A stretch of 64,000 nucleotides of DNA from an uncultured archaeon (GTDB lineage: Archaea > Asgardarchaeota > Lokiarchaeia > Sigyniarchaeales > SOKP01). The notes under the pieces were generated by a model. The model had not been told where the DNA came from, searched no databases, and saw only the letters and a program-made list of their open reading frames with translations. The position numbers were made by a program, and so were the translations under genes. The stretch covers positions 32,001-96,000 of the forward strand of contig CAZWEM010000001.1 of NCBI GenBank assembly GCA_964632315.1, written 5' to 3'. Shown here piece after piece: positions 1 to 64,000 of the stretch. How positions within the stretch are numbered: position 1 is the first letter of the stretch; every line of letters begins with the position of its first letter.

Positions 1-1863
1 AATAAAGAATCAGAAAAAGAATTACTCTTTCGAATTCAGAAATATTTTGAAGATAACGTGAAAACGCGTTATAAGGATATCATTGAGGAAAATGAACATA
101 TAGGCTTGAATAAAAATTTAGTATATATTGTGGTTCAAGAATTACAATCAATCTCCCTTCTTCAATCCTCTAAAGATCTTTTGAGAGATGCGTTTGAAGT
201 TTTCGTTAGTAAAGCTTTAAAAGAAGAAGGTGGACAATTTTTTACACCAATTAACATCATAAAATTCATGGTAAATTTTTTAAATCCTGATTTAGGTTCT
301 AAAATAATTGACCCCGCTTGCGGTCATGGAGGATTCCTACTTGAACTTAGAGATTTATTACAAAATAAGTCTGGAATCAATGTTAATATAAAAATTGTCG
401 ATAATTTGTATGGAATGGATAAGGATTCATTTCTAGTAAAGATTTGCAAATTATATTTAGAAATCCTTAGTGGAGAAAAAGCAAAAATTTACTGCGAAGA
501 TTCATTAGACCCCATAAGTTATAGATTAGAATCAAGTAAAGAAATCAAAGATGATTATTTTGATTATGTCCTTACTAATCCTCCCTTTGGAGCACGTATT
601 CCAATTGATAATAAAGAACTTCTTAATAAGTATCAACTTGGCCATTTATGGCGAAATTTCGAGGGCCAATGGGAAATACAACCTAAATTGGTCAAGAAAC
701 AAGCGCCTCAAATTCTATTTATAGAAAGATGTGTTAATTTACTTCGTAATGGGGGAAAAATGGGTATCATCTTACCTGAAGGCATTTTTGGAAATCCCTC
801 TGATCGCTATATATGGGAATATTTAAATCAAAAGGGTAAGATTCTGGCTGTAGTTTCATTAGATCAGAATGCTTTCCAACCTTATACATGTAACAAAACA
901 AGCATTTTGTTTTTTGAGAAATTAAAACAAATACCAAATGAATATGATATTAATTTTGCGATAATCAATAATGTTGGACATGATAAGGATGGAAAAGTTA
1001 CCTATAGACTGCAACAAAATGGTGATCCAATTTTGAATGAAGAAGGAAAACCCATAATCAATAACGAATTAAGAAATCTCCATTTCCAACTTCTAAACGC
1101 AGAGGATTTTGATTATACTCAGGATCAAAAAATTTTCAGAATCAAAAATCAGCAGATTTATCGCTACATCTACATCCCGAGTTATTACACGGGAGTAGAA
1201 AAAACCTTAAAACTTCTTGAAACGGATGCAAATTATCAACTTTATACAATTAAGCAATTAACAGAAGAAAAAATAATTTATACTAATCAAAATGGATATA
1301 TTCCTAGAGGAGATGAAATAGGATCCCACCTCTATGGATTAGGAGATGTGCCTTTTATAAGGACGAGTGAAATTAATAATTGGGAAATAAATTTAGAATC
1401 GAATAAATCTACTTCTGAAGAAGTCTACGAAAAATATAGAGAGAAACAAAATTTAGAAGTTGGAGATATTCTTTTAGTGAAAGATGGCGGGTCAAATTTA
1501 ATTGGTAATACAGCCTATATCTCTGAGTTAGATACAAAGATAATCATTCAAAGTCACATTTTTCAACTTAAGGTCATTAAAAACGATAAACTTATTGATC
1601 CCTATCTCTTATTATATCTACTTAACTTAGAGATTGTTCAAAAGCAAATACAAGCGATTACATTCGTTCAAGGAACCATAGCAAGTATCGGAAATCGGAT
1701 TATGGATGTAATTTTGCCTTTTCCTTCTAAACTTGAGCGAAGAAAAGAAATCTCTTCATATGTTAAAGCAATTATTGAAAATAAGACTGAAACAAGAAGA
1801 AAAATAATCAAGTTAAAGAAATCCACATTATCAGAATTTAACTTTAATGGGAGAAAACACTAA
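1..1863 (+). CDS. N6-adenine DNA methyltransferase fused to a specificity (TRD) domain, restriction-modification (5' partial)
   Basis: GQFFTP, DPACGHGGFL (motif I), NPPF (motif IV); C-terminal HsdS-like region (VPFIRTSEI, GDILLVKDG, Y.L.LLN, I.LPFP); frame open from base 1. Confidence 0.85.
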   Translation, partial: NKESEKELLFRIQKYFEDNVKTRYKDIIEENEHIGLNKNLVYIVVQELQSISLLQSSKDLLRDAFEVFVSKALKEEGGQFFTPINIIKFMVNFLNPDLGSKIIDPACGHGGFLLELRDLLQNKSGINVNIKIVDNLYGMDKDSFLVKICKLYLEILSGEKAKIYCEDSLDPISYRLESSKEIKDDYFDYVLTNPPFGARIPIDNKELLNKYQLGHLWRNFEGQWEIQPKLVKKQAPQILFIERCVNLLRNGGKMGIILPEGIFGNPSDRYIWEYLNQKGKILAVVSLDQNAFQPYTCNKTSILFFEKLKQIPNEYDINFAIINNVGHDKDGKVTYRLQQNGDPILNEEGKPIINNELRNLHFQLLNAEDFDYTQDQKIFRIKNQQIYRYIYIPSYYTGVEKTLKLLETDANYQLYTIKQLTEEKIIYTNQNGYIPRGDEIGSHLYGLGDVPFIRTSEINNWEINLESNKSTSEEVYEKYREKQNLEVGDILLVKDGGSNLIGNTAYISELDTKIIIQSHIFQLKVIKNDKLIDPYLLLYLLNLEIVQKQIQAITFVQGTIASIGNRIMDVILPFPSKLERRKEISSYVKAIIENKTETRRKIIKLKKSTLSEFNFNGRKH

Positions 1864-1868
1864 AATTA

Positions 1869-2315
1869 GTGAGTAAAATGATTATAAAAAAATTTTCAAT
1901 GAAATATTATAAGGATGTAATCCAAATTTGGAAAAATTCGGGTATTAGTGTTGGATCTTCAGATGAGAAGGAAGAGATTAAGAGAGTCTTACATAAAAAT
2001 CCCGATTTATTTTTGATTGGCTTAATTGATAAAGAGGTCATTGCAGTTGTGATTGGTGCTTTTGATGGAAGGCGGGGATATGTCCATCATCTCGCAGTAT
2101 CTCCAGCATATCAGAAAAAAGGATATGGGAGAAAGATAATGGAAGAATTACATGAAAGGTTTCAAAATCTTAACGTTCATAAAGTACATTTATTCATTGA
2201 AAAAAATAATGAAGACGTAATTAACTTCTATAAAAAAATAGGTTGGGAGATAAGGGATGATTTGATTATGATGAGCTATGTCCCAAATACCGATTTATAT
2301 AAGAGAGATATTTAG
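1869..2315 (+). CDS. GNAT acetyltransferase (YpeA-like)
   Basis: DGRRGYVHHLAV, YQKKGYG acetyl-CoA motif A, FYKKIGW. Confidence 0.85.
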   Translation: MSKMIIKKFSMKYYKDVIQIWKNSGISVGSSDEKEEIKRVLHKNPDLFLIGLIDKEVIAVVIGAFDGRRGYVHHLAVSPAYQKKGYGRKIMEELHERFQNLNVHKVHLFIEKNNEDVINFYKKIGWEIRDDLIMMSYVPNTDLYKRDI

Positions 2316-2434
2316 TAATATTCCATTGAAAATATTTGTGTGATTGGACAAAACTATAAATATTTTGTGCGAAAATATAATTTCTATACAACAATTTATA
2401 TCAATTCCAATCATAATTAAAAACTAGATTTAAG

Positions 2435-4132
2435 ATGAAAGATTATTCTGAATGGGAACCCTTTTATGATTATGAAAATGAATCCCCATATCTAGAAAAT
2501 CCTAATAGGCCTTGGTTAAAGTTTCGTGCCGATAACGTTCCTAAATCTATAAAGTTTGAACCAATTCCAGTACAAGAATTTATAAGGCTTTCAGCAAGTG
2601 AATACCAAAATAATGTATGCGTTTATCACAAACCTTCCGATAAAAAATATACTTATAGAGAATTTTTATATCTTTCCGATAAGGTAGGCAATGCACTTTA
2701 TGAAATGGGAGTACGTAAGGGTGATGCAGTGGGAATTATGACCGGGAATGTTCCTGAATTCTTATTTTGTTGCATGGGAATCATGGAGTGTGGTGCTGCT
2801 GTCACCCCCATAAATCCTCTCCTCAAAGAAAATGACGTCATACACATTATTAAAGAAGCAGGAAATTTGGACATCATATTCGTTAGTAGAACTTTATATA
2901 GAACCATCAAAAAGGTATTAAAAGAAGTAGAATTAAAGCATGTCATTTTATTAGAGACAGAGGAAGCTAAGGAGGGAACTATTACATTTCATGAATTCAT
3001 TGAAGGTGTAGCTCCAAAAGCTCCGGAAGTTGAAATTGATCCAATAAATGATTTAGCAGCTTTACTATTTACGGGAGGAACAACTGGACTACCAAAAGGA
3101 GTAATGTTAACTCATAACAATTTAGTTGCTGACGCACTTTCAGTGCTTTTGATGAATGGAGAACCTGAAGAGGAAGAAGATCAATTTGGAAAGTCAGTAG
3201 CTCTTGCAGTTCTACCCTTATGCCACACCTTTGGATTTGAAGTATTAATTGCTGCATTATTTGGAGCCGCCATGCTTGTCATGTTTTCTTCTTTCAATGC
3301 CTCAGACGTTTTAGAGGCAATAGAATACTACAAAGTCACTAATTATGTTGGAGTACCCGTAATGTTTCAAATGTTAATTAACGATCCAGATTTTACAGAA
3401 CGAGATCTCTCAAGTTTAGAAGAAGCGAATTCAGGTTCAGCCGCCTTAGCGCCAGAATTAGCAAAGAGATGGCAAGCAGTTGTTGGTACTAAGGTAGGCC
3501 AAGGTTTTGGTTTAACGGAAACCTCTCCAATCACACATATGCCCGCAAAATGGATGCCAGATATCAAATCAGAAAGTATAGGTGTTCCCATCATTGATAC
3601 TGACTGCAAAATCGTCAATCCCGAGACTTTAGAAGAACTAGAACAAGGACAAGTAGGAGAATTGTTAATTAAAGGGCCTCAAGTTATGAAAGGATATTGG
3701 AATCAACCAGAAGAAACCAAGAAAACGATCATAAATGGGTGGTTACGTACGGGAGATCTAGGACGCATGGATGAACAAGGATATTTCTATATTGAAGGGA
3801 GAACCAAAGATATAATAAAATATAAAGGTTACAAAGTAATGCCGAAGGAGGTAGAGGAAAAATTATTCGAGCATCCTGCAGTTTTAGAGGCAGGAGTTGT
3901 TTCAGCACCAGATCCAAACATAGGGGAAACCATCAAAGCCTATGTTGCTTTAAAACCAGAGTATAAGGATAAGGTAACCGAAAAAGAAATAATTGAATGG
4001 GCAAAAGAACGATTGGCTGCATATAAATATCCTCGACAGGTTGAATTTGTAAACGTACTACCTAGGACAGCAGTAGGGAAGATTTTTCGAAGAGTGTTAC
4101 GCGAAAGATCTGTTAAGAAAAATAATCGTTAA
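2435..4132 (+). CDS. Long-chain fatty acid-CoA ligase
   Basis: FTGGTTGLPKG, GFGLTE, TGDLG, PRTAVGK. Confidence 0.9.
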   Translation: MKDYSEWEPFYDYENESPYLENPNRPWLKFRADNVPKSIKFEPIPVQEFIRLSASEYQNNVCVYHKPSDKKYTYREFLYLSDKVGNALYEMGVRKGDAVGIMTGNVPEFLFCCMGIMECGAAVTPINPLLKENDVIHIIKEAGNLDIIFVSRTLYRTIKKVLKEVELKHVILLETEEAKEGTITFHEFIEGVAPKAPEVEIDPINDLAALLFTGGTTGLPKGVMLTHNNLVADALSVLLMNGEPEEEEDQFGKSVALAVLPLCHTFGFEVLIAALFGAAMLVMFSSFNASDVLEAIEYYKVTNYVGVPVMFQMLINDPDFTERDLSSLEEANSGSAALAPELAKRWQAVVGTKVGQGFGLTETSPITHMPAKWMPDIKSESIGVPIIDTDCKIVNPETLEELEQGQVGELLIKGPQVMKGYWNQPEETKKTIINGWLRTGDLGRMDEQGYFYIEGRTKDIIKYKGYKVMPKEVEEKLFEHPAVLEAGVVSAPDPNIGETIKAYVALKPEYKDKVTEKEIIEWAKERLAAYKYPRQVEFVNVLPRTAVGKIFRRVLRERSVKKNNR

Positions 4133-4710
4133 TTTTCAATGTTTTCTATTATCTCCTTAATTTCATCAAGCTTACGATAAATATCCTCAAAGTGCCCACC
4201 TATCCAATAGAGCTTGTTACAGTTTTCATTCTCACAAACCCAAAAATCTTGATTACTTTCGTATACCGCGTTCGGTATCTTTTGTTGATAATCAGCTTTA
4301 TTTCTAACTTTCCTAATCGTAGAATTACAAGCGGAACAGCGAGCTAATTCAGGAACGTAATGTAGGCGTATATTGAATTTTAGATGCAATGCAACCATCG
4401 ATTGAACAAAATCTTCTGTATTCAATAAAAGTAAGGGTGTTAATATCTCATTGGATTTTATTTCAAACTTCTTATAAACTTCTGGATTACTCTTTAAAAG
4501 AAGGTGGAATTTCTTTCTAAATCTATTTGCCATCTCTCTATCCCGAGTGATTAGAATTCTATAATCTAATAGAGATTGCTCTATCAATATATCATCTTCT
4601 ACGGGAGTCCCATATTTGACTTCGTAATCTTTGGCATATTTAGTATCATATCCTAAAAAACGTAACCAACTAGTTAAATTTCCTTCCATTTCATCAGTAA
4701 GGAACTTCAT
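4129..4710 (-). CDS. Mut7-C RNase domain protein
   Basis: KFLTDEM..L.SWLRFLGYDT, LITRDR, RCSACN, C..C.KLYW.G.H. Confidence 0.85.
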   Translation of the reverse strand: MKFLTDEMEGNLTSWLRFLGYDTKYAKDYEVKYGTPVEDDILIEQSLLDYRILITRDREMANRFRKKFHLLLKSNPEVYKKFEIKSNEILTPLLLLNTEDFVQSMVALHLKFNIRLHYVPELARCSACNSTIRKVRNKADYQQKIPNAVYESNQDFWVCENENCNKLYWIGGHFEDIYRKLDEIKEIIENIEN

Positions 4711-4826
4711 TTGAATCTATTTTCTCATAACTTTTATAAATACTCATTAAATCATTTGATATTATAACTAGAACTTCCTTTAAGCTCCCCTACGAATAGG
4801 ATTTTTAAATGAAAAAAATAAAAAAA

Positions 4827-5876
4827 TTATTGAATTATTGAACTCGCTTTTTTCAGCCTTGATTCAGCGACGCTTGCAATAGATTCGATTATATCTTTAA
4901 CTTTATCTATACTGTTTATTAAACCGCAACTCTGACCAAGAGGTATGGCTCCAGTTACTAGATCTCCATTTAAATACACGGATTCATAGTGCTTAGCATC
5001 CTCAAGTAGGTCCTGCATGGTAAATTCTGCCTCTTCGGCCATTTTTTCATCCCTACTGTCAATGAGTCCGTGATGAAGAGCATATTCATTTCTCCATAAT
5101 CTTATTGGCCCTAGAAAACCCGTAACTATGATAGTATCTTTGGGTTTCGCAGGAGGAACAATATCCTTGTATTTTGGATGAAATTCACTCTCTTCTGATG
5201 CTATGAACCTAGAACCCATTGCAATTGCGCCTGCTCCCATTGCTAGCGCAGCTGCCAGTCCATACCCATTTCCAAAGGCTCCACAAGCAATCACTGGGAA
5301 ATCAGGATATTTCTCAATTACATCTTGAAGTAATATCAATGTGCCTGTTTTTTCATAAGACTGATGACCTCCTCCCTCACTTCCCGTAACAACCATACCG
5401 TCAACCCCCGAAGCAACACATTTATCTGCTAACCATGCAGCCGGAGCTACATGAAAGTGTTTTATATCACTTTTTTCTCTCAGTAATTGAAAATTTCTGC
5501 TTGCTGGTAAGGTCTTTGACGATCCTGCGCTCGTTAATGCGTATACACATTGGTCTCTGACTTTCTGATTCTCCATGATAAATTTTGGTATTTGTCTGCA
5601 AAGCTTTTTAGCATCATATTGCATTCTACCCGTTCTTATATTGAATCCAAAGGGTTTATCTGTATGTTCTACGACATATTCCATATCCTCTTTCATTGCT
5701 TTAAAACTATCTCTCCCCATGAGGTTGGTATGACTGATTACACCCATACCACCTGCTTCGGACACCGCCACAGTTAACTCTTTTGTAAAATAGGGACCCA
5801 TTGGGGCTGCAAATATGGGATGTTTTATCCCAAACATTTCAGTTATTCTTGTCTTTAACATCTTTAAGTCTATCAA
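4827..5876 (-). CDS. Nitronate monooxygenase / FabK-like flavoprotein (likely start 5861)
   Basis: KTRITEMFGIKHPI..APM, AVSEAGGMG, EGGGH, MGSRF. Confidence 0.85.
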   Translation of the reverse strand: MIDLKMLKTRITEMFGIKHPIFAAPMGPYFTKELTVAVSEAGGMGVISHTNLMGRDSFKAMKEDMEYVVEHTDKPFGFNIRTGRMQYDAKKLCRQIPKFIMENQKVRDQCVYALTSAGSSKTLPASRNFQLLREKSDIKHFHVAPAAWLADKCVASGVDGMVVTGSEGGGHQSYEKTGTLILLQDVIEKYPDFPVIACGAFGNGYGLAAALAMGAGAIAMGSRFIASEESEFHPKYKDIVPPAKPKDTIIVTGFLGPIRLWRNEYALHHGLIDSRDEKMAEEAEFTMQDLLEDAKHYESVYLNGDLVTGAIPLGQSCGLINSIDKVKDIIESIASVAESRLKKASSIIQ

Positions 5877-5969
5877 TAATTTTTATTTTTATAGTTAATA
5901 GTTTAATTTAAGAACTAAAAAAGCTTATCAGAGATTTTTAGTTTAAAATTTAAATTTCGATTGGAAGGG

Positions 5970-7472
5970 TTATTCTTCGAGAGAAATCACAACATTTCTG
6001 TTTATCTCCTTGTTGTAAGCTATTTTTGCTTTTTTTCCCACAAGTTCTTCATTTTCTAATTTTAAAAGCCTTTTACTACTAAAGTTCATTAAAGCTAGGG
6101 TCCGCGTTCCATTTTTAAATTCTCCTAAAATAATCCCCTTCTCAGGTTTTCCTGATCGATCATAGGTGATTGTATAACCTCGAATTATTATTTTTCCATT
6201 GGCTTTCTCGATAGGTTTCATTAATTTTGCAGAATCAATTTTTTTTTGCACTGCCATCTCAATTGATTTAAGCTCATCCCATGAGATTTTAGGTCCAAAT
6301 TTCCCATAAATCCCTATAGATTGTTTTGTATTATAACCACCATTTGCTATCACCATAATTTTTAAGGAAGGCTTGTTGCGAATCAAATTCACTGCATTCA
6401 CGATAGAGTGAAGTGAATAATTACTCCATGGGCCCCCAAAATAAGGTAACCCACCCGTCAAAGTAAGATTCCGTTTATTCTCCAAAGTTATTCCTAATTC
6501 ATCCATAATTATTTGAACTATTGAAGGAAAACAGCTGTAAATATCAAATCCATCAATTTGATCCAAAGTTAGGCCTGCTTGGTTCAATGCTAATTTTGCA
6601 GCTTCTCTCACTGCTGGAGAATCATATAATCTTGGTCGTTGGGTGGTTTCATGGATGTTGTTTAAGTCTGATCCTCCAATTATATTAACCCAGAGTTCTC
6701 TATTTAAATTGATATTTTGGGCAAATCTTTCACTAGTAATTAATATTGAAGCGCTTTGATCAACGTAAAGATTAGCACACATCCTTTTCGTATAGGGATG
6801 AGTAATTAGACGATTATCATTATTTAGGTCAATTATCTCCTTAAATCCAAAACTTTTCTTTGTCCATGAATATGGATTTTCTGCAGCTATTTTTGAAAAA
6901 TGCTCGAAGAGCTTACCCATATTCTTACGATGTAAATCTAAAGATCTTTTCTCAGAAGCTCTTAATGCAGTTTCAAAAATAGCATAAGTATATGGTGGAT
7001 ATTTCAAGCCATACTTATTTTCAAAATCATTGATTCCATCCCAAATCTTTCCCTCCATTTCTTTCGGGTGTTCATATTTTGGCCATTTCTTCTTGATATG
7101 GGTCTCATTATTTAATTTTGAGTACAGTGCTTCTGCTCCCGTGATTAACATAACTCGATATTTACCCTCTTGGATAGCTTTACAAGCACGATTTACTAGC
7201 ATTTGTGGGGTATTTCCTCCATCTGAAAAGTATTTAAAAACTTTAGGAGAAAGTTTAAGACGAGTAGCTAATTCTTTAGGTGCGTAATTATATGACCACG
7301 AATTTATATTGACCATGTAAATTGCATCAATCAAAGTAGCAATTTGTCTAACTCTCGTATTCAAAATCGCATCATTACTTGTTTTTACCATAAGACTAAG
7401 GGGGTCAAGTGGCTCTTTAGTTCCTTTTTTTTGAGTAAATTGAGAAACACCGACAATAATGGGATGAATCAT
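5970..7472 (-). CDS. Thiolase-fold (acetyl-CoA acetyltransferase-like) protein with C-terminal extension
   Basis: GGNTPQ, YTKRM.A...VDQ, DIYSCFPS, LTLTGGLPYFGGP.SNY. Confidence 0.8.
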   Translation of the reverse strand: MIHPIIVGVSQFTQKKGTKEPLDPLSLMVKTSNDAILNTRVRQIATLIDAIYMVNINSWSYNYAPKELATRLKLSPKVFKYFSDGGNTPQMLVNRACKAIQEGKYRVMLITGAEALYSKLNNETHIKKKWPKYEHPKEMEGKIWDGINDFENKYGLKYPPYTYAIFETALRASEKRSLDLHRKNMGKLFEHFSKIAAENPYSWTKKSFGFKEIIDLNNDNRLITHPYTKRMCANLYVDQSASILITSERFAQNINLNRELWVNIIGGSDLNNIHETTQRPRLYDSPAVREAAKLALNQAGLTLDQIDGFDIYSCFPSIVQIIMDELGITLENKRNLTLTGGLPYFGGPWSNYSLHSIVNAVNLIRNKPSLKIMVIANGGYNTKQSIGIYGKFGPKISWDELKSIEMAVQKKIDSAKLMKPIEKANGKIIIRGYTITYDRSGKPEKGIILGEFKNGTRTLALMNFSSKRLLKLENEELVGKKAKIAYNKEINRNVVISLEE

Positions 7473-7499
7473 AATTTCTTCTTAATTTCGTGACAAAAT

Positions 7500-8282
7500 T
7501 CAGGTATATTTTCTATACAAGCTCTTTATAAAATCATCAATTTCCTTTAGCTCCTTTACTCTCCTGTCATACGCGACTTTTCCACACTCATCTTCTAAAT
7601 CGAAATATGATTTAACACGTCCCTTTTCCATGATGGTTAACATCGTTTTCGTGAATATCGAAAATTTTGATTGATATCTACAGATATTTTTTGCGAATTT
7701 TAAAGCCTCATTTTCTAAATCTTCTAAAGGAAAAACTCGGGTTGGGAAATTGATGTTTTTCAAATCTTCAATTCCAATTTTATCTGCTGCGTAAAGAAGG
7801 TTTTTAGCATAATTGAATCCAAATGAAATTAGTGGGAGAAACGTTGCTCCCGTTTGTGGAAATGCTGATATTTCAAGTTCTGGTAGTCTCAAATATAATT
7901 CTTCCTTAGATCTTTCAGCAAAAAGTTTTAAATCTGAGGCTAAAATCAGTAAGACTCCAAAACCTATTGCAATTCCCTGAATTTGAGTAATCACGGGTTT
8001 TTTCATCATTAAAATTCCTTCATTTACTCTTCGACCCCATTCTGTGATTTGTGCCACTTTTGCTGGATCTCCCTTGATTTCCTTGAGGTCATAACCAGCA
8101 GAAAAAAACCTGCTTCCTGTACTTCTAATAATAATGCATTTTACTTTCTCATCATTATCAGCATCCATCAACTTAGAATGTAAATCTTTTAACATATCAG
8201 TATTGAATGCATTCGCTTTATCTGGTCTGTTGATAGTAATGATTGCGACTCTTTCCTCAATTTCATACAATAATAAATCCAT
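7500..8282 (-). CDS. Enoyl-CoA hydratase/isomerase family protein
   Basis: ITINRPDKANAF, FFSAGYDLKE, KPVI. Confidence 0.85.
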   Translation of the reverse strand: MDLLLYEIEERVAIITINRPDKANAFNTDMLKDLHSKLMDADNDEKVKCIIIRSTGSRFFSAGYDLKEIKGDPAKVAQITEWGRRVNEGILMMKKPVITQIQGIAIGFGVLLILASDLKLFAERSKEELYLRLPELEISAFPQTGATFLPLISFGFNYAKNLLYAADKIGIEDLKNINFPTRVFPLEDLENEALKFAKNICRYQSKFSIFTKTMLTIMEKGRVKSYFDLEDECGKVAYDRRVKELKEIDDFIKSLYRKYT

Positions 8283-8414
8283 AGGATCCTTTATCTCATA
8301 TAGAAAATAAAAGTTGTTTTTTTCATTAATATTGTCTTAGAAAGTCATTAATAGATATTTTCATTTAAAAATTATAACATTCAAACTTATTTGTCAGCCC
8401 TCTTTCATATAATT

Positions 8415-9083
8415 ATGAGTAATTCTAAACCATTAATACAAGTTGCATTAGATGTTCTAAGTTTAGATGACGCTCTATATATATCCTCAGAAGTTTCTCC
8501 TTTTGTAGATGTGATTGAGGTTGGAACGCCATTAATCAATTCTGAAGGTATAAAATCCGTAAAAGTACTCAAAAATGCACATTCTGATAAGATGATCTGT
8601 GCAGATCTGAAAATCGCTGATGCCGGCTATCTAGAAGTAGAAATGGCGGCATTAGCTGGAGCGGACATTGTTACTGTACTTGCTGATGCATATAAAGCTA
8701 CGATAATTGAAACTTTAAGAGCAGCTAAACTATATAATGTTCATATAATGGCTGATTTGATTATGTCCAGAAAACCTCCAGTTAGACTAGCTGAAATTGT
8801 AGATCTTGAATTTGAGGGTACTAAACTTCAGTATTGTGAAGTGCATAGTGGATTAGATCTCCAAAAATCTCGATATGATCCTCTCGCAGAATTAGCATCG
8901 GTAGCCAATATCCAAGGGCGCCCAAAAATAGCAATAGCAGGAGGAATAAAGTTGCCCGATATCCCAAAACTAAAAACTTACCCCATTGATATCATTATTA
9001 TTGGAGGAGCAATTACTCGGTCCAACGATCCAAAGGCAATATCTAAAGAAATTCGAAAATTGGTAGATTCTACATTTTCTTAG
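8415..9083 (+). CDS. hxlA: 3-hexulose-6-phosphate synthase
   Basis: LIQVALD, IEVGTPLI, ADLKIADAG, VHSGLDLQ, AGGI, IIGGAIT. Confidence 0.8.
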   Translation: MSNSKPLIQVALDVLSLDDALYISSEVSPFVDVIEVGTPLINSEGIKSVKVLKNAHSDKMICADLKIADAGYLEVEMAALAGADIVTVLADAYKATIIETLRAAKLYNVHIMADLIMSRKPPVRLAEIVDLEFEGTKLQYCEVHSGLDLQKSRYDPLAELASVANIQGRPKIAIAGGIKLPDIPKLKTYPIDIIIIGGAITRSNDPKAISKEIRKLVDSTFS

Positions 9084-9143
9084 AAATTCGTGTCATAAGT
9101 ACAAATTTTTGAAAATAGTAAATGATATTAATTTAAAATTAAG

Positions 9144-10250
9144 TCATATTGGAAAAATATCATCAACGACAGAGTTCAATTGAGAAAATTTAGCTCTGTT
9201 TCCATCCCAATCGACTAAAACTGATTTATAGATAAGCTCTATTTTCAAGACTAGCCTTTTGAGGTTAAATTTAAAAAATTCTAATGCTTCACTACTTATT
9301 AAAACTCCAATAACGTATTCACTTGAAAAAATAGTCACGATTTTATTTGCTTTCTCAATAACCGATATTCTATTGTTTTTGATATGCATTAATTCATTTA
9401 GCATGATATTTACTGAGGAAAGAGCTCCTGAAATGGTGTGTTCATCAATGGATTTATCAGAATTTATATATGACTTACTAAATAAGTTAATTCCGTTTTT
9501 AAATAAAAGATAAATATCTTCAATTTTTTTTTGCCAATCACGTTCAAAAAAAGGTGGAATGTTTCTAAACAAAAGAAACATTATAATTATTGCTATAATT
9601 GGAGTAATAGTCCCAATAAGTCTTGCGATTGCCCCCAATGTAATTAAAATAAAATCGAGTGAAAAAAAGTACCCCAATAATAGTAATATTATTGAAAAAC
9701 CCATATACAACCAGCCTTTTGTATGTATTATCTGCATTTTAACTTGTTTATTGAAGACTTTAATATAGAATATGGAAAGGATTAATAAAGAAGGCAATAA
9801 CCAGATTAAAAGATAATTTACCATTAGAAGATCAACTAAACTGAGAATAAAAAATAGAATAAATTGAAATAGAAAGCAAAAGGTTAAGAAATATTTCTTA
9901 TAGAGAAGAGTCTTATACCTTTCCAAAAAATAAGTAAACAATACCACTCCAAGGTTAATTGAAATAAGTCCTATATTCAAAAATAAAAACCTGAAACTCC
10001 CACTTGACCAAAGAAAGAATGGGGATATCAGAATACTTAAAGCATAATAATTAGCTATTAAAAAGAATAGCCTCATAAACGCAATTCCTAAAAAAAAAGC
10101 TGAGAATCCAATATCTTGTGTATTCTTCACTTTTCCAGGTTGCCTTCTGAATTTAATCAGAAAATATAGCCCTAACTCAAAGCAAAATACAATAAAAATC
10201 CATTCCGTTATTAAAGTCGTGAATCTTAAGGAATCATTTAAAGGAAAAAT
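9144..10250 (-). CDS. Multi-TM membrane protein with C-terminal longin-like domain (probable ATT start at 10250; track start 10130)
   Basis: About 6-7 hydrophobic helices, then PPFFE.DW, NGINLFS, ISGALSSV..ML.E; frame open 40 codons further upstream with another TM helix. Confidence 0.65.
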   Translation of the reverse strand: MFPLNDSLRFTTLITEWIFIVFCFELGLYFLIKFRRQPGKVKNTQDIGFSAFFLGIAFMRLFFLIANYYALSILISPFFLWSSGSFRFLFLNIGLISINLGVVLFTYFLERYKTLLYKKYFLTFCFLFQFILFFILSLVDLLMVNYLLIWLLPSLLILSIFYIKVFNKQVKMQIIHTKGWLYMGFSIILLLLGYFFSLDFILITLGAIARLIGTITPIIAIIIMFLLFRNIPPFFERDWQKKIEDIYLLFKNGINLFSKSYINSDKSIDEHTISGALSSVNIMLNELMHIKNNRISVIEKANKIVTIFSSEYVIGVLISSEALEFFKFNLKRLVLKIELIYKSVLVDWDGNRAKFSQLNSVVDDIFPI

Positions 10251-10256
10251 CTCTTA

Positions 10257-11378
10257 TCATCCCTTTTGTAATATATTATCCATTATAATATTAAAGCTAA
10301 GAAATAATTGGTCTTGCTCTTCGTTTAATTCATCTAAATTGGTTAAAATATCTTTATAAAATGATTCAAATTGCTTTCTTATAAGTTTTAAAAGATGATT
10401 GCTACTGATTAAATCCTTTTTTACCATTAAAATATATACTAAAGATGAGGGATTTAATCCATACTCAAACTTAATAAGATTCTGATCTTGTTGAATTTTA
10501 TTTATTTTTTCTGCTTTTGTGTCTGTAATTAGAGAAATAATCTTTTCAATGCCAGAAATCCCTTTAGAAAAAATTTTATCTGGTACTTCAGACGAATTTT
10601 GGATCAAATCTAAAAAGTAAAGGGTCCTAAAATTATGACCATCAATAATAAAAAGTTTAAGTAAATTATCTCTCCATTCAAATTCATAAAAAGGAGGAAA
10701 GTCGTAAACTGAGAAGTATATGGTTACAAAACCAATAAATAGATCAATAATGCCAATAAAATACAATATTTGATTAATACTTGGAGAGAATATCTGTAAA
10801 CCAACTAATATAGCAAAGATTAAAGCAACAAAACTAATTATAGCCCCTATTAGGAATAATCGTACTTTCTTTTTGATCTGTCCTACAGACTTTCGAATTA
10901 AAATTATTTGAAAGCGGATAATATACAAACCATTTAGCACGACAAGGGATATACCAATAACTAATAATGGAGATTTTAATGAAGGAAGTATTAAAGTAAA
11001 GATAATAGGTATAAAGTTCAATATAAATAATGTTTTAGCCACATTTAAGTTAATAATTAATGAAAAATCTTTATTTATAATGAACATCGAGAAAGCAATG
11101 GTGGATGAGAATGCTAATATCCACCCAATCCGGTAGACAACCTCATAGATATCTTCATCCATGATAAAATTTCTCGCAATTTGAATCAATAGTGGTCCAA
11201 ACACGATAAAAATGATAAAAGAACCAAAGGCTAATAAAACTTTATTGAGTGGAAGATCTTTATCCTCGAGTTTCTTATATTGATAATAAAAGTATATCGC
11301 CAATTGAATGCCCATGATAACTGGGACTAAATAAGTGAGAAATTGCAATTCCTTATTATATTGTATTTGAATGAGCAT
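10257..11378 (-). CDS. Multi-TM membrane protein with C-terminal longin-like domain
   Basis: About 7 TM helices, then PPFYEFEW..NL.KLFII, FSKGISGIE.II; same architecture as its neighbour. Confidence 0.7.
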   Translation of the reverse strand: MLIQIQYNKELQFLTYLVPVIMGIQLAIYFYYQYKKLEDKDLPLNKVLLAFGSFIIFIVFGPLLIQIARNFIMDEDIYEVVYRIGWILAFSSTIAFSMFIINKDFSLIINLNVAKTLFILNFIPIIFTLILPSLKSPLLVIGISLVVLNGLYIIRFQIILIRKSVGQIKKKVRLFLIGAIISFVALIFAILVGLQIFSPSINQILYFIGIIDLFIGFVTIYFSVYDFPPFYEFEWRDNLLKLFIIDGHNFRTLYFLDLIQNSSEVPDKIFSKGISGIEKIISLITDTKAEKINKIQQDQNLIKFEYGLNPSSLVYILMVKKDLISSNHLLKLIRKQFESFYKDILTNLDELNEEQDQLFLSFNIIMDNILQKG

Positions 11379-11760
11379 GAATTTTAACTTAAAACAAGTA
11401 TAATTATTTTAATTTACCACTAAATCTTCATCAGATTAAATTTATATTATTAATACGAGATATTTAACTATTTAGATTAGATTTTGTATTTTCATTTCGT
11501 TCTCGACGATATCAGAGGATATCAATTCATCATTTTATCCAATATTTCACTAACCAAAAGGGTCTAAACCTTCAAAAATAGCTTAAACTTCTTAAAAGGG
11601 GAGAGGTTTAATCTTAAGGTAGCCAATTAATGTGATTTCTATAAATAGTCAATACTTGACCGTTCTATACATTCATCTAACTTAGACTTCTTAACAAACA
11701 ATAATTAGTGGAAAAATATATTTCGAATTTTCCTAAAATTTATAAAACCGCTCTTTCCTC

Positions 11761-12780
<1,020 letters not shown>

Positions 12781-12891
12781 TCATATTTTATTCTTTTTTC
12801 TAAGATTTTTAACTTATCATTAAATGTTTTAAATCCCTTTGATTTATGATTTTAATGGAGTAGGTTTTAATTTAGGAATGATCAATAAACA

Positions 12892-14289
12892 TTGATTATC
12901 ATGAATAAAATAACTAAAAACATATCAATTTCGTTTTTAATATATTTATTAGCGTTGCTAACCACAGGAACAATTTGTTTCACATTTTTCGTGCGAAGCA
13001 TACAAGCGGTTGATTTTCCGGGAGAATATTGGACAATTCCTTTAAGATTAGATGCCAATAATTTAAGCAGTTATACATCGAGCAATGATCATAGCATCGC
13101 TGTTGATACTAATGGATACATCCATCTCGTCGTCGAAGGGAAAAGTACCGAATACCCTTCAAGTGGAGAGATTTTTTATTGGACCAATATTGGTGGTACA
13201 TGGTCATGGCAAAATATAAGCAACGCAGATCAAGCGTCATTTGGTAATTCCAATCCAACAATCGCTTTAGACGCAAACAATAAAGCACACGTAGTTTGGG
13301 CGAGCGGACCGTTAGGCGTAAACAGAGACATAATGTATTCAAATAACGTAGGGGGCTCATGGACGACCCCTTATAATGTTACCCAAACTAATTCGACGGT
13401 ATATGAAGTATCGCCTACCATATCATTTGATTCGAACGGCGTGTTGCATATCGCCTATTTCGATGCAGCAAATTTTGATATCTATCACGTCAGTAAGGAT
13501 TTAAACGGTGTTTGGTCTGCACCCGAAAAAGTAAGTAATAATCCTTACAGCTATAACGCTATCAACCCAGCATTGAATCTTGAGATTGATTCACAAAATA
13601 ATCTCTATATATTATATTCGGCGAGTATTGGTGCAAGCCATTTGAAGATTTATCTAGTTGAGAATTCAGGAGAGGGTTGGACCGCTCCTTATAACGTATC
13701 TCAAATAAGCAGCATAGGTAATGATTGGAACGATTATTCATCATTTGCCATAGATAATGATGATAATATTCATATTGCGTGGGGGTATCGTAACGAAGCT
13801 TTGACCCTTTCTGGTGTTATATATGCTGAAAAAATAGGTGGAATATGGAGTGAGACAGTTTTCTTAAACGCCACATCATTTAACGTAGGCTCCCTTTCTA
13901 TCACCACCGACTTAGAGAATCACGTTCATTTAGCCTATCAACAAGAACAAAAATCACTTGTGGATTATGAAATTTATTACACGAATAATGTTAACGGTCA
14001 TTTCATGCAACCAGTAAACGTTACTCGAACCCCTAATAACAGTGAGTCAGCGCCAAGGATCGTGATTGATAACACTGGATACGTTAACATGATCTATTAT
14101 AAGACTACAACTTATAATAGTGTCCGATTTGTTAAAAGTGCATTACCCGTAGCACCAGAAACGCCTGCTGTATCACCAACGGGATTGCGAATTCCTGGAT
14201 TCGAAATGAGTATTCTGATTACATTCAGTTTGATCTGTGTTGGAATTCTAATACGTAAATCACAAATTAAGAAAATAAATAATAATTAA
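12892..14289 (+). CDS. Surface protein with beta-propeller-like repeats and PGF-type C-terminal sorting signal
   Basis: Signal peptide; about 7 repeats of P.IA.D.NG..H..(W/Y)...I.Y....GG.W..P.NV; IPGF + TM helix + basic tail. Confidence 0.75.
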   Translation: MIIMNKITKNISISFLIYLLALLTTGTICFTFFVRSIQAVDFPGEYWTIPLRLDANNLSSYTSSNDHSIAVDTNGYIHLVVEGKSTEYPSSGEIFYWTNIGGTWSWQNISNADQASFGNSNPTIALDANNKAHVVWASGPLGVNRDIMYSNNVGGSWTTPYNVTQTNSTVYEVSPTISFDSNGVLHIAYFDAANFDIYHVSKDLNGVWSAPEKVSNNPYSYNAINPALNLEIDSQNNLYILYSASIGASHLKIYLVENSGEGWTAPYNVSQISSIGNDWNDYSSFAIDNDDNIHIAWGYRNEALTLSGVIYAEKIGGIWSETVFLNATSFNVGSLSITTDLENHVHLAYQQEQKSLVDYEIYYTNNVNGHFMQPVNVTRTPNNSESAPRIVIDNTGYVNMIYYKTTTYNSVRFVKSALPVAPETPAVSPTGLRIPGFEMSILITFSLICVGILIRKSQIKKINNN

Positions 14290-14414
14290 TTGATCTCCTT
14301 CTTTTTTTCCTACCACATCGGTTATTCCTTAATTATCAATTTTGGTCGCTCCTCGACCGCGATTTAACATTTACATCTGAAGGTTGCGGCTCTTTTTGAT
14401 ACTCCTCATCTTTG

Positions 14415-14579
14415 TTATCTGATAAATCTAACTTTAATTACTTCTGTTTTATAATTGAAAAATGTTCTAAGTTGACGAGAAAGTTCTTTAATTTTTTTTA
14501 AGCCCTCAATTTCATACAAATTTCCGATGGTTTCATCAAATTCGGATTCAAAAGAAGTATCTTCAATATAATCATTCAT
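14415..14579 (-). pseudogene. Short 54-aa ORF or gene remnant, possibly frameshifted
   Basis: MNDYIEDTSFESEFDETIGNLYEIEGLKKIKELSRQL...; a coding-like continuation (LDLSDNKDEEYQKEPQ...) lies in another frame. Confidence 0.3.
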
Positions 14580-14749
14580 AATTTTTGAGTAAAAATCTTT
14601 TACTACCTAATTAACACGGTTATATTTAAAGGGCAAAAAACAAAAATCAGTATTTTTCTTTTTGACCATATTTGACTTAATAAAGTTTAAATCAGTTTAG
14701 ATGAAAAATCAATTAATAAAAAATAATAAAAAGGAATTAGTGAAAAAAA

Positions 14750-16068
14750 ATGTCAAAACCTAAAGTTGCAATAATTGGAATAGGGATTACACCTTTTAAA
14801 GCAAGATATTTAGACAAAACCTATTTTGAACTCGCTTACGACGCCACAAAATTGACTTTAGATGATGCAAATAAAAATGGAGCGGAGATAAGCCATAAAG
14901 ATTTACAATCAACAGTATATGGGATATATAACGAGTTATTTGAGAGGCAATTCATGCCGGATATCTTTACTAATAGCTATCTGGGAATGAATGATAAACC
15001 AGGTACAAGAGTAGCGACTGGAGGTGCTACCGGAGGTTATACTGTTAGGATGGCTTATGCTGAAGTTGCTTCGGGATTGTCAGATCTATGCTTATGCCTC
15101 GGTTTGGAAAAATGTAATGATTGTTATGATGATCAAACTGGTGCTACAACACCAGAAGTACTTAACGCCATTGCCTATAGCGCGGATATGACGTATATTA
15201 TATAGTACATCTATATGAGCGGAAGAATATCCGATGGGAAAATACTACTTGGATTTACCAAATATCCCCATTGATGGCAGCCTCATCATACGTGTCAATG
15301 GTAAATGCTCATTATGAAGAATTCGGAAATCCTACTGAGGAACAGATGGCATGTGTTAGTGTAAAAAATCATGGAAATGCAAGGTTGAATCCGAAATCAC
15401 AGTCTCCGATGAAGATTACCGTGGAAGACGTCATGAACTCCCGGATAATATGTTATCCCTTCAAGATGTTAGATTGTTGTTTATATTCGGAAGCCTCAGC
15501 TGCTTTAATACTAGCAAGTGAGGAAAAGGTAAAAGAACTTGGTGTTGAAAAACCAATTTGGATTACAGGTGTGGGCGCAGCTAATACAGATTGCTTCATC
15601 GGGAATCGAGAAGATATGGGCCGTCTTTATTCGAATATTTATGCCGCCAAATCTGCGTATAAGATGGCAGGATTAGATTATAATAATATAAAGCAGCAGA
15701 TCGACTTGGCAGAACTACATGATGCGTTTTCGGGACAAGAAGTCATATCCTATGAAGAGTTAGGATTTGTACCTTTTGGTGAGGGAGGTTCATGGATTGA
15801 AAAGACGTTTGAAAAATCGGGAGAAGGACCATGGATAGATGGAGAGTTGCCCTGTTGCCCTTCAGGCGGGCTTATTGGATGTGGCCACGCGGTGGGCGCT
15901 ACAGGCATTATGAGTACTGGAGAAGCAGCTTTACAATTAAGAAGAGATGCCGGAAAGCATCAGGTACAGATCGAAAAAGGGAGGGCAATTTCTCATTCGA
16001 TTGGAGGACCTGGAGCAGCATATGCTGCTATAATTGTAATGGAAAATGAGGAGGGTCTAAAAAAATGA
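14750..16068 (+). CDS. SCP2-type thiolase-family protein interrupted by two micro-introns; predicted join(14750..15196,15225..15240,15272..16068), 419 aa
   Basis: N-half VAIIGIG, RVATGGATGG, LGLEK; C-half VSVKNH.NA..NP, LDCC, ELHDAF, SGGLIGCGHAVGATG; removing 28+31 nt restores the frame and the D-x3-E-x-P-x-G motif of paralogue 36674-38095. Confidence 0.85.
15197..15224 (+). other. Putative BHB-type mRNA intron 1 (28 nt)
   Basis: 8-bp intron stem UUAUAUAG/CUAUAUGA, 5' bulge AUA, central helix ACGU/GCGG (one A.G mismatch), 3' bulge AAG, exon stem CGGAUAU/AUAUCCG; contains in-frame TAG. Confidence 0.75.
15241..15271 (+). other. Putative BHB-type mRNA intron 2 (31 nt)
   Basis: Central helix UGGG/CCCC (one U.C mismatch), bulges AAA and AUU, intron stem AUA/UAU plus UUGG/CCAA; removal gives GGA A|UG AUG. 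Confidence 0.7.
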
Positions 16069-16556
16069 CGGATTTTCAAGATCACCAAATACGTGATAGG
16101 ATCAAAATAGAGTATATGTACACAATGGGCGGGCAATCAAAATTCTTCATTGAATTAATGAAGAATAAAAAGCTTTTGGGGACTAAATGTAAAAAATGTG
16201 GAAAGACATGGATGCCTCCTCGAATTAATTGTTCTGATTGTTACGAACCCGCTGATTGGATTGAACTTAAACAAACGGGAACGATTGAAGTTAGTACAAT
16301 TGTTTGGTACACTACTTCTGCTTTCATTAAAGCCGTGCCTTACGGAATTGGATTCATAAAACTAGATGGAGCAGAAACTGCTTTGTTTCAAGGAATCTTT
16401 TCCGAGAATTTAGTTCCTTCAAAAATAAAGAAAGGAAAAAGGGTCAAAGCGGTATTTAACAAGGAAAGAGAAGGAAAGATGACCGATTTCTTTTTTGTAC
16501 CAGAAGATGAATATGAAAATTGGATTTCAAAACCAGAATTTGAAGGAGGGATGTAA
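16065..16556 (+). CDS. Zn-ribbon/OB-fold (DUF35) thiolase partner
   Basis: CKKC...PPR..CSDC, IKLDGA; ATGA overlap with the thiolase gene. Confidence 0.9.
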   Translation: MTDFQDHQIRDRIKIEYMYTMGGQSKFFIELMKNKKLLGTKCKKCGKTWMPPRINCSDCYEPADWIELKQTGTIEVSTIVWYTTSAFIKAVPYGIGFIKLDGAETALFQGIFSENLVPSKIKKGKRVKAVFNKEREGKMTDFFFVPEDEYENWISKPEFEGGM

Positions 16557-16558
16557 AA

Positions 16559-16924
16559 ATGGCGAAAGCAAAAGAGAAGTTAAATGCTATAGTAGATAAG
16601 ATCAATTCTAATCCTAAGGCTCAAGCTGTTTTTGTAACTAATATCACAGGAAAAGATGTTGATTGGGAGATGTCATTCCAGTTTAATCTTGATAATGAGA
16701 ATCCCTTCTACTTAGAAATTAAAAGCAAGGCTGCTCATATTATAGTGGGGACAAAAAATGATGCTGAAATTGTTATGTCAGGGAATCCTGATGCTATAAT
16801 AAAAATCTGCGAAGGGAAGGGAGATTTTACCCACGCAATATCTCGTGAACATATCACTGTCGAAAAAGGAAAGGTTATGGATGTAATCCGCCTAACGAGA
16901 GCAATTACAATTGTGTTAAAATAA
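16559..16924 (+). CDS. SCP2 sterol-carrier-like protein
   Basis: FQFNL...FYLEI......GT...AEI.M.G...........F..A....ITV..G pattern; operon context. Confidence 0.7.
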   Translation: MAKAKEKLNAIVDKINSNPKAQAVFVTNITGKDVDWEMSFQFNLDNENPFYLEIKSKAAHIIVGTKNDAEIVMSGNPDAIIKICEGKGDFTHAISREHITVEKGKVMDVIRLTRAITIVLK

Positions 16925-16950
16925 TTTCTTTTTTTAGATTTTTTGTTTAC
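16925..16950 (+). terminator. Oligo-T terminator of the thiolase-DUF35-SCP2 operon
   Basis: tttctttttttagattttttgttt right after the stop. Confidence 0.5.
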
Positions 16951-17078
16951 TTATTTATTAGCCTAAGAATCCAAAGTTTTATTAATTAACTCGTTAAATA
17001 TGTCATTATTGAAATTTATCTTAAAACAAAATCTAAAATACAAATAATAAATAAGAAATACTACGAGGTATTCGTCAC

Positions 17079-17885
17079 ATGAAAAGAGAATATGCCGTAT
17101 TAGGTATGGTAATTTTGTTTATAGTAGGGGGCTTAATTGGATGGTTAATTCCAGGATTATTTACTACTTCTCCAACTCAAACACCATTGCTTGATCAAAT
17201 CCAATCTCGTGGGTATATTAATGTTGGAACTAGTGCTGATTATCCTCCATTCGAAAATAAAACTTATCCGGGAGGAGTGATCGTTGGATTTGATATTGAC
17301 CTTTCACAGATGATCGCTGATGAAATTGGTGTTGATCTCCAAATGGTAGATATGGATTTTGATTCTTTAATTGGAGGTTGTCAAGCAGGGACTATTGATA
17401 TGATCGCTGCTGCAATGACTTATACTACTGAACGTGCAAAACAAATCGATCCGTCCATTACTTACATCACTTCGAGGTCAGTTGTGATTGTAAAAAACAG
17501 TTCTCTCCTAACTATTACCAGTTTAGATAATCTCACGGATTATACAATTGGAGTCCAATCAGGAACCGTGATGCAACAAGAACTCGAAGATTTAGGTATG
17601 ACTTATCCGGATCTCGTGGCATATCCTAGAGCCACAGATTTAATGGAAAATCTGGATCTTGGAACAGTCGATGCTGTATATGTAGATGGTCCAATATTCA
17701 CTGCTTATTCAGCCACATATGCCATTAAGATCATTTATAGTAGTGAACCCGACCCTCTCGCTTTATGGGTAAGACACGGACAACCTACTCTCTTATATCA
17801 AATAAACAAAGTCATCTTTGATAGTTATCAAGATGGATCAATGGTTACACTTATAAATAAATGGTTTGGGAACGTAACAGCATAA
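17079..17885 (+). CDS. Polar amino acid ABC transporter substrate-binding protein
   Basis: N-terminal TM; VGTSADYPPFE, GFDIDL, T.ER, IGVQSGT. Confidence 0.92.
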   Translation: MKREYAVLGMVILFIVGGLIGWLIPGLFTTSPTQTPLLDQIQSRGYINVGTSADYPPFENKTYPGGVIVGFDIDLSQMIADEIGVDLQMVDMDFDSLIGGCQAGTIDMIAAAMTYTTERAKQIDPSITYITSRSVVIVKNSSLLTITSLDNLTDYTIGVQSGTVMQQELEDLGMTYPDLVAYPRATDLMENLDLGTVDAVYVDGPIFTAYSATYAIKIIYSSEPDPLALWVRHGQPTLLYQINKVIFDSYQDGSMVTLINKWFGNVTA

Positions 17886-17889
17886 ATAA

Positions 17890-18582
17890 ATGAGGATTAT
17901 GGCGGTACCAAACCTCTTTGATATTTTTTTTTATATTATTTTCCAAGGACTACCTCACACCTTATTATTGACTTTTTTAGGCCTTTTAGGTGGTTTTGTA
18001 TTAGGAATTGTATTAGCATTGATGCGAGTTTATGGTAGTAAAGAGCTACAATGGATAGCGAGTGGATACGAAAAGGTTATGCGAGGAATACCTATTTTAG
18101 TTTTAATATATATACTATTATTTGGAGTTCCAGGTTTATTTTTTTTTATCGATCTTCGACTCTTACCATTGTTCTCAGTAATTTTAGCGCTAGCTCTCCG
18201 AAGTGCTGCTTATCAATCCCAAATTTTTCGATCAGCAATCTTATCTGTGAACCCTGGACAGTTGGAAGCGGCCCTATCTATAGGAATGAGCAAATTACAG
18301 GCGTTTAGGAATATTATATTTCCACAAGCTTTAAGATTGGCTATACCAAGTTGGTCGAACGAGTATGCTGTAGTTATTAAAGATTCTTCTTTTGCCTATG
18401 GAGTTGGAATAGTAGAAATCACAAAGGCATCATACGATTTAGGTGTAGGGTTTCATCAATTGAGGATTATAACCTTATTCGTTGGAGCATTCTTTTATTT
18501 AGCATTAACATACCCCGTCACCAGAATTATTGGAGAACGCCAATCGAAGAAATTAAAAAATTTAGGTATGGGAGGTGGTTAA
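17890..18582 (+). CDS. Polar amino acid ABC transporter permease
   Basis: RGIPILV, SAAYQSQIFR, GQLEAALSIGM, IKDSS. Confidence 0.92.
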   Translation: MRIMAVPNLFDIFFYIIFQGLPHTLLLTFLGLLGGFVLGIVLALMRVYGSKELQWIASGYEKVMRGIPILVLIYILLFGVPGLFFFIDLRLLPLFSVILALALRSAAYQSQIFRSAILSVNPGQLEAALSIGMSKLQAFRNIIFPQALRLAIPSWSNEYAVVIKDSSFAYGVGIVEITKASYDLGVGFHQLRIITLFVGAFFYLALTYPVTRIIGERQSKKLKNLGMGGG

Positions 18583-18584
18583 AA

Positions 18585-19376
18585 TTGGATGAGGTCGTGT
18601 TGCGTATACATAATTTATATAAGTCCTATGATGATTTAGAAGTACTTAAGGGTATTTCATTTGAATTAGCACGTCAAGAAGTTAAGGTAATTTTTGGTCC
18701 GAGTGGATCTGGGAAAAGTACTCTCTTAAGATGCATTAATATGTTGGATCCTCCTGACGAAGGCGAGATTTTTCTTTCGGGACAAAATATAACCGCATCT
18801 GGTATTAATCTGAATTCAGTAAGAACCAAAATAGGGATGGTGTTTCAACATTTTAATCTATTTTCTCATTTAAAAGCAGTAGATAATGTGAGCATCGGTC
18901 TACGCAAGGTAAAAAAATTACCAAAGGAAGTAGCTCAAAAAAAAGCACTTGAAGCCTTGGATCGTGTTAGATTGAAAGATTGGGCAAATCATTATCCTGC
19001 TCAGTTATCTGGAGGTCAACAACAACGAGTAGGAATAGCGAGAGCTTTAGCTATGGAACCAGAAGTGATCTTATTCGATGAACCAACATCAGCATTAGAT
19101 CCAGAATTGATCGGTGAAGTTCTCCAAACAATGTTAGATTTAGCAAAATCTGGAACAACCATGATTGTTGTCACTCACGAAATGGGATTTGCGAGGGCGG
19201 TTGCTTCTGAAATGATTTATATAGGGGATGGAGTCGTAGAGGAACGAGGAACACCTCAACATTTTTTTACTTCACCTAACTCTGATAGAGTGAAACGTTT
19301 CCTAAACCAATTAAACACTCTGTATGGAACTCATGAACAACTTTTACAAACAGGTGACGAGGAGAATTACAAATAA
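18585..19376 (+). CDS. Polar amino acid ABC transporter ATPase (GlnQ-like)
   Basis: GPSGSGKS, LSGGQQQRV, LFDEPTSALDPE, VTHEMGFA. Confidence 0.95.
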   Translation: MDEVVLRIHNLYKSYDDLEVLKGISFELARQEVKVIFGPSGSGKSTLLRCINMLDPPDEGEIFLSGQNITASGINLNSVRTKIGMVFQHFNLFSHLKAVDNVSIGLRKVKKLPKEVAQKKALEALDRVRLKDWANHYPAQLSGGQQQRVGIARALAMEPEVILFDEPTSALDPELIGEVLQTMLDLAKSGTTMIVVTHEMGFARAVASEMIYIGDGVVEERGTPQHFFTSPNSDRVKRFLNQLNTLYGTHEQLLQTGDEENYK

Positions 19377-20122
19377 TGTTTCAAACTACTCCTACAATAT
19401 TAGAACAGTTTATCATTGTTTTAGGGTACTGGGATCGCTTACTTTCGGGTTTCGTTGTTACTCTATGGTTATATGGTTGGGCGATCTTGATTGGCTTTTT
19501 CTTAGGTCTATTCTTGGCAATATTGCGCCAATATGGGGGTTGGTTTATATCGAGAGTCTCGACTTCATATATTGAATTTATGAGGGGGACCCCCTTATTA
19601 GTACAGATATTTATAATTTATTACGTCCCCTTAGCACTTAATTTTCCGGTTGGTTCTTGGAATTTTAAAACTAATTTTTTGCTTGCTGGTAAAAATATTA
19701 CAATAGTTCTTTTAAATCAACAAATACTTGCAGGTATTATTACTTTAGGATTAAATAGTGCCGCATACCAAGCAGAATACTTTCGAGGGGCTTTTATGTC
19801 AATAAGTACTGGACAATTATTAGCTGCTCAATCATTAGGAATGTCTCGATTTTCTGGGATACGAAATATTATATTACCTCAAGCATTACGTCGTGTAATT
19901 CCAGCATGGTCAAATGAAGCAGCATATCTACCAAAATATACTGTCATTGTTTATTTTATTGGAGTATTAGAGATCTTTGCTCAAGCTCATAACATTGTAG
20001 CTATAACATTTATTTCACTTCCTACTTATCTTATTGTTGCAGTAATATTTTTGATTACCATTTCGATTATTTCTAAGCTATTAGATATAGTACATTCAAG
20101 AACAAGAATTCCAGGATTATAA
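19376..20122 (+). CDS. Polar amino acid ABC transporter permease
   Basis: RGTPLLVQ, NSAAYQAEYFRG, ILPQALR. Confidence 0.92.
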   Translation: MFQTTPTILEQFIIVLGYWDRLLSGFVVTLWLYGWAILIGFFLGLFLAILRQYGGWFISRVSTSYIEFMRGTPLLVQIFIIYYVPLALNFPVGSWNFKTNFLLAGKNITIVLLNQQILAGIITLGLNSAAYQAEYFRGAFMSISTGQLLAAQSLGMSRFSGIRNIILPQALRRVIPAWSNEAAYLPKYTVIVYFIGVLEIFAQAHNIVAITFISLPTYLIVAVIFLITISIISKLLDIVHSRTRIPGL

Positions 20123-20233
20123 AATTTAAAAATTTACTATTTAACTTTTTTATAAAGGTTGTGAGAAAAATATTAACTATAAAAATAAGTAACGAGAAAA
20201 TAATATTAAAAATTTAAATTTGAAATTGAAGAG

Positions 20234-21937
20234 TTGATCCAATTGGTTGAAAAATTTTGGTTGAAATCATATGACGATCACGTCAAGCCTTCTCTCACTT
20301 ATCCTACTGAAGATTTAGGAACTATTCTCACGAAAAGGATGGAAGAATTCCCAGAAAAAGATGGAATTTATTTCATGGATGCTACTTACAAATATAAGGA
20401 AATTTTAGATTATTCCCAGAGGTTTGCGACGTTTTTACAGAAAAATGGTATTGAAAAGGGGGATATCGTTACAATATGTCTCCCTAACACACCACAATAC
20501 TTATTCGCTGTATATGGGACTTACATGGCTGGAGGAGCAGTGTCAGGCTGTTCACCACTCTTGAGTCCACCTGAGATAATGTATCAGTTAGAGGATTCTA
20601 ACGCTAAAGCAATCGTTACCATGGACGTAATCTATGAAAAAGTATTATCTCCTTTCTTAGATAAACTTCCAAATCTTAAGCTAATAGTTCCTACCAATAT
20701 CTCTGAATTTATGGGTTTCAGCGGGTTTAAGATATTTATGGGTAAATTAATGAAAAAAATTCCACAGGGAAAAATGGATCCGTTCCCTGGCAAGACTGTA
20801 GTCCCCTTTTTAGAAGCGTTAGAAACAGAAATAGACGTTAAAAAAGTCGATATCAATATCAAAGAAGATCGAGCACTCATCCAATATACAGGAGGTACCA
20901 CGGGAAGGCCAAAGGGAACAATTATCACCCATTCCAATTTGCTTGCAAACTTAACGCAATTTGATGAGTGGCTTGGAAGGGAACACGGAAAAGAAGTACT
21001 TATATCTGCATTTCCCTTTTTCCATATCGCAGGTTATTTAATTGGTTTATTTCTTGTATTTATTAGTGGTACTCAGACATTAATAGCTAATCCAAGAGAC
21101 ACAGATCATATTATTAAGGAATTAATTGATAAGAGACCAACTAGTTTTGGAAATGTTCCAACGTTATTCTTAATGATTCAGAATAATCCAAAATCGAAAA
21201 AAATCCCTCCTGAAGTGCTAGATAAGATCTCTTTATATGTAAGTGGTGCCGCTCCATTTCCAGCAGAAGCGATTAGGCAATTTGAGAAACATTTTCATAC
21301 TGAAAACAAATTTGTCGAAGTTTATGGAATGACCGAGACTTCTCCATTAGCGACAGCAAATCCAGCAATTGGAGAGAAAAAAATAGGAACTGTTGGGCTC
21401 CCATTACCGGATACTGAAATTAAAATCATTGACATTGAAACAGGAAAGGAATTAGGAATCGGGCAACCAGGAGAGATTTTAATTAAAGGTCCGCAAGTTA
21501 CTAAAGGATATCATAATAAACCCGAGGAGAGTAAAGCTGCATTTGATGGGGAAGGATTTTTCCACAGTGGTGATGTTGGAGTATTTGATGAGGATGGTTA
21601 TTTAAAAATCGTAGATCGAACCAAAGATATGTTAATTGTTAGTGGTTTTAAAGTATATAGCGTTCATGTTGAAGATATTCTCACAAAGCATCCAGATATT
21701 GCAATTGTGGCTATAATTGGTGTCCCAAATCCAGATAGACCTGGTGCGGAAATAGTAAAAGCAGTAGTACAACTCAGAGAAGGAGTAACAGAAACTGAAG
21801 CAGTAAAAGCGAGCATTCAAAAATATGCTGAAGAAAATCTGTCAAAGTACGAAGTTCCCAAAATCTGGGAATTCCGCGAAGAACTTCCGTTAACCTTAGT
21901 AGGAAAAGTCCAGAAAAAAGCTCTAAGGGAAGATTAG
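20234..21937 (+). CDS. Long-chain fatty acid-CoA ligase
   Basis: YTGGTTGRPKG, YGMTE, SGDVG, PLTLVGK. Confidence 0.9.
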   Translation: MIQLVEKFWLKSYDDHVKPSLTYPTEDLGTILTKRMEEFPEKDGIYFMDATYKYKEILDYSQRFATFLQKNGIEKGDIVTICLPNTPQYLFAVYGTYMAGGAVSGCSPLLSPPEIMYQLEDSNAKAIVTMDVIYEKVLSPFLDKLPNLKLIVPTNISEFMGFSGFKIFMGKLMKKIPQGKMDPFPGKTVVPFLEALETEIDVKKVDINIKEDRALIQYTGGTTGRPKGTIITHSNLLANLTQFDEWLGREHGKEVLISAFPFFHIAGYLIGLFLVFISGTQTLIANPRDTDHIIKELIDKRPTSFGNVPTLFLMIQNNPKSKKIPPEVLDKISLYVSGAAPFPAEAIRQFEKHFHTENKFVEVYGMTETSPLATANPAIGEKKIGTVGLPLPDTEIKIIDIETGKELGIGQPGEILIKGPQVTKGYHNKPEESKAAFDGEGFFHSGDVGVFDEDGYLKIVDRTKDMLIVSGFKVYSVHVEDILTKHPDIAIVAIIGVPNPDRPGAEIVKAVVQLREGVTETEAVKASIQKYAEENLSKYEVPKIWEFREELPLTLVGKVQKKALRED

Positions 21938-22017
21938 TTCTTTTAGTTTCAAAATTCATTTACTTTTTTTTGTTTCTTTATTTATACTAAATATTCTAAA
22001 CTGAAGTTGATGTTAAT

Positions 22018-22833
22018 ATGAGGATCGAGGAATTTGAGGATATAATATATAATAAAGAGGAAAACGGAATTTGTACGGTAATGTTTTCCCGACCCGAGAG
22101 GAGAAATGCTGTTACTTATATCACATTTTTAGAGCTGTTTTATGCTATTGAGGATATGGAAAAGGATAAGAATGCAAGAGTGCTGATAATTACCGGAGAT
22201 CCTAAAGGAGAAGCTTTCACTTCGGGAGGATACTTCAAACCCGAAATGTTTCATAAAATGCAGAAATATCCTGAAATAGATTTGATGGATATTGCTCAGA
22301 AAAAATTATGTTTAAAACTATGGGACTTTGAAAAACCTGTTATTGTTGCGATTAATGGGATGGCTATAGGAGGTGGAGTAACAATGCCATTAGCGGCTGG
22401 TGACTTAATTTATATCGCACAAGATGCTTGGTTAGGTTTTTATTTTGCCAGGAGAGGGATTATTCCTGAATTTGCTACGAACTTTCTTTTGCCATTATTA
22501 ATTGGCTTCCAAAGAGCAAAGGAAATTTGCTATATGGGTGAAAAAGTCACTTCACAAAGAGCATTTGAATTAGGTTTAGTAAATAAAGTTTTACCAAATG
22601 ATCATTTAATTGAGTACGCACGAGAGCAAGCTTTAAGATTAATTCCTCCAAATGGGCCAACCTTAGCCTTGAAACTGATGAAAAAGACAATGCATGCCTA
22701 TTATCGTGATATTTTAGCCCACACTTTAGATTTGGAAAATAAAGCCCTTAGAAAGACATTTGCTTCAAAAGATTTTAAAGAAGCTATGTCTGCATTAAAA
22801 GAAAAACGACCAGTTAATTTCATTGGTCGTTGA
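22018..22833 (+). CDS. Enoyl-CoA hydratase/isomerase family protein
   Basis: RPERRNA, KPVIVAINGMAIGGG, GIIPE, LGLVNKV. Confidence 0.9.
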   Translation: MRIEEFEDIIYNKEENGICTVMFSRPERRNAVTYITFLELFYAIEDMEKDKNARVLIITGDPKGEAFTSGGYFKPEMFHKMQKYPEIDLMDIAQKKLCLKLWDFEKPVIVAINGMAIGGGVTMPLAAGDLIYIAQDAWLGFYFARRGIIPEFATNFLLPLLIGFQRAKEICYMGEKVTSQRAFELGLVNKVLPNDHLIEYAREQALRLIPPNGPTLALKLMKKTMHAYYRDILAHTLDLENKALRKTFASKDFKEAMSALKEKRPVNFIGR

Positions 22834-22929
22834 TAACAAATCACACTGTATTTATAGAATTAATACAGATTTATGAAAGATTACTCTAAACATATAAGGT
22901 TTAAATTAATACAGAGGTAAATATGTATT

Positions 22930-24483
22930 ATGGTAGATTCAAAATATAATCAAAATCAAGTAGTTGGAACTTATCCTGTAGTTGTCATTGGTGCGGGATT
23001 AGGAGGCCTCGGAGCGGCTTGTCAATTAGTGGCAAGAGGTGAGCAGGTATTATTACTTGAAAAACACAATGTACCGGGGGGATTTGCCACTTCGTTCGTA
23101 AGGGGACGATTTGAATTTGAAGGAGCTTTACATGAATTGAGTGATATTGGTACTGAAGATAATAAAGGCGCATTATATAGATTTTTAGAAAGATTAGGAA
23201 TTGTTCCAGACAAACTCAAGTTCAAGCAAGTTCCGGAATTTTATAGAAGCATATATTTGGATGGTTATGATGTTACATTACCCTTAGGAATAGAAGAATA
23301 TACTAATAAACTCATTGAATTATTTCCTCACGAAGAAAAAGGTATTGAAGAATTCATGGAAATGTGTAAAGCAGTTTTAGCTGGAATCGAATTTGTTGCC
23401 TCCAAAGGAGGTAAATTTTCACCCGGAGATGTGTTAAAAGAACATCCTTGGCTTCCTCGAGTAGCAGGAATCACGCTTTCGGATCTGTATAAAAAATTCT
23501 TTACTGACAAGAAACTAATCACCGTTATGTCTCAATTATGGGGTTATGTCGGATTACCTCCTGATAAAATGAATGCATATGTCTTTGTCGCAATGTTGAT
23601 CTTTTATTTGAAATGGGGGGCTGCTTTTCCAATTGGGCGGTCACATTCCTTGACCAGCTCATTGGTGGAGGCATTTGAGAATTTTGGCGGTGTGATCCGT
23701 TATAATGCATTAGTAGATAGAATATTAGTTGAGAATGGAAGAGTTTCGGGAGTTGAACTATTAAATGGAGATATTTATAAATGTAATTCTGTAATCTCAA
23801 ATGTGAATCCAATATGCACATCAATGAAAATGTTACCTCAAGATATTGTTCCAGATGAATATAAAAAAAAGTTATATGAACCTGAAGTAGGTCCTTCTGG
23901 TTTTTCTGTTTATATCGGTTTGAATGCTTCTCATAAAGATTTGGGGTTTAACGTGCATGAATCATTCATTAATTCTACTTATGATATGAATCATGCATTT
24001 GAAACCTTTCGAAAGTTAGAACCTCCAGAATACATGGTCGCAGCATGTTATAATAACATTTATGAGGAAATCTCTCCACCTGATACAACGCAATTAGTAT
24101 TAACCACGCTTCAAATGGGTAAATTATGGCAAAATATAGCTCCCCATCAATATTTTCGAGTGAAAGACGAAATTGCTAACTCCATGGTTTCACTTGTTGA
24201 AAAAACGATATGTCCTAATATAAGAGATTATATCGAAGTTGCCGTTGCTGCGTCACCAGTGACCTATTATAGGTACTCTAAAAACATTGAAGGAGCTATT
24301 TATGGAACAACCCAATCAGTTGAGAATGGACCATTATTAAGATTAAAGAGTAGGGGTCCAATACCTGGGCTATATCAAGTTGGTGCTTGGACAAATTTTG
24401 GAGGTGGTTTTTCAACAACGATCGTAGGAGGAAGAATTGCAGCTGGAATGTACTTAAGAGATAAAATAAAGGAAAGGTGGTAA
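22930..24483 (+). CDS. Phytoene desaturase / retinol saturase-like FAD oxidoreductase
   Basis: VIGAGLGGL, LEKHNVPGG, SP.T..RY....GAIYG, IPGLYQVG. Confidence 0.8.
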   Translation: MVDSKYNQNQVVGTYPVVVIGAGLGGLGAACQLVARGEQVLLLEKHNVPGGFATSFVRGRFEFEGALHELSDIGTEDNKGALYRFLERLGIVPDKLKFKQVPEFYRSIYLDGYDVTLPLGIEEYTNKLIELFPHEEKGIEEFMEMCKAVLAGIEFVASKGGKFSPGDVLKEHPWLPRVAGITLSDLYKKFFTDKKLITVMSQLWGYVGLPPDKMNAYVFVAMLIFYLKWGAAFPIGRSHSLTSSLVEAFENFGGVIRYNALVDRILVENGRVSGVELLNGDIYKCNSVISNVNPICTSMKMLPQDIVPDEYKKKLYEPEVGPSGFSVYIGLNASHKDLGFNVHESFINSTYDMNHAFETFRKLEPPEYMVAACYNNIYEEISPPDTTQLVLTTLQMGKLWQNIAPHQYFRVKDEIANSMVSLVEKTICPNIRDYIEVAVAASPVTYYRYSKNIEGAIYGTTQSVENGPLLRLKSRGPIPGLYQVGAWTNFGGGFSTTIVGGRIAAGMYLRDKIKERW

Positions 24484-24486
24484 AAT

Positions 24487-25674
24487 TTGATGGAAGATAT
24501 AAAGAAATACCAACGAGCAGAAAAATTGAAAAAGAAAAGAGAAGAACTTCAAACAATTCCTTATTATTATGATGGATTAGAAAGGTTATGTGATCGAATA
24601 CATCCAAAAAAGCAATTACTAAGAGTTTCTGATATTAAAGAACTTTCTCATGATACAAAATTATTCCGTTTTGTATCAGAAAAACCAAATAAACCATTAG
24701 CTCCTTTTAGGGCTGGTCAGTATATTGGACTTACAGTAGAAATAAATGGAGTGAGAACATCAAGACCTTACTCATTAGTCTCTTCTCCTAATCAATTAGC
24801 TTATTATGAATTAGGAATAAGAAAAAAAATAGGAGGTTTTGTTAGTCCACATCTCGTAGACAATGGAAAAGTCGGAGATATATTCGAATCAACAGAACCA
24901 ATGGGTAATTTGTACTATAATCCAATCTTTCATGGAAAGAACTTAGTCTTCATAGCGGGAGGTTGTGGAATCACCCCATTTATATCTTTTTTAAGAGATG
25001 TAACTGAAAAAATGGTTCCATTAAATATTTGGTTAATTTATGGAGCATTAACAGAGAAAGATATACTTTTCAGGAACGAGTTGGAAGACATGCAATCGAG
25101 ACGGAATAATCTCAAGATTAAATATGTATTGTCTGAACCAGAATCAGATTGGACAGGTGCTTGCGGTTTTATAACAAAAGATATGATTTCGAGTGATATA
25201 GGCTCTATTAATGATAAATATTATTATATAGTTGGTAATAGAGCAATGTATGGATTTATACAACAAGAGTTAAAAACATTAGGCATTCCAAGACATAAAA
25301 TGTATTTTGAAGCTTTTGGAGTTCCTGATGATATTACAAAAGTCATAGGATGGCCAGAGGAAGTTAAGTCTACTGACAAATTCCAAGTTAAATTAAAATA
25401 TCGTAAAAATGGAAGGGAGGTAGAAGAAGAATTTGAAGCGCTTTGTGTAGAACCTTTGCTCAATTGTATTGAAAAGCTATCAAAAGAAACCATAATTATT
25501 GAAAATGGATGTCGATCTGGCGAATGTGCTCTCTGTCGCACGAAAATGATCTCAGGTAAAGTTTTTGTTCCACCTGAAGTCACAATAAGAGAACTAGATA
25601 AGAAGTTTGGATTTATCCATCCATGTGTCTCTTATCCCTTAACTAACCTAGAAATAGATCTGACTTTAACTTAA
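24487..25674 (+). CDS. FAD/NAD(P)H ferredoxin reductase with C-terminal 2Fe-2S domain (PaaE/Hcr-like)
   Basis: FRAGQY, RPYSL, IAGGCGITP, CRSGECALC...C. Confidence 0.88.
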   Translation: MMEDIKKYQRAEKLKKKREELQTIPYYYDGLERLCDRIHPKKQLLRVSDIKELSHDTKLFRFVSEKPNKPLAPFRAGQYIGLTVEINGVRTSRPYSLVSSPNQLAYYELGIRKKIGGFVSPHLVDNGKVGDIFESTEPMGNLYYNPIFHGKNLVFIAGGCGITPFISFLRDVTEKMVPLNIWLIYGALTEKDILFRNELEDMQSRRNNLKIKYVLSEPESDWTGACGFITKDMISSDIGSINDKYYYIVGNRAMYGFIQQELKTLGIPRHKMYFEAFGVPDDITKVIGWPEEVKSTDKFQVKLKYRKNGREVEEEFEALCVEPLLNCIEKLSKETIIIENGCRSGECALCRTKMISGKVFVPPEVTIRELDKKFGFIHPCVSYPLTNLEIDLTLT

Positions 25675-25695
25675 ACCACTTCTTAATTTTTCCTC

Positions 25696-26952
25696 CTATT
25701 TTTTTAACTTTTTAGGATTAGGGATGAATAGGATTAAAATTAATGGAACTAAACCAAACCCAATGATATATGTCATCGCATTTATAAGTCCAGTTAATTC
25801 AGCAAAATAACCTACTAAAATTGGTCCAATAGCACCACCTCCCGATGTTCCTAAACCCCATATAAATGAATTTGCAAATCCTCTCTTTGTTTTTGGAAAT
25901 ATATCCCCTATTAAAGATAGAATCATGGGAAAACTATTGAAAGCAAAAAAACCAAAAATAATCAACCAAATGATGGATTGAAAATATAAGGACAGAAAGA
26001 AGAAGAGTAAGGAACAAAAAACTGCTCCTAAAAAAGTGTATTTTCTACCAAATTTATCAGATAATAGTCCCAAAACTGGTTGGCCAATAACTGATGCTGA
26101 TAAAATGAGGGTTAAAATTAGTCCAAGATCAATTCCAAATCTATACTTGAATGTAATTACTAGTAAAGTTGGAAGAAATTGGAAAATTCCCTGCAAAAAA
26201 ATTCCCACAAAAAGCATTATCAGTGTAAAGAGTATGAGTAGTAAAGAAAAGCGTTTAATATTATTATCTGCAACTATATTCTTTATATCCTCGTTAATCG
26301 TGTTCGATTCTACTTTAATTAGAAAAATAGGAAGTGAAGCTCCTAAGGAAATTAAGCCCATGATAAGGAGAGTATATGACATGTCAATTGTTTTTCCAGA
26401 GAAAGAATCAAAAATGAATAATGTTATCGTAGGAAATATAGCTCGTCCTACGCTTCCTAAAGAACCGTTAAAGCCTAATGCTGATCCTTTATCTACCCCA
26501 TACGTATTTGAGAGAACAAGGCCTCCCAAGGGATGATAGAATGCCGAGGAAATTCCAGTTATAATAATCGCAATAAACATCAATGGTATGTTCTCAAAAC
26601 TAGTACCGTATCCCAATATAATTATCCCCACTCCCCATAACAATATTCCATAAGAAATTAAGCGGGTTGGATGTTGAAATTTATCAGCAATGCGTCCAAT
26701 GATGGGAGCGGTTATTGCAGACGCAATAAAAAATGATCCTGCCATTATTCCTGTTAGAAATGGAGATACTCCGAGAGAACTTATGGCAAAAGTATAAATG
26801 AGTAATAAAATTGTGAAATTTCCATCATTTAAAAAATGAGATAAGGATGTTATGCCCAAAGCTCTTACATTTTTGAAAAGCTTCATATTACATATGGTGA
26901 AAATCTTGATTTTAAACTTAATGTCTAAAATTTCTAAAGCATTATCAAGCAT
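25696..26952 (-). CDS. MFS transporter (likely start 26886)
   Basis: About 12 TM; SHFLND, G.IADK, AFYHP, G.LSDKFGRK. Confidence 0.9.
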   Translation of the reverse strand: MLDNALEILDIKFKIKIFTICNMKLFKNVRALGITSLSHFLNDGNFTILLLIYTFAISSLGVSPFLTGIMAGSFFIASAITAPIIGRIADKFQHPTRLISYGILLWGVGIIILGYGTSFENIPLMFIAIIITGISSAFYHPLGGLVLSNTYGVDKGSALGFNGSLGSVGRAIFPTITLFIFDSFSGKTIDMSYTLLIMGLISLGASLPIFLIKVESNTINEDIKNIVADNNIKRFSLLLILFTLIMLFVGIFLQGIFQFLPTLLVITFKYRFGIDLGLILTLILSASVIGQPVLGLLSDKFGRKYTFLGAVFCSLLFFFLSLYFQSIIWLIIFGFFAFNSFPMILSLIGDIFPKTKRGFANSFIWGLGTSGGGAIGPILVGYFAELTGLINAMTYIIGFGLVPLILILFIPNPKKLKK

Positions 26953-27010
26953 ACATTAGATCTTATACCATCTATAAACAGTATAAAATAAAAAAGAAGA
27001 TTTAGATTGA

Positions 27011-27835
27011 TTATTTCCATTTCCATTTCGGTTTTGTTTTAGTAAGTCGAGCTAAAGCTCCATTAACGGCATCTTTAGTCTGAAGTAATTGAGAACTCAC
27101 GAGTGTCTCAAGTTCAAGTCCTAAAGCCGTGTCTTTTCCATAACAATCATCGATTAATTTTTTAGCAAGTCCAATAGCTAATGGTCCACTTGTCATCAAT
27201 TCATCAGTATACATCTTAATAATTTCATCTAATTCTTCTTGTGATTTTGCTACTCTATTCACTACTCCGAGTCTATAAGCTTCATTACCGTCAAATTTAC
27301 GCCCAGTTAATATAATATCCTTTGCATTAGGAATACCTACTAATCTTACAAGCCTTGAAGAACCACCTACATCTGGATTCATTCCGATTTTAGTTTCTAA
27401 CATGTGGAATAAAGCAGATTCCGTGCAAAATCGGAAATCACATGCCAAAGCTAGCTCAAATGCCATGCCAAAACAATATCCATTTATTTTTGCAATCACT
27501 GGTTTTTCCATTTTTTCAATTTTTGTAAAAATGGGATGTATCCATGTATTTGCAAAATATCGAAAATTGCGAGGGATGCGTAAATCAGGAATGATGCCTT
27601 CAGGATCTCTCTCTTGACCAGTTAAAAAATTAAGATCTATTCCCGAACTAAAAAAATCATTTCCTCCAGTAATAATGACCACTCTGGCTTCAGTACGTTC
27701 GACCTGATCTATAGCTTTTTGAAGACCGACCATTAAGTCGTAATTAAAAGCATTTTTTTTATTTAAGCGGTTTAATTTTATTGTGGTGATTGTTTTATCT
27801 TCATTTTCTTCAATTAATACGATATCTTCACTCAT
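27011..27835 (-). CDS. Enoyl-CoA hydratase/isomerase family protein
   Basis: FSSGIDL, KPVIAKING, ELALACDFR, ETKIG..PDVGG. Confidence 0.9.
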   Translation of the reverse strand: MSEDIVLIEENEDKTITTIKLNRLNKKNAFNYDLMVGLQKAIDQVERTEARVVIITGGNDFFSSGIDLNFLTGQERDPEGIIPDLRIPRNFRYFANTWIHPIFTKIEKMEKPVIAKINGYCFGMAFELALACDFRFCTESALFHMLETKIGMNPDVGGSSRLVRLVGIPNAKDIILTGRKFDGNEAYRLGVVNRVAKSQEELDEIIKMYTDELMTSGPLAIGLAKKLIDDCYGKDTALGLELETLVSSQLLQTKDAVNGALARLTKTKPKWKWK

Positions 27836-27987
27836 TTTACTTCATTTTTTTTATATTTAATATAATTATTACTATCTCGTAATGAAAAAAAATCTATTCG
27901 AAAATAACATGAAAACTTTTTATGGAAATTTAATGAAATATAATCAATATTATTGAAAAATTTTAGACCAAAACAAGAGGATATAAT

Positions 27988-29997
27988 TTGAAGTATTTTA
28001 AACTATTTACACCACTCAAAATTAAGAATTTAACCATCTCAAATAGAATTATAATGCCAGCGATGCATTTAAACTTGGCTAAAGATGGTTTTATTAGCAA
28101 AAAACTAGTCGATTTCTACGTTGAGAGGGCTAAAGGTGGAGCTGGGATGATAATCGTTGGTGGATGCTATGTGGATATTTATGGCAAAGGATTACCATCA
28201 ATGATTGCGGTTGATGATGATAAATATCTCCCTAAACTAGAAGAATTTACTAAAGCAGTACATGATGCGCGTTCTGATGTTAAAGTATGTTGTCAGTTTT
28301 ATCATGGAGGAGCATATGCATTTCCTCAAATTATCGGGAAGACACCAATAGCTCCTTCGGCCGTGTATAGTAATTTTAGCAAAACCACACCTCGCGAAAT
28401 GACGTTAGAAGATATTGAAAGAGAACAACAAGCATTTGAAGATGCTACAATTAGAGCGAGAAAAGCAGGTTTTGATGCGGTTGAAATCTGCGCCAATGCA
28501 GGATACTTACTTGATCAATTCATTTCACCTAAAACTAATAAAAGAACAGATAAATATGGTGGAGAATTAGAAAATCGATTGAGATTCCCACTCGAAACTA
28601 TTGAAAGAATTAAATCAAAATCTGAAGACTTAGTTGTTGGATATAGAATTTCTGGAGATGATTTTGTTCCAGGAAGCAATACTTACAAAGAAAAAGCCGT
28701 AATTGCTAAGGAATTAAGTGGAGACTTGGATTATTTCAATGTAACTGGTGGATGGCATGAGACTAAGACTCCTCAATTGACAATGGATGTCCCTCATGGA
28801 TGCTACACGTATTTAGCGGAAAATATCAAGAAAAATGTAAATATCCCCATCTTCTCTTCCAATAGGATTAATTATCCTGAATTAGCAGAACAAGTTTTAA
28901 TGGCTGGAAAAGCTGATGCAATCTGTATTGGAAGAGGTTTAATTGCGGATCCCTACCTACCAGTAAAAGCTCAAAAGGGAGAAACACAAGATATTATGAA
29001 CTGTGTAGCCTGTAATCAAGGATGTTTTGATAATGTATTCAGGATGATGCCTGTTACATGTTTGCGTAATGCTCGGGCAGGTAATGAGGGAAGAACTGAA
29101 TTAAAGCATCTAAAAGAGAAGCAGAAACTAATGATCATAGGATCTGGACCAGCAGGTTTAGAAGCAGCAAGAGTTGCAGCAATTAGAGGGCATGAGGTTC
29201 ATATCTTTGAAAAAGACGATAAGATCGGAGGATTATTGAACTTGATTTGGATTCCTCCTGGTAGAAATGAGTTTAAAAGAATGATTGATAATTACAACTA
29301 CTGGATTCAAAAATATAACATCAAAGTTCACCTTCAGCAAGAAGTTGATGCTCAATTGGTTAAAGAGTTCAATCCAGATTCGGTTTTTATCGCAACAGGT
29401 ACTAAACCTATCATTGTCCCAATCCCTGGAATTGACAGAGAGAATGTATATTGGGCAAATGATGTATTCACAATGAATGCTCCAGTGGGAAGGAATAACG
29501 TAATCATAGGTGGTGGTGCTACGGGAATTGAATTAGCTATTTACATTGCAAAATATGGTGCTTTAAGTCCAGAAGCTTTCGATTTTCTAACATTTTATAA
29601 TGCCTTAGATCCATTGGTGGCATTAGATATGCTCCATGAAAAGCGAAATAAAGTAACGGTTCTGGAAAAGCTACCAAAATTGGGGTCTGCTTTAGGAAAA
29701 ACGACTAAATGGGTCCTTTTAGATAAATGTGATTTTTACGGTGTTAATTTCGTTACAAATGCTACTGTATCTGAAATTGGAGAGAATTATGTAAATTATA
29801 CAGATGCTCAAGGAAATGATCAAGTCATTAGCGATGTTGATTACGTATATCACGCAACTGGAGTTGAACCTGATGACTCACTTTATGTTCAAGTCAAAGA
29901 AATGGGATTTGATGTGAAGAAGTTAGGTGATGCCTTAAAACCGCAAACAGTATTGGAAGCTGTAGCAAAAGGTTATAAATTAGGCAATGTTGCTTAA
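27988..29997 (+). CDS. fadH: 2,4-dienoyl-CoA reductase (FadH-like OYE/FAD enzyme)
   Basis: NRIIMPAMH, GYLLDQF.SP..N.RTD.YGG, CVACNQGC, GSGPAGLEAA, ATG. Confidence 0.8.
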   Translation: MKYFKLFTPLKIKNLTISNRIIMPAMHLNLAKDGFISKKLVDFYVERAKGGAGMIIVGGCYVDIYGKGLPSMIAVDDDKYLPKLEEFTKAVHDARSDVKVCCQFYHGGAYAFPQIIGKTPIAPSAVYSNFSKTTPREMTLEDIEREQQAFEDATIRARKAGFDAVEICANAGYLLDQFISPKTNKRTDKYGGELENRLRFPLETIERIKSKSEDLVVGYRISGDDFVPGSNTYKEKAVIAKELSGDLDYFNVTGGWHETKTPQLTMDVPHGCYTYLAENIKKNVNIPIFSSNRINYPELAEQVLMAGKADAICIGRGLIADPYLPVKAQKGETQDIMNCVACNQGCFDNVFRMMPVTCLRNARAGNEGRTELKHLKEKQKLMIIGSGPAGLEAARVAAIRGHEVHIFEKDDKIGGLLNLIWIPPGRNEFKRMIDNYNYWIQKYNIKVHLQQEVDAQLVKEFNPDSVFIATGTKPIIVPIPGIDRENVYWANDVFTMNAPVGRNNVIIGGGATGIELAIYIAKYGALSPEAFDFLTFYNALDPLVALDMLHEKRNKVTVLEKLPKLGSALGKTTKWVLLDKCDFYGVNFVTNATVSEIGENYVNYTDAQGNDQVISDVDYVYHATGVEPDDSLYVQVKEMGFDVKKLGDALKPQTVLEAVAKGYKLGNVA

Positions 29998-30066
29998 ATA
30001 TCTTTTTATTTTTCTATTTTTAAATATCCAAAAATTTTATTTAATATTATTTGAAAAAAAATTGAA

Positions 30067-31491
30067 TTATATAGCTTTTAGAGTATCTTTTAGAGATTTT
30101 TCAAATCGCTCGCAAATTTGGTCGGTTTCTTCATCATTAATCACTAATGGGGGCTTAATTTTCAGTACATTCTGAATGAAATAACCACCTGTGGACGCAA
30201 TTAATTGCATTTGTTCTCCAAAAAGGATATTATACTTTTTCCATGCAATATGGATCATGGATTCTATAACTTTATTATGTGGCTCTCTAGATTCTCTATC
30301 TTTAACAAATTCTACTCCAATAAATAATCCAGGGCCTCTAACATCTCCAATCTCTGGAATGTCTTCTGCTAATTCTTTTATGTATGAGGTTATTTTTTTA
30401 CCCTGTTTTTCAGCATTTTCGGGTATCTTGTTTTTCTGTAAGATCTCAACATTAACCAAACAAGCAGCCATAGCTAGAGGTGGTGAAGAGAAAGTGGAGT
30501 GATCTTCAAATTCAGTCAAGGTTCTTAATTTTTCAGATGCTACTGTGATTCCAATGGGCACACCTGCCGCTGCACCTTTAGTAAGAGTCATGATATCTGG
30601 AGAAATATCTTTATTATAAGTTGATTGATACCAATCTGAGCCAAACATCTTCCCCGTTCGACCAAATCCAGTTTGTGCTTCATCATAAGTTAAAAGTATT
30701 TTATTATTTGCACAGATCTCTTTTAATCCGATCAAAAAATCAACTGGAGCAGGAATCATGCCACCTGGGCCTTGCATTGGTTCTATAATACATCCAATCG
30801 GAGTTCCAGTTGGATATAATTCTATGCTTTCACGAATAAATTCCAAACATTCTAAATTACACGATTTATCTCTTTTTCCTTCAAAACCTTCTTTGTAATT
30901 CCAAGGACAACGATAACAATATGGATAAAAAGTTTTAATCCAATGTTCTTTTCCCCATCCTTCGAATCTCATCGGTAATCTCTGTGAAGCTCCCATCATA
31001 ACTAAATTAGAACCGTGATATCCTCGTCTAAATATAATAAATTGATCCCCCTTTTTGTTATTGATCATGCTCAACCTTATAGCACATTCCAATGCTGCAC
31101 CGCCTCCTGCATTATTCACGCTTACTTTTCCTCCTTTTAATTGGCCTGGAGCGATCTCAGCGATCTTATTAGTGAATCTTACTCGTACAGGATTCAAAAA
31201 ATAAGACCAAGAATGAGTTACTAGTTGAGATTGTAAGTATAATGCATAACTTATGTCTGGATTATTGTGACCTAAGTTATAGACCCAAGCTTGTGACGTA
31301 CAATCAAGAATTTCTTTACCATCTTGAGTCTTAAAATAAACTGAGCCTGGTTCGGTGCTCCCGGTTATGATATGTTCTCTGGCATTAGTTAAGAGATGAT
31401 GACGTCGGCATAATAGTATCTCCTCTTCATTTAAAGGATTTTTAAGCAATCTATCAATATCTTCCTTCTTTAAATATCTTGGTTCGACCAT
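30067..31491 (-). CDS. Class III PLP aminotransferase
   Basis: LGHNNP, GYHG, IIEPMQG, DEAQTGFGRTG, PDIMTLTKG, VRGPGL. Confidence 0.92.
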   Translation of the reverse strand: MVEPRYLKKEDIDRLLKNPLNEEEILLCRRHHLLTNAREHIITGSTEPGSVYFKTQDGKEILDCTSQAWVYNLGHNNPDISYALYLQSQLVTHSWSYFLNPVRVRFTNKIAEIAPGQLKGGKVSVNNAGGGAALECAIRLSMINNKKGDQFIIFRRGYHGSNLVMMGASQRLPMRFEGWGKEHWIKTFYPYCYRCPWNYKEGFEGKRDKSCNLECLEFIRESIELYPTGTPIGCIIEPMQGPGGMIPAPVDFLIGLKEICANNKILLTYDEAQTGFGRTGKMFGSDWYQSTYNKDISPDIMTLTKGAAAGVPIGITVASEKLRTLTEFEDHSTFSSPPLAMAACLVNVEILQKNKIPENAEKQGKKITSYIKELAEDIPEIGDVRGPGLFIGVEFVKDRESREPHNKVIESMIHIAWKKYNILFGEQMQLIASTGGYFIQNVLKIKPPLVINDEETDQICERFEKSLKDTLKAI

Positions 31492-31500
31492 GGTAAAATA

Positions 31501-31587
31501 TTATCTTTCTATTATTAAAAGGATTAGTTTTTCTGCTTATTTATTATTCTGCTTATCTTTCTGTTATTAAAAGGATTAATTTTTCTG
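31501..31587. repeat. Two 35-nt direct repeats (31501-31535, 31553-31587), probable duplicated promoter
   Basis: TTATCTTTCT(A/G)TTATTAAAAGGATTA(G/A)TTTTTCTG, 33/35 identical; minus strand has TTTTAATA preceded by a purine run. Confidence 0.8.
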
Positions 31588-31626
31588 TTGATCAAAAAAA
31601 TAAAAAAAGTGGGAAAGAAACCCAAA

Positions 31627-32076
31627 TTAGACTAATTTAAAATATTCAATATCCAAGATTCTTTTTCGTGGTTTTTCCTTAAAAACTGCTGCTACTCTTG
31701 CTCCAACTTCTAATTTATTAGGATCTCCCTCATTTATTATGTGAACAAAATCAGAATCTGCCCCATCAAGTCGAATGCGAGCATAGGCAAAAGGTGGATC
31801 GAGTGGCATTACTGGAGTTGAATGAGTGATCACCGTAAATCCTGTTATAGTTCCTTGGTTTCCCAGTTCTACCCATTCCTCCATCTTTTCAAAACACTTG
31901 AAACATACCATTTTCGGTGGAACATATACCTCTCCACATTTAGGACACCTTACACCATATATTTTATTGTTTTTTCCGATTTCTGTGATGAATTTCTCTA
32001 CATATGCTCCCGCAGTATGTTTATAGGGAACTTTAATCCTCCCTCGATAAACTTTTTTCTCAATGTCATCTGTCAT
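31627..32076 (-). CDS. Zn-ribbon/OB-fold (DUF35) protein
   Basis: CPKC..VYVPP...CFKC, IRLDGAD. Confidence 0.9.
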   Translation of the reverse strand: MTDDIEKKVYRGRIKVPYKHTAGAYVEKFITEIGKNNKIYGVRCPKCGEVYVPPKMVCFKCFEKMEEWVELGNQGTITGFTVITHSTPVMPLDPPFAYARIRLDGADSDFVHIINEGDPNKLEVGARVAAVFKEKPRKRILDIEYFKLV

Positions 32077-32078
32077 TT

Positions 32079-32576
32079 TTAATCTCCCTCCTTTTCATCT
32101 TCAACTATTCTAAAATATGGAATGTCTGCAACCAAATCACCGACAAGTTCATCATTAAATACTGCTTCGACTCTTTGCCCAATTTTCATCTTACTAGCAT
32201 CAGTTTCATTAACAAAATGCATTGTATAGGTATCAGCTCCATCTAATTTGAATATTGCATAACCATAAGGAAATGGTCGGATTCCTCCTGTTGAGGGATC
32301 AGTAAATGGGTAATTTACAACCGTGAATCCCTCCAATGTTCCTCTTGGAGGTAATTCTACCATATCATCTAGGGTCATCTTCACTAAACACTCTGCACAT
32401 ACAGCTCTAGGGGGAAAATGTACTTTTTTACATTTTGGACATTTACTGCCAAGAATTTTCTTATTTTCTTTTAATTCTTCAAAGAATTTTACCGCAAGTT
32501 TTCCAATTGACCATCTATATGGCAAATTAGTTTTCCATTTAATTTCAAAAATGTCTCCTTTTTTCTTTCTACTCAT
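32079..32576 (-). CDS. Zn-ribbon/OB-fold (DUF35) protein
   Basis: CPKC..VHFPPR..CAEC, KLDGAD. Confidence 0.9.
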   Translation of the reverse strand: MSRKKKGDIFEIKWKTNLPYRWSIGKLAVKFFEELKENKKILGSKCPKCKKVHFPPRAVCAECLVKMTLDDMVELPPRGTLEGFTVVNYPFTDPSTGGIRPFPYGYAIFKLDGADTYTMHFVNETDASKMKIGQRVEAVFNDELVGDLVADIPYFRIVEDEKEGD

Positions 32577-32581
32577 TTATT

Positions 32582-33766
32582 TCACCTCATTGGTTCTTTT
32601 CCTAATATCATTAATTCCGTCCATAAACTTCCACCAAATCCCATAGCAAGTGCTCTTTCAACATCTGGAACTTGACGTTTTTCTCCACGATCCATTATCT
32701 GAGTCGCGGCTTCTGCAACTCTTACCATCGCGGTAGCACCGATAGGATTAGTACTCAAAACGCCTCCCGAAGGATTAACTGGTAATTCTCCACTCATTTG
32801 GGTGATACCTTCATCTAAAAGCTTTCCTCCCTCTCCGGGTTTGCAGAAACCAAGAGCTTCAGTCCAAGAAAGTTCACTCCAAGAAGTCGGTTCATAAATT
32901 TCAGCAACATCTAAGTCATTTATTGGATCTTTTATGCCTGCTTTTTTATATGCTTTCTTTGATGCTATCGTAGCTGTAGGAAGGTCATACATTTTATCAT
33001 CTGTCCCAAATGTATAATAATGTGCAGTTTCCACTGCGTGGAACCATGCCGGATTATCCGTGATCTTTTTAACCTCTGTCTCATTGGCATAAATTAAAGC
33101 ACATGCACCTTCACTCTGTGGGCAACAATCATGTAATCTTAGAGGATAGGAAATTACTTGAGAACTCATCACATAATCAATTGTTATATCTGGCATTTGG
33201 AGATGAGCAAAAGGGTTATTTGCGGCATTACTTCTATTCTTTACAGTCACTTTTGCTGCCTGTTCAGGTGTTATTCCATATTTTGCTGAATACATTCCCG
33301 CCATTAAAGCTAGTGGACCTAGTGCTCCTGCGAGAGAAGGTCTTTCCCAAACTGGGTCAAATGCAGTTATAATCCCAGTCGTTGCTCCACCTTCATTCAA
33401 TTTTTCCCATCCTATTACAAGAACCTTATCATAGATCCCAGAAGCTACATTATGATATCCACAAATTGCTAATGAACTGCCCGTGGTACCCCCAGTTGCC
33501 ACCTTGACTACAGGTTTCAGATATCCTGGAGCAGCGTCAATTCCCGTCCACATCTCAGAAAAGTTTATCCCTTCAAAGTGATCCATATTACCGATTAGAA
33601 TCGCATCGATATCTTTTGGTTCAAGTTGAGCATCATCAAGAGCCATTCTAACGGCTTCATATATCATTTCTGGGATATTTACATCTCTTCTCTTACTTCT
33701 AAATTTGGTTTGCCCTATTCCAACTATTGCAGTTTGATGTTTTGTCATTTTTTTACTCGCCTCCAA
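32582..33766 (-). CDS. Thiolase-family protein (Ltp3-like)
   Basis: GIGQTK..KR.DV, DHFEG, GWEK, AEIYEP.SW.E..W.E.LGF, SGGVLSTNPIGA. Confidence 0.85.
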   Translation of the reverse strand: MEASKKMTKHQTAIVGIGQTKFRSKRRDVNIPEMIYEAVRMALDDAQLEPKDIDAILIGNMDHFEGINFSEMWTGIDAAPGYLKPVVKVATGGTTGSSLAICGYHNVASGIYDKVLVIGWEKLNEGGATTGIITAFDPVWERPSLAGALGPLALMAGMYSAKYGITPEQAAKVTVKNRSNAANNPFAHLQMPDITIDYVMSSQVISYPLRLHDCCPQSEGACALIYANETEVKKITDNPAWFHAVETAHYYTFGTDDKMYDLPTATIASKKAYKKAGIKDPINDLDVAEIYEPTSWSELSWTEALGFCKPGEGGKLLDEGITQMSGELPVNPSGGVLSTNPIGATAMVRVAEAATQIMDRGEKRQVPDVERALAMGFGGSLWTELMILGKEPMR

Positions 33767-34892
33767 AAATTAAAACGCAATTTCCTTGGGAACATATCCC
33801 ATTCATTCCATGTGCCAAACCTATTTTAGCATTATTTACTTGTCGTTTCCCAGCTTTTCCCATGAGTTGCGTGGCTACTTCGGCAACTCTTATTAAACCA
33901 TTTGCCATTGTCGGGTTACTAGATAGCACTCCTCCAGACTTATTTATTGGAAGATTTGATTCAAAGTGATCGTCTATAAACTTTCCTCCTTCTCCTTTTT
34001 TACACAAGCCCAGAGATTCATAGATCATCAGTTCATGAAATGAAAACGCATCATACACTTCAAATATGTCAATTTCTTTTAGGGGATTTTGTATATTCGC
34101 CATTTTATATGCTTCCTTGGCTGCTAATTCCAATCCAACGAGATCAGTCATGTTCCTATGACCTAAGTAATATGCATCTGTACAACTTCCATATCCTTTC
34201 AACCATACTGGAGTGTCTGTAAATTCTTTAGCTTTCGCTTCATTTGTTAGAAGCATTGCTACAGCACCATCTGAAAAAGGCGGTAAATCTAATTCCTTTA
34301 GGGGATATGCCATCATTTTTGAATTAAGGACGTCCTCAATGGAAATTTCTTTCTGCAAATGAGCGTATGGATTGTCACGGGCATATTTTCTATTTTTTAC
34401 AGCAATTTTAGCTGCTTGTTCCTCAGAAATTCCATACTTCTGCATATACATGTTCGCCATCAATCCAGCCGACGAAACTTGATCCAAACCAAGATGTCGT
34501 TGATAGAATGGATCGAATATTGAATTATTTACCAGATACTGGTTTACTTCTGAACATTTGCAATGAGAAACTACAAGAACTGTATCATATGACTCTGATA
34601 AAATTCGCATGGCTCCATATACATAAGCAAACGCCCCATCACCAGAAACGCGAGATTCGCTTTTTCTTACTGACCCTACTGCGTCTTGAATCGCCATGTT
34701 AGCAATTGTTCTGCCATCGTTAAAATCATTAGAACTGGTGATTACACATCCAACATCATCATTAGTTATTCCGAGATCTTCATGAAGCTGGTGAACAACT
34801 TCGAAAACTAGTTCTGAAACGGTTAAATCAATTTTATCTTCTTCATATTTAGTTTGAGCGCAACCAACTATCGCTACTTTATCTTTATCCAT
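33753..34892 (-). CDS. Thiolase-family protein (Ltp4-like)
   Basis: ES.V.GDGAFA, DPFY, PPFSDGA, EVYDAF, NKSGGVLSSNP. Confidence 0.85.
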   Translation of the reverse strand: MDKDKVAIVGCAQTKYEEDKIDLTVSELVFEVVHQLHEDLGITNDDVGCVITSSNDFNDGRTIANMAIQDAVGSVRKSESRVSGDGAFAYVYGAMRILSESYDTVLVVSHCKCSEVNQYLVNNSIFDPFYQRHLGLDQVSSAGLMANMYMQKYGISEEQAAKIAVKNRKYARDNPYAHLQKEISIEDVLNSKMMAYPLKELDLPPFSDGAVAMLLTNEAKAKEFTDTPVWLKGYGSCTDAYYLGHRNMTDLVGLELAAKEAYKMANIQNPLKEIDIFEVYDAFSFHELMIYESLGLCKKGEGGKFIDDHFESNLPINKSGGVLSSNPTMANGLIRVAEVATQLMGKAGKRQVNNAKIGLAHGMNGICSQGNCVLIFGGE

Positions 34893-35092
34893 TTTTGATT
34901 TCCATTCTTTTTGATTTTTAATATATATATTGAGTTAATATATTAGCAGTTGATATATAAATAGTTTTAAATTAGTTTTCATAAAAAAGTCAGTATTACT
35001 CTATTAGGATATATTTAAACTTTAAATAGTAAGATGATTAATTTTTATATCAATATAATTATAAATGAATATTAATCGAAATTTCAGTTTAT

Positions 35093-35998
35093 GTGATAAT
35101 AAAAATGCCAAATCCAGAAAATAAATTGGTAATTTCAGCAGCCTTAGTTGGTGCGATTACTACTAAGGATAATAATCCAAATGTACCCTATACTGCTGAA
35201 GAGTTTGGAGATGAAGCTAAAAAATGCTATGATGCAGGAGCTGCTATTGTACACATCCATGCACGACATCCTGAAATAGGCAATCCTACACCAGATTTAG
35301 ATATAATAAGAGCTGTATTAGAAAATATAAAATCTAAAGCTCCGGATATAATTATTAATCTGAGTACTGCAATTAGCTCAGTTGCTACTGAAAAAGAACG
35401 AATTGCTCCTATCAAAACATTTAAACCTCCACTTGCTTCATTAAATACCGCTTCTATGAACTTTGCAGTTGGAGATTATCGCACTGGTAAAGTTGGTATG
35501 GGCGCAACTAATATTTTTGAAAATACTTTCAAAACAATCCAAAAATTCGCAAAAGAAATGAAGAAAGCAGGTACAAAACCCGAAATGGAAATCTATGACT
35601 TGGGTGGAATGTATAACATGCTTTTCCTTAATAGACATCCAGAAAATTTCACGCAACCATTACATTTTCAGTTTGTTTGGGGTGTACTTGGAGGAATTCC
35701 ATTCAATCCGAGAAATTTTTCACTGATGTTAGATATGAGGCCTCAAGATTCAACATGGAGTGTATGTGGAGTTTCTAAACAACAATTCCAAGCTGCTCTA
35801 TGTGCTGCAGCTATGAATGGACATATTCGTGTTGGGTTGGAAGATAATACTCGTGTTATTTCAGGTGAATTAGCAAAAGGAAGTTGGGAGCAAGTAGCAT
35901 GGGCTAAAAAAGTAGCTGAACTTGCAGGTCGAGAAATTGCTCAAGGTGATGAAGCAAGAGAAATTTTCAATCTTAAAAAAGAGCATGTTCAACTTTAA
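35093..35998 (+). CDS. Beta-keto acid cleavage enzyme (Kce/DUF849) (likely start 35105)
   Basis: GAAIVHIHAR, INLST, ASLN..SMNF, PEMEIYD, GHIRVGLEDN. Confidence 0.92.
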   Translation: MIIKMPNPENKLVISAALVGAITTKDNNPNVPYTAEEFGDEAKKCYDAGAAIVHIHARHPEIGNPTPDLDIIRAVLENIKSKAPDIIINLSTAISSVATEKERIAPIKTFKPPLASLNTASMNFAVGDYRTGKVGMGATNIFENTFKTIQKFAKEMKKAGTKPEMEIYDLGGMYNMLFLNRHPENFTQPLHFQFVWGVLGGIPFNPRNFSLMLDMRPQDSTWSVCGVSKQQFQAALCAAAMNGHIRVGLEDNTRVISGELAKGSWEQVAWAKKVAELAGREIAQGDEAREIFNLKKEHVQL

Positions 35999-36069
35999 GC
36001 TAAAAAACTCTATTCAAATTTTTCTTTTTATTTATTTTATTTGTGAAAAATAGTTATAGAAAAAAAAAA

Positions 36070-36669
36070 TTAATATGAAAATCCTTCGGGTAAATCTGAT
36101 TCTGGTGTGTTTTCAACTACAAAGGAGAGATCAGTTATTGTGTAAGTTGGATTTTTTGTTCTAAAAATCGGAACTACTCGTTTTCCAATTTCAGGTTCAC
36201 CTACAGACAGATAAGACATTAAAATCGTAACAACGTCATCGAATTCCACATTTATAAATTTAATAGGTTTTGCTAGCATATTAAATGCTCCTGAACGATG
36301 TGTGATGATAAATGAATGTATTTTTGCAGTCTTTCTTGCTTTTTCAGTCATATCTATTACTGTCATTTTTCGTAAACAATCGGGACATGCGATTCTAAAA
36401 GGTTGATAAATTGAACCACGAGTTTCGCATTTTTCATTATCGCACCTCGTTGCCATGAGCTTACCCTTTCCTAAAGATTCAAAGAATATTGCTTCCCCAC
36501 CATATGAATGTATATACGTCATATCTCGAGGATTAGTAACTCCCGCAAGCTTTCCAGTATCTTTATCAAAAATAGGTTGATTTGCTTCTATAATGTGAAA
36601 CTTACCTCTAGGTTTATATCTACCATTTATAACTTCAACAAATCCTTTTTCTTCTTCTGTTTTAGGCAT
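36070..36669 (-). CDS. Zn-ribbon/OB-fold (DUF35-like) thiolase partner
   Basis: YIHSYGGE..FF, RC...C, CPDC, V.P.F; directly after a thiolase gene. Confidence 0.8.
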   Translation of the reverse strand: MPKTEEEKGFVEVINGRYKPRGKFHIIEANQPIFDKDTGKLAGVTNPRDMTYIHSYGGEAIFFESLGKGKLMATRCDNEKCETRGSIYQPFRIACPDCLRKMTVIDMTEKARKTAKIHSFIITHRSGAFNMLAKPIKFINVEFDDVVTILMSYLSVGEPEIGKRVVPIFRTKNPTYTITDLSFVVENTPESDLPEGFSY

Positions 36670-36673
36670 TTTC

Positions 36674-38095
36674 TTAATCCTCCTTTATTAAGTTATTAGG
36701 GTCCATTAAAATAGTACAAGTTACGTGAGAACCTACACCAGCATGACTAATTGCCAATGCTCGTTTAGCTCCTTTAACTTGCAGGCTTGTCCAATCTTTT
36801 GGTTTTTCTCTTCCAAAAGCTTTCCACTTTTCAATTGGCTCGTGAATTTCATCCCAACGGTTCCATATATGGTATCCAATCTCAGCTATTTGCATTAAAC
36901 CAGTTGCTCCAACAGCATGCATGCATCCGATTAATCCACCACTTGGATTACTTGGTAGTTTTCCTGGCTTTTTAGTATTTGGATTAATAACATACGCATC
37001 ACCACTTTCAATATAGTCTCTTCCTTCTCCATAGGGTCTTATTCCAATGTCCTCATAGGTTTGGATATCACTTATCGTAAATGCATCATGTAATTCTACT
37101 AAATCAAGGTCTTCTGTAGGATCTACAACACCAGCCATGTGATATGCATAATATGCTGCTACTCTAGCTGCTAAAAAGCTACTAAAACCTGGATAACGAT
37201 CTCCACCTGGAAATCTTTTACCCAAATCATCATACTGCCCTTTATTTTCATTTGGTAATAACGGTATTTTCATATCACGCCGATCAGCCACTCTTAGTGT
37301 ATGGCTTCCAGCACCAAGATATATTCTTAAAGGTTTGTCAGTTATTTCATAAGCCGTTTTTTCATCGCAAACAATTCCACAAGCAGAACCCACACTCATT
37401 AAACAACAGTCTAATACGCGAAGGGGATGCGCCACGATTGGAGAATCTATAACATCTTGTACCGTTATATCCATCGGTCCATGAGCGTGAGGATTCATTC
37501 TTGCATAACCCCTGTTTTTCACGGCGACTTCTGCCATTGTCTTCCGAAATGATTCTTCTTCCTTGCCAAATACTTTCCAGTATCTTTGTGCCATGACCGC
37601 ATAATATCCTGTATATATATGTCCTAAAGGAGTTTCCCAGTCTTTATCCGCAGCAGCAGAAATAAGATGATTACCTTCATCAGTGGGGACTTCGTCCATC
37701 CGTTCCCAGCCCATCGCCAAAGCGCAATCACTATACCCTGAAGCTACAGCTTTGATCGCTTCCCACATTGCTGATCCTCCAGTAGCACCACCAGTTTTGA
37801 CTCCAATATTTCCTAATGGATCTAAACCAAGTCTATCATGAATTACGGCTTCTCCAAGTAATTGATCTCCGAAATGATCTGCAAAATGACCGTAATAACA
37901 AGTATGAATATATTTCTTTAACTCTGAGGGGGTCATTTTAACAAAGTCAGCCGCAGCAGTAAGTGCATCAATACATAATTCTTCAGTTCTAGTTTCTGGG
38001 AATGCCCTATCAAATTTTGACATCCCTACTGTAGCTAAATATACTGGTCGCATTAATTTGGGGATTTTTAATTGTTTTTCGCTAAATTTAATCAT
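36674..38095 (-). CDS. Thiolase-family protein (archaeal SCP2-type)
   Basis: KTGGATGG, GWERM, VAVKNR, LDCC, ELHDAF, SGGLIGCMHAVGATG. Confidence 0.9.
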   Translation of the reverse strand: MIKFSEKQLKIPKLMRPVYLATVGMSKFDRAFPETRTEELCIDALTAAADFVKMTPSELKKYIHTCYYGHFADHFGDQLLGEAVIHDRLGLDPLGNIGVKTGGATGGSAMWEAIKAVASGYSDCALAMGWERMDEVPTDEGNHLISAAADKDWETPLGHIYTGYYAVMAQRYWKVFGKEEESFRKTMAEVAVKNRGYARMNPHAHGPMDITVQDVIDSPIVAHPLRVLDCCLMSVGSACGIVCDEKTAYEITDKPLRIYLGAGSHTLRVADRRDMKIPLLPNENKGQYDDLGKRFPGGDRYPGFSSFLAARVAAYYAYHMAGVVDPTEDLDLVELHDAFTISDIQTYEDIGIRPYGEGRDYIESGDAYVINPNTKKPGKLPSNPSGGLIGCMHAVGATGLMQIAEIGYHIWNRWDEIHEPIEKWKAFGREKPKDWTSLQVKGAKRALAISHAGVGSHVTCTILMDPNNLIKED

Positions 38096-38326
38096 ATTCT
38101 ACACTTTATACAAAATATATTTAATATCAATTTATAATTTCGAAACAGATTGATATTTTAATATTTGATGCGTTATGATTAAAATATTACTACTAATAAT
38201 CTTATTTGGGATTTTCCTCCCATTGAGTTCTATATAGAAAAATCATAGTTAGTATATTATTTTATAAAAATTACTCTATTAAACTAATATCGTTATTAAA
38301 TCACTTTAATTAAACGGATTATTAAA

Positions 38327-38824
38327 ATGAAAATTAGTAAAATCGAGGGCTACATTTTTCTTAAATATCATACCTATATTTCAGCGGAAGCCTTTTATAA
38401 CGGAAAATCTATATTATTTTGTACTTTGCCTGGAATTGGTTCGTCACATTTCGTTTTTCTTTATAGCAAATTTATTCAGAATTATACTCAACAGAAACTA
38501 AATGAATATGAAAAAATCAACTCTATAAATGGTAAAGATATCACTGTGTTAGAAGCTCTTAATCTAAAATTAAAACAGTGCCTAATTAATTATGATTATG
38601 TAGTTGTGGAATCCATAAACCGAGAAATCTTAAAAATTTTTACAGATTTGTACCTCAAAAATATTTACAGCTTTAATAATTTGATATTAGAAGGAAGAAA
38701 ATTGATTAAAAAAATAACAGAAGAAAGATTAAAGCCAATAAATATTAAAATTATCTCACATATTAATGCTCCTATTGAATGGAGAGAAAAAAATCTCTAC
38801 AAGGAAGATTCTATGGCTATATAA
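38327..38824 (+). CDS. Hypothetical protein
   Basis: 165-aa ATG ORF filling an intergenic gap; no motif recognised. Confidence 0.55.
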   Translation: MKISKIEGYIFLKYHTYISAEAFYNGKSILFCTLPGIGSSHFVFLYSKFIQNYTQQKLNEYEKINSINGKDITVLEALNLKLKQCLINYDYVVVESINREILKIFTDLYLKNIYSFNNLILEGRKLIKKITEERLKPINIKIISHINAPIEWREKNLYKEDSMAI

Positions 38825-38908
38825 AACATTAAGAAATTGGTGGGAATAAAATCCTACAAAAACTTCTTTCTGAAAAATTTATTATGCTAACAAAAAGTAT
38901 CATATATT

Positions 38909-40243
38909 ATGGACACTAGAATTGCTGAATTCAGTAAGATCCGTATCTCGAAATACGTGCCTGAATTAGACTTGCTGAATAATCCCGTATTAAATGCAAA
39001 AGAAAAAGAGTTTTTAGCGGAACTATACGATTTCATCGAAAAACAACTCGATGTTGAGCTGAGAAAACTTGAAGAACTTAATTATTTGGTTGAAGAACCA
39101 ACTCAAGATAAGAAAAAAGATATTGTAATAGCAATAATGAAAAAACTTTCGGATAATGGATATTATTCCACAGTTCTTGACGAAAGTGATTATGAGGTAG
39201 GACGGATTACTAGAAACGCCTTAATCGCTTATGCATTGTGTGGAGGCCGTTGGAGTGAATATAGTGAGAGATATATTGCAGGAAATTATAGTATTGAAAT
39301 GGGAAGATTAGCAGGAGGAACATTATATTGCAATCCAGTTAATTATGCTGCAAATAATATGCAAAAGGAACGATTTTTAGTTCCTGTGGCAAAAGAAGGT
39401 CAAATTGGAGCATCAGCGATGACTGAGTTCAATGCGGGATCAGATATTTTTAGAATGGAGCTTGCACTTAATGAAAGGGATGACAAGATCATTGCAAAAG
39501 GTAAAAAGTTATTCATCACTAATGGCATGATTGCAGATTATATTATTTTGTATGGCAGACTAAACAATGGTCAGTTAGCAGCAGTAGTCGTAGATACCGA
39601 ACATCAGCAATTAAAAGATTTCAGGAGTACTCGTATTAGAACCTATGGAATGACTGATGCATTTGTGAGCCGGTTAATATTTGATAGAGTAGAATTGCCA
39701 AAAGAAAATTTATTGGCGGGTCATGGATTAGATATAGCTTTTCATCAATTAACAGAAGAAAGATTAGTAATTAGTGCAGAAGCCCTTGGCGATACTATGA
39801 AAAAGTTAATTTATTCACACGCGTACGCTCTTCAACGAAGACAGTTTGAAAAACGTCTACATCAATATCAGGTGATTCGCTTTCCAATATCTACTAAAAT
39901 TAGGGAACTAAATTTACTATTCTCAGCATTAATTCAATATGTTAGGCAATTAGATGCTCACCCTGAATTAGCGGGCTCAAAATTGATGGCAGCTAATGCA
40001 ATGGGGCTTAAAATTAGTTCTACAGAATTAGGATTCGAAAGTGCAATTCATTGTTTTAGAACCTTAGGTGGGCGGGGCTTCACAAGACAGTATGCAAACT
40101 TGATCGGATTGATGGATCCTTATTGTATGGTTCATGGTGGGGGAAGTAATTATGTACTAGAAGATAGTGAATCAAGAAGATTTTTCAAATTCAAACCAAC
40201 TCGAAGTAATATGGAAGATACAATTCCTAGAATTGATTATTAA
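38909..40243 (+). CDS. Acyl-CoA dehydrogenase family protein
   Basis: AMTEFNAGSD, GKKLFITNG, R.QF...L..YQ, LGGRGF. Confidence 0.9.
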   Translation: MDTRIAEFSKIRISKYVPELDLLNNPVLNAKEKEFLAELYDFIEKQLDVELRKLEELNYLVEEPTQDKKKDIVIAIMKKLSDNGYYSTVLDESDYEVGRITRNALIAYALCGGRWSEYSERYIAGNYSIEMGRLAGGTLYCNPVNYAANNMQKERFLVPVAKEGQIGASAMTEFNAGSDIFRMELALNERDDKIIAKGKKLFITNGMIADYIILYGRLNNGQLAAVVVDTEHQQLKDFRSTRIRTYGMTDAFVSRLIFDRVELPKENLLAGHGLDIAFHQLTEERLVISAEALGDTMKKLIYSHAYALQRRQFEKRLHQYQVIRFPISTKIRELNLLFSALIQYVRQLDAHPELAGSKLMAANAMGLKISSTELGFESAIHCFRTLGGRGFTRQYANLIGLMDPYCMVHGGGSNYVLEDSESRRFFKFKPTRSNMEDTIPRIDY

Positions 40244-40307
40244 CCATTTTTACTATAATTCATTACCGATCAAATAATTAAATATAGATTATACTTTTAT
40301 TTAAAAG

Positions 40308-41282
40308 ATGGATTACTATCGCGTTTGTGATAATTTTAATATTAATCCCTTGATTGAAAAGTATCAGGGAAAGACACTCGAGGAACTTTTTCCAAGTCAT
40401 CAAATTATTTCAAATAGAATGGGAGAGTTCTTGGAAATAACTCACAAACCTTTAAATATCTCTTCAAATATAGATTTAACTCTCTCAAAAAGGAACCTAA
40501 TTAAAAATCTCAAAGTAGTTCCATTTATAGGAAAAGAAATCGAATCATTCCTTAAAAAGAGGGGTATAAACACTTTATATGATTTAAGACACGTTATTAG
40601 ATATGGAAAATATGCAAAGAAAATAATCGATTTAGTCAAGGACCAAGACTTTAAAGGACTTTCAAATAACCAATATGTTTATGACATTGACATTAGCTTC
40701 TGTTTTAATTTAAGCGAGCTTTTATTTCTTGATATTGAAACATTAGATCTTTATGATAGTCCGATAATTATTTTTGGGTATGGATACTTTGAAAACTCCT
40801 CTTTTTATATCAAAATATTATTTGCAAGGGAAATAAGCGAAGAAATAGCTATATGTGAACATCTAAAGAACGAAATTCTTCCCAGGTTTAGATGTTTCAT
40901 CACTTACAATGGTAAGTCTTTTGATATACCATATTTAGCCAATAGATTTATGTATTATTTTGATTCTAACCCAATGATAAGTAAAGATGACACGCCTTAT
41001 GAATCTCTCAATACACTTTATCACCATATTGACCTATATCATAATTGTCGGAGAAAATTTAAAGGATTATTTTATAATTACACGCTTACAGATATGGAAA
41101 AACTAATTTTAGATTTTCAACGAGATCACGACGTACCAAGTAATTTAATTGGTTTTTGTTATAGGAATTATCTCAAAAACCCCTATCGCTATATTGGTCC
41201 TGTTAAAGAATGTATAGAACATAATTATTATGATATCTATTCCATGCCTTTAATACTCAATAAACTGCTAAATCTTGAATAA
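40308..41282 (+). CDS. YprB-like RNase H-fold (DEDD) exonuclease
   Basis: FLDIET, ITYNGKSFDIPYL, HIDLYH, HNYYD. Confidence 0.85.
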   Translation: MDYYRVCDNFNINPLIEKYQGKTLEELFPSHQIISNRMGEFLEITHKPLNISSNIDLTLSKRNLIKNLKVVPFIGKEIESFLKKRGINTLYDLRHVIRYGKYAKKIIDLVKDQDFKGLSNNQYVYDIDISFCFNLSELLFLDIETLDLYDSPIIIFGYGYFENSSFYIKILFAREISEEIAICEHLKNEILPRFRCFITYNGKSFDIPYLANRFMYYFDSNPMISKDDTPYESLNTLYHHIDLYHNCRRKFKGLFYNYTLTDMEKLILDFQRDHDVPSNLIGFCYRNYLKNPYRYIGPVKECIEHNYYDIYSMPLILNKLLNLE

Positions 41283-41335
41283 TTATTGCTATTGAAAATT
41301 AAGAAATCTTAATTTAATTAAAATCATTTAGAAAG

Positions 41336-43027
41336 GTGATGACGAAAGTGGATTTAGAGAGGAAGTTATTTGATGGCACTTGGAATTATATGCATCGAGA
41401 AAGTACAATCAGGCAACTACAGAAAAACAAATATGATATTTTAGTCATAGGAGCAGGAATAACGGGAGCTGGAGTTGCTCGAGAAGGAACAATGAGAGGT
41501 TTAAAAGTAGCTATAATTGATGAGCAAGACTTTGCTGGAGGCACATCATCGAGAAGCTCCAAATTAGCTCACGGAGGAATTAGATATCTTGCACATGGTG
41601 ATATGGATTTAGTAAAAGAGGCTACTCATGAGCGCAATTGGATGAGAGTACATATCCCTCATTTGATAAGACCAATCCCCTTTTTATTCGTTCATATAGA
41701 AGGTGGGAAATACAAAAAACGGGATATTATCGGTGCTGTTAAAATTTATGATTTCCTAAGTGATAATGATTCTGATTTCAAAACGTATAAAAAGTATAAG
41801 TGGTATAAACCTGAGGAAATAATTGAAATGGAACCCGAATATATTCGGGAGGGAAATTTAGGAGGTGCGGTTTATTGGGATAATAATGTCGATGATGCTA
41901 GGTTGACTATTGAAACAATCAAGGAAGCTGTTGTAAGAGGGGCTGATGCATTAAATTATTGTAAAGCAATCAATTATAAAAAATCTAATGGCAAAATAAC
42001 GGGAATAGAATGTATCGATATGGAAAAAGAGCTAAAGTTTAATATTCAAGCAAGTTTAGTTGTTAATGCTACTGGAATATGGACTGATCAACTTTTAGAA
42101 GACTATCCTGATGAAATTCCCAAACCTTTGATCAGACCAACAAAAGGGGTTCATTTAACCTTTAAAAAAGAGCATGTTAAAAATAATATGGCCACAATAA
42201 TACGATCTATCTCTGATGATAGAGCATTTTTTGTTTTACCTCGTGACGAAAAATATACCCTTATCGGAACTACTGATACTGATTATAAGGGTGATTTAGC
42301 AAATCCTTATTGTACAAAAGAGGATGCTGATTATTTAATTCAATCTGTACAATATTACTTTCCGAATGCAGAATTAGATTATCATAATATTTTATCTACA
42401 TATGCTGGAATTCGTCCCTTAGTTATGCAGAAAGGAAAATCAGAGAGTGAAGTTTCAAGAAAACATGTAGTTTTCTTTTCTGATGATGGATTATTAACAA
42501 TTACGGGTGGAAAATTAACTGAATGGAGAGCGATGGCTGAAGATTTATTTAAGAAGATAGTAGAAAGAAATTTGTTCTCAGGAATACAAAGAGATGAACA
42601 TTTTTCGCGTCAGATGTTTTTAATTGCAATTGATAGAGATGATTGGAATTCTAAAATTAATGCTCTAAATATAGAAGTAGATCCAGATATTTTAAATCAT
42701 TTATATCACCAATATGGGAAAGGAGCGATTGAATTATTGAAATTGATAAAAAATCAACCCGAATTAGCTAAAAGAATCTTGGATGAAAATTATTTTATTA
42801 AAGCAGAAATTCAATACATTTTAAGAAATGAGCCTACCCCGCATTTAATTGATGTTTTCTGCAGAAGAACCGAAATGGCATTATGGATTCATCATAATAA
42901 TGCTTACCAAGCGGCATTAGTTGTTTCTGAATTAATGGCTAAAGAATATTCTTGGGATGATGAAAAACGAAATAAAGAGATTAAAGACTATATTGATTAT
43001 GTAGAAAAAACAGTGTCTTTCGTCTAA
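41336..43027 (+). CDS. glpD: FAD-dependent glycerol-3-phosphate dehydrogenase/oxidase
   Basis: IGAGITGAG, GTSSRSSKL.HGG.RYL, DDARL, IGTTD, AGIRPL, GGKLT. Confidence 0.9.
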   Translation: MMTKVDLERKLFDGTWNYMHRESTIRQLQKNKYDILVIGAGITGAGVAREGTMRGLKVAIIDEQDFAGGTSSRSSKLAHGGIRYLAHGDMDLVKEATHERNWMRVHIPHLIRPIPFLFVHIEGGKYKKRDIIGAVKIYDFLSDNDSDFKTYKKYKWYKPEEIIEMEPEYIREGNLGGAVYWDNNVDDARLTIETIKEAVVRGADALNYCKAINYKKSNGKITGIECIDMEKELKFNIQASLVVNATGIWTDQLLEDYPDEIPKPLIRPTKGVHLTFKKEHVKNNMATIIRSISDDRAFFVLPRDEKYTLIGTTDTDYKGDLANPYCTKEDADYLIQSVQYYFPNAELDYHNILSTYAGIRPLVMQKGKSESEVSRKHVVFFSDDGLLTITGGKLTEWRAMAEDLFKKIVERNLFSGIQRDEHFSRQMFLIAIDRDDWNSKINALNIEVDPDILNHLYHQYGKGAIELLKLIKNQPELAKRILDENYFIKAEIQYILRNEPTPHLIDVFCRRTEMALWIHHNNAYQAALVVSELMAKEYSWDDEKRNKEIKDYIDYVEKTVSFV

Positions 43028-43096
43028 AGTTGATTATGCATTGATTTTTTTATAACATGACATTATAAAAATTGGACTTCCATAATTTATTATATA

Positions 43097-43822
43097 TTGG
43101 TTACGATATTTATCATAACCAATTTCCATAAATATTTTGGAGGAAAAAAAATGATATATCAATTTGATTTTACAGAATCGTTTTTAAGACCTCTAGCAGA
43201 ATATGCTGGATTTTTTGTATTATTATTAGGGGTAATCTGGTTCATATACGCTTTTTATGAAGCAAAAAGACGAGGCTCATTTAAAGAAAGGAAAGTAGAA
43301 GACTGGGACTTTAAAATCACTAAATTTCTCAAAGCTTTAACCTTTCTTGGATTTGTTGTTGGAATTTTCGCTATTATGAGTGGTGTTGGAGGTTTAATTT
43401 TGAATCAACCACCAAGCGTAGCTTATGCTAATGTTACTCAAGACGCTGCGAGTAAATTTACTTCAATATTTCTAATCATAATGGGACTTTTAACATTTCT
43501 TAAACCAGTAAACGATCTGCCTTTTGCAAGTGTTTTGGGTTTACTAGTCGCAGCAGTTGTCGTCGTTATCGTTTCTTTATCTATACCTCAACAAGTTGTA
43601 GAAGTAATAGCTGTGTTTATTGATCCAAGATTAGTTCTGATAATATTATTCATAATCGTGTTTGCTATCATCGCATTGACAGTTAAGTTCTATATTGGAG
43701 GGTTAATGAAACTTTCGAAAGTAATCTCTTGGCCCCCCTTAGCGTTGATTGTAGCAGTATTTTGCCTAATACAAGGATTCCTTCTTTTAGTGGTCGGTGT
43801 GTCTATAACTGGATTATTTTAA
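43097..43822 (+). CDS. Multi-pass membrane protein (likely start 43151)
   Basis: About 6 hydrophobic helices. Confidence 0.7.
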   Translation: MVTIFIITNFHKYFGGKKMIYQFDFTESFLRPLAEYAGFFVLLLGVIWFIYAFYEAKRRGSFKERKVEDWDFKITKFLKALTFLGFVVGIFAIMSGVGGLILNQPPSVAYANVTQDAASKFTSIFLIIMGLLTFLKPVNDLPFASVLGLLVAAVVVVIVSLSIPQQVVEVIAVFIDPRLVLIILFIIVFAIIALTVKFYIGGLMKLSKVISWPPLALIVAVFCLIQGFLLLVVGVSITGLF

Positions 43823-43970
43823 ATTTTTTATTTTTTAATTTACTTCTATAAACTTTTCGCAAATTAGGTTAAGTTTAGATCATGATTCTCAAGAAACTTT
43901 AGGAATTTTATTGGAATTAATAATATTAAATTTCTATGTTAATTATGATTCCACATAGATTGAATTTTCC

Positions 43971-45083
43971 TTAAAATATGTTAAATCTATAAGAATGTTT
44001 TAAATTAATCTCTCCAATAATATCTTGACTTAAATCATACCCACAATTAGAACATGTTTTTTGATCTGAAATACCCAGCTTTGACAAACTATAACCACTT
44101 CTTTTAATTATTAAATGATTACAATTTGGGCAGTAAGTGTTGCTCCCTTTATCATGAGGAAGATTACCAACATAAACATAATGCAAACCATAACTTTGAG
44201 CAACTTTATATGCCAGATCGAGAGTTTCTAATGGAGTACGTTTCATTGAGGGCATTTTAAAATCGGGATGGTAAGCTGAGAAATGAAGCGGAGTGTTTGG
44301 TCCCAAATTGTCAGCAATCCACTTTGAAAGACTCTCAAAGTCATTTTTACTATCATTTCGGTCAGGAATGACTAAATTGGTAATTTCAACATGGATTCCA
44401 TTTTCCTTAAATGATTTTGCAGTTTCAAGAACTGGCTCGACAGAAGGTACTCCACATATTTTTTTATAAAAATCGTTTGACATTGATTTTATATCAATGT
44501 TTGCAGCATCAATCCCTACTTCAATTAATTCCTTTGATGCTTCTGGAGTGGAATATCCATTAGTAACTAAAATTGTCTTAATCCCTTCTTTCTTGAGAAG
44601 TTTAGTAGTATCTAAAATCCATTCATGCCAAATTAAAGGTTCGTTATAGGTATATGCCAAAGTTTTTGCTTGACTCTTTTTAACAATGTTAACTAATTTT
44701 TCTGGAGTCATTTCTATTAAATGTACTTGTCTGCCTTCTAATCCTTCAAGTTCATAGTAACCATTTTTTCCATCTTCAGTAGGATTAGCTTGACTAATTG
44801 ACCAATTCTGACAATTTTGACAGCGAAATGAACATCCAATAGAAGCGATTGAATATGCTATAGCTCCAGGCCAGAAGTTATATAGCGGCTTTTTTTCAAT
44901 TGGATCTAAACTCCCTCTTGATATCAGAGAGCCATAAATTAATGAGAATAATGTTCCCTTTTCGTTTTTCCTTGTCCGACAAATTCCCAACTTACTTGGT
45001 AATATTATACATTGATTACCACATACATTACATTGAACTTTTTGTTCATCTAGACTTTTCCACAATCTTGCTTTAACTTTCAT
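43971..45083 (-). CDS. AmmeMemoRadiSam system radical SAM enzyme
   Basis: C..C...C, DPIEKKPL, CSFRCQNCQNW, YTYNEP, PLHF, YVYVGN, CPNC. Confidence 0.92.
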   Translation of the reverse strand: MKVKARLWKSLDEQKVQCNVCGNQCIILPSKLGICRTRKNEKGTLFSLIYGSLISRGSLDPIEKKPLYNFWPGAIAYSIASIGCSFRCQNCQNWSISQANPTEDGKNGYYELEGLEGRQVHLIEMTPEKLVNIVKKSQAKTLAYTYNEPLIWHEWILDTTKLLKKEGIKTILVTNGYSTPEASKELIEVGIDAANIDIKSMSNDFYKKICGVPSVEPVLETAKSFKENGIHVEITNLVIPDRNDSKNDFESLSKWIADNLGPNTPLHFSAYHPDFKMPSMKRTPLETLDLAYKVAQSYGLHYVYVGNLPHDKGSNTYCPNCNHLIIKRSGYSLSKLGISDQKTCSNCGYDLSQDIIGEINLKHSYRFNIF

Positions 45084-45232
45084 TTTTAAAATTACTTAGG
45101 ATTTACTTAATTATTAAAAGATGAGAATTTTTATAATTTTTAACTTTGATACAAATATAAATAATCTCTTAATAATAAAGTGATTAATCTATTTACATCG
45201 AAAAAGATGAAGAATCAAGCAAAGAAGAACTG

Positions 45233-46102
45233 TTGAATTTAATTAAACAATCTAAAGAAAGACTTGATGATTTAGAGAAAATAGGAAAAAATTCAGAATA
45301 CATTAAAGAATTAAGCAATTTGGCTCTACTACAAATAGAAAACGACGAATTTGAGGCATCTAAAGATAATTTATTAATTTGCTTAAAACATTTTAAAAAA
45401 CAACATGATAGACTTGGAAAAGCAGCAGTATATGGTTTATTGGGAACTCTCTATTTCAAGAGTGAATTGTATGAAGAATCTATTAAAAATTATGAATATG
45501 CCAAAGAAATCTATACTGAACTCAATCAACCTGGGGAACTAATCACTTGTTTGAAAGGTATAGGTAACTCTTTAATTAAGTTAAATAGATTAGAAGAAGC
45601 TTCTGATACTTTCTTTAAATGTACTGCCATCTGCTCAGATCATAATGACTTGTATAATTTTTTAGATTGTATCGGGAATTTAATCACAATTTATGAAGAC
45701 CTAGACGATTGGGATGTAGTATACCAATTATATCAAAAAAGCCTTGAAGCATTTACAAAACTGAAAGATTATAAGGGAATGATCGTGACTAATTTCAATT
45801 TAGGTATTATTAAAAAAAAGAATGGAGAGTATGATAATGCTTTAAATTATTTTAAAAGTGGCACTAACATAGCAATTGATTCAAATTTTGCTGAATTCAT
45901 TGTAAGGGGATTGAGTTATGTAGCAGAATCTCTATTTTATCAAGGAAAAATGAATGAATCTAAAAAGCAATACCTTCGAGCCTTAAAAGTAGCGCGAAAA
46001 GTTAAGATGGATAATGCAATCATACAACTTCGATTACTTCTAAATTCATTTGGTTTAAATGAAAATGATATTGAAAAACAATTAGAAAGTTTAAGAAATT
46101 AA
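45233..46102 (+). CDS. TPR repeat protein
   Basis: Repeated LG..Y.......A...Y..A helices. Confidence 0.8.
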   Translation: MNLIKQSKERLDDLEKIGKNSEYIKELSNLALLQIENDEFEASKDNLLICLKHFKKQHDRLGKAAVYGLLGTLYFKSELYEESIKNYEYAKEIYTELNQPGELITCLKGIGNSLIKLNRLEEASDTFFKCTAICSDHNDLYNFLDCIGNLITIYEDLDDWDVVYQLYQKSLEAFTKLKDYKGMIVTNFNLGIIKKKNGEYDNALNYFKSGTNIAIDSNFAEFIVRGLSYVAESLFYQGKMNESKKQYLRALKVARKVKMDNAIIQLRLLLNSFGLNENDIEKQLESLRN

Positions 46103-46176
46103 GTGAAAGACATTCATAATTAATTTTAAATGAGCAAAGTCTTATTTATTTTATAAACCTTCTAAAATTGTTTTGA

Positions 46177-47607
46177 ATGATATATTGTCCCTATTGTAAA
46201 CGAGAGATAGAGAAAGACTGGAGTTATTGCCATCATTGCAATAAACCATTAATCACTGATATTGATCGAGATTTAAATAAAAAACTCTCACAATCTTATT
46301 CTAACACTTCTTTTTACATTCCTGACCCCCTTGAAGAAGAGATTGACTTTAACATTGATATTATTCATAATGAGGAACTAGAAAAAAAATTACGTGAAAT
46401 TGAAGAAGCCCTTCTTGAAAGAGAAAGAGTGGGTGAGAAGGTTGGAGATTTATTGTTAGAAAAAGCGAGTATTTATTTTAAAAAACGAGATTTCGACGCT
46501 TCTTTAAAAAATCTTGAATATGCTTTGAAGAACTTTCAAGAGGAGGATGATTTTATGAAAATCTCAATTTGTCATAATGAAATGGGATTATTATATGAAG
46601 AGAGAGGATTCTTTGATCAAGCAATATATCATTTTGATGAGGCTTTTGAAATTTTAACTCGTCTTGGAGAGATTCAAAAAGTGGTGCAAGTATTAAATAA
46701 TCTAGGGAATGTATATTATTTAATCAAAGACTTACAGGAAGCATATAATAAATATCAAAAAGCTTTAGAATTATCAGAACAACACAAACTTGATTATGAA
46801 GTAGCAAAATCGTCCAGCAATCTTGTCGAAATTTTATTTAATTTTAAGGAGTATGATAGAATTCAAAGAATTTTGAAAAATAATCTTACTTTTTTCAAAG
46901 AACACGAAGATATATACGGTATTATTCAAACTCGAATAAAATGTGGAAAATTATATTATCTTTTTGGAAAAAATTATTACGAGCAATCATATCAGAATTT
47001 TATAGACGTTATCGATTTAATAAGCATGGTAAGAGCACAAATATCGATATACATAAAAGCAAGATTAGAATGGGAATGCTACCTATATCTAGGAAAATTG
47101 AATTTATTATGGAATAATGACTCGGAAGCAGAGGATTTTCTCTTGAAAAGTTTGGAAGCAGTGAGAACCTTTGAAATCACTGATAATGTTAAGGAGGGAA
47201 TTGTTTTAGAGAATATAGGAAATATGTATACATTAAGAGGAGAAGACCAAAAAGCAATAGAATATTATAATTTTGCAAGAGAGATTTATGAAAAATTTGG
47301 AGACCACCAAAAAGTAGCAGAAATGTTCTCTTCAATAGGAAAAATAAATCAGGAATATCTTCAAAATTATAGTGAATCAATCAAATCTCATAATAATGCC
47401 TTGAAAATTTATGAAGAATTGGAAGATTATCAAAATGCTGCTGAAGAATTAGAACTAGTATGTGATATTTTTTTAATAAAAAATAAACGAAATAAAGCTT
47501 TAGAAAACTTAGAACAAGCAAAATCTTATTACAAAAGACTCCATAATCAAGTAAAATTAGACTTAATTGAGGAAAAATTAAGGATGTTGAAGGACGACTC
47601 AAGTTAA
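46177..47607 (+). CDS. Zinc-ribbon + TPR repeat protein
   Basis: CPYC..CHHC; repeated NNLGNVY.......A...YQKAL. Confidence 0.85.
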   Translation: MIYCPYCKREIEKDWSYCHHCNKPLITDIDRDLNKKLSQSYSNTSFYIPDPLEEEIDFNIDIIHNEELEKKLREIEEALLERERVGEKVGDLLLEKASIYFKKRDFDASLKNLEYALKNFQEEDDFMKISICHNEMGLLYEERGFFDQAIYHFDEAFEILTRLGEIQKVVQVLNNLGNVYYLIKDLQEAYNKYQKALELSEQHKLDYEVAKSSSNLVEILFNFKEYDRIQRILKNNLTFFKEHEDIYGIIQTRIKCGKLYYLFGKNYYEQSYQNFIDVIDLISMVRAQISIYIKARLEWECYLYLGKLNLLWNNDSEAEDFLLKSLEAVRTFEITDNVKEGIVLENIGNMYTLRGEDQKAIEYYNFAREIYEKFGDHQKVAEMFSSIGKINQEYLQNYSESIKSHNNALKIYEELEDYQNAAEELELVCDIFLIKNKRNKALENLEQAKSYYKRLHNQVKLDLIEEKLRMLKDDSS

Positions 47608-48248
47608 TCGAGCTGAAAATCTTCACTCTTGTATACTTTTTCTCCAAATTCTTCAAAACCTAATGAAACAATGAAATCGTGAGAAACCTTATTTTCATGA
47701 TATACCTCACATCTCAATTCCTTAACTCCAAGGTCTTTGAAATGATTCCAAGCTGCCATACCTAAAACCGTTCCTAATCCTTTTCGTTGGAACCTTGGAA
47801 TCACTCCTAAGCCCGCAATAACTCCATATTCATTATTAGACCCCTCTAAGTCAAGAATAATAAAACCAGCATCAATTCCATATACCCTCGCAATTAGAAT
47901 TTTCGTTTCAGGATATTCTAAAATTTTCTTTAATGTGTCAATTGAGAGTGGACTAAAAGGAGTAGAAGATGTCATCCAGCTACGATTGTACATGTACGCT
48001 ACCGATTCAAGGTCTTCTTTGATGGCATCTCGTATTTTTGCCTTAAGAATATTCCTTTCAACTTTTTTTGTTATTTGAGTTTCAAATTCTTCAGTAATCT
48101 TTTCAACGGGTAACTTCAATTGAATATATTTCATTCCAGAGGTGAGGATTGCATTTTCGACATCATCTGTTGTTTTTTGTGTTTTATCAAATGTTAAAAA
48201 TAAACTTCTAATGGCTCTATGTTTAAAACTTGGTCTTAAATCTGGCAT
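47604..48248 (-). CDS. GNAT acetyltransferase
   Basis: GLGVIPRFQRKGLG, N..S..F..SLGF. Confidence 0.88.
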   Translation of the reverse strand: MPDLRPSFKHRAIRSLFLTFDKTQKTTDDVENAILTSGMKYIQLKLPVEKITEEFETQITKKVERNILKAKIRDAIKEDLESVAYMYNRSWMTSSTPFSPLSIDTLKKILEYPETKILIARVYGIDAGFIILDLEGSNNEYGVIAGLGVIPRFQRKGLGTVLGMAAWNHFKDLGVKELRCEVYHENKVSHDFIVSLGFEEFGEKVYKSEDFQLD

Positions 48249-48298
48249 AAAATGGAACCTATTTTTAATTTCTTAATTAAATAAATTCTCGAAATATT

Positions 48299-48967
48299 TT
48301 AATGTTCATTAATATGAAAATCTTCTTTTCGATAAATTTTTTCTCCAAATTCTTCGAATTGTAAGCCTTTTATGAAATTATAGGAAACTTTGTTATCTTT
48401 GTAAACTTCACATCTAAGTTCTTTAATTCCTTTTTCTTTCAAATAGCTCCATGCAGCTAAACCTAAAATGGTCCCTAAACCTTTTCTCTGATATCTGGGT
48501 AAGACTCCTAGACCTGCAATGACTCCATATTCATTATTATCACCCTCAAAATCAATGATTAAAAATGCACCATCAATTCCATATACTCTAGCAATTAAAA
48601 AAGTAGTGTTTGGATCATTAAAAATGGTTTTTAGAGTACTTTTTTCTATTGGTCTAAAAGGCGTATTTGATGTTAACCATGATTTATTATAAATTTCTTT
48701 GACTATTTCTAGATCCTTTTCATTTGCAACTCTTATGTTGGCTTGGTATATATTAGCTTCTACTTTATCTTTTACATTTTTTTCAAATTGCTCAGTGATT
48801 TTATCAACAGGAAGTCTCATTTGAATATAGACCATCCCATCTAATACTTTTTTATCTACTTCTGTATTTATAGCATCCTTATGCTTTTCAAGATATAAAA
48901 AAAGTGATCTTAATGTCTTTCTTTTTAAATTTAATGATTTTTTCAAATCAATATTCTTACCACACAT
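48299..48967 (-). CDS. GNAT acetyltransferase (tandem paralogue)
   Basis: GLGVLPRYQRKGLG; long identical blocks with its neighbour. Confidence 0.88.
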   Translation of the reverse strand: MCGKNIDLKKSLNLKRKTLRSLFLYLEKHKDAINTEVDKKVLDGMVYIQMRLPVDKITEQFEKNVKDKVEANIYQANIRVANEKDLEIVKEIYNKSWLTSNTPFRPIEKSTLKTIFNDPNTTFLIARVYGIDGAFLIIDFEGDNNEYGVIAGLGVLPRYQRKGLGTILGLAAWSYLKEKGIKELRCEVYKDNKVSYNFIKGLQFEEFGEKIYRKEDFHINEH

Positions 48968-48985
48968 AATTTAAGGGTTTTAATT

Positions 48986-50623
48986 TTAAAAATTTAGATT
49001 TTGGCGAATTAATTTTTCCATATCATCATTTAATATTAATTTATTTCTTAAAATGGAAATTCCTTGTTGAATTCTCTTATCGAAATTTTTTTCTCGAATT
49101 AAATTTTTATTTTCACATGAAAATTCAAAATTTGAGCGGAGAGCCATATCATCTTCCAATAATTCATTTAAATGATTTCTAAGGTTAATTATTTCTTCGG
49201 AGAGTTCCCTATATATGTTATTTGGGTCTTGAGAAATATTTCCAGGGAAAATGAATCTGATTTTTTCTTCCATGGATTCTTGATCTTCCACGATCATCGC
49301 ATATATTGGCATATAAATCCACTGAATTGGTCTAGAAAATATTTCTGCTCGATTATCGTTCAATGACCAGTTAATAAGATCTTTTGCATCTTGTAAACAT
49401 TTCCCTTGCTTTGTACTAATAAAAATTTTACTTTGGTTAAACAATTCTTCAATCTTGTTTTTCAAATTGGTTATTTCAGCTATTTTTTCTTGTTTTTCCA
49501 TTTCAAATTGAGTTAAATGGGTATTTCTATCTTTTAATTGCGTATCTAAAGTACTCGTAAAACGTGTTAACTGTTCTATTGCGTCGGAATCAATTATTGA
49601 ACCACGTTCCTTTAATTCAACATACTTTTTAGTTAAATTTGTTACTGATTCAATAAAATTTTTTCCTTCTTTTAATAAGAAAGCAAAATGATTTTCAAAG
49701 TTCGTTAAAACATCTTCAAAAATCCTACTTTTTAAAGAATCACTTTGAGTGTAAAATTTGTTTTTCTTTAACATTTCTTCAAGTTGTCTTTCTACAGTTT
49801 TAAACAAGACAGAGATGCTTTCAATGATTTTTTTTTTCTCATCCACTTTCCATTGATCTATCCTATCTCTCTCTAAATCTAACTTCTCTCGAACTTGAGT
49901 ATCATCAATTGCTTGACTGGTTTTATTTATTTGTGATGAGTAACGAGTTTCAATATCTTTAAGTTGAACATTGAGATCTATTAACCACCTATCAACTTCT
50001 TTACTTATTAATTCAACCTGATTTTGCCACCTAAGCGCGTTTCCTTTCAAGTATTCAATTATCTTACGGTACTTATCAGCAATTTCTAAAGCTACTTCTG
50101 TAGATAACTTAGAATCTAAAGGTTGGAACTGATTTATAGATCGATATTCTATAAGAGGGAGTAATTTAGCAAGAGTTTGAAGAAATGTAGGATTTACCAA
50201 GCCTTCAATAATAATTTTTTGATATTCAGATTCTTCACCATCTCCAATTTCTTGAGCGTCAATGTCTTTATAACTTAGGATTTCATTAATTTTTGTCAAC
50301 TGGTCTATTTTAGATCGATTTTCTATATTTCTAAGTAAATGTCCAATTAAGGGCTGTCTTGGAGGATTAGTGATTTTACCTTGTTTAGAAAAGACTGATA
50401 AACCATCAATTATAATATGAGTACTAATCACTCCCTGAATTGTTAAAAAGGGCCACAATAGATTTGAAAAGCTTAAAATCTTTTCTGTTTCTTTTTTTTG
50501 TTTCGATAATAGATAAAATGCAAGAGCCAGCTCATCATTTTCATTTATTGGTGGAATTTGTGAAGTTGCATTAAATAAGGGTAGAACATATTGATTTCCA
50601 TGAATAGACAATTTTCGATTCAC
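48986..50623 (-). CDS. Hypothetical long coiled-coil protein
   Basis: 545-aa ORF with an E/K/Q/L-rich heptad centre and globular ends. Confidence 0.7.
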   Translation of the reverse strand: MNRKLSIHGNQYVLPLFNATSQIPPINENDELALAFYLLSKQKKETEKILSFSNLLWPFLTIQGVISTHIIIDGLSVFSKQGKITNPPRQPLIGHLLRNIENRSKIDQLTKINEILSYKDIDAQEIGDGEESEYQKIIIEGLVNPTFLQTLAKLLPLIEYRSINQFQPLDSKLSTEVALEIADKYRKIIEYLKGNALRWQNQVELISKEVDRWLIDLNVQLKDIETRYSSQINKTSQAIDDTQVREKLDLERDRIDQWKVDEKKKIIESISVLFKTVERQLEEMLKKNKFYTQSDSLKSRIFEDVLTNFENHFAFLLKEGKNFIESVTNLTKKYVELKERGSIIDSDAIEQLTRFTSTLDTQLKDRNTHLTQFEMEKQEKIAEITNLKNKIEELFNQSKIFISTKQGKCLQDAKDLINWSLNDNRAEIFSRPIQWIYMPIYAMIVEDQESMEEKIRFIFPGNISQDPNNIYRELSEEIINLRNHLNELLEDDMALRSNFEFSCENKNLIREKNFDKRIQQGISILRNKLILNDDMEKLIRQNLNF

Positions 50624-50719
50624 TCACTGATTATTTTATTTAATTCATCGCTTGTATTTTAATAATATATTCCTAAAATTTTTATTTATTTTTATTGTAA
50701 ACAGAAAAAAGAATGGTCA

Positions 50720-51577
50720 TTATCTTAATTGCTCATAATTATTCGCGATTACTATTATGAGCAATGATAATAAAATGAGAAGAGGAGGGGCAACTGCACT
50801 AACATGAGCCCATCCTAAACTACCAAATATTCCATCAAGAATTCTTCCTAAGAAATAGATCAAAAATCCAATCGCATTTAAAGCGTAAGATCGTCTTAAC
50901 ACTCCAAATGTTCTTGTTGCCAAATAAATGTATAAAAATGGTATGATAGCAACAAATATTGGTAAAAGAACAAAATTTAGAAGTGCTCTACCGACTGGAT
51001 ATCCAAAGATTGTGATAAATAACGAAGGATCTACACCATAATCATCAGCAAACTTAGGATCCATGAAAAGAGCATCCGGTAGAAAAAGAGCAGCGATAGC
51101 TATAAGTATCGGAATAATAATCAATAAAGATTTTAATGAAATTCTAACAAACTTATTTTTTAGTAAAATCTGGATGTTACCTTTAAATCCACTAGCCTTT
51201 ACTGCAGGGACATCAGTTAATGGAGGAAATATGAGAATCCCTAATACTCCCATGAGGCATGCAATTCCAAGCCATGTCGAAAAAGTTGCGAGACGATAAT
51301 AAATCATTAGAATATTAACAATTTGTAGTGGTGGCAAATCCAATTCTGGGGCATAGAAATAATACACAATGAAGAAAAATCTGCCAATAGCTAAAAATAA
51401 GAATAGAAACGAGAAGTATAACCAATAAAACCTCTTCGAAGTACGATATCTCATTAAAAGAAAGTAGAAAAATATAAGAACGAGATAACCTACAACTATG
51501 TAATATAACCCCGATTCGATAGCTGACCAAATATCGAAATTTTCGAAATAATCTTGAAGTAACATGATATTGACCAA
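50720..51577 (-). CDS. About 7-TM membrane protein
   Basis: Seven hydrophobic segments; FLFLAIGRFFF resembles FFLGIAFMRLFF in 9144-10250. Confidence 0.7.
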   Translation of the reverse strand: MVNIMLLQDYFENFDIWSAIESGLYYIVVGYLVLIFFYFLLMRYRTSKRFYWLYFSFLFLFLAIGRFFFIVYYFYAPELDLPPLQIVNILMIYYRLATFSTWLGIACLMGVLGILIFPPLTDVPAVKASGFKGNIQILLKNKFVRISLKSLLIIIPILIAIAALFLPDALFMDPKFADDYGVDPSLFITIFGYPVGRALLNFVLLPIFVAIIPFLYIYLATRTFGVLRRSYALNAIGFLIYFLGRILDGIFGSLGWAHVSAVAPPLLILLSLLIIVIANNYEQLR

Positions 51578-51739
51578 TTTTTGAGAACGCAGTAAAAATC
51601 TAATTTAAACGAAATATTATGATTACTTATACTATCTTTTAGGTATATAAAAATTTATTTTATCCAAACTAAATTTAGATTCTGAAAATACATATAGAAT
51701 CGATAATTCTTTAAATTACATATTTGAGTTTTTCCGAAC

Positions 51740-53254
51740 ATGAAGATTGAAGATAAGATAGAAACCTTTAATTCTTTGCTTAAGAGAAGGGGATTTATAT
51801 GGGGTCCATCGCCGGAAATTTACGGTGGACTGGCAGGTTTCTATAGTTTTGGACCAGCTGGTACAGCATTGAAGAATGAAATTCTAACAAATTTTAGGAG
51901 AGAATTAAGATCTTATGGATTTGGTGAGGTAGAGTGCCCCACGATTATGCCAGAGATAGTATGGAAAGCCTCAGGGCATTTAGAAAGATTTATTGATCCT
52001 TTATTAAAATGTGAAAATTGTGGTTCACTTTTTAGAGCTGATAAATATCTCAGTGATGTGTTTCCGAATAAAATGATTGAAGGGATGTCTATTGAAAAGA
52101 TAGAAGAATTGGTTAAAAATGAATCAATTAAATGTCCAAAATGTGAGACTCAATTTAATAAAGTTGAAAAATATAATTTAATGTTAAAAACAAATTTAGG
52201 AATTGATGATGTAGCTTATCTAAGACCAGAAACAGCAACAACAACTTATTTACTGTTTAATCGCTTAGATCAAGATCTAAGAAGGCAATACCCAGTTAAA
52301 GTATTTCAATATGGAAAAGCTTACCGAAATGAGATCTCGCCAAGGCAACAAGTTTTAAGAATGAGAGCTTTTGATCAATTTGAGATACAACTGTTCATTG
52401 GAAAGGAGCAGGAACTGGATTTTGATGAATATAAAGAAGTCAAGTATGTTGAATTACCTTTATTAGATTGGAAATCACAAGAAAAACAGATAGAAAGTCC
52501 AAAAATGATCTCGTTAGAAAAAGCACTAAGTAAGGGAACGTTAAAGAAAGAAGCTTATGCTTATTGCCTTTTTTTATCTTATCATCTAACGCAAATTTTA
52601 GGATTCCCAAATGAAGTAATGAGATATAGACAACACTCTCCAGATGAGAGAGCTCATTATGCTGATGATGCTTGGGATTTAGAAATCAGCACTAATCAAT
52701 TCGGTTGGGTTGAAATTTGTGGAATTCACGATAGAACTAATTATGATCTGAAGCGACATGGAGAATATTCAAATACGAATTTCGAAATCGCAATGGGAAA
52801 AGACCCAAAGGTAAAAGAAGTTCCACAAATACTTGAAATTGCATTTGGTCCTGATAGAATTATTTACACTTTATTAGAAAATGCATTTTATGTTGATGAG
52901 ACGAAAGAAGGTAGTAAAACACAAAAAAGGATTGTATTACAATTAGCTCCAAGATTAGCTCCAAATACCGTAGCTGTATTTCCACTTAAAAGAAATGAAG
53001 AAAAAATTCGTTCACTAGCAATAAAAATTCATAAATCCCTTACCGATAATAAGATTAATTCTTTTTATGATGAAAAGGGAGCTATCGGGAAACTTTATCG
53101 TAGGCAGGACGAATTGGGCACTCCTTTCTGTATTACAGTTGATTATCAATCATTAGAAGATAATACAGTTACAATTAGATATAGAGATTCTATGCAACAA
53201 GAGCGAATTGCGATTTCAGAAATTGCAGAAATAATAATCGAAAAAACTCGATGA
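51740..53254 (+). CDS. glyS: Glycine-tRNA ligase (homodimeric type)
   Basis: EIYGG, WKASGH, YLRPETA, GKAYRNEISPR, AHYA, YRRQDELGTPFCITVD. Confidence 0.97.
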   Translation: MKIEDKIETFNSLLKRRGFIWGPSPEIYGGLAGFYSFGPAGTALKNEILTNFRRELRSYGFGEVECPTIMPEIVWKASGHLERFIDPLLKCENCGSLFRADKYLSDVFPNKMIEGMSIEKIEELVKNESIKCPKCETQFNKVEKYNLMLKTNLGIDDVAYLRPETATTTYLLFNRLDQDLRRQYPVKVFQYGKAYRNEISPRQQVLRMRAFDQFEIQLFIGKEQELDFDEYKEVKYVELPLLDWKSQEKQIESPKMISLEKALSKGTLKKEAYAYCLFLSYHLTQILGFPNEVMRYRQHSPDERAHYADDAWDLEISTNQFGWVEICGIHDRTNYDLKRHGEYSNTNFEIAMGKDPKVKEVPQILEIAFGPDRIIYTLLENAFYVDETKEGSKTQKRIVLQLAPRLAPNTVAVFPLKRNEEKIRSLAIKIHKSLTDNKINSFYDEKGAIGKLYRRQDELGTPFCITVDYQSLEDNTVTIRYRDSMQQERIAISEIAEIIIEKTR

Positions 53255-53374
53255 AAACATTTACGATATCTCTAAAAAACTGTGAATTTCAGAAAAAAAT
53301 TTTAAAGAGAAGAAAATTTTTTTTAAGAATAATCAGAATTTAAAAAATAAATTATAAGATATTTATGTTTTAAA

Positions 53375-56158
53375 ATGAGAATCTATAAGACTACTAATCC
53401 TCTTTTAAAGAGGTATGGAAGAGATAATAAACTAAGAGTTGTAATAACTTTTTTATTTATGATTTGTATAATGACAAGCACATTTTATTTATTGTTTGAT
53501 TCTCATTTTAAAGCGAATATAAATGATAATAATGTTTTTAATAATGTAATTCAAGACAATGATTCTGATATGACCTTAAAACCGTCAGCCGGAATTGAAA
53601 TCTTTCAAGATCCTTTCACAACTAATTTTCAAGAGATGTTACAATTTTTTAATAATAAATTTAAAACAGGTCTAAATTTGGATGTTAACACCTATTTTAG
53701 GGAATCAAATGCTTCTGGAGTGATCACTAATCAGAATGTTTATCCAGTTGATACAATATTGTTATATAACACGTTGATGAGGGATCATCTAACAGCTGAA
53801 CAGACTTTTTCGAATTACTTAGCATTAAAGGACAGTAATTTTTGGTATGACAAAGGAGAATTCAATTATGGCTTTATAACATCCGTAGATAATTCAACTG
53901 GGCTTATAACTAATGACAGGAGATCTCTTATAGATAACTTGATGGCTATTACATTGTTAGTTGAAAATATTGGTACTGAAATTACTGCGATTAATCAAGA
54001 TGGAGTTTATCCAAAGGATTCAATAAACGAAATGTTTAATTTAATTAACTCATCACAATTTTGGGATTCAACTAATAATGGATTTGCTCAGTATAACACA
54101 ACAGATTTCTCTGAAAACAAATTCACAAAAAGTAATCTTTATGCAATACTCACTAATTTGCAAATCAGGAACTTATATGAAAGATTAAGTATAAACCCTG
54201 AAATTAAGGATAGAGCTTACTGGTTAGCAAATACCACGATGGAGACACTTTTACTCAATATGTGGGATGGTCAAGATTTAGGATTTTATTATAATGCAAA
54301 AAACGATTGGACGCCTAATTTAATAGGAAGTAAATTTAAATATTTGGATGTCAATGCTTTGGGAATCATCACATTAATTGATTATTGGTTAGAAACAGGA
54401 AAAAATAATGGATCGCTTTTACAAAAAGCAATTTCTACATTTGAAGAAATTGATGCAAACCTTTGGGATGCAACTTATAAAGCCTATCAATACGGGAGAG
54501 AGAGAACTTGGACGACTTCCTTCGCAGGAGGAAATAGAATCGAACTTAAAGCAAATTCACTGATGATGTTAGCTTGTTTGAAATTATTTGAAGTAACTGG
54601 AAATTTTACATTTTATGATAGAGCATTTCAGCTTCATTCAACCTTTGATAGCGATTTTTTCGATATTAATGCTTATTCAGAGTCAATTTATTCCCCTGTT
54701 AATGATACTAAAAACTTAAATTCTAATTTGAAGCTAGTTAAATCATATCTTCAGGCTTTTGAGATTTTTAATAACACAATTTTGGATGCAAACTTTAATA
54801 TTTCAACGGAAATCCCTAACTACATTTTTAATCAAGATAAATTAAATATTGAAAGCAAATATTTTGTAAACAATCCCGTGCAATATTATAATTATTCTAC
54901 AGGAAGTTATAAGATATTTAACTCGATCTACAATATTACATCAGCTGATATCACATATATATTGAAATATCCTAATGGAACTTTATTTGATACTAAAGAA
55001 AAAATAATTTCCGGTACTGAAACGGCATTTGAATATGATATTAATGAAACACTCACTATTGGCGATGGATATTATATTTATATTTATTCGAACTATACCT
55101 ATTTTGCCACAGCTCAGGTATTAAAACGGTTTAATATTATTTCGGGTTTAGATGATTTTCCTATTTTAAACTTACCAAGTACGATTTATCAAGGACCGGA
55201 ATATAACATAACTTTACCAGTAAACAACACTCGAAATCAAAATATAAATTTAACAGTTTCAATGGAAGGTTCAAATATAATTTCTGAATCTAAGGTTGTT
55301 CAATTTACAAGGTTTATTTTAACAAATATTTCATTTACTCTTGAAGCGAAACTTGGAGCTACAATTGGGCTGCAGAATATTAGTTTTACTTTTAAGGATG
55401 GGGATGTAATTTATTTAAAACTAGCTAAAACAATCAATATAGGTCATTCAATTGATTATAGTGAATTTCTCTATAAAAATCGCATTGTAAGTGGAGATAA
55501 AATTCAAGTTATGTTTAATTTAATTAACTTTTTACCCAATACCACCCAATCATGCAATATAAGCTTTAGTGGACCAATGATCCAAAATATAAAACAAGAA
55601 ATTAATCTTGATCCAAATGAAAAGAGATCCTTATATTATGAATTAATTAGCCAAGAAAATATAATCCAAAATTCAATAACGGTAAAATTTGAAATATCTA
55701 AAGGCAATACAATCTTATATTCAAGAAATAGTGAAATTGAAATTTTGCCTGAATTAGAAATTTTAAGTGCAGCGTTCCCTGTATTAGTTTCTCAAGGTGA
55801 AAAGGCATCATTCATAATGATAATTTGGAACAATAGAGATAGCTCAATACCTTATTCATTATCCATTATCACGATAAACGGGGAATCAACTCATTCTGGG
55901 AGATTGGCACCTGGTGAGAATCGAATCCAAGCAGAGGTGGTACCGACTATTTTTCCTTATGATTTTTTCGATAAAACCTACATTTTTCAACTAAAAGATG
56001 ATTCTGGAGATATAATTACTCAATATTATTACACCGTTTCAATTGACGTATCTCCTACTAATATTCTCCTTTTTTATGTATTGCCAGTTGCAATCGCAAT
56101 AGGGATAATGCTTTACTATAAAAATAAAGAATTAAAACATAATCAATTAAGAAGGTGA
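53375..56158 (+). CDS. Large extracellular protein: alpha/alpha-toroid-like domain, Ig-like beta domains, C-terminal TM
   Basis: N-terminal TM; repeated (F/M/L)WD....GF/Y helical hairpins; many N-x-S/T; C-terminal TM + basic tail. Confidence 0.7.
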   Translation: MRIYKTTNPLLKRYGRDNKLRVVITFLFMICIMTSTFYLLFDSHFKANINDNNVFNNVIQDNDSDMTLKPSAGIEIFQDPFTTNFQEMLQFFNNKFKTGLNLDVNTYFRESNASGVITNQNVYPVDTILLYNTLMRDHLTAEQTFSNYLALKDSNFWYDKGEFNYGFITSVDNSTGLITNDRRSLIDNLMAITLLVENIGTEITAINQDGVYPKDSINEMFNLINSSQFWDSTNNGFAQYNTTDFSENKFTKSNLYAILTNLQIRNLYERLSINPEIKDRAYWLANTTMETLLLNMWDGQDLGFYYNAKNDWTPNLIGSKFKYLDVNALGIITLIDYWLETGKNNGSLLQKAISTFEEIDANLWDATYKAYQYGRERTWTTSFAGGNRIELKANSLMMLACLKLFEVTGNFTFYDRAFQLHSTFDSDFFDINAYSESIYSPVNDTKNLNSNLKLVKSYLQAFEIFNNTILDANFNISTEIPNYIFNQDKLNIESKYFVNNPVQYYNYSTGSYKIFNSIYNITSADITYILKYPNGTLFDTKEKIISGTETAFEYDINETLTIGDGYYIYIYSNYTYFATAQVLKRFNIISGLDDFPILNLPSTIYQGPEYNITLPVNNTRNQNINLTVSMEGSNIISESKVVQFTRFILTNISFTLEAKLGATIGLQNISFTFKDGDVIYLKLAKTINIGHSIDYSEFLYKNRIVSGDKIQVMFNLINFLPNTTQSCNISFSGPMIQNIKQEINLDPNEKRSLYYELISQENIIQNSITVKFEISKGNTILYSRNSEIEILPELEILSAAFPVLVSQGEKASFIMIIWNNRDSSIPYSLSIITINGESTHSGRLAPGENRIQAEVVPTIFPYDFFDKTYIFQLKDDSGDIITQYYYTVSIDVSPTNILLFYVLPVAIAIGIMLYYKNKELKHNQLRR

Positions 56159-56165
56159 AAGAAAT

Positions 56166-57857
56166 ATGACAAAAATCAAATATATTGGGATATTTTTAAT
56201 CTGTTTATCATTTACTATAACTTTTTTGACGATTAAGTATAATGTAAACCAAAATTATGCACAATATGATGAAAATCCAGTTATAAATGATAAATTGAGG
56301 ATTGCTGATAATGAAATGAGCTTAAATTATTCAAAGATTTGGCAAAATGCCTCCTCAGCTTATCGACTTTTTGAAAGTGTAAAGTTTGAGGTAAACACTT
56401 CAGATTTTGTTGATGTGAATAAAACTATCATGCAAATTGAGATAGATGATAATTCGGTCAGAGAATATCAAATGGAAAGAGAAGTTGGGAATGATAATTT
56501 TACGTTTATTTATACCCCCGAGTACAATTTTCCTTTAGGATTTCATAAAGTTAGTTTTAAAATAATGGATGAATTAAATGTTCAATTAAATTCTCAAACG
56601 ACTAAAACTAATATTACCATAATGTCTAATTACTTAGCTAATGTAGAAAAGTATGAATATGCTAGAAATGAACAAGTATATGGGGAAATAATTGTAAATG
56701 ATTTTGGGAGTCATGATCTTGAATGGAAAGTAACGATAGTCGATAACAATACTGAAAACACATTATTTTATAGGAATCTTTTTGATTTAGGCATCAATAT
56801 CTCTCATTTCTATTTTAATATTAATGAAAGTTTTACAATTCCCGATCACATTTACTATGTAAAAGTAAATATGTCAGACACATTAAGTGATAAAATTGCA
56901 GCTACATATATTCCATTTAAAGTAAATAATTCCGTACCAGAAATAATTGAATCTTCTGTAGTTTTTTCTCATAGTACCTTAAAAAGAGTAGAAGAATGTC
57001 AAGTTAGTTTAAATGTAACTGATAATGATCCTCTTACTATTCCAGAAAACATTACTGTTACATTGAAATTAATTAATTCACTCGGAGAAGAATTATCTCC
57101 CATAATTTTAGATAATAATGGTGACTGGACTTTTAGTGGAACTTTTGAAATAGCTAAAAATCAACCTATAGGGCTTTATCGAGCTCGATTGGAAGCAGAT
57201 GATTCTTATGTGGGAGTTGGAATTTATACTAAAACGTTGAATATAACAAATAATTATCCAGAAATCAACGGTTATTGGATTAATGGCTTAACGACGCAAG
57301 AGCAAGTTGTCATTAAATACGGGGATGCTTTAATTTTCACATTTAATGTCTCAGATATAGAAGATACTTATCCAAAATATGTTACTGTGTCTCTTTTAAA
57401 TGAAGATAATAATTGGTATAATCTTTCAATCAAATATACCAATGGTGCTGAACTCGTTATTAGATCAGAAGATCTAGTATCGGGGGTCTGGTATGTATAT
57501 CTTTCTACTACTGATTCAAACGGAGCTACTACTCATCTTACATCAAATTATGGAGCGGGACCGAAAGAAATCAGGATCATACCTGATGAACTCTCTGGAA
57601 TTTTATCTTGGATAACATTATTCGTGGGTTTAGGCTTGGGAGCATTAATAGGAGTTGCAATATCTTATAAAATTATAAAAACAAGTTCAACTCAATCTCA
57701 GAAAGGTGCTTCAAAGAAAAAGGTTCCTTCGAAAAAGAAGCGTAAAAAAGAAAAATCAAGCGAAAAAGTTGAAGAAAAGGAGATTCCAACCAAAACTGAA
57801 GAACCTGAAAAAGAAATCACTGAGCCACAGAGAAAAATCAAAAGAAAATTAGCTTAA
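56166..57857 (+). CDS. Surface protein with Ig-like repeats, TM anchor and charged cytoplasmic tail
   Basis: Repeats N..PEI, NV(T/S)D.(D/E), G.(Y/W).....(D); TM followed by K/E-rich tail. Confidence 0.7.
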   Translation: MTKIKYIGIFLICLSFTITFLTIKYNVNQNYAQYDENPVINDKLRIADNEMSLNYSKIWQNASSAYRLFESVKFEVNTSDFVDVNKTIMQIEIDDNSVREYQMEREVGNDNFTFIYTPEYNFPLGFHKVSFKIMDELNVQLNSQTTKTNITIMSNYLANVEKYEYARNEQVYGEIIVNDFGSHDLEWKVTIVDNNTENTLFYRNLFDLGINISHFYFNINESFTIPDHIYYVKVNMSDTLSDKIAATYIPFKVNNSVPEIIESSVVFSHSTLKRVEECQVSLNVTDNDPLTIPENITVTLKLINSLGEELSPIILDNNGDWTFSGTFEIAKNQPIGLYRARLEADDSYVGVGIYTKTLNITNNYPEINGYWINGLTTQEQVVIKYGDALIFTFNVSDIEDTYPKYVTVSLLNEDNNWYNLSIKYTNGAELVIRSEDLVSGVWYVYLSTTDSNGATTHLTSNYGAGPKEIRIIPDELSGILSWITLFVGLGLGALIGVAISYKIIKTSSTQSQKGASKKKVPSKKKRKKEKSSEKVEEKEIPTKTEEPEKEITEPQRKIKRKLA

Positions 57858-57938
57858 CCTTTTTCAAATTACTTTTTTCTTTAATAGAGTATCTTTAAAA
57901 AGTAAAAAATATAGAATAAAAATATTAAGTATAATAAT

Positions 57939-58844
57939 TTAGATTATATCCAGTAACCTATATTGAAATTTGCCTAATTTTCCACCATAATTACCTGCGC
58001 TAATTCTATTAATACCATCAACTTTTACCGCAGCATGAATTCCTACTTTCATTGCCTCTCTTATTGAATCCTCTGTGGCTCCATCAAGAATAACTTCATA
58101 GACACAATTGTCTCCTTCTTTCAATTGAGAATTTTCTATCTTTGTTCTAAGCGTTGGGCATAAGGGATCGTTTGTTGAGGCATTGAGGAATGAATAATTT
58201 GAACCAACTTTACTACCAGATCTCGCAATCCCACCTGGAAATGGAGCAATCACATTTCCTATTCCTTTAATTGCTTCAATTGCAGCTTCCGCACTTTCCA
58301 ATCCGGCCTCTTGATTTTGTGCAACTATTAGAAAATTCCCTCCCGCAATTCCCTTACCAACTTTAAATGTACTTTGAACAAGAAATTCTCCATCCATCAC
58401 TGGAATTCTCCACGATTCAAATTGATATTTTTCTTCTTTTTCTTCGAATTTGTCTCCAAAAAACTTTAATTTATATCCTGTTTTAATTTCAAATTCTTTT
58501 TCAGCGTTTAAAGATCCATCTAATGCATCAAAACATGCTGTCGTTGGGCAAGTGAGAATACATTGTCCTACTCTATTTAATAACACAGCATCCATCTTAT
58601 CTTTCTTGGTTTTAAAAAACATTAATATGGCTCCAGGACGGTTATCTGGGGTTTGCTCTGGTGGAACCAGTAAATCAATACCTGCCTCAGCATCACAATG
58701 AATGGTGGATGTTCCATATCCTGAAGCTACATTAGCAGCAATATTAGCCCACTTTTCATTCATTGCCGTAACTAATATTCGAGTAAAAACCGCTCCAAAA
58801 GCTTCACAAAAAGTATCTTCGATCTCGACTCCATTCAATTCCAA
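57939..58844 (-). CDS. ftr: Formylmethanofuran:H4MPT formyltransferase
   Basis: NGVEIEDTFCEAF, CDAEAG, TPDNRPG, RVGQCILTCPT, SGSKVGS, ISAGNYGGKLG. Confidence 0.97.
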   Translation of the reverse strand: MELNGVEIEDTFCEAFGAVFTRILVTAMNEKWANIAANVASGYGTSTIHCDAEAGIDLLVPPEQTPDNRPGAILMFFKTKKDKMDAVLLNRVGQCILTCPTTACFDALDGSLNAEKEFEIKTGYKLKFFGDKFEEKEEKYQFESWRIPVMDGEFLVQSTFKVGKGIAGGNFLIVAQNQEAGLESAEAAIEAIKGIGNVIAPFPGGIARSGSKVGSNYSFLNASTNDPLCPTLRTKIENSQLKEGDNCVYEVILDGATEDSIREAMKVGIHAAVKVDGINRISAGNYGGKLGKFQYRLLDII

Positions 58845-59029
58845 TTACTTTTTCAACTCCTTATAATTTTTAACTATTATTTCTGTAATACTTATAGATT
58901 TCAATAATATATAAAATTTTAAGCACTAATTTCTAACAAAATAAAGATTAAAATCTATATGGTTCATTTAATTCATTATTTTTAAACCATGAAAAATAAT
59001 AATAAATTGTTCAAAATTACAAATGAAAG

Positions 59030-59884
59030 TTGAAAAAAATGTCTGAAAATAAAATATTAAATATTGGTATTCTAAAAAACGGTACAATTGGATCTTCGTT
59101 ACTTTTGGCATTTCTAATGGATGAAAGAGCCGAATCTACCAGAATAAATGTTAGAGAAGTAACTTCTGGAGCAAAAATGCATCCCCCAGAAGAATGCATT
59201 GAAACAATGAAAAAATTATTAGAATTTGAACCAGAATTGATCCTTATGTCAAGTCCTAATGCTGCTCTAAAAGGGCCAATGGCAGCTAGAGAAATGGCAA
59301 AGGAGGCTAACATTCCAACTATTGTTATTTCGGATGCTCCCGCTAAGAAAGCTGTTGATGAGATTAAAGAAAAGAACATGGGATATATTCTGGTAAATTG
59401 CGATAGTATGATTGGTGCTAGAAGGCCATTTTTAGATCCTATCGAGATGAGTTGCTTTAACTCAGATCTTTTAAAAGTTTTGGCGATTTCAGGTTCTCTT
59501 CAAGTGATTGCTCAGGAATTAAATAAAGTAATTATGGATATGTTAGAGGGTAAAAAACCAATATTACCACAAATTATAATCGATGCATCAAGGGCAGTAC
59601 AAGCTGCAAAATTCACTAATCCTTATGCTGAAGCAAAAGCTATAGCTGCATTTGAATTAGCATCATCAGTATCAAAAGTAACATCTAGAGCTTGTTTTGT
59701 ATTGAAAGAAAGAGAAGAATACATGCCATTATTAGCAGCAGCTCATGAAATGATGCGAACAGCAGCTTTAATGGGTGATCAAGCTAGAGAAATAGAGAAA
59801 TCGAATGACACAGTGATAAGAAGACCTCATCATGCGAAACAACATCTTCTAACAAAAACTAAGCTTCATGAAAAAGAAGCTTAA
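59030..59884 (+). CDS. mtd: F420-dependent methylene-H4MPT dehydrogenase (likely start 59039)
   Basis: K.G.IG.S, DERA, SGAKM.PE, SPN.AL.GP, DSMIGARRPFLDP.EM..FN, NPYA.AKA. Confidence 0.95.
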   Translation: MKKMSENKILNIGILKNGTIGSSLLLAFLMDERAESTRINVREVTSGAKMHPPEECIETMKKLLEFEPELILMSSPNAALKGPMAAREMAKEANIPTIVISDAPAKKAVDEIKEKNMGYILVNCDSMIGARRPFLDPIEMSCFNSDLLKVLAISGSLQVIAQELNKVIMDMLEGKKPILPQIIIDASRAVQAAKFTNPYAEAKAIAAFELASSVSKVTSRACFVLKEREEYMPLLAAAHEMMRTAALMGDQAREIEKSNDTVIRRPHHAKQHLLTKTKLHEKEA

Positions 59885-59940
59885 TAAAATCATTATTGTT
59901 AATTTTTTATTTTTTTCCCAGATTTCAAGAATATTTATGT

Positions 59941-60891
59941 TTATTTGGTTTCTATATATTGCTTTAATTTATCATATTCTTTACCATTAAGAGTTTTAAT
60001 GACATTAGCAAATGCTTCTTGATTTTTACTTTTCGTAACCGCCATTAAAACAGTACCATTGCTGACTTCTTTTACTAATACATAACTTTCTCCGCTTTCA
60101 TATATAACAGTCGATAGCTCTAGGGGAGATATATCTGAATTTAATAATTCCATTATTTTTGTATATATTTGATAAATATTAGAATCCAAAGTACCGATTT
60201 CAAATTTCATAAACTGCAATGGTTTACTTTCAAACTTGCCTAAAGTTGAAGCAATCATTAATCCATCAGGTTGATTAAATAATAGATATTCGGATAATGT
60301 GTTAACTTTAAGTTCGTCAAGTAAATGTCTTATTTTGCCAAGTCGCTGAAGTGCTAATGTATTCTGTTGAATCTCAAAATCTAACACTTCAATAAGGCGG
60401 TGCTGAGCGCTTCCTTCTTTTACAGATACGGGAGTAAATGCAATCTTACTTTTAAGTTCGCTTGACAATTCTTTAACTAAAAGGTCATAAAGCTTATCCT
60501 CTTGCGAATTCTGTAAATCAATTTTATTCAATAAAACATAGACCTTATTGATCTGGGGACTAAATTCAAAAATGTATGTTAAAAATTTATCAAATATTTC
60601 TTTTACTCGTTCCTCGATGACAGCAGAATCAGCCATAAATATTGCAGTAGTAACCTCTGAAAAAACCAATTCTCTGTGAGATTCAGAAAAATATTTTTCC
60701 ATGTAATGCTCTTGTCCGCCTGCATCCCACACGTTTAATTCCATAATACCTCGAAATATGAAGTTCTCTCTTGAGATACTTTTAGTTGGTTTGAGATTTA
60801 AAACTTTCATAAAATTATATCCCAGGCATGTGGTTCTCATTAGACTGGTCTTTCCCGCATTTGCTGGTCCGAACAATAATATTTTAAAAAT
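59941..60891 (-). CDS. Rag/Gtr1-like small GTPase with C-terminal roadblock domain (probable ATT start 60891; track start 60876)
   Basis: GPANAGKTS, LKPT, WDAGGQE.YME.YF, NKID, VSV; C-terminal LLF...DGLMIAS. Confidence 0.85.
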   Translation of the reverse strand: MFKILLFGPANAGKTSLMRTTCLGYNFMKVLNLKPTKSISRENFIFRGIMELNVWDAGGQEHYMEKYFSESHRELVFSEVTTAIFMADSAVIEERVKEIFDKFLTYIFEFSPQINKVYVLLNKIDLQNSQEDKLYDLLVKELSSELKSKIAFTPVSVKEGSAQHRLIEVLDFEIQQNTLALQRLGKIRHLLDELKVNTLSEYLLFNQPDGLMIASTLGKFESKPLQFMKFEIGTLDSNIYQIYTKIMELLNSDISPLELSTVIYESGESYVLVKEVSNGTVLMAVTKSKNQEAFANVIKTLNGKEYDKLKQYIETK

Positions 60892-61129
60892 TCTTCACCT
60901 TTTATCGACGAATAACGTATCTTTTAAAATGTAGATTTTGGTATAAAGTCATTTACTAATATATATATTTTTTATAATTGAAGGCTTATTTAATTTTTTC
61001 TAAAAATAACTCGAATTTCATATAAGATATTTAATATTTAAATTCCTTTAGTTTCTTTATCAATTGACGATTCAATTAAATATAATCTTTAATTACCATA
61101 AAATAATTTTTACAATATAATGATTAGAT

Positions 61130-61666
61130 TTGAAAAAAATGAATTTGGAAGAATACATTCGAAATGTCCCTAATTTTCCAATTGAAGGTATTCAGTTCAA
61201 AGATATTACAACATTAGCGAAAGATCCAGATGCTTTTAAAGAATCATGTGATCGTATTATAGACCATTTTAAGAATAAAGGGATAACTAAAGTAGCAGCA
61301 ATTGAGGCCCGTGGATATGTTTGGGGGGGTATAATCGCGTATCAATTAGGGGCTGGCTTTATATTGATTCGGAAGCCTGGAAAATTGCCCTATAAAACCT
61401 TTAGTGAAGAATATAAACTAGAATATGGAACTGACAAAATAGAAATGCATATCGATGCAATTGAGGAAGGAGAGAAAGTCCTTCTCTTTGACGATTTGTT
61501 AGCAACTGGAGGAACAGCAAAAGCAGCTTGTAATCTGATAGAAAAAGCAGGAGGGATAGTTGAAGGGATTGCATTTATTATCGAATTAACAGGTAGTCTT
61601 CATGGAAGAAAAAAGTTAGAAGGATATGACTTTTTAAGTTTGATCCCGATCGAAGTTGAGGAGTAA
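61130..61666 (+). CDS. apt: Adenine phosphoribosyltransferase
   Basis: PNFP..GI.FKDIT, EARG, RKPGKLP, LEYG, DDLLATGGT. Confidence 0.97.
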   Translation: MKKMNLEEYIRNVPNFPIEGIQFKDITTLAKDPDAFKESCDRIIDHFKNKGITKVAAIEARGYVWGGIIAYQLGAGFILIRKPGKLPYKTFSEEYKLEYGTDKIEMHIDAIEEGEKVLLFDDLLATGGTAKAACNLIEKAGGIVEGIAFIIELTGSLHGRKKLEGYDFLSLIPIEVEE

Positions 61667-61812
61667 ATCTCACTCAATTTTTTCTTGATTTTTCCTTTAA
61701 CGCCCATTTTTTTCCCAATACATCCTTATTAAACGGTAGACTTAAAATTTAAATAATTCACAGAACTTTATTTTCTCAATATTATATTATTTACAATTAT
61801 GGTGTAGATATA

Positions 61813-62898
61813 ATTTCAGAAGCAAAGAAAACGCCTCTCTATAACACTCACGTAGAATTAGGGGCAAGAATGGTGGAGTTCGCTGGGTTTATTATGCCTG
61901 TTCAATATGAAGGAATTATTAGTGAACATAATGCCGTAAGATCGAATGCTGGGATTTTTGATATTTCCCATATGGGTGAATTTTTACTGGAGGGGAAAGA
62001 TGTATTTCCTTTTCTCCAATATGTAATGATAAATGATTTAAATTTACTAGAACCTACTAAAGGTCAATATTCTTGCATGTGCAATGAAAATGGAACAGTT
62101 GTAGATGATTTGGTTTATTATGAGGAAAATAGTGAAAAATTTCGAATGATAGTGAATGCAAGTAATAGACAAAAGGACCTTGATTGGTTAAATAACCATA
62201 TTGGCAAAAGTGATGTAAAAGTCACCAATTTGTCTAATGAGAGATCAAGAATAGCCTTTCAAGGGCCAAATACTGATGAACTTCTACAGCCTCTTGTAAA
62301 TGTTAAGCTGGCAGAGATCAATAGATTTTATTTTAGACATTGTAAATTAAAAGACATTCCTATATTTATTGCTCGAACAGGATATACTGGAGAGAAAGGA
62401 TTTGAAATTTCAATGGAAAATCAATATGTTAATGATGTTTGGAGAATTTTGATGGATCTAGGAGCAACTCCAGCTGGCTTAGGTGCCAGAGATTCTTTAA
62501 GATTAGAAGCATGCTATTCACTTTATGGACATGAAATAAATAATAAGATTACACCCGTGGAAGCAGGTTTATTTTGGTTAGTTAAACCAAAAGAAGGAGT
62601 CGATTATATCGGAAAAGAAGTTCTAATGGATCAAAAAGAACACGGAACTGATAGAATAATAGTTGGGTTGAATCTTGTTGAGAGAGGTATTATAAGAGAT
62701 AATTGTAAAATTTCTAAAGACGGTGAGGAGATTGGATATGTGACCTCAGGAGGTTATTCTCCAACGCTTCAAAAAACTATTGGCCTTGGATTAATAGATA
62801 TTCAATATAGTAAAATAGATACTCAAATCGAGATTGAAATTAGAAACAGACTTTTAAAAGGGTTAGTAGTGCCTACACCATTTTTTCGAAACATTTAG
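61813..62898 (+). CDS. gcvT: Glycine cleavage system T protein (probable ATT/ATA start near 61813; track start 61870)
   Basis: KKTPLY..H..LGA.MVEFAG, FDISHMG, RTGYTGE.GFE, GLGARDSLRLEA. Confidence 0.95.
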   Translation: MSEAKKTPLYNTHVELGARMVEFAGFIMPVQYEGIISEHNAVRSNAGIFDISHMGEFLLEGKDVFPFLQYVMINDLNLLEPTKGQYSCMCNENGTVVDDLVYYEENSEKFRMIVNASNRQKDLDWLNNHIGKSDVKVTNLSNERSRIAFQGPNTDELLQPLVNVKLAEINRFYFRHCKLKDIPIFIARTGYTGEKGFEISMENQYVNDVWRILMDLGATPAGLGARDSLRLEACYSLYGHEINNKITPVEAGLFWLVKPKEGVDYIGKEVLMDQKEHGTDRIIVGLNLVERGIIRDNCKISKDGEEIGYVTSGGYSPTLQKTIGLGLIDIQYSKIDTQIEIEIRNRLLKGLVVPTPFFRNI

Positions 62899-62912
62899 AG
62901 AAACTGAAGGAT

Positions 62913-63317
62913 GTGAATGCATTGGAATATGAATTAAGAGATGATTTAAAATATACCTCCACCCATGAATGGGTTAAAATAGAAGAAACATTAACAACTA
63001 TAGGCATAAGCGATTATGCACAACACCAATTAGGAGATATAGTCTTCGTAGAATTACCTGATACAGGATTGGTGCTTGAGAAAGGCAGCAATGCTGCTGA
63101 GATCGAATCGGTGAAAGCTGTAGGTGATTTGATAATGCCTTTATCTGGAGAAATTGTGGAAGTAAATCAAAATTTAATTGATTCTCCTGAAATCATAAAT
63201 ACATCCCCTTATGGAGAGGGTTGGATCATTAAGGTTAAAATTTCACACACGGATGAATTGAATGACCTTTTATCCTATAATGACTATAAGATATTGATTG
63301 AATCTGAAGAAAAATAA
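62913..63317 (+). CDS. gcvH: Glycine cleavage system H protein
   Basis: HEWV, GISDYAQ..LGDIVFVELP, IESVKA (lipoyl Lys), PYGEGW. Confidence 0.97.
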   Translation: MNALEYELRDDLKYTSTHEWVKIEETLTTIGISDYAQHQLGDIVFVELPDTGLVLEKGSNAAEIESVKAVGDLIMPLSGEIVEVNQNLIDSPEIINTSPYGEGWIIKVKISHTDELNDLLSYNDYKILIESEEK

Positions 63318-63368
63318 TTTTTTTTCCTATTTTTTAAAAATTTCGAATTGAATATTGGTGCAAAAAAA

Positions 63369-64000
63369 ATGGATTTCATACCTCATGATGATGATACGAT
63401 TGCAGATATGTTAAAAGATTTGGGAATCAATGATATATTGGACCTATTTAAAGATATACCTAAGAAGTTATTGAACACCGAGTTTGACCTTCCAGAAGCG
63501 ATGTCAGAACCAAATCTCCTAAAAAAAATTTCGGATATTTCTAAAAAAAACAAGTTATATTCTTCATCATTTTTAGGAGCAGGTTGCTATTACCATTACA
63601 TTCCCTCTACTGTGGATTTTGTAATAAGCCGATCGGAATTTTATACATCCTATACCCCTTACCAAGCGGAAGCAAGTCAAGGATACTTACAAGCTATGTA
63701 TGAGTATCAGACAATAATTTCTAGATTGACACAAATGGACATATCAAATGCGAGCATGTATGATGGATCGACAGCTTTGGCGGAAGCTGCTATAATGTCC
63801 ACTATCATCACAAATAAAAGTACAATTCTATTGATAGAAGGAATTCATCCCGAATATATTGATGTAGTGAAGACTTATTGTTGGGGACAAGGAATTAACG
63901 TGAAGATTATTAAAGAGGAGGACTTATATAACGAAATTAATGAAGATATATCTTCAGTTTTAATTCAGAGTCCTAATTTTTTTGGGGATATCATAGATAT
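63369..64000 (+). CDS. gcvPA: Glycine dehydrogenase subunit 1 (3' partial; not in the ORF track)
   Basis: MDFIPH...ML..LG...DLF.DIP, FLGAGCY.HYIP, RSEFYTSYTPYQAEASQG, NASMYDG.TALAEA. Confidence 0.95.
   Translation, partial: MDFIPHDDDTIADMLKDLGINDILDLFKDIPKKLLNTEFDLPEAMSEPNLLKKISDISKKNKLYSSSFLGAGCYYHYIPSTVDFVISRSEFYTSYTPYQAEASQGYLQAMYEYQTIISRLTQMDISNASMYDGSTALAEAAIMSTIITNKSTILLIEGIHPEYIDVVKTYCWGQGINVKIIKEEDLYNEINEDISSVLIQSPNFFGDIID

What the first reader, a model, noticed from the sequence alone, without database searches (positions are those of the whole stretch)
15183..15298. Two tandem BHB-type micro-introns and a 16-nt micro-exon in a protein-coding gene
Seen: the thiolase halves lie in different frames. 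Between them a third frame encodes GAA TAT CCG ATG GG (EYPMG), flanked by two hairpin-forming inserts of 28 and 31 nt. Removing both gives ...YSAD-MTY-EYPMG-MMAASS-Y-VSM..., which aligns without gaps to in-window paralogues ...AAAD-KDW-ETPLG-HIYTGY-Y-AVM... (36674-38095) and ...SIFD-PFY-QRHLG-LDQVSS-A-GLM... (33753-34892). Boundaries derived from protein alignment coincide with those predicted from RNA geometry (cut after the 2nd nt of each 3-nt bulge, 4-nt central helix). The rest of the gene and its operon look intact. Established: archaeal EndA cuts BHB motifs and RtcB ligates; the mRNA case I know is crenarchaeal cbf5. Inference: this probable Asgard archaeon splices a multi-intron metabolic mRNA, and such genes would be miscalled as split genes or pseudogenes. 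This bears on the origin of eukaryotic non-spliceosomal splicing.
Basis: partly seen in the sequence, partly recalled or inferred. Interest (0 to 1): 0.96.

Follow-up and report, generated by a model that had tools for sequence, protein, structure and literature searches.

The report
Two tRNA-type mini-introns split Asgard gene
A thiolase-like gene of a Loki-type (Asgard) archaeon is broken by two roughly 30-base hairpin inserts around a 16-base micro-exon. Their shape and their pattern in about 100 related genes indicate introns cut out of the mRNA by the tRNA-splicing enzymes, which papers I could search report for only one archaeal protein gene (cbf5).

Summary
The thiolase-like gene at 14750-16068(+) carries inserts of 28 nt (15197-15224) and 31 nt (15241-15271) around a 16-nt micro-exon. 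Removing them gives a 419-aa frame that reads ...ADMTYEYPMGMMAASS...

About 80 orthologues lack exactly these 59 nt and read the motif contiguously. Seven other assemblies carry both inserts. Other orthologues carry 29-30-nt inserts at five further sites of the same gene.

At all seven sites, a cut after the 2nd nt of each 3-nt bulge, across a 4-nt helix, restores the orthologous reading. All 20 interrupted copies then give a single open frame matching the orthologues (two are cut short by contig ends). dN/dS is about 0.03, the same as for uninterrupted copies. Stems show compensatory changes, and synonymous sites in the exon bases that pair in the motif are frozen.

The genome encodes alpha- and beta-type EndA subunits and RtcB. 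Its aEF-2, TBP and only leuS genes carry similar 30-nt inserts.

The window's two motifs are relaxed: 3 of 4 central pairs each, and no outer helix for intron 2. No RNA data could be obtained, so splicing is inferred.

This scan has noted the same kind of intron before, in this genome and in others.

The parts
14750..15196 (+). Exon 1 of the thiolase-like gene (149 codons, ends ...GCG GAT ATG ACG TAT)
   Evidence: ORF list and translation. Weak Pfam Thiolase_N match, below the family cut-off (E 6e-4). Orthologues continue without interruption.
15183..15189 (+). BHB 1 outer helix, 5' strand (CGGAUAU), exon 1 bases that pair with micro-exon 15227-15233
   Evidence: MFE and centroid fold. 7 of 7 pairs are kept in all 6 distinct intron-bearing sequences. 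Synonymous sites here are frozen.
15191..15194 (+). BHB 1 central helix, 5' strand (ACGU), pairs with 15219-15222 (GCGG): 3 pairs plus an A.G mismatch
15195..15197 (+). BHB 1 5' bulge AU^A; the inferred cut is after 15196
   Evidence: A 3-nt bulge in the MFE fold. A cut after nt 2 gives the orthologous junction.
15197..15224 (+). Intron 1 (28 nt): bulge nt, 8-bp stem 15198-15205/15211-15218, loop 15206-15210, central-helix strand 15219-15222, and two bulge nt
   Evidence: Absent from about 80 orthologues. Present at 30-35 nt in L022, L053, L064, L118-L121, with variable loop length and one compensatory G-C to A-U change. Unique in the genome.
15223..15225 (+). BHB 1 3' bulge AA^G; the inferred cut is after 15224
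15225..15240 (+). 16-nt micro-exon (encodes E Y P M G plus the first base of Met). Almost every base belongs to one of the two motifs: G is a bulge nt, A an unpaired mismatch, AUAUCCG the outer helix of BHB 1, A a spacer, UGGG the central helix of BHB 2, and AA bulge nt.
   Evidence: Sequence, folds, identical in all intron-bearing copies. Orthologues read EYPMG at this place.
15235..15238 (+). BHB 2 central helix, 5' strand (UGGG), pairs with 15266-15269 (CCCC): 3 G-C pairs plus a U.C mismatch
   Evidence: The homologous introns in L053 (CCCG) and L020 (CCUG) have 4 of 4 pairs in the same register.
15241..15271 (+). Intron 2 (31 nt): inner helix AUA/UAU plus UUGG/CCAA around loop AUUUA, central-helix strand CCCC, bulge AU^U (inferred cut after 15271)
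   Evidence: Absent from about 80 orthologues. Present in L022, L053, L064 and L118-L121, and with an unrelated 10-bp stem in L020. Unique in the genome.
15272..16068 (+). Exon 3 (two bases that complete the Met codon, 264 further codons and the stop)
   Evidence: Pfam Thiolase_C_1 1e-24. 88-94% identical to orthologues.
16065..16556 (+). Downstream DUF35/ChsH2-type OB-fold and zinc-ribbon gene, overlapping the thiolase stop by 4 nt (same operon, intact)
16559..16924 (+). SCP2-like gene, third gene of the operon, intact
   Evidence: weak SCP2 match, just below cut-off

Best explanation

In the transcript, exon bases pair with intron bases. Each splice site then lies in a 3-nt bulge, with the two bulges on opposite strands of a 4-position central helix. 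The heteromeric (alpha-beta)2 splicing endonuclease EndA cuts after the 2nd nucleotide of each bulge. RtcB joins exon 1, the 16-nt micro-exon and exon 3, and probably circularises the 28- and 31-nt introns. Only the spliced mRNA encodes the 419-aa thiolase-like protein. The unspliced mRNA stops after 151 codons.

Shown here:
- the inserts, their geometry and their exact absence from orthologues;
- their conservation and covariation;
- purifying selection on interrupted copies;
- the presence of the enzyme genes.

Inferred: that cleavage and ligation actually occur, and that EndA and RtcB are the agents.
For: 1. Exact indels. About 80 orthologues (88-94% aa identity) lack precisely the 28+31 nt and read ADMTYEYPMGMMAA contiguously.

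2. Recurrence. 20 orthologous sequences carry 28-35-nt inserts at seven sites of this gene, up to four in one copy. After removal at BHB-defined cuts, all 20 give one open frame spanning the held sequence: 413-420 aa in 18 copies, shorter in the two cut off by a contig end (L022, L107). None has any other lesion.

3. Geometry. Among 13 boundary shifts tested per instance, a 4-of-4 central helix occurs at a single shift at five of the seven sites, and also in the L053 and L020 copies of site C. At site B and the remaining site C copies the best is 3 of 4, together with a contiguous inner helix. In every case that shift is the one that restores the orthologous reading.

4. Structure is conserved rather than sequence. 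At site D, 91% of cells are paired against 19-46% with slid partners. Four pairs change on both sides, and the covariation score exceeds all 500 shuffles. At sites B and C, 93% of cells are paired against 28-57% when slid. The site C stem in L020 is entirely different but still pairs.

5. Selection. dN/dS is 0.026 between the window and L064 or L053, which share both introns at dS above 2.5. The median is 0.032 for intron-bearing pairs and 0.039 for intronless pairs.

6. Frozen exon bases. Among codons with the same amino acid in the BHB region, 37 of 39 are identical in the intron-bearing trio, against 524 of 1082 in the rest of the gene.

7. Machinery. The genome has two EndA genes. One is alpha-like with Tyr/His/Lys kept, and aligns without gaps to the A. 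pernix catalytic subunit through the loop region. The other is beta-like with the catalytic His replaced. There is one RtcB. PMC5829648 reports the (alpha-beta)2 type with the L1 loop for Asgard archaea.

8. Same genome. 30-nt BHB inserts carrying stop codons split aEF-2, TBP and the only leuS, and Pfam profile coordinates continue across each.

9. The cut rule (between the 2nd and 3rd bulge residues) and the use of relaxed motifs by heteromeric EndA are documented for cbf5 (PMC2738675).
Against: No RNA evidence was obtained.

Both window motifs deviate from the canonical BHB. Each central helix has one mismatch, the 3' site of intron 1 sits in a 2x5 internal loop in the MFE fold, and intron 2 lacks an outer helix and folds no better than shuffles. 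For intron 2 an alternative register, one base off, is near-isoenergetic; it would break the frame.

My generic genome scan (BHB plus ORF merging) showed no net excess over decoy geometries, so I could not count such introns independently.
Confidence: 0.88

Rival explanations
1. The gene is a pseudogene or a decaying copy, and the inserts are junk insertions that destroyed it.
For: Unspliced, the frame stops after 151 codons and the three pieces lie in three frames. Standard gene callers would report fragments.
Against: All 20 interrupted orthologues have no lesion other than the inserts, and excising them leaves a single open frame, 413-420 aa wherever the contig holds the whole gene. dN/dS is about 0.03, equal to intact copies, across lineages with saturated dS. 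The insert structure and the paired exon bases are themselves conserved. There is no second close copy in this genome. The only leuS gene carries the same kind of insert.
Confidence: 0.03
2. The inserts stay in the mRNA and are skipped by the ribosome, as in translational bypassing (phage T4 gene 60, or the 'byp' elements of yeast mitochondria), or are otherwise recoded.
For: The size range (about 30 nt) and hairpin content resemble bypass elements. Many of the 30-nt inserts keep the frame and carry one stop.
Against: Bypassing needs matching take-off and landing codons. Here the codon before insert 1 is TAT and the last codon of the insert is GAA, and insert 2 lies in phase 1 with no matching pair (by inspection). 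Seven independent sites all obey BHB geometry, including pairing of exon bases with intron ends, which bypassing does not require. Insert lengths of 28, 29, 31, 34 and 35 nt occur in all three phases.
Confidence: 0.03
3. It is a true split gene: the N-terminal (151 aa) and C-terminal (265 aa, TTG start at 15271) pieces are made separately and assemble, and the inserts are spacers.
For: Two ORFs of suitable size exist. Thiolase N and C domains can in principle associate.
Against: The micro-exon residues EYPMG, invariant in orthologues, would be lost. The same logic would need five pieces in L020, which has four inserts. There is no ribosome-binding signal in the 31-nt insert. The break points differ between species and fall inside conserved motifs rather than at the domain border.
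Confidence: 0.03
4. The inserts are an assembly or sequencing artefact, or copies of a small repeated mobile element (MITE-like).
For: This is a MAG with 8.6% estimated contamination. Short hairpins can be assembly errors.
Against: The same two inserts occur, with substitutions and different loop lengths, in seven other sequences from independent assemblies and metagenomes. Neither insert has any other copy in the 4.45-Mb genome.
Confidence: 0.01

Closest known systems
BHB intron of the cbf5 (pseudouridine synthase) pre-mRNA in Crenarchaeota (Desulfurococcales, Sulfolobales): Watanabe 2002, Yoshinari 2006, Yokobori 2009 (PMC2738675)
   Same: A short intron inside a protein-coding frame. The BHB-like motif is often relaxed, with predicted cuts between the 2nd and 3rd bulge residues. 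The host has a hetero-oligomeric EndA. Presence across related species is patchy, implying gain and loss.
   Different: The phylum differs (Promethearchaeota, i.e. Asgard) and so does the gene (a thiolase-like metabolic gene). There are two introns 16 nt apart with a micro-exon, and seven alternative sites in one gene across a genus, against one site in cbf5. For cbf5, spliced cDNA was sequenced; here splicing is inferred.
BHB introns of archaeal tRNA genes, including the heavily interrupted, multi-intron tRNA genes of Asgard archaea (bioRxiv 10.64898/2026.10.13.758758)
   Same: The motif, the cut rule, the size range, multiple introns per gene, and repeated gains at sites that can fold into a BHB. 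ARAGORN finds only 30 tRNA genes in this 99%-complete genome, 19 of them with introns.
   Different: The substrate is an mRNA, so the helices are built from codons and the exon bases are under double constraint. Splicing decides whether a protein is made at all.
Non-spliceosomal mRNA splicing in eukaryotes (HAC1/XBP1 by Ire1 plus tRNA ligase/RtcB) - from general knowledge
   Same: A short intron is removed from an mRNA by a protein endonuclease at stem-loop sites and sealed by an RNA ligase (RtcB in metazoa). The intron causes a frame change.
   Different: The endonuclease (Ire1) and the site motif differ. That event is a single regulated one, whereas this looks like constitutive repair of interrupted genes.
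Archaeal acetoacetyl-CoA thiolase of the thiolase/HMGCS/DUF35 complex (PDB 6esq/6et9, 7yvy) and SCP2-type thiolases
   Same: These are the best solved relatives of the encoded protein (E 3e-45). The gene is followed by a DUF35 gene, and the GH(P/A)VGATG motif is kept.
   Different: The nucleophilic Cys is Gly in this orthologue group (AGGATGG versus AACASGG), so classical thiolase chemistry is unlikely.

Membership tests
Archaeal bulge-helix-bulge (BHB) intron | Two 3-nt bulges on opposite strands, separated by a 4-bp central helix | tested here: met
   Met in a relaxed form. Both window introns have 3-nt bulges and a central helix of 3 standard pairs plus one mismatch. Five other sites in orthologues, and the site C copies in L053 and L020, have 4 of 4 pairs.
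Archaeal bulge-helix-bulge (BHB) intron | A cut after the 2nd nt of each bulge yields the functional mature sequence | tested here: met
   These cuts, and among the shifts compatible with the geometry only these, reproduce the reading of about 80 intronless orthologues at all seven sites. The rule is cited from PMC2738675.
Archaeal bulge-helix-bulge (BHB) intron | Flanking helices on both sides (canonical hBHBh') | tested here: inconclusive
   Intron 1 has a 7-bp outer and an 8-bp inner helix. Intron 2 has an inner helix but no outer helix (0 contiguous pairs, 3 of 8 in total), so it is a relaxed motif.
Archaeal bulge-helix-bulge (BHB) intron | The host encodes the splicing endonuclease EndA and the ligase RtcB | tested here: met
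   PF01974 hits twice: L112 is alpha-like and L113 is beta-like. PF01139 hits once.
Archaeal bulge-helix-bulge (BHB) intron | The intron is actually excised and the exons ligated in RNA | not testable with these tools
cbf5-type archaeal pre-mRNA intron | It lies inside a protein-coding frame, and removal is needed to restore the frame | tested here: met
cbf5-type archaeal pre-mRNA intron | The host gene is cbf5 and the host lineage is Crenarchaeota | tested here: not met
   The gene is thiolase-like and the organism is a Promethearchaeota archaeon. It works like the cbf5 intron but is not that intron.
Translational bypass element (T4 gene 60 / mitochondrial byps) | Matching take-off and landing codons flank the skipped segment | tested here: not met
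   TAT versus GAA at insert 1. Insert 2 is in phase 1 with no matching codon pair (by inspection).
Small repeated mobile element (MITE-like) | Many similar copies in the genome | tested here: not met
   blastn-short of both inserts against the 4.45-Mb genome finds only the inserts themselves; all other hits are 17 nt or shorter.
Thiolase superfamily (Pfam Thiolase_N / Thiolase_C_1) | Domain matches and the catalytic nucleophile Cys | tested here: inconclusive
   The domains match, N weakly and C at 1e-24. The best PDB relatives are archaeal acetoacetyl-CoA thiolases. The nucleophile Cys is Gly in the aligned position.

The most novel reading that the evidence does not exclude
Loki-type Asgard archaea carry a population of standard-sized (about 30 nt) BHB micro-introns that have colonised many protein-coding genes. 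These include essential ones (leuS, aEF-2, TBP) and multi-intron genes with micro-exons. Insertion hot spots lie in the most conserved motifs, and gain and precise loss are frequent within a genus. On this reading, obligatory protein-enzyme-catalysed mRNA splicing is a routine step of gene expression in the closest prokaryotic relatives of eukaryotes.
Probability: 0.6. Interest if true: 0.95.

Novelty: new variant of a known kind. Interest (0 to 1): 0.86.

Why it matters
In the papers I could search, BHB splicing of a protein-coding mRNA in archaea is documented only for cbf5 of Crenarchaeota. Here an Asgard archaeon has a metabolic gene with two such introns and a 16-nt micro-exon. The same gene shows seven intron positions across one genus, all under selection.

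If RNA data confirm splicing, four things follow:
- Interrupted genes in Asgard MAGs are being mis-called as pseudogenes or fragments, which distorts metabolic reconstructions.
- Exon-intron gene structure with micro-exons, maintained by a protein endonuclease and RtcB, exists in the closest prokaryotic relatives of eukaryotes.
- The polymorphic sites give a natural system for studying how BHB introns are gained and lost. A recent tRNA study left that question open.
- Expression of such genes depends on EndA and RtcB, which offers a possible layer of regulation.

Tried and rejected
1. Genome-wide census by BHB geometry plus ORF merging, with and without a codon-usage filter and in several stringencies. 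The counts never exceeded decoy geometries with the 3' partner slid by 1-4 nt, because co-directional gene boundaries and overlapping spurious ORFs dominate. The scan also missed this very locus, because of the mismatched central helices and the micro-exon. It did yield aEF-2, TBP and leuS as individual cases, which I then verified through Pfam. It gives no estimate of the total.

3. An exact search for the doubly spliced junction in metagenome contigs gave 0 hits.

4. A search of 5.8 billion proteins with exon 3 found no full-length protein above 92% identity that could be a translated spliced transcript.

5. The in-frame TAGs inside thiolase matches in other families of the order (L028, L031) turned out to be the thiolase stop followed in frame by the DUF35 gene, not introns.

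6. Repeat or MITE reading: rejected.

7. Bypassing, split-gene, pseudogene and artefact readings: see the rival explanations.

8. Within the lineage that carries introns B and C there is almost no covariation, only one compensatory pair. The argument there rests on conservation against a background of saturated synonymous change, not on covariation.

Full report
**The locus**

The window (G000:C1:32001-96000, GC 33%) belongs to a 4.45-Mb MAG, 99.5% complete with 8.6% contamination. Orthologous contigs are labelled Promethearchaeota or Promethearchaeia, the Loki-type Asgard archaea.

At 14750-16068(+) a thiolase-like gene is read in three frames. Exon 1 is 14750-15196. A 28-nt insert follows at 15197-15224, then a 16-nt piece GAATATCCGATGGGAA at 15225-15240, then a 31-nt insert at 15241-15271. 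Exon 3 is 15272-16068. Joining the three pieces gives 1260 nt or 419 aa without a stop, reading ...AYSADMTYEYPMGMMAASSYVSM.... This stretch aligns without gaps to three paralogues in the window.

The gene overlaps by 4 nt an intact DUF35/ChsH2-type gene, and an SCP2-like gene follows.

**Comparative test**

A six-frame search of 40 related genomes and a scan of GTDB species genomes gave about 100 orthologous loci at 84-94% amino-acid identity. About 80 of them lack exactly the 59 nt and read ADMTYEYPMGMMAA contiguously.

Three genome assemblies (L022, L053, L064) and four JGI metagenome contigs (L118-L121) carry both inserts at the same two places. These copies have substitutions and loop lengths of 28-35 nt. 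That excludes an assembly artefact.

Other orthologues carry 29-30-nt inserts at five further sites of the same gene. I call the seven sites A1, A2, B, C, D, E0 and E, where B and C are the window's sites. One copy (L020) has four inserts.

After excision at the cuts defined below, all 20 interrupted sequences give one open frame with no other lesion. The frame is 413-420 aa in the 18 copies held whole. It is shorter in L022 and L107, which are cut off by a contig end.

**Geometry**

In a canonical BHB, each strand runs 5' to 3' as helix, 4-nt central helix, 3-nt bulge, helix. EndA cuts between the 2nd and 3rd bulge residues (PMC2738675).

For every instance I scored 13 boundary shifts. A 4-of-4 central helix occurred at one shift only for A1, A2, D, E0 and E, and for the L053 and L020 copies of C. 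For B and the other C copies the best was 3 of 4, together with a contiguous inner helix. In every case that shift reproduces the orthologous reading.

Site E is a textbook hBHBh'. It has a 5-bp outer helix, CUGG:CCAG as the central helix, and bulges AC^A and UC^A.

Most introns are 30 nt: one bulge nt, a stem and loop of 23 nt, four central-helix nt, and two bulge nt.

**The window's own motifs**

BHB 1 is both the MFE and the centroid fold (-15.9 kcal/mol, z = -2.8). Its parts are:
- outer helix CGGAUAU:AUAUCCG (7 bp, exon 1 with the micro-exon);
- central helix ACGU:GCGG (3 pairs plus A.G);
- bulges AU^A and AA^G;
- an 8-bp inner stem.

BHB 2 has the central helix UGGG:CCCC (3 G-C pairs plus U.C) and bulges AA^A and AU^U. 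Its inner helix is interrupted, it has no outer helix, and its fold is not better than shuffles. A register one base off is nearly as stable. The L053 and L020 homologues have 4 of 4 pairs in the protein-compatible register, which fixes the register.

Fourteen of the 16 micro-exon bases belong to one motif or the other; the remaining two are an unpaired mismatch and a spacer. Both window motifs are relaxed BHBs, the kind that heteromeric EndA processes in cbf5.

**Selection**

- dN/dS is 0.026 between the window and L064 or L053, which share both introns although dS exceeds 2.5.
- The median is 0.032 for intron-bearing pairs and 0.039 for intronless pairs.
- In the intron-bearing trio, 37 of 39 same-amino-acid codons in the BHB region are identical, against 524 of 1082 elsewhere. 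Intronless copies vary freely at these third positions. This points to selection on the RNA fold that includes exon bases.
- At site D, 91% of cells pair (19-46% with slid partners). Four pairs change on both sides, and the covariation score exceeds all 500 shuffles.
- At B and C, 93% of cells pair (28-57% when slid), but with only one compensatory pair.
- The site C stem in L020 is unrelated in sequence yet forms 10 bp.

**Distribution**

On an ML gene tree the intron states are patchy. B+C occurs in three separated branches, A2+D in two, and E in a clade with intronless members. Intron sequences at one site are homologous across these branches. This favours old introns with repeated precise loss, or transfer by recombination. 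The tree is a gene tree with a midpoint root, so no order of events is claimed.

A1 and A2 lie 3 nt apart, and E0 and E lie 5 nt apart. In both pairs the intron sequences are unrelated, which suggests hot spots.

**Machinery and genome context**

The genome has two EndA genes:
- L112 keeps the Tyr/His/Lys catalytic residues and is most similar to the crenarchaeal catalytic alpha subunits (A. pernix 3p1z_B). It aligns without gaps through the loop region.
- L113 has the His replaced and looks like a structural beta subunit.

There is one RtcB. PMC5829648 reports the (alpha-beta)2 type with the L1 loop for Asgard archaea. ARAGORN finds only 30 tRNA genes, 19 of them with introns. That agrees with the heavy interruption of Asgard tRNA genes reported in a 2026 preprint.

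My genome scan picked up 30-nt BHB inserts with stop codons in aEF-2, TBP and leuS. Pfam profile coordinates continue across each insert: GTP_EFTU 3-37 then 49-187, tRNA-synt_1g 5-46 then 48-145, and a split second TBP repeat. leuS is single-copy, so the cell must remove such inserts.

Notes from other agents in this scan list further cases in this genome (histone, E2, GAPDH, fwdB, acs) and in other genomes. One note reports an RNA-derived contig that lacks the intron. I tested only leuS myself.

**Rivals**

- Pseudogene: contradicted.
- Artefact or repeat: contradicted.
- Translational bypassing: there are no matching take-off and landing codons, and bypassing would not explain pairing between exon and intron.
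- Two-piece split gene: this loses the invariant EYPMG and cannot explain four inserts in L020.

**Limits**

There are no RNA data. My generic census failed against decoy controls, so I cannot say how many genes are affected.

**Literature**

Six full-text searches found only cbf5 as a documented archaeal protein-coding BHB intron, and a 2025 structural paper still cites only cbf5. The searchable library lacks most subscription journals.

**Verdict**

This is a new variant of a known kind. The mechanism is that of cbf5 and tRNA introns. What is new is the lineage, the tandem introns with a micro-exon, and the density and polymorphism of intron sites in one gene.

Noticed in passing
L115:2083-2112 (-) = G000:C25:29359-29388; L116:380-409 (+) = G000:C18:19083-19112; L117:2542-2571 (-) = G000:C41:26254-26283: 30-nt BHB inserts, each with a stop codon, split aEF-2 (before DEEQERGITI), TBP (inside the ITIQNIVAS motif at the start of repeat 2) and the only leuS (inside YPMGYD|SFGLP) of the same genome. 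Pfam profile coordinates continue across each insert.
   Followed up: partly
window 14990-15030 (motif ...RVATGGATGGY...) and L005:1036-2292: This orthologue group has Gly where archaeal acetoacetyl-CoA thiolases (PDB 7yvy, 6esq) have the nucleophilic Cys, and Ser in the C-terminal C-I-G-G motif. Even so it evolves at dN/dS of about 0.03. It is probably not a classical thiolase. It may be a non-catalytic partner or an Ltp2-like enzyme that works with the DUF35 protein.
   Followed up: partly
orthologue alignment: sites A1 vs A2 and E0 vs E: Two pairs of independent intron sites lie 3 nt and 5 nt apart with unrelated intron sequences. All seven sites fall in highly conserved peptide motifs (CYDEQTG, MTYEYPMG, EQMAYVS, HDAFSGQE). 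The aEF-2, TBP and leuS introns also fall in conserved motifs. This suggests insertion or retention hot spots at conserved sequence.
   Followed up: no
whole genome G000: ARAGORN finds only 30 tRNA genes in a 99.5%-complete genome, 19 of them with an intron. Some 'introns' of about 1.2-1.3 kb are probably miscalls. This suggests that many tRNA genes are too interrupted to be detected.
   Followed up: no
L070:479-1738 and L070:2796-4085: One contig carries two tandem copies of the orthologue, one intronless and one with intron E. The contig is deposited under a bacterial MAG name (Deferrimicrobium), and another orthologue under Mcinerneyibacteriota. These are probably mis-binned Loki contigs.
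   Followed up: no
window 32079-34892 and 36070-38095 (-): Two further clusters of thiolase-like genes with DUF35 genes lie in the same window, all uninterrupted. There are at least eight thiolase-like paralogues in the genome.
   Followed up: no

What the first reader, a model, noticed from the sequence alone, without database searches (positions are those of the whole stretch)
15197..15224. Intron 1: near-canonical BHB with an in-frame stop
Exon stem C15183-U15189/A15227-G15233 (7 WC pairs); central helix ACGU/GCGG (2 WC, 1 U.G, outer A.G); bulges AUA (15195-97) and AAG (15223-25); 8-bp intron stem closed by UACAU. Canonical cuts give TAT|GAA. Sliding by -1 creates TAA and by +1 loses the conserved Glu, so the register is well constrained. 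Retention terminates translation at TAG 15203.
Basis: partly seen in the sequence, partly recalled or inferred. Interest (0 to 1): 0.85.

Follow-up and report, generated by a model that had tools for sequence, protein, structure and literature searches.

The report
tRNA-type mini-intron in Asgard thiolase gene
A 28-base hairpin that breaks a thiolase-like gene of a Loki-type (Asgard) archaeon has the shape and exact borders of an intron cut by the tRNA-splicing enzyme, so the mRNA almost certainly has to be spliced, which the papers I could search confirm for only one archaeal protein gene (cbf5).

Summary
Window 15197-15224 is a 28-nt insert in a thiolase-like gene (14750-16068, +) of a Promethearchaeota (Loki-type Asgard) MAG.

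- **Borders:** about 95 intron-less orthologues lack exactly these 28 bases, and no other border fits. The borders equal the canonical BHB cuts, between bulge nt 2 and 3.
- **Conservation:** six distinct alleles from independent MAGs and metagenomes keep the fold (96% of cells paired, against 29-57% when slid). One G-C becomes A-U, and stem and loop lengths vary.
- **Second intron:** a 31-nt BHB intron (15241-15271) follows a 16-nt micro-exon. Removing both gives one open frame of about 420 aa.
- **Selection:** interrupted alleles are saturated at synonymous sites (pS 0.72-0.77) but have dN/dS of about 0.03, so this is not a pseudogene.
- **Wider pattern:** orthologues carry similar introns at eight positions, and the same genome splits LeuRS-like and acetyl-CoA-synthetase-like genes the same way.
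- **Machinery:** the genome encodes EndA alpha and beta-like subunits and RtcB.

No RNA data covered the junction, so splicing is inferred (about 0.88). The central helix is relaxed (3 pairs plus A.G). The scan's earlier notes report such introns in many other Asgard genomes.

The parts
14750..15196 (+). Exon 1 of the thiolase-like gene (149 codons, ends ...ADMTY)
   Evidence: ORF list and translation. Pfam Thiolase_N, weak. Aligns codon for codon with intron-less orthologues.
15183..15189 (+). 5' strand of outer exon helix h; pairs with 15227-15233
   Evidence: 7 Watson-Crick pairs. In the MFE and the RNAalifold consensus. Invariant in all intron-bearing alleles. The full 7-bp potential is present in only 1 of 95 intron-less alleles.
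15191..15194 (+). 5' strand (exon) of central helix H; pairs with 15219-15222
   Evidence: A.G mismatch, C-G, G-C, U.G. The three pairs are invariant in 6 alleles. The Thr codon is ACG in all intron-bearing alleles, against 7 of 95 intron-less ones.
15195..15197 (+). 5' bulge AU|A; predicted cut between 15196 and 15197
   Evidence: 3-nt bulge in the MFE. The border equals the alignment gap. Cutting between bulge nt 2 and 3 is the rule stated in PMC2738675.
15197..15224 (+). Intron 1, 28 nt, contains the in-frame TAG 15203-05
   Evidence: Absent from about 95 orthologues, with unambiguous borders. A DNA contig of an intron-less relative joins exactly 15196|GAATAT (table 7). Single copy in the genome.
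15198..15218 (+). Intron hairpin h' (8 bp, 15198-05 with 15211-18) and loop UACAU
   Evidence: Across alleles the stem is 8-11 bp and the loop 5-10 nt. G-C becomes A-U, U.G becomes U-A, A-U becomes G.U.
15219..15222 (+). 3' strand (intron) of central helix H
   Evidence: GCGG; GCGA in allele L103, which changes only the unpaired position.
15223..15225 (+). 3' bulge AA|G; predicted cut between 15224 and 15225
   Evidence: The same AA|N 3' bulge is seen in most other introns of this gene family and in the LeuRS and ACS introns.
15225..15240 (+). 16-nt micro-exon (GAA TAT CCG ATG GGA A = E Y P M G + first base of M)
   Evidence: Matches the orthologue sequence EYPMGM. Its 5' part forms h of intron 1 and its 3' part forms H of intron 2.
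15241..15271 (+). Intron 2, 31 nt, relaxed BHB (H = U.C mismatch plus 3 G-C; bulges AA|A and AU|U; weak outer helix)
   Evidence: Register ranks 1 of 95 and restores ...EYPMGMMAASSY. Present in all 9 contigs that carry intron 1, and in L021, which carries an unrelated intron at this site but no intron 1. An X4 contig of an intron-less relative joins ...ATGGGAA to 15272.
15272..16068 (+). Exon 3 (C-terminal thiolase domain), stop overlapping the start of the DUF35 gene
   Evidence: Pfam Thiolase_C_1, 1.2e-24. 88-94% amino-acid identity to orthologues. After removing both introns there is one open frame of 421 codons.
16065..16924 (+). Downstream DUF35 (OB/zinc-ribbon, 16065-16556) and SCP2 (16559-16924) genes of the same operon
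   Evidence: Pfam. The ATGA overlap with the thiolase stop is seen.

Best explanation
Window 15197-15224 is an archaeal bulge-helix-bulge (BHB) intron inside the coding region of a thiolase-like gene.

Proposed mechanism: in the pre-mRNA, exon bases 15183-15194 pair with micro-exon bases 15227-15233 and with the intron's 3' end (15219-15222). The intron's own hairpin stacks on top. This presents two 3-nt bulges four base-pair steps apart. The (alpha-beta)2 tRNA-splicing endonuclease cuts after U15196 and after A15224. RtcB then joins ...ACG UAU to GAA UAU... and probably circularises the 28-mer. A second intron (15241-15271) is removed in the same way, and the mRNA then encodes one ~420-aa protein. 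Unspliced RNA stops at UAG 15203.

Shown here: the fold, its conservation, the exact borders, selection on the split gene, and the presence of the enzymes.

Inferred: the cutting and joining themselves.
For: 1. **Fold.** Found by RNAfold and, de novo, by RNAalifold on 7 alleles.
2. **Borders.** About 95 orthologues at roughly 75% nt and 90% aa identity lack exactly these 28 nt. The borders cannot slide, and they coincide with the canonical cut sites. The register ranks 1 of 95. A BHB this good at a fixed register has a genome-wide frequency of 0.0015.
3. **Conservation.** Six distinct intron-1 alleles from independent MAGs and JGI metagenomes have 96% of cells paired, against 29-57% when slid. 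Three pairs changed on both sides. The stem grows from 8 to 11 bp by matched insertions, and loops vary freely.
4. **Selection.** Between intron-bearing alleles pS = 0.72-0.77 and pN = 0.07-0.09, so dN/dS is about 0.03. Removing the BHB-defined introns gives intact ~420-codon frames in win, L056, L044, L021 (4 introns), L013 and L019.
5. **Same design elsewhere in the gene.** 34 insert instances at eight positions of this gene all have H of at least 3 of 4 pairs and 3-nt bulges. In nearly all of them the ORF-restoring register ranks 1-2 of 95.
6. **Same design elsewhere in the genome.** A LeuRS-like gene is split with HMM coordinates 1-76 | 77-779. An acetyl-CoA-synthetase-like gene is split with 3-288 | 290-453. 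Both sit at perfect BHBs.
7. **Machinery.** EndA catalytic subunit (best PDB match: chain B of crenarchaeal EndA entries 3p1z and 3ajv), a second EndA paralogue that by my reading of its sequence lacks the catalytic His, and RtcB. Asgard EndA is reported as the (alpha-beta)2 type with the loop that allows relaxed motifs (PMC5829648).
8. **Real DNA.** Contigs from two different studies carry both inserts (records 9 and 13).
Against: There is no direct RNA evidence. The only RNA run that held the locus covers 14840-15040 and not the junction.

The motif is relaxed. The outer pair of the central helix is A.G (A.A in L103), and G15190 and A15226 are unpaired, so the 3' bulge sits in a 2x5 loop.

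The exon helices do not vary among intron-bearing alleles, so they offer no covariation. All seven alleles share one origin of the intron-bearing patch, so they are not independent samples.

The z-score of the single-sequence fold is modest (-2.4).
Confidence: 0.88

Rival explanations
1. The gene is a pseudogene. The 28-nt and 31-nt inserts are inactivating insertions, and the hairpin and BHB likeness are incidental.
For: As annotated, the frame is broken by a stop at 15203 and a shift. No RNA evidence of repair exists.
Against: Alleles carrying the same inserts have diverged to synonymous saturation, yet keep dN/dS at about 0.03 and intact frames once the inserts are removed. The stop/start overlap with the DUF35 gene is kept. 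The insert's fold is conserved with compensatory change. The same design splits a LeuRS-like and an ACS-like gene.
Confidence: 0.04
2. EndA cuts the BHB, but the result is mRNA cleavage (down-regulation) or a separately used 151-aa product. Productive exon ligation does not occur.
For: Cleavage and ligation are separate steps, and ligation was not observed here. BHB sites in Haloferax also act in a 5' UTR (PMC7714728).
Against: Only exact joining at the BHB cuts restores the conserved ...TYEYPMGMM... sequence. The downstream exon has no independent reason to stay under selection in that frame. RtcB is present.
Confidence: 0.05
3. The ribosome skips the insert by programmed translational bypassing or frameshifting, as in T4 gene 60 or the 'byp' elements of yeast mitochondria.
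For: The gap is short, holds a hairpin and has a stop just after the take-off region. Yokobori 2009 notes that cbf5 introns were once mistaken for frameshifts.
Against: There are no matching take-off and landing codons (UAU before the gap, GAA before the resume site). Intron 2 and several orthologue introns split a codon (phase 1 or 2), which hopping cannot mend. All sites share BHB geometry with cut sites in the bulges, which bypassing does not require.
Confidence: 0.02
4. The insert is an assembly or sequencing artefact, or DNA that the same strain also holds in excised form.
For: The genome is a MAG of 119 contigs with 8.6% estimated contamination.
Against: The insert is present in contigs of separate studies (X2 and X4), in 4 other MAGs and in 4 JGI metagenome contigs. 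No joint or deletion form was seen at 90% likeness or above (tables 4 and 5). The intron-less contigs seen differ in their flanking bases, so they come from other strains.
Confidence: 0.01

Closest known systems
BHB intron in the cbf5 (pseudouridine synthase) pre-mRNA of Crenarchaeota (Watanabe 2002; Yoshinari 2006; Yokobori 2009, PMC2738675)
   Same: A short intron inside a coding region. The BHB is relaxed ('unconventional'), with cuts between bulge nt 2 and 3. The host has a hetero-oligomeric EndA. Presence and absence vary among relatives.
   Different: A different gene (a metabolic thiolase-like gene) and a different phylum (Promethearchaeota/Asgard). Here there are two introns 16 nt apart with a micro-exon, eight intron positions in one gene family, and signs that the intron-bearing patch moved between alleles. 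Splicing of cbf5 was shown experimentally; here it was not.
Non-canonical and multiple BHB introns of archaeal tRNA genes (Marck & Grosjean 2003; Asgard census, bioRxiv 10.64898/2026.10.13.758758)
   Same: The same motif, a size range that includes these introns, and the same enzymes. Introns persist only where exon sequence can supply half of the motif, and they are gained repeatedly.
   Different: The host RNA is an mRNA. [quoted passage not shown] UAU CC), so synonymous sites are recruited.
Intron in the 5' UTR of Haloferax volcanii HVO_1309 (PMC7714728)
   Same: A BHB in an mRNA, cleaved by EndA, with a circular intron detected.
   Different: It lies in the UTR and does not restore a reading frame.
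HAC1/XBP1 unconventional mRNA splicing in eukaryotes (my own knowledge, not tested here)
   Same: A small intron (26 nt in XBP1) whose removal shifts the frame. It is cut at stem-loops by a non-spliceosomal endonuclease and joined by the tRNA ligase (RtcB in animals).
   Different: The endonuclease is Ire1 and not EndA/TSEN, the recognition motif differs, and the splicing is stress-regulated.

Membership tests
Archaeal BHB (EndA-type) intron | [quoted passage not shown] | tested here: met
   Bulges 15195-97 and 15223-25. The helix has 3 pairs (C-G, G-C, U.G) plus an A.G mismatch at the outer position. It is therefore met in relaxed form and not in the strict form.
Archaeal BHB (EndA-type) intron | Flanking helices h (exon-exon) and h' (intron) | tested here: met
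   h has 7 Watson-Crick pairs after one G.A mismatch; h' has 8 bp. Both are kept in 6 alleles.
Archaeal BHB (EndA-type) intron | Cuts between bulge nt 2 and 3 give the true exon junction | tested here: met
   The predicted junction TAT|GAA equals the sequence of about 95 intron-less orthologues, with no alternative register. The cutting rule is as stated in PMC2738675.
Archaeal BHB (EndA-type) intron | Structure conserved among relatives, with compensatory change | tested here: met
   96% of cells paired, against 29-57% when slid. Three pairs changed on both sides. 7 of 500 shuffles reach the covariation score. The sample is small and the alleles share one origin.
Archaeal BHB (EndA-type) intron | Host encodes a splicing endonuclease able to take relaxed motifs, and an RtcB ligase | tested here: met
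   Two EndA paralogues, one catalytic (alpha-like) and one beta-like. RtcB scores 568 bits. Acceptance of relaxed motifs by the Asgard (alpha-beta)2 enzyme is taken from PMC5829648 and was not assayed.
Archaeal BHB (EndA-type) intron | Intron is excised and exons are joined in RNA (spliced mRNA, circular intron) | tested here: inconclusive
   The one RNA run that holds the locus covers only 14840-15040. No joint was seen.
Programmed translational bypass element | Matching take-off and landing codons flanking the gap, with the gap between whole codons | tested here: not met
   UAU against GAA at intron 1. Intron 2 and the introns at sites E and G split codons.
Repeated mobile element (MITE-like) | Multiple similar copies in the genome | tested here: not met
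   Introns 1 and 2 have no other match of 18 nt or more in the 4.45-Mb genome.

The most novel reading that the evidence does not exclude
Asgard (Loki-type) archaea routinely splice mRNAs with the tRNA-splicing machinery, and these mini-introns behave as population-level genetic elements. Here an intron pair travels together with roughly 110 nt of flanking exon, as one patch, between thiolase alleles that are otherwise about 78% identical. This looks like homologous recombination with co-conversion. The result is genes with several introns, a 16-nt micro-exon and eight intron positions in one gene family: a prokaryotic, spliceosome-free form of 'genes in pieces' in the closest known relatives of eukaryotes.
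Probability: 0.5. Interest if true: 0.9.

Novelty: new variant of a known kind. Interest (0 to 1): 0.8.

Why it matters
In the papers I could search, splicing of an archaeal coding sequence by the tRNA endonuclease is confirmed for one gene only, cbf5 in Crenarchaeota. A second mRNA case lies in a 5' UTR.

This locus extends that picture in several ways:
- An ordinary metabolic gene of an Asgard archaeon needs two such splices, 16 nt apart.
- Its orthologues carry introns at eight positions.
- Essential-type genes of the same genome are split in the same way.

If RNA data confirm it, three things follow. Gene callers miss or truncate such genes in Asgard genomes. Exon synonymous sites are under RNA-structure constraint. 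And intron gain, loss and lateral spread in protein genes can be studied in prokaryotes that sit next to the origin of eukaryotes.

Tried and rejected
**RNA evidence.** One search for runs and one laying of reads. Only one metatranscriptome held any part of the locus, and its single contig (14840-15040) stops short of the intron. This gave no verdict either way.

**Genome-wide screen by BHB score plus open frames.** I looked for BHB-scoring sites with long open frames on both sides. Counts at the true register equalled counts at decoy registers (for example 321 against 299-361), because junctions of neighbouring same-strand genes swamp the signal. Adding a 'no start codon' filter did not help. 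I dropped this as a census.

**Paralogue-spanning filter.** This filter gave 12 candidates. Two were confirmed by contiguous HMM coordinates. At least one other (C16:6487-6522, joined to an MDFELTEEQK start) looks like a plain gene junction.

**Rfam.** No family in the window at gathering score, and only a chance-level hit (E = 0.85) near the introns.

**ARAGORN on the window.** No tRNA found.

**Other readings rejected.** Pseudogene, bypassing, repeated mobile element and assembly artefact (see rivals). A self-splicing group I or II intron is excluded by size (28 nt).

**Intron 2 outer helix.** I checked whether removing intron 1 improves it in the canonical register. The score did not change (12 to 12). 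This test reaches only 8 pairs outward, so it does not address longer-range helices.

**Protein searches.** I did not run the large protein searches to look for a spliced product, because joined exons cannot be submitted and the k-mer search had already found no RNA contig over the junction.

Full report
**What is there.** The window lies in a 4.45-Mb, 119-contig MAG. Its close relatives are labelled Promethearchaeota/Promethearchaeia, the Loki-type Asgard archaea.

On the + strand, 14750-16068 encodes a thiolase-fold protein (Pfam Thiolase_N, Thiolase_C_1). A DUF35 gene and an SCP2 gene follow it. As it stands, the gene is broken. The N-terminal frame ends at TAG 15203-05, a third frame reads EYPMG, and the C-terminal frame opens near 15271.

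**The observation.** RNAfold's minimum-energy structure of 15175-15245 shows these elements (-16.3 kcal/mol, z = -2.4):
- a 7-bp exon helix;
- a 3-bp central helix;
- a 3-nt 5' bulge;
- an 8-bp intron hairpin with a 5-nt loop;
- a 5-nt unpaired stretch on the 3' side.

The motif is therefore a relaxed BHB and not a strict one.

The geometry is the right one: on each strand the bulge lies 3' of the central-helix segment. Cutting between bulge nt 2 and 3 is the rule stated for cbf5 in PMC2738675. It gives intron 15197-15224 and the junction TAT|GAA.

**Comparative test of the borders.** Orthologues of 88-94% amino-acid identity but only about 75% nucleotide identity were fetched from same-genus genomes and from public MAGs. 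In the alignment of 99 genes, about 95 lack exactly the 28 bases 15197-15224, and they read ...ACN TAY GAR TAY CCN ATG G....

The bases on either side of each border differ, so the gap cannot slide. The alignment-defined borders equal the BHB-defined cuts. Among 95 neighbouring registers and lengths, that register has the best BHB score. A BHB of this score at a fixed register occurs at 0.15% of all positions and lengths in this genome.

A DNA contig of an intron-less relative in run X1 runs ...15196 straight into GAATATCC (table 7).

**Conservation of the fold.** A pattern search found the same intron in four other MAG contigs and four JGI metagenome contigs. That gives six distinct alleles, with introns of 28, 30, 31, 34 and 35 nt.
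- Three pairs changed on both sides (for example G15205-C15211 becomes A-U).
- U.G becomes U-A and A-U becomes G.U.
- The stem lengthens from 8 to 11 bp by matched insertions, while the loop varies from 5 to 10 nt.
- RNAalifold predicts the same structure de novo.
- The one change in the central-helix strand (GCGG to GCGA) hits the unpaired position.

The exon helices do not vary among these alleles. They are, however, unusual against the intron-less alleles:
- the full 7-bp outer helix is possible in only 1 of 95 intron-less alleles;
- the three codon choices that build the motif are rare in intron-less alleles (Ala GCG 12 of 95, Thr ACG 7 of 95, Pro CCG 6 of 95), yet fixed in every intron-bearing allele.

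The amino-acid motif D-M...E-Y-P supplies a built-in GAUAU/AUAUC complement. That may explain why an intron can live here.

**The second intron and the micro-exon.** Removing intron 1 alone still runs into a stop. A second insert, 15241-15271 (31 nt), is absent from the orthologues. It has a BHB of its own: H is a U.C mismatch plus three G-C pairs, the bulges are AA|A and AU|U, and the outer helix is weak. Its ORF-restoring register ranks 1 of 95.

Allele L044 has a perfect 4-bp H at this site. L021 carries an unrelated intron at the same site without intron 1.

The 16-nt micro-exon 15225-15240 contributes its 5' half to helix h of intron 1 and its 3' half to helix H of intron 2. Both motifs coexist in the fold of 15176-15285. 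With both introns out, the gene is one open frame of 421 codons.

**Not a pseudogene.** Between intron-bearing alleles (win, L056, L044) synonymous sites are saturated (pS 0.72-0.77), while pN is 0.07-0.09. That gives dN/dS of about 0.03, the same as against intron-less alleles. The stop of the thiolase gene still overlaps the start of the DUF35 gene.

**The same design elsewhere.**
- Across the 99 orthologues I found 34 insert instances of 28-35 nt at eight positions. L021 has four of them.
- Every one has a central helix of at least 3 of 4 pairs and 3-nt bulges.
- In nearly all, the register that restores the conserved protein ranks first or second of 95.
- Site E is a textbook hBHBh' (CUGG/CCAG, five outer pairs).
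- The base after the 5' cut is A in all of them.

In the window's own genome, a paralogue-spanning screen gave further cases. Two were checked with NCBIfam:
- a LeuRS-like gene is split at C41:26254-26283, with profile coordinates 1-76 and 77-779;
- an acetyl-CoA-synthetase-like gene is split at C25:788-819, with coordinates 3-288 and 290-453.

Both sit at perfect 4-bp BHBs.

**Machinery.** The genome has two EndA-domain genes.
- One carries the catalytic Tyr/His/Lys context and matches crenarchaeal catalytic subunits best (3p1z_B, 3ajv_B, 7.7e-34).
- The other has, by my reading of the sequence, no His at the matching place, and matches more weakly.
- This fits an (alpha-beta)2 enzyme, the type reported for Asgard archaea and able to take relaxed motifs (PMC5829648).
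- RtcB is present.
- ARAGORN finds only 30 tRNAs, 19 of them with introns. This is in line with the heavily interrupted Asgard tRNA genes described in bioRxiv 10.64898/2026.10.13.758758.

**What is missing.** I found no RNA across the junction. One metatranscriptome held part of the locus, but its contig covers only 14840-15040. DNA contigs from two different studies carry both inserts (records 9 and 13), so the inserts are real DNA. Excision, the cut sites, the order of the two splices and the circular products are all inferred.

**An unexpected extra: a mobile patch.**
- On a tree of the gene with about 200 exon columns around the introns masked, the seven intron-1 alleles fall in at least three well-supported separate places. 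Holding them together costs 324 log-likelihood units (p-AU 1e-30).
- On a tree of only the 121 exon columns around the introns, they form one group.
- Identity between win and L056 is about 0.78 along the gene but 0.97 in the 60-nt window at the introns.
- L110 is 93% identical to the intron-less L011 elsewhere, but switches to the L056 type from about -80 to +30-45 nt around the introns.

The simplest reading is that the intron pair, with about 110 nt of flanking exon, spread between alleles by homologous recombination. Structural constraint on the exon halves of the motif explains only the inner ~15 nt on each side.

Caveats: I named the group after seeing a first tree, L110 alone could be an assembly mosaic, and the alleles are few.

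**Comparison with what is known.** The mechanism is that of archaeal tRNA, rRNA and cbf5 BHB splicing. In the papers I could search, coding-region splicing is confirmed only for cbf5 of Crenarchaeota, with a further mRNA intron in a Haloferax 5' UTR. Introns in other protein genes were 'predicted' only. No paper found describes such introns in Asgard protein genes.

This scan's earlier notes report the same kind of intron in many Asgard genomes, some with RNA support, and in other genes of this genome. I did not check those notes beyond my own LeuRS and ACS cases.

**Verdict.** Window 15197-15224 is a relaxed BHB intron in an mRNA, one of a tandem pair, with about 0.88 confidence that it is spliced in vivo. 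It is a new variant of a known kind.

Noticed in passing
L111:3755-3784 (= G000 C41:26254-26283, minus strand): A 30-nt perfect BHB intron (H UAUG/CAUA, bulges AU|A and AA|A) splits a LeuRS-like gene. The exon ORFs hit leuS_bact profile positions 1-76 and 77-779 exactly. Whether this is the only LeuRS in the genome was not checked.
   Followed up: partly
L112:788-819 (= G000 C25:788-819, minus strand): A 32-nt perfect BHB intron (H CAGC/GCUG) splits an acetyl-CoA-synthetase-like gene at ...CTA|DIGWITGHSY, with profile positions 3-288 and 290-453. The second exon ends at profile position 453 of 629 near L112:150, so a further break may follow.
   Followed up: partly
G000 C7:68694-68721 (-) and C39:19691-19714 (+): Two more BHB-flanked inserts (28 and 24 nt) where a paralogue aligns straight across the predicted junction. 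Not checked further.
   Followed up: no
orthologue loci L013-L016, L019, L021, L034, L045, L046, L049, L053, L061, L077, L081, L083, L084, L090, L091, L095, L098: The same thiolase gene carries 29-30-nt BHB introns at seven other positions. Two pairs of positions lie only 3-4 nt apart. L021 has four introns. Site E (CUGG/CCAG) is strictly canonical.
   Followed up: yes
window about 15115-15310 (exon columns around the introns): The intron-bearing alleles are 93-97% identical here, against about 78% elsewhere. They group together only on a tree of this patch, and monophyly is rejected on the rest of the gene (p-AU 1e-30). L110 is an L011-type gene with an L056-type patch. This suggests lateral spread of the intron pair by recombination.
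   Followed up: partly
window 15024-15050: The protein reads RVATGGATGGYTV at the place where, from my own knowledge, thiolases carry the nucleophilic Cys. It is coupled to DUF35 and SCP2 genes. It may be an aldolase-type or otherwise non-thiolytic member of the fold.
   Followed up: no
whole genome G000: ARAGORN finds only 30 tRNA genes, 19 with called introns, several of which are implausibly long. Many tRNA genes are probably too interrupted to be recognised.
   Followed up: no
all BHB introns examined: The first intron base (third bulge base) is A in every case, and the 3' bulge most often reads AA|N. This may be a sequence preference of this lineage's endonuclease.
   Followed up: no

What the first reader, a model, noticed from the sequence alone, without database searches (positions are those of the whole stretch)
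15241..15271. Intron 2: relaxed BHB/BHL with the same outer-pair mismatch
Central helix UGGG(15235-38)/CCCC(15266-69), bulges AAA and AUU, intron stem AUA/UAU then UUGG-AUUUA-CCAA. Cuts give GGA A|UG AUG. The sequence is unrelated to intron 1 but the geometry is the same, including a mismatched outer helix pair, implying structure-based recognition by a relaxed-specificity endonuclease. Caveats: a competing UGGG/CCCA register would give an out-of-frame 32-nt cut, and a 1-nt slide gives Leu or Lys instead of Met.
Basis: partly seen in the sequence, partly recalled or inferred. Interest (0 to 1): 0.78.

Follow-up and report, generated by a model that had tools for sequence, protein, structure and literature searches.

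The report
Relaxed tRNA-type mini-intron in Asgard mRNA
A 31-base hairpin insert that breaks a thiolase-like gene of a Loki-type (Asgard) archaeon has the borders, shape and conservation pattern of an intron cut out by the tRNA-splicing enzymes. Published work that I could search shows this kind of mRNA splicing inside an archaeal coding sequence for one gene only (cbf5).

Summary
Window 15241-15271 is a private 31-nt insertion in a thiolase-like gene (14750-16068, +). It lies 16 nt after a second insertion of 28 nt (15197-15224). Removing both restores ...DMTY|EYPMG|MMAAS, as in 75 of 79 orthologous loci whose upstream flank could be read.

That register has three G-C pairs plus a U.C outer mismatch, and bulges AAA and AUU.

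The same two introns occur in three other Promethearchaeia genomes:
- In intron 2, 11 of 14 unpaired positions vary and 0 of 17 paired positions do (P = 4e-6).
- dN/dS among the carriers is about 0.03.
- The spliced frames stay open (420-438 aa).

The genome encodes a two-subunit EndA. Its catalytic subunit carries the K-P-R loop that confers broad substrate specificity. It also encodes RtcB, and its tRNA genes hold many 18-30-nt non-canonical introns.

The competing 32-nt register is the predicted favourite in this genome, but it cannot form in one relative, so the 31-nt register is the common one.

The four carriers are scattered on the gene tree but cluster on the exon flanks, which suggests transfer of the cassette by recombination.

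No spliced RNA was seen. The scan has noted similar mini-introns in other genes of this genome and in at least 57 genomes.

The parts
14750..16068 (+). Thiolase-like gene in three exons. The spliced open frame is 421 aa.
   Evidence: Pfam Thiolase_N (weak) and Thiolase_C_1. Orthologs have one open 416-423 aa frame. Explicit splicing gives an open frame.
14750..15196 (+). Exon 1, ends ...GAT ATG ACG TAT (DMTY)
   Evidence: Alignment with intron-less orthologs
15197..15224 (+). Intron 1 (28 nt). Relaxed BHB: central helix ACGU/GCGG with an A.G outer mismatch, 8-bp inner helix, and a 7-bp outer helix 15183-89/15227-33.
15225..15240 (+). 16-nt micro-exon (GAA TAT CCG ATG GGA A), identical in all four carrier genomes
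15241..15271 (+). Intron 2 (31 nt), the finding itself
   Evidence: Private insertion against orthologs. The same site and length occur in G053, G044 and Bin_204.
15235..15238 (+). 5' strand of the central helix (UGGG, exon)
   Evidence: Pairs G12-C44, G13-C43 and G14-C42 of alignment A1 are invariant in 4/4. The outer pair is unpaired in 3/4 and U.G in 1/4.
15239..15241 (+). 5' bulge AAA. The inferred cut is 15240|15241.
   Evidence: BHB rule (cut after the second bulge nucleotide). It coincides with the comparative border.
15242..15265 (+). Intron body: helix h' 15242-44/15263-65, internal loop 15245-48, stem 15249-52/15258-61, loop 15253-57, and unpaired A15262.
   Evidence: Stems are invariant and loops variable in four genomes. 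Fisher P = 4.3e-6.
15266..15269 (+). 3' strand of the central helix (CCCC). Position 15269 is the free outer position (C/C/U/G in the four genomes).
15270..15272 (+). 3' bulge AUU (AAU in Bin_204). The inferred cut is 15271|15272.
15272..16068 (+). Exon 3, starts UG AUG GCA (completes Met, then MAAS...)
15273..15276 (+). Possible 4-bp outer helix GAUG with UAUC 15228-31, across a 3x3 internal loop. It competes with the outer helix of intron 1.
   Evidence: It forms in the predicted fold of the isolated 72-nt Bin_204 segment only. With 60-nt flanks its pair probability is 0.00-0.01 in all four genomes, except 0.36 in G000 after intron 1 is removed. Inference only.
16065..16924 (+). Downstream partners: a DUF35/ChsH2-type OB-fold and zinc-ribbon gene and an SCP2 gene (context only)

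Best explanation
Window 15241-15271 is an endonuclease-type (BHB) mini-intron in the pre-mRNA of a thiolase-like gene of a Promethearchaeia (Loki-type Asgard) archaeon. It is the second of a tandem pair separated by a 16-nt micro-exon.

Proposed mechanism:
1. The transcript folds so that exon bases G15236-G15238 pair with intron bases C15266-C15268. The helix is extended by a non-canonical U15235.C15269 pair.
2. This helix is flanked by the 3-nt bulge AAA on the 5' strand and by AUU on the 3' strand.
3. The two-subunit splicing endonuclease (alpha-beta)2, which carries the broad-specificity loop, cuts after the second nucleotide of each bulge (15240|15241 and 15271|15272).
4. RtcB joins the exons. 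This gives GGA-AUG-AUG and the conserved peptide EYPMG-MMAAS.

Shown here: the borders, the structure and its conservation, purifying selection on the interrupted gene, and the presence of the enzymes.

Inferred only: that the cut and the ligation actually happen, and at these exact phosphates.
For: (1) Borders. Against 11, and then 85, orthologous genes the insertion is exactly 15241-15271, and its removal restores the ancestral GGGAA|TGATGG with no substitution.

(2) The BHB register predicts these same borders. The chance for a given border pair is about 0.5%.

(3) The same intron occurs at the same site in G053, G044 and Bin_204. In it, 0 of 17 paired positions vary and 11 of 14 unpaired positions do (P = 4.3e-6).

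(4) The interrupted genes are under strong purifying selection. dN/dS is about 0.03, with dS from 0.7 to above 2. After removal of both introns the frames are open for 420-438 aa.

(5) The genome has a catalytic EndA alpha subunit. Its best solved relative is the A. pernix alpha subunit (7.7e-34), it has Tyr/His/Lys, and it keeps the K-P-R of the specific loop. There is also a His-less beta paralog and RtcB. K44 in that loop is needed for relaxed motifs (PMC3241643), and Asgard archaea are reported to have (alpha-beta)2 with this loop (PMC5829648).

(6) tRNA genes of the same genome carry 18-30-nt hairpin introns of the same build at non-canonical sites.

(7) The 19 other inserts in this gene family, at five further sites, all have a 4/4 central helix in the register that keeps the protein.

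(8) The 32-nt register is broken in Bin_204 (G.G and A.A; pair probability 0.00), whereas the 31-nt register has probability 1.0 there.
Against: - No RNA evidence. The only RNA run holding this DNA has one 201-nt contig, at 14840-15040.
- In this genome the predicted ensemble favours the out-of-frame 32-nt register (0.64 against 0.19).
- A 29-nt register with four Watson-Crick pairs also exists.
- There is no contiguous outer helix, so the 3' site lies in an internal loop rather than a true bulge.
- There is no compensatory double change in intron 2. All paired columns are invariant.
- A genome-wide BHB plus frame-joining census shows no excess over offset controls, so the motif alone has no predictive power.
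Confidence: 0.8

Rival explanations
1. Same enzyme, different register. EndA cuts in the thermodynamically favoured UGGG/CCCA register (32 nt), in the GGGA/UCCC register (29 nt), or one nucleotide off (Leu or Lys instead of Met). Much or all of the product would then be mis-spliced or carry a different residue.
For: Register B is the minimum-free-energy fold in G000 and G053 and has probability 0.64 in G000. Register C has four Watson-Crick pairs, through bulge migration in the run A15239-A15242.
Against: - The 32-nt and 29-nt products are out of frame; the 29-nt one reads GGA AAU UGA.
- dN/dS of about 0.03 and intact frames require a correct product.
- Register B cannot form in Bin_204.
- The residue is Met in all 32 genus orthologs but one (Val), and the spacing fits in 75 of 79 wider loci.
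- Only the Met junction restores the ancestral DNA with no substitution.
Confidence: 0.08
2. Translational recoding. The ribosome bypasses or frameshifts across the inserts, as in T4 gene 60 or the yeast mitochondrial byp elements, so no RNA is removed.
For: Short hairpin inserts in an AT-rich genome. Intron 1 has an in-frame UAG two codons after the exon.
Against: - There are no matched take-off and landing codons. GGA or AAA stands before intron 2 and CAU/UUG before exon 3; UAU stands before intron 1 and GAA after it.
- The Met codon is split A|UG across the insert, which hopping cannot rebuild.
- Variation in the insert follows pairing, not codon position.
- The borders fit BHB cuts exactly.
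Confidence: 0.04
3. A dead or split gene. The inserts are scars of an insertion event, and the gene is a pseudogene or is expressed as two separate polypeptides.
For: Gene callers would see a 151-aa and a 265-aa ORF. There are eight thiolase-fold paralogs in the genome, so a loss could be tolerated.
Against: - Four genomes with saturated synonymous divergence keep both inserts, no other lesion, and dN/dS of about 0.03.
- The micro-exon still encodes EYPMG in its own frame.
- Paired intron positions are invariant.
- The chance that two unrelated scars both fall in BHB register is about (0.005)^2.
Confidence: 0.04
4. An assembly or binning artefact created the insert.
For: The genome is a metagenome-assembled genome with 8.6% estimated contamination.
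Against: Homologous inserts stand at the same site in three independently assembled genomes, with diverged loops.
Confidence: 0.01

Closest known systems
cbf5 pre-mRNA intron of Desulfurococcales and Sulfolobales (Watanabe 2002; Yoshinari 2006; Yokobori 2009, PMC2738675)
   Same: A short endonuclease-type intron inside a protein-coding sequence. Its cleavage motif is often relaxed, its host has a hetero-oligomeric EndA, and it shows gain and loss among relatives.
   Different: - A different phylum (Asgard/Promethearchaeia, not Crenarchaeota) and a different gene (a metabolic thiolase-fold protein).
- Two introns in tandem with a 16-nt micro-exon.
- Six to seven intron sites in one gene family.
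- A signal of transfer between lineages.
- Splicing here is not yet shown in RNA.
Non-canonical tRNA introns with relaxed HBh'/BHL motifs cut by (alpha-beta)2 EndA with the Crenarchaea-specific (L1) loop (PMC3241643, PMC5829648); heavily interrupted Asgard tRNA genes (bioRxiv 10.64898/2026.10.13.758758)
   Same: The same size class (18-31 nt), the same build (one nucleotide, hairpin, 3' helix strand, two nucleotides), and the same predicted enzyme. tRNA genes of this very genome carry such introns.
   Different: - The substrate is an mRNA with no tRNA body to help recognition.
- The central helix has only three standard pairs.
- The 3' site is not closed by a contiguous outer helix.
Unconventional HAC1/XBP1 mRNA splicing (Ire1 plus tRNA ligase/RtcB) in eukaryotes (own knowledge)
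   Same: Spliceosome-independent removal of a short intron from an mRNA at stem-loop sites, followed by RtcB-type or tRNA-ligase joining that changes the reading frame.
   Different: The nuclease is different (Ire1, not EndA), the event is regulated by stress, and it is a single conserved event rather than scattered, gained and lost introns.

Membership tests
Archaeal endonuclease-type intron, strict canonical hBHBh' motif | [quoted passage not shown] | tested here: not met
   There are only three standard pairs plus U.C (U.U, U.G in relatives). No contiguous outer helix exists: A15234.G15273 and G15233.A15274 are mismatched.
Archaeal endonuclease-type intron, relaxed HBh'/BHL class | A central helix with a proper 3-nt 5' bulge and inner helix, and the second cut site in a loop or disrupted bulge four pair-steps away | tested here: met
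   AAA bulge, GGG/CCC helix plus a non-canonical fourth step, and inner helix AUA/UAU. The 3' site AUU lies at the right distance.
Archaeal endonuclease-type intron | The predicted cuts restore the uninterrupted gene product | tested here: met
   The junction GGGAA|TGATGG equals that of intron-less orthologs, and the open frame is 421 aa.
Archaeal endonuclease-type intron | The host encodes a splicing endonuclease able to cut relaxed motifs, and an RtcB ligase | tested here: met
   Alpha subunit with Tyr/His/Lys and the K-P-R loop, a His-less beta subunit, and RtcB at 568 bits.
Archaeal endonuclease-type intron | The structure is maintained by selection in homologous copies | tested here: met
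   0 of 17 paired and 11 of 14 unpaired positions vary in four genomes, P = 4.3e-6. No compensatory double change is seen in intron 2, but there is one (G-C to A-U) in intron 1.
Archaeal endonuclease-type intron | The intron is absent from mature RNA (exons joined, intron released or circularised) | not testable with these tools
   One RNA run holds only 14840-15040. Metagenome contigs with the joined junction belong to other species.
cbf5-type pre-mRNA intron | Located in the cbf5 gene at the conserved crenarchaeal site | tested here: not met
   The gene is a thiolase-fold protein. It works like the cbf5 intron but is not homologous to it.
Translational bypass element (gene 60 / byp) | Matching take-off and landing codons flanking the bypassed stretch | tested here: not met
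   No matching codons at either insert, and the Met codon is split A|UG.
Group I / group II introns or any Rfam family | A match to a curated RNA family | tested here: not met
   No Rfam match at E <= 1 in 14900-15600, and no tRNA there. Thirty-one nucleotides is far below ribozyme size.

The most novel reading that the evidence does not exclude
The two relaxed introns, their 16-nt micro-exon and about 100 nt of flanking exon form a cassette. This cassette has moved between Promethearchaeia species by homologous recombination. Endonuclease-type mRNA introns in the closest archaeal relatives of eukaryotes would then spread horizontally as well as being gained and lost in place. That would be a working natural model of how introns can colonise protein-coding genes without a spliceosome or a homing enzyme.
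Probability: 0.4. Interest if true: 0.85.

Novelty: new variant of a known kind. Interest (0 to 1): 0.72.

Why it matters
In the papers I could search, splicing of an archaeal mRNA coding sequence by the tRNA endonuclease is documented for one gene only (cbf5), and only in Crenarchaeota. This case differs in several ways:
- The same mechanism is implied for an ordinary metabolic gene of an Asgard archaeon, in tandem and with a 16-nt micro-exon.
- The motif is weaker than any of the other 19 inserts in the gene family.
- It has nevertheless been kept under selection in four species.

This gives a sharp test case for how little structure the Asgard (alpha-beta)2 endonuclease needs, and for how it chooses between three competing registers that differ by one nucleotide.

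The mosaic phylogeny adds a testable hypothesis of intron spread by recombination, which bears on the debate about how introns first invaded protein genes.

For annotation, such genes are miscalled as two fragments.

Tried and rejected
- RNA evidence. The single RNA run found (a salt-marsh metatranscriptome, share 0.14) gave one 201-nt contig at 14840-15040 and nothing at the junctions.
- Junction scan. A scan of metagenome contigs for the joined junction found four contigs. All are from other, intron-less species, 73-80% identical to this gene.
- Protein search. The best full-length hit is 92% identical, so no spliced transcript or intron-less strain of this species is on record.
- Genome-wide census. 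Counting BHB motifs that join two long frames gave the same counts with true and with shifted cuts (13297 against 12742-13937; 188 against 176-193 at the strictest setting). It is swamped by operon junctions and is uninformative. The four strict candidates in the window are not convincing; the one I read (33759-33786) is an operon junction.
- Repeat family. BLAST of the intron sequences against the genome found no sequence family.
- Rfam and ARAGORN found nothing at the locus.
- A 3'-exon hairpin (15273-87) replacing the outer helix is predicted in G000, G053 and G044 but is not conserved in Bin_204, so I dropped it.
- Fold energy gives no signal: z = -0.8 and +0.7.
- ARAGORN intron calls on the tRNA genes were unreliable (1.2-1.3-kb 'introns'), so I used Rfam alignments instead.

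Full report
**The locus**

Window 14750-16068 (+) encodes a thiolase-fold protein with a weak Thiolase_N match and Thiolase_C_1. It is followed by a DUF35/ChsH2-type gene and an SCP2 gene. In this genome the gene is read in three frames:
- frame 2 up to ...ADMTY, then II*;
- a 16-nt stretch that encodes EYPMG in frame 0;
- frame 1 from (L)MAASSY onward.

Relatives are metagenome-assembled genomes labelled Promethearchaeota or Promethearchaeia, that is Loki-type Asgard archaea. The genome has 4.45 Mb and 33% G+C.

**Borders from comparison, not from structure**

Most same-genus orthologs have a single open frame of 416-423 aa. A DNA alignment with 11 of them shows two private insertions here, 15197-15224 (28 nt) and 15241-15271 (31 nt). 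Removing them restores ...GAT ATG ACG TAT | GAA TAT CCG ATG GGA A | TG ATG GCA, the sequence type of the intron-less genes. One-nucleotide slides would give GGA UUG (Leu) or GGA AAG (Lys), and each needs one extra substitution relative to the ancestral DNA. The residue is Met in all 32 genus orthologs but one (Val). In 75 of the 79 wider loci with enough upstream sequence the spacing shows no insert at either site. Two loci carry both introns (one of them is G053 again), and in two the site of intron 1 could not be scored.

**The structure**

- central helix U15235.C15269, G15236-C15268, G15237-C15267, G15238-C15266;
- bulges AAA 15239-41 and AUU 15270-72;
- inner helix 15242-44/15263-65.

Intron 1 has the same build: A15191.G15222, then C-G, G-C, U.G; bulges AUA and AAG; an 8-bp inner helix; and a 7-bp outer helix after a G.A mismatch.

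The relaxed motif alone is common, at 0.53% of all position and length pairs. The evidence is therefore the coincidence with independently fixed borders, not the motif as such.

**Competing registers**

- Register B (UGGG/CCCA, extendable to six pairs) gives a 32-nt, out-of-frame excision. It is the minimum-free-energy fold in this genome. With 60-nt flanks its pair probability is 0.64, against 0.19 for the in-frame register A.
- Register C arises because A15239-A15242 is a run of A. Pairing A15239 with U15265 gives four Watson-Crick pairs and a 29-nt excision, which would read GGA AAU UGA.

Neither alternative can give a working protein.

**Relatives with the same introns**

Three further genomes carry both introns at the same sites: G053 (identical to a binchicken MAG), G044 (partial locus) and Bin_204 (WJIS01000086).

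Intron 2 is 31 nt in all four. Alignment A1 shows that all 17 paired intron positions are invariant, while 11 of 14 unpaired positions vary (Fisher P = 4.3e-6). Position 15269 reads C, C, U, G and position 15271 reads U, U, U, A. Both are unpaired in register A but paired in register B. In Bin_204, register B therefore has G.G and A.A mismatches and probability 0.00, whereas register A gains a U.G fourth pair and has probability 1.0. The register common to all four is the in-frame one.

Intron 1 is 28, 35, 34 and 31 nt long. It keeps the A.G (A.A) outer mismatch in all four and shows one compensatory G-C to A-U change.

**Selection**

After removal of both introns the frames are open for 421, 420 and 438 aa. 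Between carriers dN is 0.02-0.07 and dS is 0.7 to above 2, so dN/dS is about 0.03. The genes have stayed functional through saturating divergence with both inserts in place. This excludes a pseudogene and requires precise removal or bypass.

**Machinery**

The genome has two tRNA-intron endonuclease paralogs.
- The 207-aa protein is closest to the catalytic alpha subunits of A. pernix and S. tokodaii (7.7e-34). It keeps Tyr, His and Lys. It aligns through the Crenarchaea-specific loop with K-P-R conserved. K44 of that loop is required for cutting relaxed and BHL motifs (PMC3241643).
- The 205-aa protein has Ser in place of the catalytic His, as expected of a structural beta subunit.

Asgard archaea were reported to have the (alpha-beta)2 type with this loop (PMC5829648). 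RtcB is present.

Only about 23 tRNA genes are found by the Rfam model in a genome that is 99.5% complete. Ten of them are 93-106 nt long, with inserts of about 18-30 nt in the anticodon loop, the D-loop or the variable region. Several of these have clean 4/4 BHB motifs and the same hairpin build as the mRNA introns.

**Family-wide view**

In 85 distinct orthologs there are six insertion blocks. One holds two sites 3 nt apart, which gives seven sites. All 19 instances outside the G000-type cassette have a 4/4 central helix in a register that preserves the protein (each was chosen among 4-12 in-frame options, so this is not an unbiased count). The two introns studied here are the only ones with a 3/4 helix, so the 'relaxed with outer mismatch' character is a real peculiarity of this cassette.

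**History**

On the exon-only gene tree the three full-length carriers fall in three separate clades, and their nearest relatives lack the introns. With the 220 columns around the introns removed, a tree holding the carriers together is rejected (AU p = 0.001). The 160 exon columns around the introns place all four carriers on one side of a branch (SH-aLRT 86).

Pairwise identity among carriers peaks at 95-97% around the introns, against 70-83% elsewhere. G053 drops to 75-80% against its sister gene exactly there. This fits transfer of the cassette by homologous recombination. Ancient gain with many precise losses, together with structural constraint on the exon flanks, is not excluded.

**RNA**

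No junction evidence could be obtained.

**Comparison and novelty**

The closest known case is the cbf5 pre-mRNA intron of Crenarchaeota (PMC2738675). I found no paper reporting such introns in Asgard protein genes. A 2026 preprint treats Asgard tRNA introns only.

Earlier notes of this scan report similar mini-introns in other genes of this genome and in at least 57 genomes. I treated those as leads and did not test them, apart from intron 1 and the transfer idea, which I tested on this gene.

**Verdict**

This is a real, selected, relaxed BHB mini-intron with the 31-nt boundary strongly favoured. It is a new variant of a known kind, and RNA proof is outstanding.

Noticed in passing
G000 genome: e.g. 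C26:17498-17596, C67:14280-14381, C15:60320-60423, C1:971-1063 (loci L130-L139): Only about 23 tRNA genes are detected by the Rfam model (29 by ARAGORN, several with implausible introns) in a genome that is 99.5% complete. Ten are 93-106 nt long, with 18-30-nt hairpin introns in the variable region, D-loop or anticodon loop. Many tRNA genes are probably too interrupted to be found.
   Followed up: partly
Orthologs L011, L037, L057, L069, L072, L075, L100, L106, L112, L113, L121 and others: The same gene family carries mini-introns of 29-32 nt at five further sites. Two pairs of sites lie only 3 nt apart. One genome (G032, L037) has three introns, and the 30-nt intron at site P6 is shared by eight genes.
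   Followed up: partly
window 15170-15300 and the matching parts of L035, L045, L067: Mosaic history. Exon flanks of the intron pair group the four carriers, while the rest of the gene rejects that grouping (AU p = 0.001). Either the cassette was exchanged by recombination, or it was lost precisely many times.
   Followed up: partly
window 15183-15189 / 15227-15233 versus 15228-15231 / 15273-15276: The micro-exon serves as the 3' strand of intron 1's outer helix and as the 5' strand of a possible outer helix of intron 2. The two helices exclude each other, which hints at an order of splicing or at tethering of the 16-nt exon.
   Followed up: no
window 14750-15196: The match to Thiolase_N is below Pfam's cut-off (19.8 against 26.4 bits). 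The neighbours are a ChsH2-type DUF35 gene and an SCP2 gene. The enzyme may be an Ltp2-like aldolase-type member of the thiolase fold rather than a true thiolase.
   Followed up: no
L084 (DATKTP010000175.1) and L125 (DAOVMD010000455.1): Contigs filed under bacterial MAGs (Candidatus Deferrimicrobium, Mcinerneyibacteriota) encode this archaeal gene at 88-91% protein identity. They are probably mis-binned Promethearchaeia contigs.
   Followed up: no
window 14840-15040: A 201-nt contig with one mismatch is present in a salt-marsh metatranscriptome library. The organism, or a very close strain, occurs there. Transcription is not shown.
   Followed up: partly
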